Assembly (NCBI GenBank): GCA_964035545.1
Contig: OZ037766.1
Span: 1,798,001 to 1,862,000 of the forward strand
Length of the DNA: 64,000 nucleotides
Source: Bugula neritina
Lineage: Eukaryota > Animalia > Bryozoa
Direction of reading: 5' to 3'
Every line of letters starts with the position of its first letter. The stretch's first letter is position 1. Made by a program: the position numbers and the translations under genes. The notes under the pieces were generated by a model. The model had not been told where the DNA came from. It was given only the letters and a program-made list of their open reading frames with translations, and did not search any database. Below are positions 1 through 64,000 of the stretch, piece by piece.

Positions 1-159
1 GCTAGTTTAAAAAATAACATGTGGCTCAAAATTTCATTGCTGTTTCAATTTTCACTCTTTAAACGATTATGCTAGCTCAATGCTGGACATGGTATATCTG
101 TATAAATTTTATTTTTTGCCATATATGTGTAGCATGCGAAATATATGTATATGGTGTAC

Positions 160-162
<3 letters not shown>

Positions 163-215
<53 letters not shown>
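163..215. repeat. (TA)n microsatellite
   Basis: Pure TA run; explains the spurious IYIYIY ORFs. Confidence 0.95.
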
Positions 216-217
<2 letters not shown>

Positions 218-376
218 GTATTTAGTATACAGTATATTTATATATGCTGTACAATATATTTGTATATATAGTACACCATATATTTAGGATTGTTAATATT
301 TTGTTATCTTTTACTTGTTTTTAGCTGCTGTCACTAAAAGATTGCTTTGTACACACTTAAAGTAGACACTGTCAGC

Positions 377-2799
377 ATGTCACAAACTGCAGTCAGTAAA
401 GGAGCTGAGGTTGAAAAGGTTGCCATGGCTAAACACGCTGCCGATGCTCCCAAAACAGCTGCTGAAACCTCTAAGATGGCTACCGGTGCTGACCAATCAA
501 CTAAGAGCGTGGAGAAGCCAGACGAGGTCATCACAGCAGTTTTAGACTCATGGATGGTAGGTGCTGTTTCAACATTCAATGACTTTGCTCTTTCAGTTCG
601 TCTGTAAATTTTTAGCATGATGAGACAAATCCTAATTATGTGTGTTTTCAAGTCGTGCAAAAATAAGCTCACAGCATACATCACACATATTTGTTTAGAG
701 ATAATTGTTTCTGGGTTGCAGGTTCGTCCATGTGTTGTGTATGAGGAAGAATATAAAGAATGCAACAGTGAGTTGGCTACTTAATATATGCTATATGCTA
801 TATATAGGCTACTGTATACTGTATATGCTGTATAGTGTATGTTATATGCAGATGTACTGCATGCTGTAATATATAATATGTACTGTATACTATATATCAA
901 TAATTATACTTTATACTATTTATATTATAGTGATGCTGTATAGTATATATTATAAATATACTATACACATGTATATTATATAGAAAGATTCAAAGTATTT
1001 ATGTTGTAGTAGCAACTACACTGGGGTTAATATTTCCTTCCTTTCTATCTGACTAAATTCATACTGAAACAGTATTGTTACCGCGTTACACACTTTACCA
1101 ACATGTGTTGGACTTATAAACACTACGAGTTTATTTATGGCTCTATGCTATAATGCTGCTCTTCATGGAGGCCATGAATACTTGACGATTGCATCAATTT
1201 TAACTGATTCTCATAGTGAGTAATAAAATACTGTATCTAATGAAGTACTCATATTCTGGTAGGAAGTTGATGACAAACTTGGGTTTTGTTCAAATCTCAA
1301 AGCTTGGTGGTGAATAATTATATAAGACTGTCCTTTTACACTTACCTGTACATATGCATACGTACAGTCCTATTGTACTTACCTGCACATATACATACGT
1401 ACAGTTCTACTGTACTTACCTGTAAATATGTGTATGTGAACGCGACAGGTGTGAGCGGCAGGTTCCACCAGAGATACGTACACGGTGAAACACTTGACTG
1501 TAATAAATGGTACAATGATTGGAAATCCTGTCAAAAATATGCAACTACCAAAGATCCTAAATATCTGGTAGGTAAAGGTCTTTGCTAGCCTGCAGCTGCC
1601 ATATTGCTCTTTAATTGGTGACAGGTGTATTGTAGTAGTGACAGGTGTATTGTAGTAGTGACAGGTGTATTGTAGTAGTGACAGGTGTATTGTAGTAGTG
1701 ACAGGTGTATTGTAGTAGTGACAGGTCTATTGTAGTAGTGACAGGTGTATTGTAGTAGTGACAGGTCTATTGTAGTAGTGACAGGTGTATTGTAGTAGTG
1801 ACAGGTGTATTGTAGTAGTGACAGGTGTATTATAGTAGTGACAGGTGTATTGTAGTAGTGACAGGTGTATTGTAGCAGTGACATGTGTATTGTAGTAGTG
1901 ACAGGCGTATTGTAGTAGTGACAGGTGTATTGTAGTAGTGACGGGTGTATTGTAGTAGTGACATGTGTATTGTAGTAGTGACAGGTGTATTGTAGTAGTG
2001 ACAGGTGTATTGTAGTAGTGACAGGTGTATTGTAGTAGTGACAGGTGTATTATAGTAGTGACAGGTGTATTGTAGTAGTGACAGGTGTATTGTAGCAGTG
2101 ACATGTGTATTGTAGTAGTGACAGGCGTATTGTAGTAGTGCCAGGTGTATTGTAGTAGTGACGGGTGTATTATAGTAGTGACATGTGTATTGTAGTAGTG
2201 ACATGTGTATTGTAGTAGTGACAGGTGTATTGTAGTAGTGACAAGTGTATTGTAGTAGTGACATGTGTATTGTAGTAGTGACATGTGTATTGTAGTAGTG
2301 ACATGTGTATTGTAGCAGTGACATGTTTATTGTTTTGTTTTGTCGCTAAGTTTTATAGAAAATTAAGATTAGGTAGCTGATTTCCTAATCAATTAGATAA
2401 TCTCAAATATCAGCGCATATAATCCCACAACCTGGTGAACATAGCTTGACACAACCAGTTACTCCTCTCACCACGTAATCCTATGAGAGGTCTGCAAATC
2501 TTCTGGAAACACCACCAGTTTTTCTGTTATGTTGTTCATCTCTTGACCTTGACCTAGCTAACTGCCTGTTCCATTGTGTGTAGGAGCCAATCATCAGTCA
2601 GGAAAAGGAGCGGCGGGCAGCGAGACTTCAGTCAGCGTCAGCGAATACTCTGTGGGAGTACCGTACAGCGCCCCCTACCGACTGGGACTCTCATTTACCC
2701 ATTGATTTGAAGAACAATAACACTGAGTTTTTGAAGTACGAGAATAACGACTCCAAACTAGTGAAGTCACTTTATAAATCTCGGTGTACAATTATGTAG
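377..2799 (+). CDS. C22orf39: UPF0545/C22orf39 (PANTS, DUF3128)-like protein, 4 coding exons (377-556, 722-767, 1449-1567, 2584-2799)
   Basis: GT-AG introns in consistent phase. Spliced protein ...VRPCVVYEEEYKECNSVSGRFHQRYVHGETLDCNKWYNDWKSC...EKERRAARL...WEYRTAPPTDW matches the family pattern (RPC-x-Y..E...C; H.YVHGE...C..W..D...C; W..R..PP.DW). Confidence 0.85.
1617..2325 (+). repeat. 20-bp minisatellite (ACAGGTGTATTGTAGTAGTG)x~35, intronic
   Basis: Direct reading; explains the periodic minus-strand ORFs at 1585-2324. Confidence 0.95.
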
Positions 2800-3437
2800 C
2801 CTTAGGATTCACTATTGGTGGTGCAAGGTTGGGGCGATACTGTAAGGTGTGTAAGGTACCAGTGTGTACAGGAAGTATAAAGTGTTGATAATGTACAGTT
2901 GTGAAGGCAGAACACAGCTTGGCACCAATACTATGGGCAGGAAATTCATGAAACAAACAGCTGTGATGTCATTATGAGTCATTCTTTAATTTACTAAAAG
3001 ATTTGTTCCTATTGAGAATTGTCTTCCTTCTGAGCTATGCCTAATGGAATTTTGAGTTTACATAAATATATCAATTAACTTATTCTGCTGGCTGTTTTAG
3101 CTCTATCTATTTTGTATAAAATACGTTTTTCATTTTAATAAACTTGCAGTTTTTTTTTACATACATTCCAATATTTTACAATGTTTGGTTATTGCTATTC
3201 TTCTAAACTTAAGGAAGATTTTTTATCTGAAGAACTTGTTGAGTATATTTATTGAGTTATGAAGGTGGCTTAAGATGGTTGTAAGTTGGGAACTCTGCAG
3301 GTGTCATGCCACTAAGCAAGCACTTGTTGAGTAATGTCAGTGGTGACAAGCACTTGGTAATCTTGTCAGTGATAAACTGACATCCTGTATGCTTATAACC
3401 AGTCATTAGTATTCCACATGATCATTTTGCAACAACC

Positions 3438-6400
3438 ATGGAGTTTAACAAGTCACTCTTGGTTCTCTCTTTAATGGTCGCAGCTTCTTTTGCTGCAAAA
3501 GCATTTGAAGGGTAAGAATTTTCTCTTATTTGTTTCTCTTCCTTGCTAATGCTTATTAGAAATTTTATACTGTCTTGTAAGTTACAATTATAAACTTTTT
3601 GCAGATAAAAAAAAATATATATATATATATTATTGAATTATTGGGCCAGAAGAAATTACCTCAATAAATTTTATCAACGAACCTCATCCAAGTTTTGAGT
3701 TTTAATAAAATTTTGCTTCCAACAAACATTTTCACCTTTGATAACAGTTTATTTCATCATAATATTCTATGTAGTGTATTTTTACTGTTTCTTCATTTCA
3801 GAGAGCAAGTTTTCACCATTACTCCTAACACAAAGGAACAATTGGCTTTACTTCAAAATCTTGAAAAAAGCAGTGTAAGTAATATTATTATTATTATTGT
3901 GCCAAAAATGATGTGAGTTTCTCATGTCTTCTGTATGCAAGTTATTTCTGATTTATCAACAGTTTGTCAGATGCTCCCTTTAGTGTGTGTCTTCTGCTAA
4001 TATACTTTTCTGCCTCTTCAAATCTTCTAATCATATTTGTTGCAGATATTCGTTATTAAGTTTTTTGTTTTCTGTCTTCTGCTGGTGTCCAATGCAGATA
4101 TCTGTCTGGATCGAATGTTTATATATCAAACTGATTGCTACAGGAAGTTGACTTCTGGACACACCCCTTCCGAGTCGATCAACAAATCAATGTTAGGATT
4201 GCTGCCGCTCATCTACACGAGGCGAAAGAATTCTTAACTTCTAATGGAATTCACTTCTCTGTAAAAATTGCAGATTTACAAAAGTTGGTATATTTTGTCT
4301 TAAATTAATGTTTTACCTCTAACTTTCGAAATATGTTTTCTTTAATTTAATTCTGAACATAGCAAGCATATTTGTCAGACATTTATAACTTTAATTGTAG
4401 TTTGAAAAACTTTGAAATCAATTAAAAGAATGTTTGATGTCCAGGGAAAGTTTCTTCAATGATCAGTTTATTAGGCATTTGCATTACATTTGAATCTTTA
4501 GCTCCATCTGCCACCTTGATTATCTAAAACTTCAGTTCCTATTTTGGAGTATATGCCAACAGGCTTTTTTATAACTCTAATTATTGCATGAAAAGTTACA
4601 GCAAATTAAGTAAAGCAGCATTAATCCAGCCAAAATATATTCTCCCAATTTTGGCCAGTATATTTCTAAAATTGACACGAGTTATGATCAAACTATGGAT
4701 CCAACACTCAAACCATTACACTTCTCTTTCTTTTGACATCTTTTGTTTTTTAATATTCAAATATCTGGTATTATTCTCCAATTCAAATATTATAATTAAT
4801 TGTTTTAAATATGTTTCAATTCGTTAGCTTCATCTATCTAACACTAGCATAAAATAAACTTTAATTTATCATGCTGTAAATATACAATAAACATGTAGGC
4901 CTAACTATGCTGAATATTCATGCTATGGAGGCACAACTCCACTTACTTCCATGTCACTCACACCAAGTGGCTTCTGGGCTCTCAGTTACACAATTTCTGT
5001 ACCCTCAGAGTGCTAAACGCTGAAAAAGATGTTAGAGCGAGCCCCTTTGGCTCTAAGCTCAGAACCCCAGATGTGTTGACAAGGTACGGCACCCAGCCCG
5101 AGATCGCTGCCTGGTTAGAGGTCATAGCCTCTGAATGCGGCAGCAGGTGTACTCTGATGCCTTTTGGTGAGCAGAGAGTGAAATTCTTGTAATAGACCAT
5201 GTAATGTGATTGGTTGTTTCTTTAACTCAGGTGATATGATTGGTTGATATTTCAGAGGCATATTGTAGGTGTGTCTGTGGAAGGGAGAGAGATGAAAGTG
5301 ATAAAGATCACGTCTGGTTCCTCTACCAACAAGCCAGCTGTGTTTGTGGATGGGGGAATACATGCCAGAGAGTGGATTTCCCCCGCGTTTGTCAACAACA
5401 TGATTCATAAGGTCTGAGGCTAAGTATTTTCTGGAGGCTACATTTCCTGTAGTAAAGTTGCCTCCTATTCAAAAAGCTCACGGGAATGGTTAGCCATTTT
5501 GATTTTTAACTTTCTCAAATGCAAGAGCTAACTTTGCAAGTATGTCTACACAATAGTTGTGTGTTGTAGTTTGTGACAGAGTACGGCATTGACAGAGAGG
5601 TCAATGAGATGCTGGACAATTATGACTGGTACATCCTTCCTCTTCTTAACCCAGACGGATATCAGTATTCACATGACTCTGTAAGTATATTGTATATGCA
5701 GTGTGTATGATATATGCAGTGTGTGTATTATATGGTGTAAGTATATATAGTGTGAAAGTGTATATATAACATATTCAAATGTAAGTATATATTATACATA
5801 CACCAATGGCCTTTACTGGGTTCGAACCCATAACCTTCATGTTTACTAGGCAAACGCTCTAATCCCTAGACCACGGCTGCCCCTTACTTCTAACTTTTAG
5901 CTAAATGTTTCAAAGTCTATTTCCTGTTTCAGGATCGTATGTGGCGCAAAAACAGAGCTACTAACAATGGGATAGAGTGCATGGGAGTAGATTTAAATAG
6001 GAACTTTGGCTACAGGTTTGGAGGTGAGGCTATACTTTATAAACTTTACCCACTGCAGTCATAATATTATGGCTTGCTAACATTATGTTATCCTATACGC
6101 TATATAATGTTATAATATAATATACACTATGTTATACTATACTATATTATTATATTACAATATACACTATGCTTTACTATACTATATTATTATATTACAA
6201 TATACACTATGCTATACTATACACTAGGCAGTATTATATTATAATATACACTATGCTATACTATACACTAGACAATATTATATTACAATATACACTGTAT
6301 TATGCTATAAACTACGCGTCATGTTAAACTCTACACTTGGAGTTGTCTCACCAATGCAGGAGAAGGAACTTCCGACAACCCTTGCAGCGAGATCTATCAC

Positions 6401-9400
6401 GGGGGAGAGGCATTCTCGGAACCCGAAAGTGAGGCTCTGAAGGATTTCCTCGAGAGAATTATCGACCTTGAAGTGTACCTGACGTTTCACTCCTACGGCC
6501 AGTACATCCTGTTTCCTTGGGGATATGCTGCAGTCGACGCTCCTAACCACGACGATTTGGTTAGTGTGTCCGACTAGTAGTGTGCTGCTACAATGTCATC
6601 TTTACTAGTAGTGTGGTGATACAATACCATCTTTGCTATTGAATTGTTCTACTGTAATTTTATTGTTACTAGTAGAAGTGTCCTGCTACAATGTCAAGAT
6701 TGCTAGCAGAACTTGTACTGCTGCAATGTCAATATTATTAGTACAAAGTGTGCTGCTGCAATGTCATTGTTACAGGAGAATGGATTACTGCAATGTTAAC
6801 ACATTTAAACTCTAATTTGTAGATGGAAGTGGGCAATGCCGCTGCTAATGCCATCACCAATGGCAGACGATGGAGAATTGGAAACGCAGCCAAGTTACTC
6901 TGTATGTAGAATATAATATATCATCAGATACGTTACTCTGTATGTAGAATATAATATATCATCAGATACGTTACTCTGTATGTAGAATATAATATATCAT
7001 CAGATACGTTACTCTGTGTGTAGAATATAATATATCATCAGATATGTTACTCTGTATGTAGAATATAATATATCATCAGATACGTTACTCTGTATGTAGA
7101 ATATAATATATCATCAGATACGTTACTCTGTATGTAGAATATAATATATCATCAGATACGTTACTCTGTGTGTAGAATATAATATATCTTCAGATATGTT
7201 ACTCTGTATGTATAATATAATATATCATCAGATACGTTACTCTGTATGTAGAATATAATATATCATCAGATACGTTACTCTGTATGTAGAATATAATATA
7301 TCATCAGATACGTTACTCTGTATGTAGAATATAATATATCATCAGATACGTTACTCTGTATGTATAATATAATATATCATCAGATACGTTACTCTGTATG
7401 TAGAATATAATATATCATCAGATATGTTACTCTGTGTGTAAGATATAATATATCATCAGATATGTTACTCTGTGTGTATAATATAATATATCATCAGATA
7501 TGTTACTCTGTGTGTATAATATAATATATCATCAGATACGTTACTCTGTATGTAGAATATAATATATCATCAGATAGGTTACTCTGTATGTAGAATATAA
7601 TATATCATCAGATACGTTACTCTGTATGTAGAATATAATATATCATCAGATACGTTACTCTGTATGTAGAATATAATATATCATCAGATACGTTACTCTG
7701 TATGTATAATATAATATATCATCAGATACGTTACTCTGTATGTAGAATATAATATATCATCAGATACGTTACTCTGTATGTATAATATAATATATCATCA
7801 GATACGTTACTCTGTATGTAGAATATAATATATCATCAGATACGTTACTCTGTATGTATAATATAATATATCATCAGATACGTTACTCTGTATGTAGAAT
7901 ATAATATATCATCAGATATGTTACTCTGTATGTAGAATATAATATATCATCAGATATGTTACTCTGTGTGTATAATATAATATATCATCAGATATGTTAC
8001 TCTGTGTGTATAATATAATATATCATCAGATACGTTACTCTGTATGTAGAATATAATATATCATCAGATAGGTTACTCTGTATGTAGAATATAATATATC
8101 ATCAGATACGTTACTCTGTATGTAGAATATAATATATCATCAGATATGTTACTCTGTGTGTAGAATATAATATATCATCAGATATGTTACTCTGTATGTA
8201 GAATATAATATATCATCAGATATGTTACTCTGTATGTAGAATATAATATATCATCAGATACGTTACTCTGTATGTATAATATAATATATCATCAGATATG
8301 TTACTCTGTGTGTAGAATATAATATATCATCAGATATGTTACTCTGTATGTAGAATATAATATATCATCAGATACGTTACTCTGTATGTAGAATATAATA
8401 TATCATCAGATATGTTACTCTGTATGTATAATATAATATATCATCAGATACGTTACTCTGTATGTAGAATATAATATATCATCAGATATGTTACTCTGTA
8501 TGTAGAATATAATATATCATCAGATACGTTACTCTGTATGTATAATATAATATATCATCAGATACGTTACTCTGTATGTAGAATATAATATATCATCAGA
8601 TATGTTACTCTGTATGTAGAATATAATATATCTTCAGATATGTTACTCTGTATGTATAATATAATATATCATCAGATATGTTACTCTGTATGTAGAATAT
8701 AATATATCATCAGATATGTTACTCTGTGTATAGAATATAATATATCATCAGATACGTTACTCTGTATGTATAATATAATATATCATCAGATATGTTACTC
8801 TGTGTGTAGAATATAATATATCATCAGATACGTTACTCTGTGTGTAAGATATAATATATCATCAGATATGTTACTCTGTGTGTAAGATATAATATATCAT
8901 CAGATATGTTACTCTGTATGTAGAATATAATATATCATCAGATATGTTACTCTGTATGTATAATATAATATATCATCAGATATGTTACTCTGTATGTAGA
9001 ATATAATATATCATCAGATACGTTACTCTGTATGTAGAATATAATATATCATCAGATATGTTACTCTGTATGTAGAATATAATATATCTTCAGATATGTT
9101 ACTCTGTATGTATAATATAATATATCATCAGATATGTTACTCTGTATGTAGAATATAATATATCATCAGATATGTTACTCTGTGTATAGAATATAATATA
9201 TCATCAGATACGTTACTCTGTATGTATAATATAATATATCATCAGATATGTTACTCTGTGTGTAGAATATAATATATCATCAGATACGTTACTCAATCCC
9301 TACAGATCCGTCTGCGGGCGCATCTGACGACTACGCCTACTCTATCGGCGCCCTCTACTCCTACTGTATAGAGTTGCCTCCCCGTAATGGTAACGGCTTC

Positions 9401-9499
9401 ATCCTCCCCGAGTCAGAGATACCAGGAGTTGTGTCCTCTGTGTGGAATGGGGTCAAGGCCATGATTCAGACAATCACGGAGAAGGAACAGCTGAGTTAG
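3438..9499 (+). CDS. M14A metallocarboxypeptidase paralog 1, carboxypeptidase B-like (signal peptide, prodomain, catalytic domain), about 10 exons
   Basis: Signal peptide MEFNKSLLVLSLMVAASFA; prodomain EVDFW; motifs GGIHAREWI, NPDGY, RMWRKNR, GVDLNRNF, FHSYGQ, YPSAGASDDYAY, ELPP. Approximate exons 3438-3511, 3802-3874, 4144-4282, 5009-5167, 5269-5411, 5570-5680, 5933-6023, 6359-6559, 6823-6901, 9306-9499. Confidence 0.92.
5801..5883 (-). mobile_element. tRNA-Thr(AGT)-derived SINE head
   Basis: Reverse complement GGGGCAGCCGTGGTCTAGGGATTAGAGCGTTTGCCTAGTAAACATGAAGGTTATGGGTTCGAACCCAGTAAAGGCCATTGGTG has A box, B box (GGTTCGAACCC) and a CTAGTAA anticodon loop with imperfect stems; a second copy is at ~49168. 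Confidence 0.75.
6110..6305. repeat. Degenerate ~40-bp AT-rich tandem repeat, intronic
   Basis: Repeated TATTACAATATACACTATGCTATACTATAC-like units. Confidence 0.7.
6894..9295 (+). repeat. 38-bp minisatellite (GTTACTCTGTATGTAGAATATAATATATCATCAGATAC)x~63 filling the last intron of carboxypeptidase 1
   Basis: Direct reading; the first unit overlaps the exon end and GT donor at 6901/6902. Confidence 0.97.
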
Positions 9500-10948
9500 T
9501 AATATTATATAGTATGACAGTAATAATCTAGTAACATTAAGCTATATTACAGTAATATATACAGTAATATATTGCGTACATGTATAGCATATTATGCTGT
9601 TTAGTTAATAATATGTATGATAATATACTAGACATAATAATAGTAGCACTATGCTGTATAGCCACTGTATAGTTGATAATTTGCTTTACTCTGTCGAGTG
9701 TTGTCAGTAGAAATACTCTCTTTATATAAACCTCTGCCTGCACAACACTTGTATAGTAGCCCTGCCAGTTTGACTCTGAGTTCACTGCCGGCAGCGTCAG
9801 CCATTCTGTCAGCTCTTAGTACTTTATTGACCTTATATTTAGTAGTCAGCATAGGGTCTGTCTGTTACTTAACATGCTGTCAGAGTGAAACGGAGTTTAA
9901 TATATCTTCTTGGGGTTAGAAAACAAGAGAAGTCAACTGATTATAAGTTGTTAGTAGTTATATTTTAACAGACCAGTTGTGGAGATAGCAGACCGTTTTG
10001 GTCATGATTCATTCTGGTGCAGATAGTAAAAAAAAAATTCTGTAAAGTACAAAAATAATCTGCCATGTATTTGTAATATCTTATAATTTAGTTTATAGAT
10101 AACAATAAAAATATTGTTTAATGCTAATTGAAAACATTTATACAAAAAAGAGAAAATATAGGATCTTTGCAATATTTCGGTCACATTCTAGTTGTCAGTA
10201 ATGCTTTTCTTTTATTTTTATAGTGTTTGAAATAATTGATATTCAACAAACTATAGCATATTATAAACTTCATTTGTTACGATGTTAGCATCTTTTAATG
10301 TTTGATTCGTCTTCTCATGATTAGGAATATTGATAAAAAGGGGATTTCCAACTAGTAATCCAATTTCTAATAAACTATACTTTGTAAATAGTATACATTT
10401 CAATGCTTGTATCTTCATTTTGCTAAGGTGTGCTGGACAAGTTTCATTTTAGGTAACTTTTTTCAAGTAGTTGCACTTGAGTTGCTTGCTTAAAGCTTAG
10501 AGGTGAGATTGGTTCTTAAATGCAAGTCAGTTTGCTTAATTTAATTTTGTTTCAATCATTATGTTGTGTCGTGTTTATTTCAGAGCAAAATAAAATGCGT
10601 CCGCATCTTCGCATGCCCCGAAAGCTGCAAGAGAAAGTCATGAAGAACCCACAGGCTAATTGGAAACCTGAATATCTCTAAAATAAAGATGACTTTTTGA
10701 AATATGCTGCATTTCAGCTGTAAACAACAGATTCACAATAAATAATATACGAGCCAAGATCAACATCTTCTCTTTAATTGGTTAAAGCTATCAATTTGAA
10801 TAAGTCCTTTGATTAAAGTAAACATATGACTCACAATATATTTGGTAGACACTTATTTCAATGAGATAATAAGTTAAACAGATTGTTCACCTACAATTCA
10901 GCTTATTTGAGTTCACAATAAATTAACTTTTCATTACGGGGATCAGGA

Positions 10949-11048
10949 GATGCAGCGCAAAGTTTGGGGTCACTGAGTGTAGTTTTTGTATAGATATAAT
11001 TCAAACCCCAAGCTATAGACTGGGTGACCCCAAAGTTTGTGCTGCATC
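10949..11048. repeat. 100-bp inverted repeat (MITE-like hairpin)
   Basis: GATGCAGCGCAAAGTTTGGGGTCAC ... GTGACCCCAAAGTTTGTGCTGCATC: 25-bp arms with 2 mismatches. Confidence 0.75.
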
Positions 11049-11194
11049 AAGCGATTTCTTCTAGTTGCTTAAATTCTTAGAAGGAACTTTATTTTTAAAT
11101 GTGATTACCCTTTTGACCAATCACGTGACATGTATACTAAAGCAGACAGATGCAGCAGTAGGCGCTTGCTAACCTGTGTCAGTCACTCAGAGTC

Positions 11195-14100
11195 ATGGCG
11201 TTTAGTGAGGTAATCTGTCTCATTTCTCTCCTGGTTTCTCACTCAATAGCTCTTCGTTCATACAGGGGGTAAGTTTTCTACTTATGGAGTCTCCAACTCA
11301 CAACTCTGTTGTAACTGTAAACTGGTTGCAACAATTAACTAAATAGTTTTAATAGTTTGAAGTAGGCATTAAAAGTTGAGCTATTGGTTTTGGCAACATA
11401 AAAGGTTGAAAAACATTGAAGAACGTGAAATGCAGACGCTGTATGCTTACGGCTCTTATCTATGCTGCAGCGATACATTTTTTCAAATCTTATATTAATG
11501 GTTTTAGTTTCTTAACGGTACAAATATAAAAACTATATTTTGTAAAAGTGAGTTGAAATTTCTATCTAATAATTATATAAAATAGTAGAAGGAATAAAAT
11601 TTTAAAGCACGCTTATTAATGTGACACAAGAAATTCGCTCAACAGTTTGCTTTATGCAGTTATTGAATTCGAAAAGTAGTTGCAGTAGTGAATACAACTT
11701 CACAATTCCCGTTCTTATGGTTACATGCAAATTTAATTCCTAGGTACTCCATAAGCTGCTCTGTTATTGTATAGAACCAGTGAAATAATTGTTTTACAAG
11801 AGAATGAACTCTGCATGTCACAGCTTAACTCATTCTAATATTTCATTTTTGCATATTTTTACTTTCTTGTAATAAGTAGTGTTTATTACATTCCAGAGTT
11901 GCTAATAAGCCCTGCAATTTACATCAACAGTATGACATATATATTATTTCACCAAAATAGTGACTTTCTACAGCATGGGTGAGATAGGGTGAGATATAAA
12001 TATTATTTCAGTGATCAAGTGATATCTACAGTAGCTCATACTAAGTTACAGTTGAACTACCTTCATATGCTAGAGACCTCATTGGTGAGTGCTTTTTACT
12101 TTCTACCTGAAAAAAAAATAACTATCCAAGTCATTTTATTTTCAGTTTCAGTTTGCTTGCCATTGGTATAACATATAATGTTTTAAATTTCAGGAAATCC
12201 ATCCATTTCACTGGAATAGAAGGTGTACTCTTCAAATAAATAATGATATCTTACATCATATGATGCTACATGTACATATACTTTAAATCCATCTTCAGAG
12301 TTTCTGTGTTGCAGGGTGTAGATTTCTGGTCAGAAGTAGAGAGCATTGGCCAGAATGTAGACATACATGTGAAGGCTGATACAGTAGATAGAGTCAAACG
12401 GGATCTCTCTTCAAATGACCTTGAGTATAATGTCAGCGTATCAGACTTGCAAAGGTAAGCAAATGTTTGAAATTAACATCCAAAATTGTTTCACCATTTT
12501 TTCAAGCTGTAAATGGATCTTTGTCTGAAGGAACCGATTTTTTATCTTTATTAATTTTAGTTCAACCAATGACTATAATTATTATTTAAAACTCATATAG
12601 CTGGTGGCTGTAGAATTATGTTTTAGTGTGTATATATAAACCTTGCTAACTAGTTAGATAGTACAGAGAGAGTGTGAAAGCGTTATATGCATACAACATT
12701 AGCTTTTTCGCTAAACGCTTGTATAGCAGCAATGCTCTAATACAACTCGTGATTGTACTACACTGGCCTATACTATCAACATGAGTAGGTAAAGACACAG
12801 TTGTAGTTAATGTATAAAACTTAGTACAGTAACTGAGTACACAGTGAAGTACAGTAACTGAGTACACAGTGAAGTACAGTAACTGAGTACACAGTGAAGT
12901 ACAGTAAATGGGTACACAGTGAAGCATAGTAACTGAGTACACAGTGAAGTACAGTAACTGAGTACACAGTGAAGTACAGTAACTGAGTACACAGTGAAGC
13001 ATAGTAACTGAATACGGTTTCATAGTTTGGTAAACAAAGAGAAAGATGTTCAACTGAAGGTCAACAACACTTCAGATGAAGCAGACGTGTTGAGAAGTTA
13101 TGTCACCCACCCTGTGATGGATCACTGGCTAGAGAGAATGGCTAGCGGGTGCGGTGATAGGTGCACCCTCATAAACATTGGTAGGTCAGTTCTGGCAACT
13201 CAAGCTAAATTCTAGTGGGTAATGGTGTTATTTAATTATGTAATATATTATATAATATAATTATAGTCTGCTTATACCCCCCTTATTTTTCATACCTAAT
13301 ATGTTATTATATCTTGTTTGCAACAAGCACAGTCTAAATATAATGAAATTCTGAACTTATCACATAAGGCTAGTTATAGTGATATACTTCATTTCTTGCT
13401 ACTCAGTGTTTACATTAAATATGATAGTAATATGTTTAACAGGAAGTAATGAAACCTATGACAGATATTTGCTATAATAGTAATATAATTTGTGGAAGGG
13501 GAGGAGATTTCTCCATCTCCATTTTCACTCTGTCTGTGGGCTAATAGTAGCTTAGATTGAAATACTATGTCATATGGCGGGAAAGTTGTGTGACAGCAAT
13601 ACAGTCCAAAGTTTGTAATACCTTCTACTGTAGCAAAACTCTGTGAACATCCCACTCTTTGCTTTTTACAGCATTTGTAAAATATCTTAGCAGCAGATGA
13701 GTGTATTCTATTTATAGCTTGTCGAACTTTCATATTCATCTTATAAACATTTGCTAGAAATTAGATTTATATATTTAAAACAATTTATCAGCTTTATTTA
13801 TTGTCAATTTCTAGTAACAATTTTTAATAATAACTTTTTATGAAAATTATTGAACTTGAATTAATCTACAAGTCAAGAGTGTTTTTCCTTATAATTGTTT
13901 GTTAAACATTGTAATATATTATTATATATATTGATACATGATGCCAAATCATACTCCCCTGGTAATAAGCATTATCCATTTCCTTTATAATATCTTCATT
14001 CTTACTTTAAATATTTTCATTTCTGTCCCAAGTGAGCAGTTTTCTAAGAATATTATGTGAATCAAAGTTGTTTTCAACCAGTCAGGCGGATGATTAGAGT

Positions 14101-17100
14101 TTCATGTGAAATTAATTAATTATTTCAATAAGTTATCCCAAGTGTAGACTATTTGACCTCCATTTAAGGGCAGTGGTGGAGGAATTGAGATAGCATAGGT
14201 TCTTAAATTTCTCAATAAATTTTTGCTAAGGGAGTGGGTTAAAATTTTTGCTAGAGCAAAACTATTTTGCTACATTTCTAGTCTATAACGCAAGCTTTTT
14301 TCAATTTAACCATTAAACTGTACCTTACCCTTAAATTTAAGGATCTAGTTTTTAGAATTAATGCTATTGGCTCATTTTTAAAAACAAAGTGTGATAAATG
14401 TCATGCATCAGTGTTACAGAGTCTTATGATGGAGTTGTGTGCCCAAAACACTTATTTGGTTGTATTTGGTAGATGCTTTTACAGGGCAATCATTTGAAGG
14501 AAGAGAAATGAAGGTTATAAAAATCACATCTAATAATTCAACAGGAAACAAGTCGGCTGTGTTTGTAGAGGGGGGAGCACATGCCAGAGAGTGGATTTCC
14601 CCCGTATTTGTCAACAACCTGATTTACAAGGTATGTAGGCTAATATAGGAATTTTGTGAGTGGTTAGGAAGTTGCTTGAAGCAGCACCGAGCTGGCGGTC
14701 ACTAAGTGCATTAGGTCAGGGGTCCAGGAAACAACATAATTTTCCAAGCCCCCTTCCCAATTGCTTTTGAAGATTCGAGTCTAATTTAGAATCTGCCAAA
14801 TACCCACAAACCCTCTTATTGTTGATCGTCTTCCCACAATGCCATCTTGTTGTTGTCAGCTCATAGTTGAGTACGGTGCAGACGGCAATGTGAGTCTCAT
14901 GCTGGACAGTTATGACTGGTACATCCTTCCCCTAGCCAACCCTGATGGCTATCAATATTCACATGACTATGTAAGTATACAGAGTAAGTACACAGAGTAA
15001 GTATACATAGTAATTGCACAGAGTAAGTATACAGAGTATCTAAGCAAATCTTCCATCAAATCTTCTTTCAGGTTATTTTTAAAAAAAGTAAGTTGCTATT
15101 TAAGGTGATTATGTTGCGCAGTGTAAGTATATCACACATATACTTACACCTGAAGTGTAAGTATATGACACATGTATGTAGTGTTTTACCTATACCTCCA
15201 CCTGGTGCTATCTTAGGAGAGATACTGGAGAAAGAATCGCGCTACCACCATATTCAAGGGCTGCGTGGGAGTTGACTTGAACAGAAACTTCCCTTCTTTC
15301 TGGATGTGTAAGTTGGAGTTACTTTCCCTTCGCTGCAGTTATCCCTTTTTGTAGCACAAGTCGGTTTGGTTATTCTTACACACAAGTCATCAGTATTTAT
15401 ATATCAAGTTTATTTGTAGATAAGATTGTAAACTCACAAACATTATATATTACGTGAACATAAAATATTATAATCTAGAATGGGCGTACACTGTTTCGAA
15501 TTGAGTCTTTTATTTTCTGATGATAATTTTTATGTCGTAATTAAATTAATTCTGTTGAAGAAGCTGTATATTACTGATAAAACTTTCAGGAGTTCACATA
15601 ATGCACCAAATATAGACAAATTGTCTAATAATTTGTTTCAACATCTTTATAACTATTTTTATCCAATAAGAAACAAGTGACATGATCATGTATAAAATAT
15701 CCTGTAAATAGTATTTAGTTTATTCAAAACAAATGCTCCAGCAACTCACTTGATCAAGGTGACCTAAGATTCATAACTTCTAGCTAGCAGCCTGTGTTCT
15801 GCAAAAAAATTATTTCACAGGAAATGCAAAGTTCTATCCAAAGTTAGTTTTATAAGCACTTTAAAACACTTTCGCCCATCTAAACCATAAAATTTATTTG
15901 TTTAGAGTTGCATGAATGTCAAACTTTCTAACCAAACAGGAGACATGAGCTTGTAGAAGACCTTTCAGGGTATTTCACAAGTTGTATCGGCATTTCAGCT
16001 GACCACGTATATTCAAAACATCCTTGCGAAGACACATATGGTGGCCATTTCCCTGGCTCAGAGCCAGAAACCAACAATCTTGTGAAGTTCTTGCTTGGTG
16101 TCGACAGACTACACGTCTTTCTTTCCTTCCACTCTTACAGGAAAATGATTCTGATTCCGTGGAGTCATAAGATGAAACCGACGACTCATTACTCTGCTTT
16201 AGTAAGTATCAACTTGCCCAGTCATCTATCACAGTCTTCTGAAAAGACTAGCGAGAAAACTCCTGTTTTTAATTGGGTAGAGACTATTACTTTCACTTAT
16301 ACTGAAGCAAAGCGCTTTGATTCACAGAAGCTCCGTTAATAGTTAGATTGTCATTTTTAAAAACATTGATCTGTTCGTGTTGTTACAGAAAATAGCAGGA
16401 ATGGCTGCTGCTGATGCAATAGAGGCAGCCAACGGTGGCAAGTGGGTTGTTGGACTTGCAGGCGAATTGTTATCCTGTAAGTGGAATGTATATATACAAC
16501 TCCCTGCTAGTTACATTGTAGTGTATAGACAACTCCCTGCTAGTTACATTGTAGTGTATATACAACTCCCTGCTAGTTACACTGTAGTGTATAGACAACT
16601 CCCTGCTAGTTACATTGTAGTGTATAGACAACTCTCTGTTAGTTACATTGTCATGAATTAAACAGATCTTTTCAGGCTCAACCTTATAGTGAGTGAACTA
16701 AATTACTATAATTTTAATTGCTATAAAACCTAATGAAACCATATTTTCTTTAGCATACATTAACTGTAATTCACAGAATTATTTTATAAAATTAGACGCT
16801 CATATTGGTAGTTTTTTGATTGACCTCATTCAAATAATGTATTACTCTTTAGTTTGCAAAACAAAGTATTGTAGTAAAACTTTGCGGTTCAATATCTGTA
16901 ACTGGTTGTGTGTTGCCCACTATAAATAACTATTGACCCCATTAACTTCCTATTTATGTTTAGGTGACATACGTCAGCAGGCATTACTCATCTGCCTTGT
17001 GCTGACTATTAGATTTGTGGTCAGGTCATTGTGGTTGGGGTGGCTGTCATTCTTGCCCTACCTGTACGGGCTGGGTTGGTACCCTGAGGCTACCTAGTGA

Positions 17101-20100
17101 ATGTTTACTATGTTTTGGGACACAATCATTATAGCAGTTTATCGGTCTGCTAGGGACCCAGCAAGCTTTTAGATGATTGGACTTTACTGATGCCGTTATG
17201 AGTGTAGTTAGATAGGGCGGGTGAAAGTTAGTATTAATATATTTTATTCTAGTTCACCAATTTTACAGAAAACAAACACTTTACTGGCCAGAAAAGACAG
17301 CATTTTACACCAGGAATATTAAACAGGATGTTTTCTAACTCCTATCATTGGCTACAGCACACTTTCGCAACAAAATCCGGCCAATCACATTGTGGCACAT
17401 TGCCCCCACCCGGCAGGACCATCCCCTGACAAACATCCGGCTGTCCTCAGTCTTCCGATTGCGACACTACTGCGTACCCTAAGCGTGTGTTATTGTGCTA
17501 TAAAAAGGTCATTACCCTGCTGCTATGATTGTATAGTGAGCTCAATCAGTTATTTAATGATGACTATTGGCTGCTGTCGTGTGTAGTTCATTACACTCCC
17601 ACCTTGATTTTTTTGAAATTAAAAAGCGATAATATATGTGTATATACTAGGGTAGATATCTGCATGATTATATAAGAAAATTAGAAGCATGGTTGTATAT
17701 TTTTGTAGCTTAGCGTAATATAGCATAATACCTATAAAACTATCTTTCTGCCTTCTGCAGAAGTACAACCTTTTGAATAGGCCTGTCGATGGTCGCCGAG
17801 TTAAAAATCTGCTTACCTTTGTTATCAATTCCAGCGTTAGCCAGTTTTACTTTCACATTTCTCACCCTATCATCTGAACCTAGCTTGACTTCAGTGATTA
17901 TTCCTATGGTCCATTGATTTCTTGGTAGGTTTTCATCCACTATCATCACTATGTCGTTTTTGTTAACATCTTTTTGTGGCAGCTCCCACCTTTGTCGTTT
18001 CGTGATTTGGCCCAGATACTCATGTCTCCATGCGTTCCAAAAGTCACTAGCGAGCTGCTGCGATTTCCGCCACATCTTCTTACCATATATCTCAGTGTCG
18101 TCGAAGTTTCCAGGTGGTGCTGAAGTTTCTGCTGTCTTAGAAGTGATGAGGTGATTAGGAGTCAGCACGGAAATTCCATGATCATCTAGTGCACTTACTA
18201 TTATCGGCCTGCTGTTGACAGTTGACATTGCCTCATAAAAGGCTACGCGCAAGCCTGTAGTGCTCAACCGGTTTTTATATTTGCCTCCTAACAAAGCATT
18301 TAGCACTGCTTTGACACTACGAATTTGGCGTTCCCACACTCCTCCAGCGTGACTTGCTTGTGGTGTATTGAACACAAATTTGATATGCCGTTCCTGTAGA
18401 TACTTACCTAAAGCAGTGTTTGAGCTAATGGACTCCATTTCTCTCTTCAACTCATTGGATGCTCCAATAAAGTTCGTGCCTTGGTCGCAATAAATTGAGT
18501 GAACTGCCCCTCTAAGACAGATGAATGATCGTAAAGCGTTAATCAGAGAATCTGTAGTCATGTCGTCGAGGAGTTCCACATGCACGGCCCTAGAGTACAT
18601 GCATGTTAGCAAAAGCCCCCATCTTTTTATTTCAGAGCGTCTATCTCTAACCACAAATGGCCCAAAGCAATCCATGCCTATGTTGGTAAATGGGGGTGTT
18701 GGTTGCAACCTAACCGCTGGCAAATCTCCCATAATTTGGGTTTCGGGTTTTCCCCTGAGCTTCTTGCATGTGATGCATGTAGACAGTGTCGTGTTGATTA
18801 AGCTTTTAGCACCTATTATCCAATAACCCGCATTTCTTATTGCAGCTTGAGTGAATGATCGCCCTTGGTGGTGAACTTCACCGTGATAGTGCCGTACAAT
18901 AAGATTGGCTACATGTTCGTTCTTAGGCAAGATGATTGGGTGCTTTTCTTCAAAACTAAGAGCTTCGGAATTTTTTACTCTTCCTCCAATGCGCAGCACC
19001 CCAAACTGGTCAATGAATGGTTGAAGCTTGACTAATGCGCTTTTCTTGCTCAAAAATTCCCCAGCTTTAAGTGCTCTTATCTCCACACTGAAATGTTGCT
19101 GTTGAGTTTTCAGTATGACAGCCGTGCTTGCAGCTTTAAGGCTTTCCTGGTTGACTGGCTTTATTGACCATTTATTTTCAGCTGACTTGTGTATACCTTG
19201 TATTATAGCGATTGAGCGTATTAAGGTGCCCCAGGTAGAAAACTTGGTGAACTTTTGTGTAATGAAGGGAGTGGCAGCAGATGCCAATACTTGGACTTTC
19301 TTAAGTTCCGGATCTGATGGGTCAATAGGATAATTCTTTTCTTGGGGTTGCAGGAGTAGTTTCGGGCTTGTTTCAAGCAAAAATTTTGGGCCAGAAAACC
19401 ACATGGTGCTGGTTAACTGGTCACACCTTCTGCCCCGCGATGCTATGTCTGCTGGGTTTAAGCTGCTCGGAATGTGAAACCACTGTGATGAGCTTGTCCT
19501 TGACTTAATCAGTCGCACTCTGTTGTGGACAAAGGTGTTGAACCGCTTGCTTTCGTTTGTTATCCATGCCAGTGATATTTTGGAATCTGTCCAAAAGTAT
19601 TCGTCAGCAATGTCCATATCTAGTTCTGTCTTGAGAGTCTGACTCAATTGTGTAGCCATTGCAGCAGACATTAGTTCCAGGCGTGGTATAGTAAATAGTC
19701 CCTTTGATGGTATCACTTTAGATTTTCCAAGCAAAAGGGACACATGTACTTGTCCTCTGTTGTTAACCAGACGAATGTAGGAACACGCACCCATCCCATT
19801 TTCACTAGCATCGCAGAAGTGGTGTAGCTCTGCTTGAGCAGTTGAGCCAAAATCTTTTGGTCGAATACATCGTGAAATCTGAATTTCTTCTAAGGCCGGC
19901 AATTGTTCTATCCAGTTTGTCCATAATCTTGAATTCGTATCGTCTATTTTGTCATCCCAACCTAATTTCCCTTCGTTCACCTTTTGTAGAACGAGTTTCC
20001 CTTGCAAGGTGTATGGGGCAAGAAAGCCTAGAGGGTCGTAAAGCTGGCTTACTACTGACAGGATTCCTCTTCTGGTGTCTGGTTTATTTTTTATGTTGTT

Positions 20101-23100
20101 GACAAATTTGAAAGAATCCGTGCTCATTGACCACTGCAGGCCTAGGGTTCTCTGCTCTGGTAGGTTTCCGCTAAACAATTCTATGTCTTGAACCATTCTT
20201 TCTGATTCTGGTAGAGATTCGAGAACTTTTGCGCTGTTGGAGGTAAACTTATGTAGCCTTAAATTACCCTGTCTGCAGATTTCTGTTGCTTCCTTGATAA
20301 GCCCTGTGACTTCAGCTTCAGAACTAACGCTTGTCAACCCATCGTCAACGTAAAAATCCCGCTTTATAAACGATGTTGCTTTGTCGGAGATGTTCCTATT
20401 ATCATCCGCTACTTTGCGAAGGCCATAAGTTGCGACCGCAGGAGAAGACTTGGCTCCAAAAAGGTGCACTTTCATCCGGTATATTTTGGGCTTTCCCTGC
20501 TTGTCATGCCACAAAAATTGAAGATAATCACGATCTTTGGGCTCTACCAAGAAGTTATAAAACATCTTCTGAATATCACAACTGATAGCTATTTCCTCTT
20601 TTCTAAATCGGCACAAAATTCCCAGCAGTGAGTTCATCATGTCGGGTCCTGGTAGTAGATGGTCATTTATTGAAGTTCCTTGGTATTGAGCTTTGCAGTC
20701 AAAAACTACTCTAAGCTTCTGCTTCTTTGGGTGTGTGACAGCAAAATGAGGGATGAACCATGACTCCCCAGGTTTTCTTGACTGTGTCTGATCTACTGAC
20801 TCCGCTAACCCCGTATCAATTATTTCGTTCATGAATTCTGTATATTCTTGCTTAAGCTTTTCATCTTTTTCAAAGCGTCTGTACAACAGTTCTTGTCGTT
20901 TTTGTGCCTGTTGATAATTGTTTGGAAGAATCGGTCTAGTTTTGAATGGTAGAGGCATTTGATAGGAGCCAGACTCTAGTATGGTTGTCTCGTTGTCCAT
21001 GATGCTCAGGAATTTGGCGTCGTCTTGGGACATCCTAAGTAAAGTATCATGTGCTTCGTCGTGACCTTCTGGGGTGGTGGTGATAAAAGCACTTACTTTT
21101 GATCCATGCTTACTTTGCTCTTCAACACCAAACACAGCCCAGCCAAGTTCTGATCTGATTGCATATGGTTGGTTGTCCTCCCCTTTAATAGCTTCTAATG
21201 GAAATGATGCAGCTGAACAGTTAGCTCCTAGAAGTAGCCCAACAGGCACGTCTAATGATGGTGGTAAGGCATTTTCCAGAGAGCGCAAGTGCTGACATTG
21301 CTTGATGTTTATATTGCTTGCAAATGCTCCAGTAGAATTCGGAATGTGAGGCCACTCGTAGGCAGATGCAAGTTTAACTTGCCCACCGAAATACCCATTT
21401 AGTACCAAGTCACCGTACAGACTTATATCTTGCTTCGCTGATTCCCCAGACATAGTTTCCATGTCGATAAGCTTTTTCTGAAGGAATTTGGGTTTCAGCT
21501 TGTTTACTAACGCAGTCGTGATAAATGAGTGATCTGAAGCTGAATCTAGAATCGCGTAAACCAAAATGCTATTGGATGGATTTGATGCGGTTGAAACGTA
21601 CACCGGCATCCCCATGTTAAACAGTTGCATGTGGTCACTTGATTTAGTACTTTTATTGGAGAGCTTAGTACTTACATGGCTTTCTTCCTGTGATGATAAG
21701 GAAGCTCCGGTTTTATCCGTGTTCATATCCGTATGACTTGAGGTTTCTGCTTTTGAGTTAAATGATTCTTGTGAATCTGGGATCATGCTGCTACGCTGTT
21801 GGCTCCAATCTTCTTTTGTTTTATGAAGGCAAGTTGGATGACCTGGCTTGTTGCATTTTCTGCAATTATTCTTGTTCTTCATTTTGCAGATTTGCCATCC
21901 ATGACCGGGTTCACCACAGGCATAGCATAGGTTTTTACTCCTTAAAAAGTTGATTCTATCTTCGTATGGCTTTCCGAATAGCTGGAAGCAGTGCGCAGTG
22001 GGATGTGACTCTAAACAGTTTAAACATGGTTTCTTGCTCACTGCTGTTGTAGCGAATGACCTGATAGGAATTTTTGGTTTACCACTTTGATCTTTGTTGT
22101 TTGCTTGTGTATGCATACGTTTCTGCGATGATGGAGGATTTGATGCTTTGTTGTTAAACAGAGGTAGCGATTGCAGTTCTGCTTCTTCGGTGATGAAACA
22201 TGCAAATTCATTGAATCCGGGGTATCTCTGCTCAGATTTTTAAGTTTGATAAACTTTACCAGCCCACTTTCTCTTAATCCATTCTGGTAGTTTTTCACAT
22301 AGTTGCTCGTTTATTTGTGGGTCGTTAAGTATTTTCAGCTCTTTAATGGATTGCATACCACTCACACATTGCTGCAAATAGTCAGCATACTTTTGAAGAG
22401 CTTGTGCATCTCCACCTTGAACTTTTGGCCACTTGCTTAATGTATCCCTCATTGTCCTTCCTACATCAAACATACTGCCATATCGTTCTTTCAGCTTCTG
22501 TCTTGCGTGCATGTAAGATTGCTCTGTTCTGATATAAAAGTCTCCATTTATGCATTCTCTGGCGCTTTCGCTAAGATATTTTTTAAGATATCTTAGTTTT
22601 TCTGTTCCTCTGACTATGCCTTGCGACTCAAAGAACCCATCAATGTCGCATTCCCAATCAGCGAATAGAAGTGGATCCCCTTGAAAAATTTCGGGTTCTA
22701 TATCGATTTTTCTTGTGTGTTTGATTGACTGCTGAATACAGTCTGCCAGTTGTTGGATTGATGAGGGAGTTTCTTCTGGGATAGACGATGTCATTGTTCT
22801 AGGCCGTGGAGATGGGATTATATTGTAGATGGAAGCAGGTGCCTCTATTTGAATAGGCTGCCTGTTAGTTGTAGAGTTGGTGATATGAGGGGTTATCTCT
22901 TGTTGCTGAGATATTGTTGGAGATAGCGTTGGGAGTGGGATTTGTCTCTCTTGCACATACTTTCTTGGAGCTGGCAGTGGTGAAGCTGTTGGTAAAGAAG
23001 ATATCTCTGGCTGTAGGCATCTTCTTGGAGTAACCATCGAAGAAGGGGTTAATGGGGTTATCCTCCTTGGAACTGGTGTTGGTTTAACTTGTTGTCCAGT

Positions 23101-26100
23101 ACTTCCACGATTTCTACATTTCATGTATTCCTCGAATTTTCTTTGTTCTTCTGCCACAAGCCTTTTCTTTTGTTCCAGCCCTTCTATCAGCTGAGCTTCT
23201 TTTTGCTGTGCTTGTTCTTCCTCTAACTTATTTTGAAGTGCATGTATTTTATTTGAAATGTGTTGTTTTGTTGATTCTACAGCGCTTACATAAGCTTCAA
23301 AATTTAGTAAAATACTGTTCTCTACTGCATTTTCGGACAGCATATTCAGCTTGGCGTAGTCATCTGTAATGACTCTAGCATTTAGTTCAAGTCGATCGCA
23401 GGCTTGTGTCAACTGTTCGAGAGTAATGTTATCAGTTTCTAATGAACTCATTACCTCATCTGCTGCTCGAATTTCTTTATTACATGCAGCATACAATGTA
23501 AATGCAAGCTCATTTTTCTTGCTTTCGATACTAAGATATGAGGGCTTGATTGACCTAACTGGTCTATTGTTTATGGCGTAAGTGCTAGCTGGCTGCTGAG
23601 ATAAACTTTGCTCTAATTCATCGTTAGTCATGTCTAAAATACTATGATGTTCTTCCATAGTGCAAGTGATGCTTTGTTGGTAAACTGCTTTATGATTCGT
23701 AGTTATATATAGGCAGCAGTAGCAGCAGCAGCTTGATCTAGTGTCTATTTATAGTTTTGTTACGCTCTGATTAGTTTGAATGCGATTAGCTTACAAGGTG
23801 GTCGTGAACGAACATAAACACAACAACAGCTCGGTATCTAACTACAACTGCGTCACTACACAATCAGGTATTTGTTATGGGCAGCACTTGAGATAGTTTG
23901 TGGTTTTCTAACAATGATTAATGAAAATGTGATTAAAATGCAAAATAGACTAGGAATTTAGCTGATGTTAATTAGGATAATTGTTGTGAAAGGCCAAAAA
24001 ATGTGTAAGCGGAGGCTAGCAGAAGCCCGTTCCGAATGCGCTAAAGACGGCCGCAGTCGAAGAAAGCAAACCACAAAATGTGACCACCGTAAATATTTGC
24101 AAAAAGTGCGTTAGCCAATGATAGTATGTTGAATTAAAATTCTTAAAAATCCCTGGTGTATATGCTGTGTTCTGTTCAGTTTACAAATTTAATTATAACT
24201 CATAAAATTAAAAGAAAAAGTCTATAATATGACTGCTTAATGTTTCAACTGCTAGCAAGGATTAAACCACAATGAAGTTGTGTGCACAAATAAAAGAAAT
24301 ATACACCTGTTAACTATTCAGGTACTTATCCTAATATACAGAAAAGTATAACCATCTAACAAGCAATATAAACTTGGTATAAAATATGATTAATTAGCCT
24401 GAGTATGTCTTTGAACTCACAAGTTAGAGTTTGAAAAGTTCTTACTTTACTTTTGACTGGTGCTTCTCACCAAGCAGGTTGTGGGGCTCTACGGCGTCTC
24501 CACCAAGCAGGTTGTGGGGCTCTACGGCGTCTCCACCAAGCAGGTTGTGGGGCTCTACGGCGTCTCCACCAAGCAGGTTGTGGGGCTCTACGGCGTCTCC
24601 ACCAAGTAGGTTGTGGGGCTCTACAGCGTCTCCACTAGGAACGTTAGTCTTGACCAAGCCTTCTTAGCCAAAAGACTTCACTATAGCAGTTTATCGGTCT
24701 GCTAGGGACCCAGCAAGCTTTTAGATGATTGGACTTTACTGATGCCGTTATGAGTGTAGTTAGATAGGGCGGGTGAAAGTTAGTATTAATATATTTTATT
24801 CTAGTTCACCAATTTTACAGAAAACTAACACTTTAGCTCATAAGCCAACACCGTGAAGTCTGTAATAATAGTAAAATTAGGGTAAGAACTATAGTTTGAA
24901 TACAGTATGACTGAGTAATATGTAAAATGTAATATATAATATAATATGTATATAATATGAAGCATGACAAGACAAAATGTATTAAAGGCTATTAACGCAG
25001 CACATAAAATAATTGCAATTAATTAAAAACAGATTACAAGAAAAGATAAAAGAGTATTGCGAACCTTTTGTTCTCCTTTAGCTTGCCTTAAACTGGCTTC
25101 TGATTATTGAATAAAGTGTAATAATATAATTATAAAACTCATGAGAGCACTTCATGTTTTAGTGGCTAGAAACACTTTACTGGCCAGAAAAGACAGCATT
25201 TTACACCAGGAATATTAAACAGGATGTTTTCTAACTCCTATCATTGGCTACAGCACACTTTCGCAACAAAATCCGGCCAATCACATTGTGGCACATTGCC
25301 CCCACCCGGCAGGACCATCCCCTGACAAACATCCGGCTGTCCTCAGTCTTCCGATTGCGACACTACTGCGTACCCTAAGCGTGTGTTATTGTGCTATAAA
25401 AAGGTCATTACCCTGCTGCTATGATTGTATAGTGAGCTCAATCAGTTATTTAATGATGACTATTGGCTGCTGTCGTGTGTAGTTCATTACAATCATTGTG
25501 GTAATTTTTAGGGACAATAGTCGTTTATGCAATATGTTTTTGCCTGGTACAGTAACAACAACCAGAGTATATAAACACTTTACAAACTTAATACAATCAG
25601 TTGGCAGCACTCTTTAACAAAACTGTACTTATTATTTTATTCTTCTACTGGTTTGACAATATATTATTTACTGGCACAGTTTATGAAGGACCCAAGAGGT
25701 TAGTTACTTTTATTCATATTATTATCTGAATTATTATTTTATAATAAATTTACTTTATGGTTTTTGTGAGCATTACTTTAATATTTTTAACCACATTTAT
25801 ATGCATGCAATCATTTATATAACTTTTGCCTTTCTTATTTAGTTTTTACCAGCAAGTTTATCACAGCAAGTTTATCAGAGAATTTATCAGCAAGTTTACC
25901 AACAAGTATAACCAATAAACTTCTGCGTTCGGAAATCCTGGTTTAATTCATACGGGGCCAGTAACAGTAAAAACTCTAAGTCTACACCGGAGTTCCAAGG
26001 CAACTCCACTCAAGTTTACAGTAGAAGGTTAAGTCTACTTCAGAGTTCACGGGCAACTCATCTCAAGTCTACAGTAGAAGGTTAAGTCTACTTCAGAGTT

Positions 26101-29100
26101 CACGGGCAACTCATCTCAAGTCTACAGTAGAAGGTTAAGTCTACTTCAGAGTTCACGGGCAACTCATCTCAGGTCTACAGTAGAAGGTTAAGTCTACTTC
26201 AGAGTTCACGGGCAACTCATCTCAGGTCTAGCACATCGGTTCAGTGCTAGGTCAAGTCAACGCTTCACACGTCACGTGGTTTTGTGACCGTATTCAGTCC
26301 ATCGGGAAGCAATCAAACATTTTTGGATTATATTTACACACCAGCAACCCCAGCTTCAATTCAACTCCACCGGAGACGGAAATCGCCCTGCTACCAAGCT
26401 TCTTATTGGTGAGTTACTGTTACCAGGCATTTTTTAGATTAGCTTAGTATTATTTTTTGTAATTGTAACTTTGATTGTGTCTCAACACTGGGGTGCATCT
26501 CGGGTAGCACAGGGGTACTCGGCCATCTTTGGTATTGGTGGGTGCAGTTTGCAGTTGCTCTTCTTTCACTTTGATGACCCATTTCTTGGTCGGCATCAGT
26601 CTTGTCTAATGTCTGTTTAGTATTTCATTGAGACAAAATAGGAACTCAATATTCGGATAGCAATTATATACATGATTTTAAGTTAGGGCATTAAAACATT
26701 AAATTTACTATGGCCACACCTCCTATTGCTCCCCGCAGAAGCACTAGAATTAGGCAGCTGTCACAATCAGCTCAGCAACAATTAGTTAGCACTAGCAAAG
26801 CTAAAATTGATACACTGATTTCTAAATTTAACAACTTGATTAAAAAGGAGCTTGATGATGATTTAATTGTGTTAATTAATAATTTGGCAGATCAAGCTAA
26901 ATCTACCCTTGATAACCTGCTGACACAGGTCAGTGAACAAGATAACAGCATAGATTTTTATGTTCAACAAGTCAATATTATATGCAAGCGTGCTCATGAC
27001 TTGTCTCTTACAGAGGCAGAGGGCACTATTTACAATACTGTCTTTGGCTCGTCAAATCATTCTCATATCTCTCTAGCTAATGAACAATTTGAGGCAGCTA
27101 AAACTGCAATTGAACTTGAATCACTTGAAAGGCGCACAGCAATTCTAGCTAAACGTGAGCAACTAGAGTTGCAAACTCAAAAACTTAAGGATAAGCAGCG
27201 CTTGCAGCAGGCTAGGTTAGATATAATATACAGTCATGGATTAGATGAGAGAGATGAAATAGCTGCAAATCTTAGGGCCACGCAACTTGGTTCAACCCCT
27301 GTCCCTGCTGCACGTAGTAGTAGGGGAACTCCATCAATTTGCTCTCTCACTTCTGAAAATTTCACAGAATATATACAGCCATCTCCACGGCCCATCCCTA
27401 AGCCAAGGTTCAAACCACAACCCCTCCCACGCTCAAGTTCTTCAAAATCGTTGCCGGTTCCAAACCCTCCAGCAACAAATACACTAGATAGCGCTTACAT
27501 GTTAGCAGAGTGTCTAACTAAAGCCCTAAACACTCAAAGGGCACCCATACCTGAGCCACCTGTTTTTAGGGGAAACCCATTAGAATACCCTACTTGGAAA
27601 GCTGCACTTACTTCATATATGGCACACATTAATGTCTCTAACGAAAGCAAGCTGCACTATCTTCTCAAGTATGTAGGCAATTCAGCTGCTGAGGGAATTA
27701 CTAGCTATGCACTTGTACATGATCCAAAAGCATACAATACAGCAATTAACACACTTGATGAGCGTTTTGGGTCTAGCTATACTATTGCTGAAGCATTTAG
27801 AAATAAATTAGACAGCTTTCAACGTTTTAAAGCTAATGATGCCTCTGCCTTGAGAAAATTTTCTGACTTTTTACTTCAATGTCAGTCAGCCATGGGCTCA
27901 TTTCATGAATTAGCAGTACTCAATGACCCTCATACCAGTGTAAACCTATGTCAGAAATTACCTGACTTTTTAGCCAACAAATGGAAAGAAAAAATAGTGG
28001 AATTTAGGCAGAAATACGGAAAATACCCTCAGTTTTCAGAGTTCAGTAAATTGATGAAATATCACTCCGACATCCAAAATGACCCTGTAGTTCTAGGAAT
28101 GAGTAAAGCAGCAAATAGCAGTTCAAGTATTTTGCATCCTAGAGTAAACAAACCAGTTGACACTAGAAATACATTTTTCACATCTAGAGCTAGCACATAT
28201 TACTGTTCATATTGTGATGTACTAGGACATACCCTCAGTAGGTGTAATTTGAAATTCGCAAAATTAAGTGCTTGTGATCAAGAAAGGTTTATCCGAAGCA
28301 ATAATTTATGTTGGAAGTGCCTTGAGCCTGGTCATAGGTCTAACAAATGTACCACTGCATGCAAATGCCAAGTAAAGGGCTGTGGCAAGCAGCATCCTAC
28401 TTCAAGACATTATCAAGTAGTTAGAACTTCATCATCTGACCAAGTCACTATGCATAGCAATTCTAACCATAGCCAGCCCAATACACCTTCACTCAATCAT
28501 ACTCAACCAACCTCACCAGCTCATTTACAAACTTCTGTAGATCACACTATCACCAATAGCACAATAGGTGTCTCTCAAGTACCACATGCTTCCTCAACTA
28601 AAACAGCTAACACACAAACTCTAACTAGAAACAAAGATGGTCTAAAATCAAGCATCATTCCAGTTTGGCTTTCCACTTCACCCAATTCAGATAAGGAACA
28701 CCTTGTGTATGCTCTTCTTGATAATATGAGTGATACCACATTCATTAGTGACGAAGTAGCAGACATTTTAGATATACCTCATCAGTCTGTAGCAAATCTC
28801 AAGATCAACACAGTAAATCCAACCAATCATAACGCAAGCACACAAAGCAGATTGTTCAAAGAGTTGACTATAAAGGGTTTCCATGCTGATCAACGTATTT
28901 CATTGGTAGATGTTTATACTATACCAGAAATTCCTCTAAATAGATCGCACATTCCAACTAAAGAATCAGCTGCTGTTTGGGACCATTTACAACACATAGC
29001 TCATGAAATTCCAGAACTACAAAACTGCCCAATTGGCATGCTCATAGGGTATGACAACTCTCATGCTCTCATTCCTTTAAAGTCAGTAGCTGGACCAAAT

Positions 29101-30956
29101 TCTAGAGACCCATATGCGGTACAAACTCCACTAGGATGGAGTGTAGTAGGCGCTACTAATCCCCACATGAAACATGAAATTGTTAAGCTCTCAAACTCCC
29201 CCCAAACTTCAGCAGACGTAAATGCAGTCTCATTTGCATGCTTTTCCAAATCTCTAAAACCCACCAGCGTTCTACACAAACTGCAACAAAATTTTAGAGA
29301 AAATCAGACTATCGGCACTCGGCTTGCTCTTTCCCAAGATGATAAGCAATTTTTATCCACACTACAAACTGGCATTTCTCAAACTGAAGATGGCACGCCT
29401 TTGACTCCTAACCATTCTCTAGCTATGAAATCGAAAATTATTTTTCCTCCACCTGGTCAGTTTGATGAAAGTGGTACACATTCTCGAAAGCGCTGGCGTG
29501 TGGTTCAAAGCCTCGCAAATCAATTTTGGTCAAAATGGCGCGAGAGCGCGGTACAAAAATTAGTCATGCTCTTCAGGCCTTATATCAAACATCAAACTTA
29601 ATATCAATTCTCCATGCTTCCCAAATTATGCATATACATACAGTAATAGTTATAGTATTTAATTTCCAGCTGCCGCAGCAAATTAAAGGGGGGAGTGTAA
29701 CTGGTTGTGTGTTGCCCACTATAAATAACTATTGACCCCATTAACTTCCTATTTATGTTTAGGTGACATACGTCAGCAGGCATTACTCATCTGCCTTGTG
29801 CTGACTATTAGATTTGTGGTCAGGTCATTGTGGTTGGGGTGGCTGTCATTCTTGCCCTACCTGTACGGGCTGGGTTGGTACCCTGAGGCTACCTAGTGAA
29901 TGTTTACTATGTTTTGGGACACAATCATTGTGGTAATTTTTAGGGACAATAGTCGTTTATGCAATATGTTTTTGCCTGGTACAGTAACAACAACCAGAGT
30001 ATATAAACACTTTACAAACTTAATAAAATCAGTTGGCAGCACTCTTTAACAAAACTGTACTTATTATTTTATTCTTCTACTGGTTTGACAATATATTATT
30101 TACTGGCACAGTTTATGAAGGACCCAAGAGGTTAGTTACTTTTATTCATATTATTATCTGAATTATTATTTTATAATAAATTTACTTTATGGTTTTTGTG
30201 AGCATTACTTTAATATTTTTAACCACATTTATATGCATGCAATCATTTATATAACTTTTGCCTTTCTTATTTAGTTTTTACCAGCAAGTTTATCACAGCA
30301 AGTTTATCAGAGAATTTATCAGCAAGTTTACCAACAAGTATAACCAATAAACTTTATTTTTAACCACATTTATATGCATGCAATCATTTATATAACTTTT
30401 GCCTTTCTTATTTAGTTTTTACCAGCAAGTTTATCACAGCAAGTTTATCAGAGAATTTATCAGCAAGTTTACCAACAAGTATAACCAATAAACTTCTGCG
30501 TTCGGAAATCCTGGTTTAATTCATACGGGGCCAGTAACAATATCTTTCAGAAAAAGTAATAAATTGGAGTGACGTAAACTCATTATTACAATACTACTCT
30601 CCAGCACTGCTATATACTTGCACATCCCATTTGATTATAGTTTTTTATTGTGTTACATCACAGATAACGCAGCAGGCACGTCGCTAGATTGGGCGTACGC
30701 CAACACTGAAGCCAAGTTTGTTTTCACATTTGAGCTGCCACCTTCACAATCACCTCCTGGTTTCGTCCTACCAGAAAGTAGCATCAAGTCTGTAGTGGAT
30801 ACAACATGGCCCGGAGTCGCGACTCTTGTTAAGACTATCATCAACACGCCAGCATTAGAAGACAAGTATTTCGTATCCAAAGGCTCTAGCAAAGGAATAG
30901 ATATGTGTTATTGTGAGCTAATATTCATGTTGCTGTTTGCTTTCTGCTATGTTTAG
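11195..30956 (+). CDS. M14A metallocarboxypeptidase paralog 2 (CPA-like specificity pocket, hydrophobic C-terminal tail), about 10 exons, 14.2-kb last intron
   Basis: Signal peptide MAFSEVICLISLLVSHSIA; GVDFW; GGAHAREWI; NPDGY; RYWRKNR; GVDLNRNF; FHSY; last exon 30664-30956 gives (Y)NAAGTSLDWAY...FELPP. Intron positions parallel paralog 1; last intron 16478-30663. Confidence 0.9.
12823..13012 (+). repeat. 25-bp minisatellite (GTACAGTAACTGAGTACACAGTGAA)x~7 next to a splice acceptor
   Basis: Direct reading; acceptor CATAG ends at 13025. Confidence 0.9.
14971..15038 (+). repeat. 13-bp repeat (GTAAGTATACAGA)x~5 starting at a splice donor
   Basis: First unit is the GTAAGT donor after the ...SHDY exon. 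Confidence 0.8.
16490..16650 (+). repeat. 33-bp minisatellite x~5 near the donor of the last intron
   Basis: TATACAACTCCCTGCTAGTTACATTGTAGTGTA units. Confidence 0.9.
17740..23658 (-). pseudogene. BEL/Pao gag-pol polyprotein interrupted by one in-frame TAA at 22240-22242
   Basis: ORFs 22240-23658 and 17740-22116 are in one frame, joined by 41 sense codons. Gag (PEIFQGDPL, LKERYG), three zinc knuckles, protease YAILDSASD, RT FYVDDG, RNase H HFCDAS/TIPRLEL/NPADIASRG, integrase MDCFGP/CDQGTNF/GGVWER, terminal RPIQKVVLL. Confidence 0.93.
24468..24635 (-). repeat. 33-bp tandem repeat x5 in the 5' leader of the inner element
   Basis: CCACCAAGCAGGTTGTGGGGCTCTACGGCGTCT units on the + strand. Confidence 0.95.
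24669..24681 (-). promoter_or_regulatory. Non-tRNA primer-binding site of the inner element (GTGAAGTCTTTTG)
   Basis: Abuts the 5' LTR end; no TGG; reverse complement of predicted LTR splice junction CAAAAG|ACTTCAC. Confidence 0.7.
25967..25977 (+). promoter_or_regulatory. Non-tRNA primer-binding site of the outer element (GTAAAAACTCT)
   Basis: Abuts the 5' LTR end; no TGG; reverse complement of predicted LTR splice junction AGAG|TTTTTAC. Confidence 0.7.
25978..26230 (+). repeat. 53-bp tandem repeat x~4.5 in the 5' leader of the outer element
   Basis: AAGTCTACTTCAGAGTTCACGGGCAACTCATCTCAAGTCTACAGTAGAAGGTT units; period 53 (26031 to 26084). Confidence 0.92.
26710..29601 (+). CDS. BEL/Pao gag-protease fused in frame to integrase C-terminal remnants; RT, RNase H and integrase core deleted
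   Basis: 963-aa ORF: PEPPVFRGNPLEY, LDERFG, zinc knuckles (CSYC...H....C, CWKC...GH....C, CQVKGCGKQHPTSRH), YALLDNMSD, then LSQDD...GISQTEDG joined to PLTPNH...PPPGQF...RWRVVQSLANQFWSKW and VQKLVML. Confidence 0.9.
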   Translation: MATPPIAPRRSTRIRQLSQSAQQQLVSTSKAKIDTLISKFNNLIKKELDDDLIVLINNLADQAKSTLDNLLTQVSEQDNSIDFYVQQVNIICKRAHDLSLTEAEGTIYNTVFGSSNHSHISLANEQFEAAKTAIELESLERRTAILAKREQLELQTQKLKDKQRLQQARLDIIYSHGLDERDEIAANLRATQLGSTPVPAARSSRGTPSICSLTSENFTEYIQPSPRPIPKPRFKPQPLPRSSSSKSLPVPNPPATNTLDSAYMLAECLTKALNTQRAPIPEPPVFRGNPLEYPTWKAALTSYMAHINVSNESKLHYLLKYVGNSAAEGITSYALVHDPKAYNTAINTLDERFGSSYTIAEAFRNKLDSFQRFKANDASALRKFSDFLLQCQSAMGSFHELAVLNDPHTSVNLCQKLPDFLANKWKEKIVEFRQKYGKYPQFSEFSKLMKYHSDIQNDPVVLGMSKAANSSSSILHPRVNKPVDTRNTFFTSRASTYYCSYCDVLGHTLSRCNLKFAKLSACDQERFIRSNNLCWKCLEPGHRSNKCTTACKCQVKGCGKQHPTSRHYQVVRTSSSDQVTMHSNSNHSQPNTPSLNHTQPTSPAHLQTSVDHTITNSTIGVSQVPHASSTKTANTQTLTRNKDGLKSSIIPVWLSTSPNSDKEHLVYALLDNMSDTTFISDEVADILDIPHQSVANLKINTVNPTNHNASTQSRLFKELTIKGFHADQRISLVDVYTIPEIPLNRSHIPTKESAAVWDHLQHIAHEIPELQNCPIGMLIGYDNSHALIPLKSVAGPNSRDPYAVQTPLGWSVVGATNPHMKHEIVKLSNSPQTSADVNAVSFACFSKSLKPTSVLHKLQQNFRENQTIGTRLALSQDDKQFLSTLQTGISQTEDGTPLTPNHSLAMKSKIIFPPPGQFDESGTHSRKRWRVVQSLANQFWSKWRESAVQKLVMLFRPYIKHQT

Positions 30957-32195
30957 TGTACAATCACTTAGCAGGTTAATGATGACATCATCTCCCATCA
31001 GAATCAACTCTTTCTTCAATCAAATTGAGCTGTTAGAAATGACTGACGGAAATGTGTTATAAGTTTATGAAATTTTATTTTGTGATAATTTAATTGTTTG
31101 CTATTTTTATGGAAAATCTTTTTAAATATTTCAATGCACTTTCTGTTTGAAACAAGATAATTGGTATTTATATTCCTGAAAATTCTTTTTAAAACTACAC
31201 ACTCTATTCAGTAAATAGTATGTGGTAGTACAGGCAAAATATCATTCTATTACATAGACAGCATAGTTATATTTTTTAAAACATACATTCATGATGTGAT
31301 AAAATCCCATTTATTTCACAAATGTTTTTGAAAGGCTCATAATCATAATGTTTAATATACATGATTGTATTTACTTTTAGACCTAGAGTTTACATTATTT
31401 ATGAAAAGCAATGCATATACATCGCAATAAACCATAAACTATTTAGTTACAAGAAGTAAAAGGTGAAAATGTATCAGATAAACAATCATTGGCTAGAAAG
31501 CTCTATGTGAAAATTGTAATTAAGCAATTTGTTCATCATAATTAGGTCAAATTTTCAACAGGTATTAAACATCGTGTTTGTATTTTGCTAAGTTCACAAG
31601 AATTAGTATTCAAGTTGAAATCATCTTTAAAATAAGGAGTTAAATTTAAATTTGCTTTCTGTCCTCTTGTTAATGTTATTGTTATTGAGTGTACAAACTC
31701 TTATTTTAAAAATTCATAAATATAAAATAATCACGAAACACAAATTTAAAAGTTTCATGAGCTTTTATACGAGCAAATACTGTATACATTTAAAACTACG
31801 AGTATTAAATTTTGTGACCAGAAACTCACAAAGGGTTAACTCTGGAAACCCCATCGCCTCAAAGCATCTTCATTAGTCAGTTCCAAGCCAGTTAGTTTCG
31901 CTTTGACATTCACAAGCACCTCTCTATAGTCTTTTGAGATTATGTAGTGTTTTTCTTGGACATAGGCACAACACATCATAATAGTTAATAACGCCGGCTT
32001 TAATTTATCGAAAAGAAAAGACGCAAATATATCTAATTGTTCGATGTGTACTAAATTTGAGTTGAATAATTACTTATATGCAATGATAAATTTTAATTAA
32101 TAATAATCAAAATAAATAATTTTATTTTTATAATCAAATAAAAATTTTTTAAACCTAATATCTTAGTCGTTCGACCATAGCGGGCGATTCTTTTT

Positions 32196-32231
32196 GTTGC
32201 CAAGTAGCCATGTAAACAATAGCCTAGCAAC
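32196..32231. promoter_or_regulatory. Cluster of RFX X-box-like motifs upstream of the SAXO-like gene
   Basis: GTTGCCAAGTAGC, GTAGCCATGTAAAC (32204-32217), ATAGCCTAGCAAC (32219-32231), about 170-200 bp upstream of the ATG of a ciliary gene. Confidence 0.6.
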
Positions 32232-32397
32232 AACTAAGCATGCATGTGCATCCTTTGTCATCCCATGTTTTTTACATTGGGTATAATTAACTTGCTCTCG
32301 TATAATTAGAAATAGTTCTCAATACTTGCTCTGCTGAAAAGTCTCGAGGCAAATTCAAGTGTAAAAAAGCAGGTTAAAGGATATAATCACTAACACC

Positions 32398-35300
32398 ATG
32401 GTGAAGAAATGTATTTGTCAAATTTGTGTTTGTGGGTAAGTCATAGTTATTTTAACAAATTATTCACATTCAATTGTGAATCAAAAAAGGCTATCAAGCT
32501 ATTATTGATCATATAATTTTTATTAAAATTTATTATTTTTTAACTAAAAATTATATTACCATTTCATTAAAAATCTTATGGTTGATATTTTATGAACGGT
32601 TTTACTGTTACTAGTTTTAATAAATTGATTACTAAAATGCATTGTTCATCAACTTGGTTGTTTAAATATGACATTATCAATCTGTTGTAATTTAAGTTTA
32701 ATATTTCAAAAACACACAGTGTTGCTCATTTTTAACTCAACAAGTTTTAATAATTTAGAGCTTGGTATATTTCCCTCTCCAGTGACAGTTCATTTTTTAA
32801 TACACTAAGCAAAATATTTCAATTAAAAGACAAGTTTTCTTATTATAATCTGTTTTAAGATGTTGTAAGCTTAACTGCATATAAATCTAAACTTAAAAGA
32901 CAGACTAAAGAAAAAATAACTCTTAAATGCAAACTTTAGTTGAACTATATTTTCTTTATGTAGTAAAGCGTTTTATTTGGGCTAATAGCCTTCTGTTTGC
33001 CAGATTATACTGCACAAATTTATAACCACACTATAAGAAATTTGTCAAATAACCTTGAACAAACTAACGTATTCCTAGTTGCAATAATTAGTGCAGTATG
33101 CTAAATATTGAAAGAAATTATTTGTTTGTCTGCAATAACAATCAAAATTATTAAAAAACATTGTGAATGTGTGAGCTAGCGAGCGAGTGAGTGAGCTAGC
33201 GAGCGAGTGAGTGAGTGAGTGAGTGAGTGAGTGAGTGAGTGAGTGAGTGAGTGAGTGAGTGAGTGAGTGAGTGAGTGAGTGAGTGGGTGATTGGGTGAGT
33301 GAGTGAGTGAGTGAGTGAGTGAGTGAGTGAGTGAGTGAGTGAGTGATTGGGTGAGTGAGTGGGTGAGTGATTGGGTGAGTGAGTGAGTGATCATAAGGGA
33401 GCTTATTTTCGTTAGTGCAAATTTGAATGTTAGCATAAGTGGGTTTTTGTATGCGGCCTCACCAAGTGGCTACAGCAACACTGATAATTAAATCCTGCTT
33501 TTTCTTCTTTGCAGCCAAATCTCATCAGAGTTAGTGCTAATGTCTGCTAATAAAATATTTTCAAGTAATGATTGTTATTGTAGCAAAACAAAATGGTGAT
33601 AAATTTTAAATGGTATTTTATAAAAAAAATTTGAATATGTATCTCAATATTTAAAGCATTTCCTAATAAAAAATATATTATAGCAAGTTTGAAGGCATTC
33701 ATTGTAAACTATTATTAAATTATAGCCCTGTGAGGCAGTTGGTGTTAAAGAATACACATTGAAACAAATTTTTTTATTTATATCAAACTGTATTTTGAAT
33801 GTTTAAGTAGAACGTGGTAATATTATTTGGGTGAAGAGCAAGAGGGGGAGAGGATCTATTCAATTGACACAGAATAACTGTTGCTAAGCAACTGTAACAC
33901 TATCTAATGTATATTTTGATTCGTGTGTAAACATGCACTTTGCATGACACTCTGTATTGTGTCTTTATATTGTGAGCATTGATCAATAATTAATATAATA
34001 CACTTTGTACTGCAAGACTGCTAGTAGCTTAAGAAATTATATTAATTGCATAACAACGAATAATACAGGTATTCACTATTGATCTTGATTCTATTAGCTC
34101 TCTATAACTGAAAAGTCACTAAATTTGCAGTTATTTTAATTACTTACCAATATTTTGTGAGCAATTTGATTAGCTATAAGCACTTAAATATTATTCCAGA
34201 GTCAATGCAACTTATGTCACTAACCTTACTATGATGGTATATGTGTGTGTGCAGCATCAAACTTAGATACATTGAATGAAAATGTCTAACAACAATTTAA
34301 TTTTTAGTAGATTATAAAAAAGCTTATTTTATTATCTAAAAATATTTTATTTCATTATAAATGTTATCAAAAATTGGAACACTTTTACTAAAACTTGTCG
34401 CCTGTGTAAATAAATTTATTTTTTTATAAATCCAATATTATTTACTAGTAAAAACTATTTTGGTTCTCACGCAGACGGCATAGATGTCCACACAGGCCTT
34501 TCACAGCCAAAGGCTCAGGTCCATGTGCTTTCTCAGAGTATCATGACGAATATAAAAAGAAAGATGGCGGAAAGTTACCTAGTTTTAAGCCAACACACCA
34601 GCCAATCAAAAACAGTGATCCAATGTCTGATAAGACAACACAGCGGTGAGTGTTCATATATAAGTAATAGGAGTATGAAATGTAATATTATACTAACTTT
34701 CTCACCAATTAGCAGAGTACTTGTAGAGTACACTCTACTTTAGTATTAAATAGACATATTAACAGAATTCACATGATTTGTGAGGACTTGATATGAAATA
34801 CATACATATCTGACATGTTTTACTAAATGCAAATATAACAAAGTAAACATGATGAATGCATGCTTTTATATAACAGAGAAATGAAATCTAGTAGTTGTGA
34901 TTATGTTTCAAAGTATGGAATAAAACTATTGCCTCTAATATATACACATAACACATGTAATGTATAGGCTCACACATGCATTGTGTGTGTTCACATATAA
35001 TATATTGACACAGATGTAATGCGTATACCAAGACAAATGTTACATATAATATACTCAAATCGTAACATATACAGTATACTTCCACATTTGTAGCGTATAT
35101 TACTAACATTGTAACGCATATATCGTAATGCTATATTTGTATATTCAGAGTTGACTTCATAAAACATCATGGGATGAGACCAGTGTTTAGGCAACCAGAA
35201 CAATATATCAAACCTGGTGGAGACATCGATACAATGACCTCTTACAAAAAGGACTACGTTCCTAAAGACGTAGCGCCTCCCAAGGCTTTTCGGAGAGATG

Positions 35301-37015
35301 ATGCTAGAAAAGTTCAAGGACGTTTTGAGGGTGACCCAACGTATAGATGTGAGTGATTCACAATAAACTATACAAACCGTAGTTATTTATAAAAAAGATA
35401 AAAAACGCTGCATCAACAATGAAAGCTTGTTACAAGTCAATTCAATTTGATGTAGAGTTTGCATTGTATTATGGTTGGATAATATATAAAATTGACACGC
35501 ATAATACAGATCTTTCTAAAGCTGTTTGTACTTACAAAAAGCTGTTTGGCTGCAATTGTTGTTCATATAAAAGTGAAAAAAAACATATTTTTAAAAGACT
35601 TCATATTTTATGGTTGAATCATTTGTTAAAGCAACTTTAAAAGCTGGTAAACCAAGTACCAAAGCATGCAAGTAACCAAAAGTATTGATTTCAAATGTAA
35701 ATAATTTCCCTGTTTGTTGGACAAAACTTACTTGGTTTATTCTTTCAGCTGACTATAGGAAATGGGCGCTGCCAGAGAAGAAGCTGTACCACGACCCCAA
35801 CCTCTACAAGGCCCCAGACGCACCATTTGAAGGAGAGCCAACCTACAAGTCAGACTACCATAAGCACCCCTTTTCAATGAGACAGAGCTTGCGACCAGAC
35901 GAGGGTGCTATAGGAACCCACGACCCCTTTGATGGCAGGACTGGCTATCGGGACGACTACATCAAACACCCTATGGAACTGAGGCCACAAAAAGACAGAG
36001 AACCTCACAAAGGACCGGCGGCTCCTTTAGATGGTTAGTTGCTAGCAAAAGAATTGGGAACTTATTGTTGTTTTACTTAATACTTAGATGGAGCGACAAA
36101 ATTCCTTAAAGTGCATTAACTTTACTTGTTGTAATGAGTTTATATTTGATGCAATTACTTGAAACTAATCATGGAGCATTTAATTCAACTTTCTGTAGAC
36201 ATGACCACTCACAAAATGGACTATGGACCAAAACAAGCTGGCAGAGCTCTGTCTTTTAAACCAGAAGGAATGGCGTTCAGATCAGCTGAGCCTTTGAGTG
36301 ACAACACAACCAACCGCAATGACTACATCAAGTGGCCTCTTGCCAAGCCAGCGGCTTACAAACCAGATGACTGGGTCAAACCCAGTGGGGACATGGACCT
36401 ACGCACCACAACACAGATTGAGTTTGATAAGTAAGTTCTCAAGCAATTTGTCTGATCTGTTGTCCGCAAGATTGGGTTTTTTCTCTTGGTTTGTAAATTA
36501 AGGATTTCATTCTAATGGTTGGTTGTTGCTGCAGGAAACCAATGGCCAGGACAAGAGCTATGAAACCCGCCGAGAGAAGACCTGTGACAGCTAACTTTGA
36601 CGACACAACCACTAACAGAGAGGACTTCAAGAAGTGGCCCCTGGGAGACCGCACAAAGCCGGCAATGAGACCCGACTATGTAGCTCCTGACGCACCCTTT
36701 GAGGGAATCTCTACGGTAAAGGCCCACTACACGCCCAAACCACTAAATATTCCTAGAAGCTTCAAACCTGATCAAACCCAGGCCGTGACTGGGCCTTTCG
36801 ATGGTAACACAATGTATCGCTTAGATTATGTTCCAAAAGAATCAGAGCCGTGCCCGGCGGCCATCTTGGACACTTCTAAATCTAAGTATGCCAATACCAA
36901 CATGCAGGATGACGCGGGTCACAAATTCTATCAGCCAATGTTTGAGACAATCACATCACTAGGAGGAAACAACGCTGTACACACTAACAAAATAAGTAGC
37001 GTTACTTTCGCATAA
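32398..37015 (+). CDS. SAXO: Stabilizer of axonemal microtubules (SAXO1/2, FAM154)-like protein, 6 exons
   Basis: N-terminus MVKKCICQICVCG|RHRCPH and repeated Mn-type modules (FEG..TY..DY..W/H). Approximate exons 32398-32435, 34475-34645, 35150-35348, 35749-36033, 36199-36430, 36535-37015. Confidence 0.9.
33172..33390. repeat. (GAGT)n microsatellite
   Basis: Direct reading. Confidence 0.95.
33880..33892. promoter_or_regulatory. Palindromic X-box GTTGCTAAGCAAC in intron 1 of the SAXO-like gene
   Basis: Matches the RFX consensus GTNRCY-n-RGYAAC. Confidence 0.5.
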
Positions 37016-38252
37016 ACTTAACCGGATGATAGAAATAATAATGTGTCACAACAGGTCCGCAGCTCAACGCAATGGATACTCATTAGTCATTTGCACTGTA
37101 ATAAATTTCAACAGAAACTAGAGTTTTGTAACCTTTAAGTATGTTCAATATTAGTTTTGTCAAACTGAATGATAGTATTATAACCAGTATGCTTTGTCAC
37201 AGGGTACAAACATCTAATATATTTTACAATATGCCATCTGTGTACTAACTCTTTCTTCATGCTGTTCAACTAATTTCTAAACAATTGTTTATTTTCTTCA
37301 GATTTTATGTGATAAGCTTTAGATCAACAATCAAAGAATTTTTGTGATTTTATTCCAAGCTACAAAAACTGTTGATATTAATTTCTAACTTATTTGAAAC
37401 TTTAACTTCATTGATTTTAAAATAAGATCATGCATCATAACAATATATATTATGATTCTGTATTTATTTGTTTTTTATTTATAAAAGTTTATGTCATAGA
37501 AGTAGAAAAAGCTAGATTTAATAAATACACAATAAAGTATTTCAGTAGAAAAACTGAAACAGCTATAGCCTGTGTCTTACTTACTGGAAACTAGGCTGAA
37601 AAATAAAGATAAAGACATCAAACAACCAATAATTCTATTCAACTACGAACACACATATAAATAGTAAAACAGTATAATATCAGCTATAACAGGACGGAAT
37701 TCTCGGTGTATAAAATGAAACAGTAAATATAGCAGAATATCCTGACATCTCAGTCAAACAATCACAATGCGATGATTAGTGTGTAAAAACTTCTATGAAC
37801 TTTCAAAAATTATAAATATTATAAAAATGGCAGTCAAAATGCTAAAAAATATACAATGATGTAGCGGTTAGCCTTGGAAACTTGTCCGACAGATATTCAG
37901 TTGAAGGAATTACCTCATTCTGTCCTGTTCACCTTCACCAAAAATTGTCTTTTCCTTTTATGGATAATGACACTTTAGTAAACAGAGCCTATTTCAATCA
38001 TCAAGTAAAACTAATTTGCTATCTGTAACACGGCTATGAGCTGAAATTGCCACATTGTTCAAACTCGGTTTTATTTATAATTTTCTAACCTTTTCCTAGC
38101 CCTAAAAATCCAGCATTCAGTTTTAAAAATTGTAATCTTTTAAATTACAGAAGTTGCTGAAGTCAAGTATAAAATGCGTCGACCCTCTGCAACTCTCCTT
38201 GCTATATACATGATGCTAGTGATGGAACAGTTATACAGTTACTCTGTCAGCT

Positions 38253-41200
38253 CTACCTCTTAGACCAAAGAGGCGGCACTTCCTTTGGTCTGACATTGCG
38301 AGAAGTGGTGGTCACATGTTCTACTGGTGTATACAGAGTAGCGTCACTATCTATTCCACTTTCTCTGCTTGCGTACCGGTTCTGGCCTTGACCTGAACAG
38401 GTAGTAAACAGTAATATCTCACCTGTAAATACTAGTCATCTCACCTGTGCGTACTAGTCATCTCACCTGCACACACTAGTCATCTCACCTGCACATACTA
38501 GTCATCTCACCTGCACATACTAGTCATCTCACCTGCACATACTAGTCATCTCACCTGCACACACTAGTCATCTCACCTGCACATACTAGTCATCTCACCT
38601 GCACACACTAGTCATCTCACCTGCACATACTAGTCATCTCACCTGCACACACTAGTCATCTCACCTGCACATACTAGTCATCTCACCTGCACATACTAGT
38701 CATCTCACCTGCACATACTAGTCATCTCACCTGCACATACTAGTCATGACACATTCTGAAAAATTCTTGTATAAATTCACATCATAATTGTGAAAGCTAA
38801 GCTGGCTCATAAAAATCGAGTATTAAAAATCAGATTGTTTTTGTTAAATTTTATTTACAAAATTGAAGTTCTACACCAAAAAGCTAAATTTTAATATTAT
38901 TAAAAGTCAATTTTATATCATTAAAATTAAAGTCATACTCCTGAAAGTTGAGTTATAGTTGTGAAAGTTAAGTTACTCCACAGAAAGTCAAGTCAACATT
39001 CTACTTACCAATCAATACTCGAATTGGTGCCTCTCTGCTAGTCAAGTCTGTGATACCAGAGTCTCCAGACTTACTGGGAGCTCGGCTAGGGACGATAGTG
39101 AACGCTCCAGAAGTGTGACCCCCAGGTCTTCTCCAAGGCCCTGAGTCTAAGTCAGCAGAAGTAAAGGAGGGAACATCTTCCTAGGAATATTCAGAGAGAC
39201 TCAACTATGTGTTGGTGTTGCTTGACTGAAGCTGAGTTTATATTCTTATATTCGACATTTGCATATCAACATTGTTACACAACGTCCACTACCCCCAGCC
39301 AACGTAATGATACAGAAGTGATGTCTAGGTGGTACTAAGTGATGTAATGATACAGAAGTAATGTCTAGGTGGTACTAAGTAACGTAATGTACAGAAGTGA
39401 TGTCTAGGCGGTACTAAGTAATGTAATGATACAGAAGTAATGTCTAGGTGGTACTAAGTAATGTAATGTACAGAAGTAATGTCTAGGTGGTACTAAGTAA
39501 TGTAATGATAGAGAAGTAATGTCTAGGTGGTACTAAGTAATGTAATGATACAGAAGTAATGTCTAGGTGGTACTAAGTAATGTAATGATACAGAAGTAAT
39601 GTCTAGGTGGTACTAAGTAATGTAATGTACAGAAGTGATGTCTAGGCGGTACTAAGTAATGTAATGATACAGAAGTAATGTCTAGGTGGTACTAAGTAAC
39701 GTAATGATACAGAAGTAATGTCTAGGCGGTACTAAGTAATGTAATGATACAGAAGTGATGTGTGGGTGGTACTCACGTCTAGAATCTGTTCAGCTCTCCT
39801 TATACACTCTTTTATTGAATTTTGGTCATCTTCAGCATTATTTGAATTATCTCTGCAACAGTTTAAAATTAAATTTTCTAATAAAGAACATAAAATACAC
39901 TAACAGGTTAAATCCACTTGAAAAATGAAGGAAGAGTTGCCGTAAAATGAAAGAATAAATGCTGTAAGATGGAGGAAAAGAAGCTGTAAGATGAAGGAAG
40001 AGAAGCTGTAAGATGGAGGAAGAGATGCTGTAAGATGGAGGAAGAGAAGCTGTAAGATGGAGGAAGAGAAGCTGTAAGATGGAGGAAGAGAAGCTGTAAG
40101 ATGGAGGAAGAGAAGCTGTAAGATGGAGGAAGAGAAGCAGTAAGATGAAGGAAGAGAAGCTGTAAGATGGAGGAAGAGAAGCTGTAAGATGGAGGAAGAG
40201 AAGCTGTAAGATGGAGGAAGAGAAGCTGTAAGATGGAGGAAGAGAAGCTGTAAGATGGAGGAAGAGATGCTGTAAGATGGAGGAAGAGAAGCTGTAAGAT
40301 GGAGGAAGAGAAGCTGTAAGATGGAGGAAGAGATGCTGTAAGATGGCGGAAGAGAAGCTGTAAGATGGAGGAAGAGATGTAGTAATTACCTAGGCGAGAA
40401 GGAGTGACTGTTCTGCTTGTTCAACCAATGGTAGACGTGCTCTGGATAAGTGATGTCGGCTGACAACTCTTCAGAAAAGTCAGCAACAGACCTCAACTTG
40501 TCTATCTGTTCTCTCGTACCATTTCCTGTATAGTAATCATACTCAATGTCAACATTATGGAGTTTAATTAAATTAAATAATAACATTCAATTTATTAATC
40601 AAAACAATTTTTTAAATGATAACATTCTATAAAGATTATTTAGTTCAATCAGTTTTTGGTAAAAATTATCAAGAGAATAAAAGTCAAATACACTAGCAAA
40701 TTAATAAATAAATGTATACAATACATAATCACTGTGTATGCATTTACCTGATTTAGGAGTCATCCTCTCTTTGGGATTTGAAACTTTTTCAATTCTAACA
40801 CAGAAGCAGGATTCATCCCCCTCTTCTATTAGCTGTGACATCATATCCAGTTTCTGCTTAGGGGTGGGACTTGCGCTGTTGCATATCCTTTCAAGTTTCT
40901 CTTTGTTGGTTACTGGGTGATACGGCAGGTTGTAGTTCTGTGGAGTTACGTAATCTCCTAAAGACAGGATGTTGAGCCCCTCAGCTGCCACAATATCAGG
41001 AGGAACGAGAGATGGTGTGGCATGTTCAGTTACCAGAGTGGTAGTAGATTGAGCAGATAATTCTGATATAGTCTGAGTTGGCCCTTTACTTGAGATTGTA
41101 GTCTGATTTGGCCCTTTACTTGAGATTGTAGTCTGATTTGGCCTTTTATTTGAGATTGTAGTCTGATTTGGTCTCTTACTTGAACTTACAGTTTGATTCA

Positions 41201-44200
41201 GTTCATTTTGGGGAGTGTTAGGTATAACTTCACTGTAAAAAAGATTCACTGTGAGTAATACAAAAAAACAAATAAAACTTAATCTACATGAAGTTAATGA
41301 CAAAAATAAATAAAATCATTCAATCACACCAATGAATTATAATTTAAGCAACCAATACTAAAGTTGATATATTATTATACTTCGAATACTATCCACCAGG
41401 GGGAGTTGTTCCAATGAACTCACCTACATACACTAAGACTGTTGTCCACCAGGGGGCAGCTATCATCAATGTCATCTTCATCAACTTTTGCTTTCTTTCT
41501 TTTCACCTGCTTTCGTTTTTTGCTTGAACGGTTTGGATTTTTGTACTGAATATTACACAAACTTTATTTCAGATAAACTTGTTCAAAATTATTCTCTACT
41601 TGAATAACATTGCATCAATTGACAGCTAAAAGTCAGCATATTTTACCTGATTTTCGTCTGCTACAACTTCTTTGGTATTTTCTAATAGTTTGCCATTTGT
41701 TCTGTCTGTTGTAACTGAGTGCCCGTCTGCTGCAACTGAATGTCCGTCTGCTGTACCTGGACATCCTTCTACTGTAACTAAACGTCCTTCTGCTGTAACT
41801 GACTGTCCGTCTGCTGCAACTGACTGTCCTTCTACTGTAAGTGAACCTTGTGTCTTTGCTGTGACTAACATATTTTTACTTCCTCCAGCTGATGAATCAT
41901 CAAGTTTGCCTTCTGAAGAGGATCCTATTTGTGTTTCATTGGAAGACATATTTTCTGCAGAATGGATTTGACTTCCGGCATTTCTGTGTACTTCTTGGGA
42001 CTGAGACAAAAATATAGTCATACATTAAATTCAACAGATAAATTTGTTTTATATTATAAAAAATGGTGCTTTTATAACTATGAACTGCTTCCATATTGTT
42101 ATATTCTACCTCATCCAATCACTAAAAATAATTTATTCTCAACAAAAAAAATAATTACGAATTAGAGATTTATGATAAAGACTTATCAAAAGTCTATGCA
42201 TATGCAAAGTGTTAAAATGTTTTTAATTTCTTTACAACTCAGTAAAAAATCAATGTTAATCAACATTTACCATTCTATGAATGAACTAAAATGATATATA
42301 TCTGAACAAGCAATGAATTTATTAGTAAAAATAATTGGTTTTTATTAGTATCTCTCCTTACAAATGAACACAACTTGCGGGGAGTACAAATCTACCACCC
42401 GATATTATTTCTCATAGCCTACTGACCTCATCTATACAATGCTCCACCCTAGTAACAGCCTTCTTGACATTGATTGGTCCATTTTCATTGTTTGCAGAAG
42501 TTCCTTTCAGTTTTGGAGCAGCACGCAATTTCTTTAGAGAAGATGGTTGTCTCACGTCTGCTTCTTCTTTCTTAGCTGATGGTGAGACCTGCGACAATAT
42601 AATAATATATAATAATAATATAATATGTATAATAATAATATAATATATACAATAATAATATAATATATACAATAATAATATAATATATATACAATAATAA
42701 TATAATATATATACGATAATAATATAATATATACGATAATAATACAACATATACAATAATAACATAATATATGCAATAATAATATAATATATACGATAAC
42801 AATACAACATATACAATAATAATAATATATTAATGTAATATATACAACAATAACATAATAATATACAATAATAATATAATATATACAATAATAATATACA
42901 ATAATAATATAATGAACATAATAATAATATAATATATACAATAATAATATTGTAACATACAACAATAAAATAATAGTATACAATAATAATATAATATATA
43001 CAATAATAACATAATATATATTATATTCTCAAGTCTACAGAAACCCACCTTTTGCTGATGCAGACTATCAAACCCCTCCGTCAAATAATCTCTCCACCCC
43101 TTGACTTCAGATAGACTCAGCTCTCGCTTTTCATCAGATTTTAGGCTATAGATTTGACGAATCCTACAAGTAGTTTACATTCCAATGAGTTGAGTCAGGA
43201 GCTGTTTACCAAAGAGAGGCCCTTCTCCCTAAGAGAATACTAGATAAATGGGTTTATATATTATGTTTGGCTAACACAATGCAGATAAGCTTTAATCAAA
43301 TGTGTATACTAAAAAGCTATGCTGTGTAGCCATAGCAACTGACTGTCCAATCATATGTGATGTAACAAACGAATACCTCTTGATAAGGATAGTAGCATTT
43401 GTGCTGTAAATCTCATTATCAATAGCTGCCAATTCCTGCACAATGTAGTTCAGCCATTCTTCAGGTGGGGACGCACCCTTATCCCCCTCTAAATACTGTC
43501 TACACTTAGATAGAAACTCAGTCTCAATCTCAGTTTGTGGCGCAGAACTTAGGAACTTACAATACCATTTATAACACTGCAAGACACAATGGTAAAGGTC
43601 ACTTCAGGGTCACACTGTGTAGTGGTCTTACAAAGATACAAGACAAACCATTATAAAATGACTTTTTAATTATAATCTCCTAATATCTTATATATAATAT
43701 TATTTTATATAATTCTATAATACTTAGTTTTTAAAAGTAGCCCATGAAACATAGCAAATTAGCCTTTATATTGCGGGACCTATCAGAAGGCCCCCATCCT
43801 CACCTTCTCTACATTAGAGAACACAGTCGCTGCAGTGTTGAATTTCTCTTCCAGACTAAGAAGGCTCCCATTAAATTCCTCTAGACCGGAAGTCATCCTC
43901 TCAATAGATCTGAAAGAGCTGGTGAATTCCGATGCATCGTGCAGTGCCATATATTCTACATCTGTGTTGATGTAACTAGCACCTTTTTCCAATTCCTAAA
44001 AGAATTAAACAGACAACTCTAACATGTAGTCTACATTGCTACCAGTATAATTGTCCAATATTGTATAATTCTACAACCCATAAAAACAAGACCCTTTGAT
44101 GATAGGTTTACTGAAAATCAATCAAGTTCAAACTACGAATGAATTTTTTAAGAAAGCAGAATTTCAAGCAAATGTATGAAACGCACCAGGTAAAAAGTAA

Positions 44201-47200
44201 AGCTGAATTAATAGGACTATTTAATTCGCTTACAGCGGCACAATATAGTACAGCAAGTAGCTGCAAGCTTTTCTTTTTTACTGAAATAAAACTGTGTTTG
44301 TTATTAATTTTGCTTGTCAAAGTCACCTCAAATTTTGAGTTATTTGCATTACTAGTCTATTTGCTTAGTTTTCCACAACAATTTATTGAACAGAGAAAAG
44401 AGAAGATAACCCAATATTATTTATAGTTGGTATAATATTCATTAAAAATAAGTATGCAGTATTCTATTCCCTGTCAGCAGTCACTCTGCATGAATGTTCA
44501 GAGACAAACTGACAATGAATAACACGAGCTGATAAGATAACTCCATGTAAAGCACTTCAGTTATTTTGGTAAGTGTTGATTAGCTTGAACTATTTATAGA
44601 CAATTGTCTAAAGTAAATGAAATCTTCAATTTTCAAGTTACACTTTAGCTGATATTTAGTGTTCAATGGGAGAATACAAACCTTAAACAAAAGCAAACAA
44701 ACTGCAAACAGAGTAGCTTGGACAGAATAGTCTTAAATCAATAGGCTGCAGGGTATCAAGTCAACAGTCAGTGAATATTTGAGTGCAAGTAGTCAAAGTG
44801 ATTCCATAGAAGACCGGTGAGTGTGTGAACTTTTACTAGTACTTTCCAAAAGTAGTTGTAAGTTTAAACTTTTATAGTATGCAACAGTTAATACATGCAA
44901 AGATGTCTTCAAGCAAAAGGCTAATGGACAACTAAGAGTGTTATAATAGAGGTAAACTGTTTTACTGTGTCTGTAATACCATCTACTTGTTACAGGTGCT
45001 GACTTAGTCAAATGACAATGAGTTCTATACAAGCAAAATTCATTGTCTTCTGCAACAAAAATGGTCCCAAAATTCTCAACTTAATTTCGCCGATATGGTT
45101 CTTGGCGTGTATTCTTGGACTAAACTGGATGGCACACGACCATATCTTTGACTTCTTATACACAACAGGAAGTAAAGTTGGTCAAATGGCGAGATTTCTT
45201 GCATGGTTCATGTCAGCCGAGATGATCATCAACTGGATATTTCTCTGCACGGTGAGATCAACTTACAGGAATACAGATGAGAATAACAAGAAACGATTGG
45301 AACATGAGAAAACCTACCCCCAGTTGACATCAGAGGGCGTGGCTTATGAGCAACTCCGTGAACAGCGTCCAACTTTAGGAACAGGAAACTGGTCAGTAGT
45401 GACTCAGTACACAGGAAGTGATGTAAAGAGAACCGCTTACCCGTATTGGGGATGGAAACCTTGCGTTGTCTGTTCCTTCTATCGACCACCGCGGTGTCAT
45501 CATTGTCCAATCTGTGAAGAGTGTGTACTCAAGCGTGACCACCACTGTTTCTTCGCCAGACAGTGTGTGGGTCTACATAACCAGAGGTTCTTTGTGGTCT
45601 TCAACTTCTGGGCTGTGATGCTCACCACATTCAGTATTCCTCAAGTGTTATGCTATACTAAGCTATCAGTCTGGCCCAACATGGTTGCCTCAGAACTGTT
45701 CCTCCCGTGGACAATAGTTCGGTACGCAGTAGGAACCTCTCCAGCTTATAATCTATTACTTGTCTTTCAGATATACTCTCTGGTGTTCTTTGTGTTGACT
45801 GCGGGTTACTTTCTGCACAATCAGCTGACTTGCATTGACCAAGGACTAACGTCATACGAAAAGGAAAATCGAGATAATTCTTTTACTACAACATGCAAGT
45901 CTCGGTATGAGAGGTTTGCCTGCGTGTTTGGACGGAGCCATTTGTGGGTTAACCTATTTATACCATACCACTGGGCCAGTGAGCCCACGGATGACGGCAT
46001 GACATGGCAGTCCATGAAAAAAGATTAAACTTCAAGTGATATATGAATTCATTACTATGTTGACTATAGAGTGTGGAGTATACAGCATGTAGAATACAGA
46101 GCTGTAAAATATGCAGTGTGTAATGTGTGTAGAGACCTTCTATTTTGTGTTGACTTATTTCTCTTATCAAAAATGTGCAAAGTATATAATAGACTAATTT
46201 AAACAATTATTGAATTATATGTCATATTCAATCTGAATCCGTCAAATCTTGCTGAATCTGTATACTTTTAGTCCTACCATTATGCAAAGAATGACTTCAT
46301 TTCTTTTTAATAAAATAATATAACAATAAACTATGAGAAAAAGCTTTCAGTATAACCTAATTTCTAGCAACTGAAGAAGTTGGCTGGCTCTCAACATGTA
46401 CCAACCTAATTCCTCAGTCAATAAATATAAATCCAAGCCTATACTAGCAGCCAATAAAAGGCCATGCATAGCTACACCTAAGCTGTCAACGCTTGCACTG
46501 ATATCATTGAATTTCTATTGTGCTTTATCAAATAAGAGAAGCTGGTAAACAACTGTTGCTATTGTTTGTATGAGCTATATTATAGATCGCATTAGGCTGT
46601 AATACTACATATATTTCATACAGGGTAACCATTATGTAGAATCTTGGAATTATTCATTGTGTGACCAGGTAAGAGCTACTTTATCAATTTAATCACAATG
46701 GAACACTTGATGCTTACTAGTAACCTTTTTAATTTGAATTCAGCATCATTAGTTTTAGTTTATGACTGAAACTAACCTCTGGAGAATTAAATTTGAATAA
46801 TATATAACTAGCTAGTATTTATACACTAAAATATACATGAATGCAATACTTTTACAATGTTGGGAATAGCTTTGTATCTATATCATTGCTCTGTATCTTG
46901 ATAATCTCACAGTAATTATATAAAATGAATTCATTCAACAATTCCAGTGAAAACGTGTTGAATACTTGTCCACATCTTACAAATGTAAAAACACAAAATT
47001 TTCTGGAAATATCATGTTTGAGTTTAAATGTAAATTAATAGAAGAATGCTTATTTATACAGAGAAGTACACCATGGACCAAGCAATATGAAATGCACAAA
47101 GGTCACACAATTATAATCTCAAAAATTTTTCTACTGAAAAGTAGCAGTTCTATACCAAAAGGATAACAACTCCAAAATAATGTCATTGGTCAATCAATTT

Positions 47201-50200
47201 ATTTTTTCATTTCAGGTTAATAATGGCGTGCAGAGGGTTCCGTATAAAGCTAAACAAATTCTGTAATAGAAATGGACCAATAGTAATGAACGCAGTGATA
47301 CCAGTTTGGTACGTGTTCAGCACTGTCTACTCCAACTGGATGGCAGTAGATCACATGTTTGACATAATCTACGGAGAAGGGACGATGTTTGCAATGGTGT
47401 ACAAATTTCTAACTGTATTTCTATCTGCGGAGATGATGATAAACTGGATATTCTTATGCCGAGTTCGCTCTGACTATCAAAACTCAGAAGTGAATAACAG
47501 GAAGCGACTTGAGCACGAGAGGACCTTTCCACAGTTTATATCAGAGGGCGTGTCTTATGAGGAGCTCAAAGAAAAACAACCGACTCTGAGAACAGGAAAC
47601 TGGTCAGTGGTGACTCAGTACATAGGAAGTGATGTAAAGAGAACTGCCTACCCGTATTGGGGTTGGAAACCCTGCGTTGTCTGTTCTTTCTATAAACCAC
47701 CACGATGTCACCATTGTCCACTCTGTGAAGAGTGTGTACTCAAGCGTGACCACCACTGTTTCTTTGCCAGACAGTGTGTGGGTCTAAACAACCAGAGGTT
47801 CTTTGTGGTCTTCAACTTCTGGGCAGTGATACTAAACCTACTATTCATACCTCCACTCTTCTATTACGTCTCTGTTGAGGTGTGGCCTAACATAACTGCG
47901 CCAGACTTGCTTTTACCCTACACTTTGCTGAGTTTCATACTAGGTTGGGTGAGCCTCTACTTTTTTACAGTTATTTTTATTTCTTATTCACTAGTTTACT
48001 TTTTCCTTTTAGCCTTAACGTTTTTAGTAGAGCAAATAAGATGTATTGACAACGGAATGACTTCATACGAGTTAGAGAATCGTAGTTGTGCTATAAAATC
48101 TCAGTGCAAGTCTCGGTACGAGAGATTTGCCTGCGTGTTTGGAAGAAGCCAGATGTGGATTAACCTGTTTATACCGTACCACTGGGCAAGTGAGCCCACA
48201 GATGATGGTATAACATGGCAATCCATGAAAAAAGATTGACACTAAAAGAACTGCTTTTATTTATTTAGCAGTACAAGGAGAAGATTCTCAAATAATTTAA
48301 CTTAACTATAGGAAAATTTGACCAGCAGATATTAATGCAAAGTGTATTGTAATAGCTACACAACTTATGTCTGAATTCCTACATATTTAACCTAATATTT
48401 TTTGCTACATTTGTATATACATTTTGTCAACTAACAAATTGATTACAGGCTACCAGCTAGTGCTATGTGAAGATCTCTCAAATTGATACTAAATAACCAA
48501 TCACAATGTTCTAATAATAAGAAATAAATTTACCTGACAGCTCTTAGACAGCTCAGCCAGTCTCTGTCTTGATGAGGTCACATCCTCTAGAGATCTGATT
48601 GGTCGAGAAAGTTCGGCTAAGGAAACACTCCCATTTTTGTTTATCCATTTACTGATCTACACGTGAAAGAGACGTCAGTGAAATAAATTATTTATATAGT
48701 CAATGGAAAAGCATAGATTTCATAAGTTGAATTATCTTCAATTCAATGGTTATATTATAAACATAGTCAGGGAGTGAATAAGAATGGCTGTAAATGGCAG
48801 TCAGTTCAGCTAATATTTCAGGCTACTAATTGTATAACTCAAGAAGAAAAATTGTCTAATTGTGAGCTTTCTTGTTGCTTTAAGTTTATTTATTTTAACT
48901 TCATCTATTTAACTACCAGTTTTGCACATAACACAACATACAAGTTTTAAATGTCTAATTGTGAGACAAGAAAGGAAGCTTCAGCTTTATCACACGGCAG
49001 GGTATAATTTCAGAATCTCATGTTTGTGATTCTCTAGTAGATTAATTATAAATCTTAGAAGTAAGTCTATTAGTTGGTTGCCTACTATTGCAGTCAGATT
49101 ATGTGATACAAAGTAAATTCAGTCTCACGTCATACGATCATAGCACCAAGTAAACTAGTATTTTTTAGGGAGCAGCAGTGATTTAGGAGTTAGAGCTGGC
49201 TTAGTAAACATGAGGTCATAGGTTCAATCCCCAGTAAAGACCATTGGTGATGTTAGGAAAAGCATTTAGTCATAATTGCTTCTGTGCCACACATGAATAA
49301 GTCATTGGCCATTTTAAAAAAAACTGTTTCCATAATGGGTTCTCATAGGGATAGTGACTATAAGCTTGTATGACTTTTAGGCAATCTTTATGTTAGATTC
49401 AAAATCCATGAGTTAAAATTGCAACCTAAGTGACTCAGTGAAAACTCAAAGTTGAATACTGGCCACATTTTGTTTTGTATAATAAGTCATACAAAGTGCA
49501 AACAAAAACTAAATAAAAACTCAAACTCAACATGGCAATCAGTTGACAAAACAATAGACTGTGTACTTTGTTGGCATTCTTTTGGTGAACTTTGAGTTGG
49601 GAGGCTTGAACCACCCTAGCTTGAGCTTTTCTCCACAGAAGCTGAAAGTCCTCTCTCACTTCACAGAGCTGCTTGTTGCTGCCGCGAGTAAACTTGACTA
49701 ACTCACGAAGCATGTCACCTTGAACAACCTTGACCTGACCTTTACCAGCACCGAGCTCTTCCAACATGGAGCCACACTTCTCGATGGTATAGTCAAGATT
49801 TAATCGGCTAGAAAATATAAAATAGAAAAGTTTTACGGATAGGAAAAATCATAACAAGTTGTTTGGAGTTGTTGCCTTTTTATAGTTTTGACCTTGACTT
49901 TAGAAGAGACGGGAGAAAAATTTGTCTGCCACTAATGTTTCAACTTGATTCACTGTTAATATGACATCAAAGATTCCCCACACTATTGGTCATAGCTATA
50001 AACTCAGAATACACACAAAAAGGAAAATAGTTCCATTACAAAACTTTTAAAAATTAAAGAAATGAGTAATGAGAAAATACGGAGAATTTTTAGTTAAGGC
50101 CCCTTGAACAGATCATTGCATCCTGCATAAACTTGACAATCTATGACCAATAGCGAGTCCATGATGCTACATTTCTTTGTCTTATAATACAAATATATGA

Positions 50201-53200
50201 TGGCTGCTGATAACCTAAAATTCTCAGGGTTGTAATAAGGAATTAGGGCTATTACTGACTCCAAAAATAAAAAGATGCTTGCCTATATGCATGTTAAATT
50301 TTTCCTATAAACACAAATACGCACTTTGAGAATCAAAAGGAGTCCTACATTATTAAACACTTTTAAACTCATTATTGGGGTATGAAATTAAAAATAAGAT
50401 ATTTAAGCTTGCTCTATTTGATTTCGGTTTTTATTATGGAGTGCTTGTCTAATAATATTCCAAAACAAAACTCTAGAATAGGAAAGCAACTCCTAAAATG
50501 AGTATATGTTTACGAGTATAAGGAGAAATTCACCTCATAATTGAAGTATACTTCGAGTTGATTGAATCAAGTAGCGACTGTGTGTCATCATTGATCTCTA
50601 ACTCGCATAGAATCTTTAATTGATCTCTACACTCATCTATCTGCTCTCTACATTTGGCAACACAGGATGTGAGCTCATCAACTGCCTGAATGATGAAAGT
50701 AGCCGAAATAGACAGCACATCAAGTTGCACGAAATATCGCTTAGAATTACTTAACAGACCTGAATTCAAAACTTTACTTGATCTTCTTGATTCTTACAGC
50801 TTACTTGAGTACCTTATTTATTACACAAGATTACAATGACATGACAAAGACTGAAAGAAACTAATTACACTTGAGACTCAAAATAGAAACTTTGAATTAG
50901 AAGACTGACTTACTAATCAGAAAAAACGTTACTCAGAGGTACTCAAGTATTTTAGTCATGCTACTCAAGTCATGGTACTCAAGTCATGCTAATCAAGTCA
51001 TGGTACAACTTAAACTGAAAGGAACTTACCAATCTGAACCGTATCCATGCCGGTAGATTGAACTGCTGATGTCCACCAAATTCATCTGTCAGAGAAACTT
51101 TCTCTACACTTCTGTGGAGTGAAGCAAAGTCCTTCAATATATGTACCTAGTAGCATATAGTAATATAATATAATATAGTATTACAATATAATAATATCAT
51201 ACAGTAATATAATATAGTAATATCATACAATAATATTATAGAGTAATATAATATAGTAATACAATCCAGTAATATAAATATAGTAATACAATATAGTAAT
51301 ATAACATAGTAATATAATAATATCATACAGTAATTTAAATATGTGAAATATAATGAAGTTAAAATGTGATTCATGTAAACAGCATATATAAACACCTGAT
51401 ATAAATATCTGATATAAACACCTGGTATAAATATCTGATATAAATACCTGATATAAATATCTGATATAAACACCTGGTATAAATATCTGATATAAATACC
51501 TGATATAAACACCTGATATAAACACCTGGTATAAATACCTGACATAAACACCTGATATAAACACCTGATATAAACACCTGATATAAATATCTGATATAAA
51601 CACCTGGTATAAATATCTGATATAAATATCTGATATAAACACCTGGTATAAATATCTGATATAAATACCTGATATAAACACCTGATATAAACACCTGGTA
51701 TAAATACCTGACATAAACACCTGATATAAACACCTGATATAAACACCTGATATAAATATCTGATATAAACACCTGGTATAAATATCTGATATAAATACCT
51801 GATATAAACACCTGATATAAACACCTGGTATAAATACCTGACATAAACACCTGATATAAACACCTGATATAAACACCTGATATAAATATCTGATATAAAC
51901 ACCTGGTATAAATATCTGATATAAATACCTGATATAAACACCTGATATAAACACCTGGTATAAACACCTGGTATAAATACCTGACATAAACACCTGATAT
52001 AAACACCTGATATAAACACCTGATATAAATACCTGATATAAACACCTGATATAAACACCTGATATAAACACCTGATATAAATACCTGATATAAACACCTG
52101 ATATAAACACCTGATATAAACACCCGGTATAAATACCTGGTATATGTTGGCAGCAGCAGCTTTCTTTGACTCCTTTAAACCTGTAAGTTTCTCAAAATGA
52201 GACTGAAGTTTAGAGGTCTTTGGTTTGATTGCATAGAGGCTGTGAACACCCACTTCCGGTTTGACTTCTTGCTGTAATATAAAATATTCAGAGTGATTGA
52301 AGGCGGGTAACACCTCAACTACAGTAACAATGATTGGCTGAGTGACAGGCTGGTTATATTCCTATGTGAGATATTCTAGAGAGCTCTCAGTTGAGGTAAC
52401 AATACAAGTGTTGTGATCTATTATAATAGAAGTTTGACACAACTTCTGCATTATACGTCTGCTGCATTCATTAACCTTTCCCATACATTCCTTAGCTGCT
52501 AACGCATGCACATAGCTTTGATTTTTTCTACCAATTAAATTAATGAGAAATGCTGTAATTATATTACATGACAGCAAATATAACTACTCAACTACTAAGA
52601 GCAGTATTGTCTTTGATGTTTAAACACTCTTTGGTCAGCAACAAATCAACCAATCAGTAATCAGTTAAACAAATACAGGCCTAATATTGCATTCAAGTTA
52701 TGAAAATATTATTGTTAAAATTTACTCAAAGGTGCAGCTGAATAAAGCCATACAAGTTGAAGTGAGAATACAAACAATCATGGAGACTTAGTGGTAGAGT
52801 TATGTAAACTTTATTGTACTCTCATATATAATACTGCTATATCTAGACACTTGATACAGGCTTGTTATCCAACCTTCTAGACTACAGAGCTTTCTCCACT
52901 AATAATGAGCAGAATCTGGTCTAACATCAATAGCCTCAGTTCTCTAATTTTTTACATCTTAAATTTAGAATACAGGAAATCACTTCATTTAAACATTTGA
53001 AATAGCTATTTGGTACAGAAGTGCAAATTTATGTTTTAGTGTTTAGATTTGAAGTTTGGCTGGTTTATTTCACAGACAGACAATTTTATTTCCAACAAAT
53101 ATCCCTCAAATAAATGCTACTCATAACACACCTACTCAACTCTGAAATAGAGCCCACGATGTTAATAGAAGAACATGGAGCAAAGCGATTTCTCTTTACT

Positions 53201-54090
53201 AACTCCGAATGTTTCCATATACTACTAAATATGATTCCATGAATCATTATGGTTCACAAGGCTAATACGTTTAAGGTTTTCTTCAAACTATGAAATAAGC
53301 AAGATTACTAATAGCTGTGCAAAGTACTAAAAAGATCTGGGTTAGTGAAATATACAGACTATAGAAACACACCTGTAAAGAGTTGAGTGCAGACACCAAC
53401 TTAGTTATGAACTGTGTTGATGACTTCTGGAGATTTACCAAAAAGGTAAAGCCCTGCCTACGCTGCTCATCAGATACGATCTTCCTGAAGTAGTGAAGAA
53501 GAGACAGCAGGTTCTCTTCTGACGTTTGAGTCAGCGCTGACTGATACTCTGTAGGGAATATTACCAGCGGATGACCTGCTTTATCGCAACCACCTAAAAT
53601 ATTCATGTAGAAATTATGGAGACGTATGATAAGCTCCCCTACTTTGCTAGTAGGAAGTTAATAAGTAATATGCTAAATCAACGGTATGTTGCTTTAAATG
53701 TAAAATCAGTTGTAACTAAAAACAGATTCAAACTACAATTATTATGTTTTACACTTGATGCATGCATGAGTTGATGAACTTTGGAAAAGAGAATGACTAA
53801 CCAATAACATAAAAAGGCTAACGTAGGTTCATAGTCAATGGCAATTATATTTCAGGAAACACAATGACTATGAAGAAATGCTCTAAAAATAGGGTTTTTT
53901 ATCAGATTGATTAAACAAGAGTGACTGAATGCTTAACTTATAAAAATTTGAAAACAAACTTAAGCAAATAATAGACTGTTTCACACTCCATAAAGTTACA
54001 GAGGCTCCCAGTATGAAAATAACTCGTGTGATTACCTGAGTGAAATGCAATGCCTGTTGATAAGAGAACTTCAGTCGAATGGTCTCCCAT
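38253..54090 (-). CDS. SEC14 (CRAL-TRIO) plus spectrin-repeat protein with long low-complexity tail (SESTD1/Trio N-terminus-like), about 18 exons
   Basis: MGDHSTEVLLSTGIAFHSG|GCDKAGHPLVIFP resembles the family GGRDKRG.P...FP motif; LTDEFGG...F....WIRFR closes the SEC14 domain; helical exons with spectrin-like W residues; final exons join in phase to ...PPLWSKR*. No DH-PH domain seen. Confidence 0.75.
38417..38746 (-). repeat. 22-bp minisatellite x~15 (sense unit TGTGCAGGTGAGATGACTAGTA)
   Basis: Direct reading; ends about 25 bp before the last acceptor (38393). Confidence 0.95.
39300..39776 (-). repeat. ~40-bp minisatellite x~12 starting at a splice donor
   Basis: AATGTAATGATACAGAAGTAATGTCTAGGTGGTACTAAGT units on the + strand; donor GTGAGT at 39776 on the minus strand. 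Confidence 0.93.
39960..40380 (-). repeat. 22-bp minisatellite x~19 (sense unit CTTCTCTTCCTCCATCTTACAG)
   Basis: Direct reading; begins about 10 bp inside the donor at 40388. Confidence 0.95.
42592..43028. repeat. AT-rich low-complexity repeat filling an intron
   Basis: ATAATAATATAATATATACA-type units; source of the YYIII ORFs. Confidence 0.9.
45012..46028 (+). CDS. DHHC palmitoyltransferase (ZDHHC22/24-like), copy 1, single coding exon, nested antisense in an intron
   Basis: 338 aa; C..C...[24 protein letters not shown]...CVG..N.RFF; four hydrophobic segments; TSYE (TTxE-like) motif. Confidence 0.93.
   Translation: [338 protein letters not shown]
47223..48239 (+). CDS. DHHC palmitoyltransferase (ZDHHC22/24-like), copy 2, tandem paralog
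   Basis: 338 aa; same DHHC cysteine-rich domain; colinear with copy 1. Confidence 0.93.
   Translation: [338 protein letters not shown]
49168..49305 (+). mobile_element. Second, more decayed copy of the tRNA-Thr-derived SINE, with body sequence
   Basis: GGGAGCAGCAGTGATTTAGGAGTTAGAGCTGGCTTAGTAAACATGAGGTCATAGGTTCAATCCCCAGTAAAGACCATTGGTG aligns with the reverse complement of 5801-5883; right boundary approximate. Confidence 0.7.
51385..52145 (-). repeat. 13-bp minisatellite x~57 (sense unit CAGGTGTTTATAT) seeded on a splice donor
   Basis: Exon ends ...ATATACCAG|GTATTT at ~52137 and the array continues from it; explains the three long periodic ORFs. Confidence 0.95.
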
Positions 54091-54743
54091 CCTTAGTCAT
54101 TAAGCACTAGCTAAAATCAAAATAGAAATAGTTTGCAATAATATTACAAAGTGAAAGTGAAATTATTTTGATTTATTTTTTAGAAACTATGTTTTATATT
54201 GATGTTAACTTAATATCAACTCGAAGTTTATAACCATAATGATAATGAAAATTTTTGTAACCCAGTAATACTAATTGGAAATATATTCAGTGGATGTGAT
54301 ATTGATCATAATCATAATGATAGTAATATGTAATTATATTTATAATACTAATAGTAATACTAATACTAATAGTAATAGAATAAATCAATAATTATAATGA
54401 TAATCATAATATTATTAATTAATCATAAAGTTAAAAATAAATGTAAATCAAAATTCTTAAATATAATCGTTTTATCGCCATTATTATAACGATGACCATT
54501 GAAACTTATTTCTTTTAATAGTAATTTATTTCCAAACAATCAACCACCTTTCCTCTTATTACTGCTAATAAAATTTTACAAGTTTATCACCGTGACTGAG
54601 CCTATCGAATTTTAACTTTTTCAATGAGGCAAAAGCGTTAATCCGAAATTTGTTATTCTGTTATAAATGTGAAGCCATACGTTGACAGATAATATTTTAC
54701 CTGCATCAACATTTGTGGGCAGTAGCAGCACAGGTTCTTCCAT

Positions 54744-55050
54744 GGATACTCACAGTTACAGGCTGATGTATAAGGCTCTTCAATTGTCAGCGTTGTGTTA
54801 TTCAAAGTTCACAGTCTAAAACATGTAAAATATGACGTCTGTATCTAGTAAGTATCGGTGATATGAAGTTGTAATTAACTAATGCAAAGAGATATTGGTG
54901 GACCTCGCCCTCTACCTCTTCGACTTTCTACCTCATCTCCGACTTGTAGTTCAAGTTGTTTTAGTTTTCTAGCTTTTACTTTTAGTCATCTGTTACATAA
55001 TTATATAATACATATTTTTATAGTTTTTATTTTCAATAGCTACAAGAATC
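54744..55050. promoter_or_regulatory. Probable bidirectional promoter between the SEC14/spectrin gene and SCPx
   Basis: Head-to-head genes about 300 bp apart; CRE-like TGACGTC at ~54833. Confidence 0.5.
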
Positions 55051-58000
55051 ATGAGCCTAAAACGTCGAGTTTTTGTTGTTGGGGTTGGCATGACCAAAGT
55101 AAGTATACTTACTCTCAATTGATACTGTTCAATTAATTTCACATTGTTACTTTAGTTTTTGTTTAGATTTTTGCTGCAGTAGCACTAGCCATAGCAGTAA
55201 CTTTCAGCCAAAATAAGGATTATTTGCATGGTCTTTTGGACACTAACAGTAACATGCAATAAAGTAGATACAAAATATGTGAATTTTGACTTTAGTTGGG
55301 TAGATACTTATATTAAGTAGTGTTTGCTAATTGGCACTTCATCATTTATTGTAAATTTAAGTTTGTATGGTATGTTGATGTGATATTTTAGTTTGATAAG
55401 CCAGGGGTAAGAGAAGACGACTACCCTGAATGGGGTAAAGAGGCTGGTGAGTTTTCACACCTGGCTACTAAATAACGTTGTGACTTTCATTACCTATTCA
55501 AGTCATTGCACCCACTAATACTGTCAGTTGATTAATTGTATGTTTTTACTTATTCAGTTTTAGTAATTCAGGGATATTTTAACGATTGGTTCAGTTGGTT
55601 TTTCACCTGGAAATATTCTAAACTTTTTTGTATTTATCAGTTTGTTATCTTATCATAATGAAACTGATTGACACTATAACGCTGATAGGTATACACCAAC
55701 TCCAGTACAAAGTCCTTAGCAATCGTCTACTCTGAACTTTGTGTTCAAAGCTCAGCTTATTTGCTGCTATTTTATAAAATTAATTCAATTGATTTTGTTT
55801 GTGTAACAAATAATTAATTTTAATAATTAATATATTATATTGTATTATATAATATTACAGGCGAGAAAGCTCTCGCTGATGCAGGAGTGAAATATTCAGA
55901 CATACAGCAAGCATGCTGTAGTTATGTGTACGGAGACACCACATGTGGGCAAAGAGTTGTCTATGGTTTGGGTATGACTGGTATCCCCGTATATAATGTG
56001 AGTTGGCAACTATCTGAACCTCAGGCTAAAATGTGTAATTATATCATTTTTAGATTAAGATTATCAATTATTTTTTGCTTGTTGTAATTTTCTGAATTAA
56101 TACATCAACTTTTTACAAAGCTTATATTTTTACTCTATTAAAAGAGGTGATAGTTTAGTATTTCAGACGTAACCATCAAAGAAACTATATCGAAGATCAT
56201 ATTTTATCTTATGACTGTATGCTATTGACCTTGAGATAGCTGTCAAGGTCATATTATATCTTACTCTCACAGGTAAACAATGCCTGCTCCTCGGGGTCTA
56301 CGGCCCTCATGATGGCCAGACAGTTTGTTGAAGGAGGTCTGTCAGACTGCGTGTTGGCCATCGGCTTCGAGAAGATGGAGAAGGGCTCTTTGTCTGCGAA
56401 GGTATTAAAGCTTGTGATAGGTGTGAGGTGCAAACTGTTACACATTTTGCTTTTTTTGTAAAGATTGTCTTATAATAAATGTTTGAAACACTCTGCTCGA
56501 TTGTTGGTGACTCAAGTTTTAGCTTGAAACTTGCTACTTAAACATTTAATATTTCTAAGATGAAAAATTGATTCTAAACTCATAAACTTTTCAAATAGTT
56601 AGATATACTATTTTTTATAAAATTATTTTTTCAATCAATATATATTTTTATAAATATTTTTACCCATATTGTTATTAAAAGTGAGATGCGCATTGCAGTA
56701 CATGGATAGAACTAACCCCATGGACAAACATCTAGAGTCTATGATAGATACGAGGGGCATCACCGACTCCCCCATCACTGCTCAGATGTTTGGGAATGCC
56801 GGGCTTGAACACATGGCTAAATATGGTGAGTTGGTTACTCACATTAGTATTCTATTAGCCATCTATTAATGCTCTACTAGCACTATACTAGCATCGTATT
56901 AGCAGTTGCATCACCATTTTATTAGAATTATATTAGCAGTTTTATTAATATGTTATTTACTTTTTCTTTTTTATCTTACTAAACATTTTCTTTTCCATAG
57001 TTATAATTAATAAACTGCATTGTCCTACATTGTGTGGTAATTGTGTTCTCTTTTCTAGGTACCACTGCCGATCATTTCGCCAAGATTTCCTACAAGAACC
57101 ATAAACATTCCGTGAACAACCCGTAGGTTTTACATCCAGCTGACTGCTTGAGCTGCTAGTACTTCACATTGACTCTGTATTCAAACAGCGTGATTGTTTT
57201 TGTATTTAATATTGTGTTTTGTGTCATTCCTTATAACTGAAATGTTTTTTGCTCTTGTCTCCTGGAGGTAGCAAACAACTTAATAGTCTGTGATTCTACT
57301 TCCAGATATGCTCAGTTCCAAAGGCATTACACTTTAGAAGAAATCAAAAGCTCCAGAATGATTTCCGACCCTCTTACAAAATTGCAATGCTCGTAAGTAA
57401 GCCACGCCCATTTCCTGTCGTACTCAGAGTTGTCTCCTCTTAGATATACACGTCTCCTCTCTCTACAGGCCGACATCAGACGGTGCTGCCGCTGCCGTTC
57501 TTGTGAGTGAAGACTTTGTTAAGAGACATAGACTGGAATCCAAGGCAGTTGAGATACTGGGTCAGGAGATGGTGACGGACACCCCCTCTTCCTTCACCTC
57601 TAAGAGTGACATGAAACTCGTTGGAGCTGATATGACTAAAATTGCAGCAGAAAGACTTTATAGAAAAACAGGTATTTGAAAATCTTTTGTTAAACTCATT
57701 TCAAAGTTTGACATTTGAAGTGGACATTGTTGGCTACCTCTTAGAGTTAAACATCGTAGGCATCCAGGTTATTTTGATAAAATCAATTACTGTTAAATAA
57801 AAGTTCATACTTTTTTAGTTGCATTCACAAAATATATAAAAAAATCTCAACTCAATATACTAGAAAAAATGAATTAAAATATATGTGTTAATAGCACTGA
57901 TATTGACGTGACCATGGCACATGAAAAATCCGAAAGAAGAGTTGTCTTCTATTTTTCTATATTAACATATAGAGCTTGCCGTGAAAATACAGACTTTTTA

Positions 58001-61000
58001 AAAAAAATATTGTGACCCTCTGGTAATTTTTTGAATTTAGAAAATTGACTCATATATTTCTTTTCATGTGGACAACAGCTCACTTTTTTTTAAATTTATT
58101 TTGAAGCTCTTTTCGTAAAAAATAATCAAAAGTAAAAAATCCAAAATTTTTACAAATTGGTTCGGGGCTTGACGTGAAAGGCGTTTGGACGAAGATGTCA
58201 AGGTCACCATTAATAAATTTATTCTATCACAATACTGCACGGAAAGTTAATGAAGTGAGCTGAAAATTACTATTAGGTTGCTAGCATATTGATATACATT
58301 ATTATTATTTTGATTGTTACAGTATTATTTTTTAAATTTGTTTTGTTATCAGTTATGTTCAACTTCTTCATAAAGCTGCTGTTAGACTAAGAGTAAGACA
58401 TAATATTACTATTACTATTAGCAACAATGATAATAATAATATTAATATTAAAATTATTATTAAATTGAAATTCACGGTGAAGTGTCACTATGACTATGAT
58501 ACTCTATGACTATGAGTATGAGTATCGTATAAATTAATCATGAGTATGAGTATCACTATGACATTAACTCAATCAGTGATTGACTATGTCTATTACTATG
58601 AATATGGCTATGCATAACTCAATGAGAATATCAATATGAATATCAATATGGCTTCTAATTCTTGTAACTTTTGACTATGACGATGCTGATACTGATAGTG
58701 ATAATCACTGCCAGCCCAAGTCTCATACTGATAGTTATACTATAACTATTGTCTATTAGTATCAATAATTAATTAATAATCAATAATTAAATAATATTAA
58801 TAGTATTACTATCAGTACAACTACTAGTATTACTCATAGTTCTGATAATGATGCAGATGATAGTTTTAGAAGTTCTACTTCTACTTTTATAGTAAGCTAG
58901 ATTGTATATGTTGAACTCTACTCATTTTTTACTACTAATGCTAATACTAATAGTAATACTAATAATAATTATAGTTGTTATAATGATAGTAATACTAATA
59001 GTAATAATAACTATTTCAATTTGATAATTTATGTTTTACAACAGCATTATCACTTATCAATTACATTGGTTCATAATATGCTTATTTTAATTTTGCTTTG
59101 TGTGTTTTGTCATGTTGTAAATTAAAGTTCGTATGGTTATTTAATGAACTAGAGAACTAGCCAAATGTTATGCAATGAATTACTATAAACTCAGTGAAAT
59201 TTGAAATCCAATAGATATTACTATGACATTGATTGTACAGAGGTAGCTAAAATATACATTAAATTACCAATAATTTTAACTCGCCAATACACTATGAGTA
59301 GAACAATCAAATGCAATGATAGAAAGTTAATTAGTCATAGCAGCCCGTTGCTTAAGGAACATTAAGCTACAGATCTAAAATGATGTAGTTTTGTAATCCC
59401 TTACATAACAAAAAATTTTTCAAACTGGTTTAATACTTTTATTATGAACATGCTTATTAAAGTAACATGTTTGTGATGTATATTCTATTAAAAAGCAATC
59501 ACATCAGGTTTTCAATTTGTATGTTGTACAATGTTTATTATGGTGACAAGTTACTAAATCATATGGTTCAGCTTTGTAAAGTAAAGCTGATAAAATAAAT
59601 ACAATTATGTGATTGTTTTACTGCTATATATTGAATTTAAATGAGTTGAATAATATCCTAGTGCAGTGAATTAGATTTTTCTTTAGCTTTGGTACACCTG
59701 TTTGTTATAGACTAACATTCCACCAATAGAAGAATGGTGCAAGTAGAAGAAATTTCAGGCGCAGAAAGCTAAGGAGCGGTCAGAATGTTGCCATAGTTGT
59801 GAAGAGGCTGAATTTCAATAATGGTGTATTTGAACTGACATGGCCAGCAGAGTTCTCCAAGTCACATACAACAGCTATTTACATCATCATGGTTAGCTTA
59901 AATTTAATTCCTATATCAGTCTCTAATATATAGTTTAACATCTGCTGTAAATTCACTTAAGGAGCATACACATAACCAAAACTGAGTTACACTATAGTAT
60001 TTGTTCTTGAACATATTTACCAAGATAAGTAGATTTGCTAATTCATTAACAGCAAAATTATAATGATACAACAATTTTTCTTTTAGATGATTCAATCAAT
60101 AACACAAGACACTACAACATGGTTTTGCAGTTATAGAGTATTAATTTTCTGGCTCTTTTCAAATCTTCATAGAAGGCAAAGAAAACCACTTTCAGCTTGC
60201 CTTTATAACTGAGTGCAAGCGTCTTCCACCTACAGATGATGATAAACAATTTGCTGATGTGGAAGTTTCTAATTTTGTTTACAATGAAGATAGATTATCT
60301 AGGACATTAGTCTTTTGTAAAGATTGTCAAGTTTTGTTATAATTAAGAACAGTTTTAGTTTCAATAAATCAGTTCAACATTATGGACATCATTGCACAAA
60401 CATTGTAATCTTAACTATCTACAAAGGTATCTGATGGACTACTTGAAAATACAAAACTATGCTCCAGATACACAATGAACTGACCAGCAAAGTTAAAATG
60501 AGTTGGAGATGTAGAACATAATATCTTGTTCAAGGCTTTTCCCTGCTGTTGGAACCTTCTATTCCAGAACACTGAATTGAACAAACATATGTAGATATAT
60601 AAAACTTTGCAAACAATAATAATGTGAAATTAGTTGCTAAGTATCACATTGCTAATAAGTACAGCATTGTGTAATGTTTTTTTTAATTACTTTTTGAGCC
60701 TTTTTATCTATAGGCCCGCATAGTATTTACTATATTATAACTAATAAATTGCAGACACATTATGTCAGACCAGTCTCCATTTAAATAGAATAGTGTAGGC
60801 TATCAAATTTGTAGAAGTAAAAAACTGCATTCTTATTGAGTAAAATACTTGCCATTTTCCATGATGCCTCTACTGCTAAAAAGAAAAGTTTCTATCAATA
60901 CAGCTCCATCAACCTGTGTCCTGATGGAGCTAGTAGTTTAGGAACATTTGTGGCGGGAGTGTAGGCTGAGCTGCAGTAAAGGAAGAACCCCAACATATGT

Positions 61001-64000
61001 AATCTATTCAGCACATTATATGTATTGTAGAAATTTATTTAAAAAAGAATTTAGAAAATGCTTCATGAAGCATGAACAAAGTAAAAATTAATGCTGGTGA
61101 AAGTAATATTATTTCACCCATTAGAATTACTAGCAGCTATAGCAATTATGTATTTTTATAAAAATGTGTCTAATTTATGCTATAGAGTTATTACTGCCAA
61201 AGGTTACAAAATTTACCAGTCACATTCATGCAGCTGATGGAGAATAACTAACCTTCACATGCAATAAATACAATTAGTAGCTCAATCTAAAACTAATGCG
61301 CTACTAAATATTAGGAGTATAAGTTATAGTTATTCTAAGGAATAATTGCAAAAAAGTTACTTAGAGGAATTTAACTCTTATTATAATGTAATTATTTTCC
61401 AAGATATATTACAACATCACTACTTGGATGCATGCAATGTCATAGTTATATTGGCATCAATATAATTTTCAATAATTTCCAATCTATTAACTTGAGCATT
61501 ATGATAGTGATTATTTTACAAATAAGGCGATGATTAGGCACTGTTGGTATTTTGGTTCAATTTATTAATAGCTGTAACAGGCAGAGTTGTAAATATAATG
61601 GATTTATCAAAATTCCAATGGGTATAGTACTCTAACACAACATTGATACTAATAATTGTAGTCACTTACTCTTAGAGTTAGTGAATAATGATACAGTCAT
61701 AACAATCTGAATATCAATCAGCATTAGAGATAGACTGACTGCTTTATATTATAGTAATTATGTCATATTGAATTTATTCACTATAACTATAAAAATTATG
61801 ATTATAATTATAAATTAAAATAATTTAAATATTATATAATATATTGGTAATTATTGGAATCATATTTATTGTTATGACCATTATGATTATAATTATTTAA
61901 TATTATCTTTATGTTTGTATTTAAAGTTGTTCATTAAATTTAAAGTTGTTTGAGTTTTATAAATTTATTATAATTATATTACTGTAAAAGTATTGCTATT
62001 ACTATTAGTATTAGTATAATTAAATTATTATAATTTATTATTTATATTTATTTCATTTTTTATTTTAAGACCAGCAGTTCAAATTAATACTTGTTTCGTT
62101 TGCTTTATACTATAACTTACAAGTATAACTATCAACATAATAATATTACATTTGCTATTAATATTACTATGAATATAAATATTTATACTAATATTGCTAT
62201 CGATATAACTTATACTTATAGTTATAACTAATATTATAAGTATTACTATTAGTATTAGTTTCGAAACTGATCCTGCTCCGTAACATACTGATATTGTCAA
62301 ATGTCATATGATTATCATTATGATTATTAATAGTATTAATAAATATAACCATTGAATATTATTAATAATACTAATAGTTCACCAATAGGCGATAGTCATA
62401 GACTGAGTGAGAGTCATAGACATAGTGATATTCATAGTCATACTCATACTGATACTGTGATTCACTGATTCAGTTACAAATTTTAAAACTTGATTTTACG
62501 TAGACAACTACTAACCTATAATTCATCACAAAACGGTTGAAAATCATCATTTACTGCATATTTAAAAGTAATTTTCTGGTAGTGTGGTCGACGTGATAAT
62601 TGAAATTAAAATAGGGAAGATAATTATTTTGTGATTTACAGCAAGTTACAAACCAGCGAAATGGAATAGTCCATTTGAAAACAGTCAAATTAGTTACCTT
62701 TCTTGATGTTGCGTAGCTAACGTTAGTTATTAGTAGCCACCCGAAGAGTAACATTCATGTGATTTGAGCTACGAATGACGAGAATCTGAGACAAACCCGC
62801 CTTTAATAACTTTACGCGATATAAACTCACGCTACAATAGGGCTATTTTGCCATCCCCACGTCAGAATAGGACACGGAGGGCAAGCTCGCGGGCAAGTCT
62901 GGGCAAGTCTAAGACACCTAATGTGACCACTTTTACTTGCATTTTTGTAGTATTTTCGTATAAGAAATTGGATGAAATGCTGATAAAACAGTTGAAAAGC
63001 ATGCAAACTTGTGCTCAAATGTAATAAATAATCTGGATGCTTACGGCCTTTAAAACTTTCCTAATATTCATAGATTCTTTAAATAGCAAACTCATACCAG
63101 GCAAGTTGATGTTTAGAAAACGCATGTTGTTATTGTGATGACAACTCCTGCACAATGCATACTGTAAATATTTAGCATCGACTTTGCTTATAAAAGTATG
63201 TATAGTGTAGTATATAGTATACAGTATAATATTATATTATACTGTATACTATACTGTATTGTACAATATAGTACTATACTGTATAGTGTATACTATAAAG
63301 TATACTATATAGTATACTTTATAGTATACTGTACTATATACAGTATACATTATAGTACAATATATTATACTCTCTACTATACAATACTGTGTAAAATACA
63401 GTATAGTATACAACATACAGTATACAGCATGCTATACTGTGTACTGTATAGTATATACAATACAGTACATTATATTATATAGTTACATTACATATAATAT
63501 AGTGCGCCATGTTTCATATTGTAGGGATAACTCCAACAGATGTAGATGTTGTGGAGCTTCATGATTGCTTCTCGACTAATGAACTGATAACTTATGAGGC
63601 ACTCGGGCTATGCCAGCCAGGTTAGTATTCTCAGCCACTGATTGGCTGTTCACTCTCCATACATCTTGCTGATTGGCTGTTTAGTCATACAGCTTGTTGA
63701 TTGGCTGGTTGTTATAACATACTATTGTCTGAGTTGAGAACATTTTTATTCACTTGGCAGGTGAAGGCGGGGCTATGGTAGACAGAGGAGACAACACTTA
63801 TGGTGGAAAGTATGTAGTGAATCCTAGCGGTGGACTCGAGTCTAAAGGTCATCCTCTTGGAGCTACAGGTAAGTCGGGCTGCATCAATACCCCCCTCCTT
63901 TATTCTATTATCTAGCTTCAGAGTACTGGTTATATCGACTGAACTTGTTAACACAGGACTGGCCCAGTGTGCTGAACTCACCTGGCAGTTGCGGGGAGAG
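55051..64000 (+). CDS. SCP2: Sterol carrier protein X (SCPx) thiolase, 3' end runs off the window
   Basis: [16 protein letters not shown]|FDKPG; [11 protein letters not shown]; NNACSSG catalytic Cys; GFEKM; QMFGNAG; LTKLQC; VELHDCF; [16 protein letters not shown]. At least 11 exons; long intron ~57672-63525. Confidence 0.95.
63197..63502. repeat. Low-complexity TATAC/GTATA repeat next to a splice acceptor
   Basis: Direct reading. Confidence 0.8.

Follow-up and report, generated by a model that had tools for sequence, protein, structure and literature searches.

In a BEL/Pao retrotransposon of the bryozoan Bugula neritina, the 13 nt that directly follow the 5' LTR are the exact reverse complement of the junction that would form if a candidate 205-nt intron were spliced out of the element's own LTR. 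The observation is real and not a product of chance, and the correspondence recurs, with differing sequences, in related families of this and other species. Self-priming in these BEL/Pao elements is very likely. We put at roughly 0.6 the probability that minus-strand DNA is primed by the element's own spliced leader, and not by a tRNA, a reading that draws on comparison of sequences.

The inner element belongs to BEL/Pao

The window, a stretch of 64,000 nt, contains one LTR element inserted into the LTR of another. LTR-LTR alignment delimits a 5' LTR of 810 bp for the inner element (24682..25491, minus strand, TGTAATG...GCTATA) and a 3' LTR at 17130..17595 on the same strand, with a 5-bp target-site duplication, ATGAT. 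The LTR ends at the same terminal base (24682) in other copies from the genome, which measures 216 Mb and whose closest named protein matches are to the bryozoan Watersipora subatra. A polypurine tract, AAGGTGGGAG, was placed by LTR alignment at 17605-17596 (minus strand). ORF and domain searches identified a gag ORF of 472 aa (22240..23658, minus strand) with DUF1759 (PF03564), and a pol ORF of 1458 aa (17740..22116, minus strand) with RVT_1, a Pao-type Peptidase_A17 and DUF5641 (matches to PF05380, E=3.5e-47; PF18701, E=8e-22; and RVT_1). Because its ORFs carry Peptidase_A17, DUF5641, RVT_1 and DUF1759, the inner element is a BEL/Pao element (Belpaoviridae), and its two LTRs, target-site duplication and polypurine tract are those of this group. 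The same domains place it outside the Tf1/sushi clade of Ty3/gypsy.

A 344-bp deletion between 9-bp direct repeats, two copies of TAAAGTGTT, has shortened the 3' LTR of the inner element, with a junction near 17273. The equivalent stretch of the 5' LTR is 25170-24827, so that the end of the promoter, exon 1, the candidate intron and the start of exon 2 (all described below) have been taken out. The deletion is private to this LTR, since other genomic copies retain the stretch; microhomology deletion and template switching are candidate causes.

The post-LTR site complements a junction within the element's own LTR

Read on the minus strand, the LTR ends in GCTATA and is followed directly by the primer-binding position GTGAAGTCTTTTG (24669..24681), a 13-mer that starts GTGAAG and lacks TGG, as the initial annotation had reported. 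That annotation had also claimed that removal of 25064-24860 produces CAAAAG/ACTTCAC (the slash marks the junction), the exact reverse complement of the 13-nt site, and a second reading of the sequence gave the same result. Its figure for the unspliced LTR was likewise correct: the post-LTR site is complementary to the element's own LTR transcript region over only 9 contiguous nt, and over 13 nt across the junction.

The candidate intron (24860..25064, minus strand) is 205 nt long and AT-rich, with GT at 25064-25063, AG at 24861-24860 and a pyrimidine-rich 3' end, and homologous GT-AG segments are present in all related families. It would separate a predicted exon 1 of 37 nt (25065..25101, minus strand), which ends CAAAAG (25070-25065) and whose 5' end is set by promoter motifs, from an exon 2 that begins with the 7 nt ACTTCAC (24853..24859, minus strand). 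The proposed 3' end of the primer falls after ...CAC. The promoter motifs are a TATA-like motif (25128..25134, minus strand) and, about 33 nt downstream of it, the initiator-like motif TCAGAAG, with a predicted +1 at 25101; the donor follows about 70 nt after the former and about 37 nt after the latter. An AATAAA polyadenylation signal (24795..24800, minus strand), which is conserved in related LTRs, occurs 59 nt downstream of the acceptor, and because of its position the intron was placed within R. If the TATA-like, initiator-like and AATAAA motifs are all used, then the candidate intron would lie in the R region of the inner LTR. In alignments of diverged LTR copies, the block comprising promoter and exon 1 was the best conserved, and the interior of the intron had indels, with a large insertion in one copy. 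Judged by the promoter motifs, splicing would bring the complement to about 31-44 nt from the cap.

The outer element has the same arrangement

The outer element, on the plus strand, represents a family distant from that of the inner one, with 34% gag identity. Its 5' LTR starts at 16897 and is split by the inner element; sequence comparison assigned 25492..25966 to the 3' part of this LTR and 29696..30539 to the intact 3' LTR. In the 5' LTR, exon 1 would end with AGAG at 25698 (...AGAG/GTTAGT), followed by a candidate intron at 25699-25842 and an exon 2 that starts with TTTTTAC at 25843. The primer-binding position, GTAAAAACTCT (25967..25977, plus strand), complements the element's own junction, AGAG/TTTTTAC, over 11 nt when spliced and 9 nt when unspliced. 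Canonical TATA and initiator motifs precede exon 1, and in the 3' LTR TATATAAA (30000-30007) and TCAGTT (30029-30034) precede the donor GT (30131) by about 100 nt. The 3' LTR also has a 141-bp tandem duplication (30214-30542), through which the acceptor and the first part of exon 2 are present twice; the 5' LTR has one copy of the duplicated stretch.

Primer site and junction covary across families and species

It followed from the initial annotation that primer site and junction should change together among related elements, and this covariation is seen in 11 intron-bearing families from at least three species. The split architecture recurs with differing sequences in five families of the B. 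neritina genome (including the outer element), three W. subatra elements, two contigs and one sea-urchin element, and over the intron-bearing families the matches are 10-13 nt spliced versus 8-10 nt unspliced. Contigs P0001, P0020 and L089, which end inside the LTR or lack the primer site, were left out of the comparison. In family 2 (9 copies), exon 1 ends ...CTAAAG/GT, exon 2 begins ATTTCAC and the primer site is GTGAAATCTTTA, with matches of 12 nt spliced and 9 nt unspliced; compared with the inner element, both sides of the junction are altered and the primer site is altered to match. The three W. subatra elements are young (LTR pairs 99.7-100% identical) and pair over 12, 10 and 10 nt when spliced and 9 nt each when unspliced. 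The values are 12 and 9 nt for the Logan DNA contig L090, which has C:G at the covarying position, 10 and 9 nt for the ENA metagenome contigs L092 and L093, and 11 and 8 nt for the element of the sea urchin Lytechinus pictus, which has a strong GTAAGC donor and a 726-nt intron.

Compensatory pairs occur at defined places. Exon position -5 forms A:T, T:A or C:G with primer-site position 12, depending on the family, and exon position -3 forms A:T or G:C with primer-site position 10. The first post-LTR base pairs with nucleotide 7 of exon 2 in every family (nucleotide 8 in family 5), and among the families compared the primer sites start GTRAA, none with TGG. Across all families the proposed cut always follows YAC, and GG or CG mostly comes next; this may be a preference of RNase H or a requirement of the LTR edge.

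A post-LTR site complementary to the element's own LTR was found in 13 families, and the split version was seen in bryozoans and one sea urchin. The complement is contiguous, and has no splice signature, in the snail Littorina saxatilis (11 nt) and the tunicate Styela clava (10 nt). Judged from these elements, a self-complementary primer site looks general in this part of BEL/Pao. In a BEL/Pao element of the fly Musca autumnalis (L105:4394-4810), a 10-nt stretch that begins after a 3-nt spacer downstream of the LTR complements LTR positions 134-143 contiguously; a TCAGTT motif lies about 35 nt upstream of these positions. Self-priming may extend to insects.

Prospective prediction of two donors

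Families 3 and 5 were assessed by pattern searches only. For family 3, the acceptor (exon 2 TTTTTAC) and the primer site (GTAAAAACTTTA...) were in hand first, and the donor TAAAG/GT was predicted from the primer site alone. The search located it 171 nt ahead of the acceptor in 21 copies and gave 0 control matches. The spliced match is at least 12 nt, versus 9 nt unspliced; because a pattern search for a match further upstream of the exon 1 end gave none, it is 12 or 13 nt. For family 5, whose primer site is GTAAGAAACTC, both the exon-2 site and a GAG/GT donor were predicted from the primer site beforehand. The exon-2 site, TTTCTTAC, was found in 6 copies and the donor, GCAAGAG/GT, in 26, with 0 matches in controls, and the pairing is 11 nt spliced and at least 10 nt unspliced.

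The extent of pairing was compared with a null model in which the tail of the primer site was randomised with its observed T-rich composition and the best of all GT sites was taken. This gave p=0.009 for the inner element and p=0.0025 for eight families combined, the null being conservative and the families related and not fully independent. The combined p falls further when the two prospective tests are included, with prior chances that we estimate at roughly 0.007 and 0.03. A chance match is rejected by these randomisation p values and by the two prospective tests. A loose genome-wide scan for the signature returned many chance matches, so the signature is specific only if it is anchored at a known LTR end.

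The same pairings could be read as self-priming of the Tf1 type, with no part for splicing. The RNA would then start at or near the "acceptor", or the leader would serve unspliced; pairing would be confined to the 8-10 contiguous nt (AG plus 7-8 nt), and the matches to exon 1 would be fortuitous or driven by composition. A contiguous complement is indeed present in every family and is sufficient in Littorina and Styela. The acceptor is preceded, at a distance of 25-30 nt, by AT-rich motifs that resemble a TATA box, such as the TATATAA of the outer element. For four families, the junction lengthens the 9-nt unspliced match by a single nucleotide, and the extra pairing across the junction is largely that of an A-run with a T-run. 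However, this account leaves unexplained the compensatory changes across the junction, the two donors that were predicted and then found, the coincidence of the best-matching GT with the best consensus donor, and an LTR copy that has no intron (the last two are described below). In addition, the unspliced match in intron-bearing families never passes the AG, whereas the spliced match always does, and the 8-9 nt available without splicing are fewer than the 10-11 nt of the intron-less relatives. We consider Tf1-like priming from unspliced RNA unlikely, and favor priming by the spliced leader.

The interrupting segment resembles a spliceosomal intron

Every family has GT and AG at the two edges of the break in pairing. 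When the 23-61 GT sites of an LTR are ranked as consensus donors, the one that best fits the primer site comes first in 6 of 9 LTRs; donors carry +5G or +3A+4A in nearly all families, and acceptors are YAG behind pyrimidine runs. The segments thus have the GT-AG borders, consensus-like donor and pyrimidine-rich 3' end of spliceosomal introns, and their borders are kept while the interior diverges.

In one solo LTR, L016 (G000:C7:7761014-7761333), the stretch that runs from the donor to approximately the acceptor is missing, and all other LTR copies are split exactly where L016 has no segment. L016 stands alone in this: its exon-2 start is altered (ACTAAC versus ACTTCACGGTG in its relatives), and a search with it as query found no further intron-less LTR copies. 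In young copies, both LTRs invariably retain the intron.

The two half-sites could also be brought together in unspliced RNA by bipartite pairing, in which the primer site would bind both the last bases of exon 1 and the first bases of exon 2, with the intervening 140-290 nt looped out and no need for splicing. Such pairing explains the two-sided covariation equally well. It does not account for the copy that lacks the segment, nor for the fact that in all families the gap has GT and AG precisely at its edges, together with a consensus-like donor and a pyrimidine tract. The segments are AT-rich (GC 23-30%), are no more structured or stable than shuffled sequences and have no closing stem in five of seven cases. 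We regard bipartite pairing as quite improbable, and the segment as more probably an intron that would be spliced before priming.

No tRNA or Rfam RNA was found at the other sites of the 13-mer

Priming by a host small RNA, whether a tRNA fragment or another species, would conform to the ICTV profile of the Belpaoviridae, which gives tRNA priming from an 18-nt site that pairs with the 3' terminus of tRNA-Arg or tRNA-Gly (PMC8742986). The elements described here share with canonical BEL/Pao the gag and pol domains, the LTRs, the polypurine tract and the 5-bp target duplication, but differ in their primer sites, which start GTRAA, lack a tRNA-like TGG and follow the element's own LTR. The site of the inner element, which starts GTGAAG, is not complementary to the 3' end of any host tRNA in the set scanned, a set that is not exhaustive. 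The 13-mer occurs at 10 sites in the genome, versus 13 for a control, which is chance frequency. The initial annotation had raised the possibility that a host tRNA or fragment matches the site; none of the other nine genome sites of the 13-mer is a tRNA or an Rfam RNA. A host primer is disfavored because the primer sites differ from family to family, each tracking its own LTR. Together with a chance match, we judge this explanation to be very improbable. The initial proposal that the primer is the element's own spliced RNA is supported by the covariation and by the absence of a matching host RNA at the other 13-mer sites; the splicing step and the cut after ...CAC remain predictions of the model.

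A model for priming by a spliced leader

In the mechanism that we propose, transcription would begin in the LTR, upstream of the short exon 1, and the GT-AG intron in R would be removed by splicing. The junction between exon 1 and exon 2 would then be complementary, over 10-13 nt, to the site directly after the LTR, and the spliced leader could pair with that site on its own RNA or on another RNA packaged with it. A cut 7 nt into exon 2 (8 in one family), after the conserved YAC, would release the leader in a Tf1-like manner, and its 3' OH would be extended by reverse transcriptase, as in Tf1.

Because young copies keep the intron in both LTRs, this scheme requires either an unspliced 3' R or priming in trans, and the splice model therefore needs an extra assumption to account for intron retention. 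Under the first option, strong-stop DNA primed in cis would end at the cut and, after transfer, copy the unspliced 3' R. Under the second, spliced RNA would prime unspliced genomic RNA in trans. Self-priming in this group does not in principle call for splicing, since the complement is contiguous in the snail (11 nt) and tunicate (10 nt) relatives.

A broader version of the model can be formulated, to which we give slightly less than even odds. According to this version, an entire BEL/Pao clade of bryozoans and echinoderms, with unspliced cousins in molluscs, tunicates and perhaps flies, would self-prime and dispense with tRNA priming; in the lineages that bear the intron, reverse transcription would start only on RNA from which the cap-proximal R intron had been spliced, and the intron of the 3' R would stay unspliced and be copied into both LTRs. 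If so, nuclear splicing would act as a licence for reverse transcription.

Relation to known priming systems

Reverse transcription of LTR elements is taught as tRNA-primed, with self-priming of the Tf1 type as the one exception. Tf1/sushi elements of the Ty3/gypsy group reportedly self-prime, according to the work of Levin and co-workers. The Tf1 RNA supplies the complement in one piece, as its first 11 nt, and the primer is presumably released by RNase H. The elements described here resemble Tf1 in that they have no tRNA site, in that the post-LTR site complements their own transcript within the LTR, and in a pairing of about 11 nt. They differ in superfamily, being BEL/Pao, and in the complement itself, which is interrupted by a candidate GT-AG intron and placed where exon 1 ends, so that splicing would be needed to build it.

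A splice donor within the R region of the LTR is also found in some retroviruses (deltaretroviruses and foamy viruses), in which the acceptor lies far downstream in the body of the genome and subgenomic mRNAs are made. In the present elements, by contrast, donor and acceptor would both lie inside R, and the junction matches the primer site. Copia is primed by an internal fragment of initiator tRNA-Met. It has in common with our proposal a processed RNA fragment as the primer and a site without the usual TGG; however, the copia primer is half of a host tRNA, whereas here the complement is in the element's own LTR.

Tf1/sushi self-priming is mentioned in two earlier papers (PMC5443660, PMC3601003), and primer sites are not discussed in a further survey (PMC3118150). 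In the library of papers that we searched, there was none on self-priming in BEL/Pao or on a primer site that spans an LTR splice junction. If the proposal is correct, assembly of the primer complement by splicing of an LTR intron would be a new way to make a primer, one by which replication would be tied to RNA processing. It would also account for the failure of tRNA-based annotation to find the primer sites of many BEL/Pao elements from marine invertebrates.

Repeats in the leaders and elsewhere in the window

Tandem repeats lie downstream of both primer sites in the window. In the leader of the inner element, repeat analysis identified five copies of a 33-bp unit (24468..24635, minus strand), and five copies of a 53-bp unit (25977-26241) are found just downstream of the primer site of the outer element. 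A GACGC..GTAGAGCC-like motif recurs in the leaders of family 2 and contig L089. The leader repeats and this motif may be packaging or dimerisation signals. Three further arrays in the window, at 33127-33438, 38350-38818 and 39222-39746, have periods of 8 bp, 22 bp and 40/79 bp, respectively, and are unrelated to the two elements.
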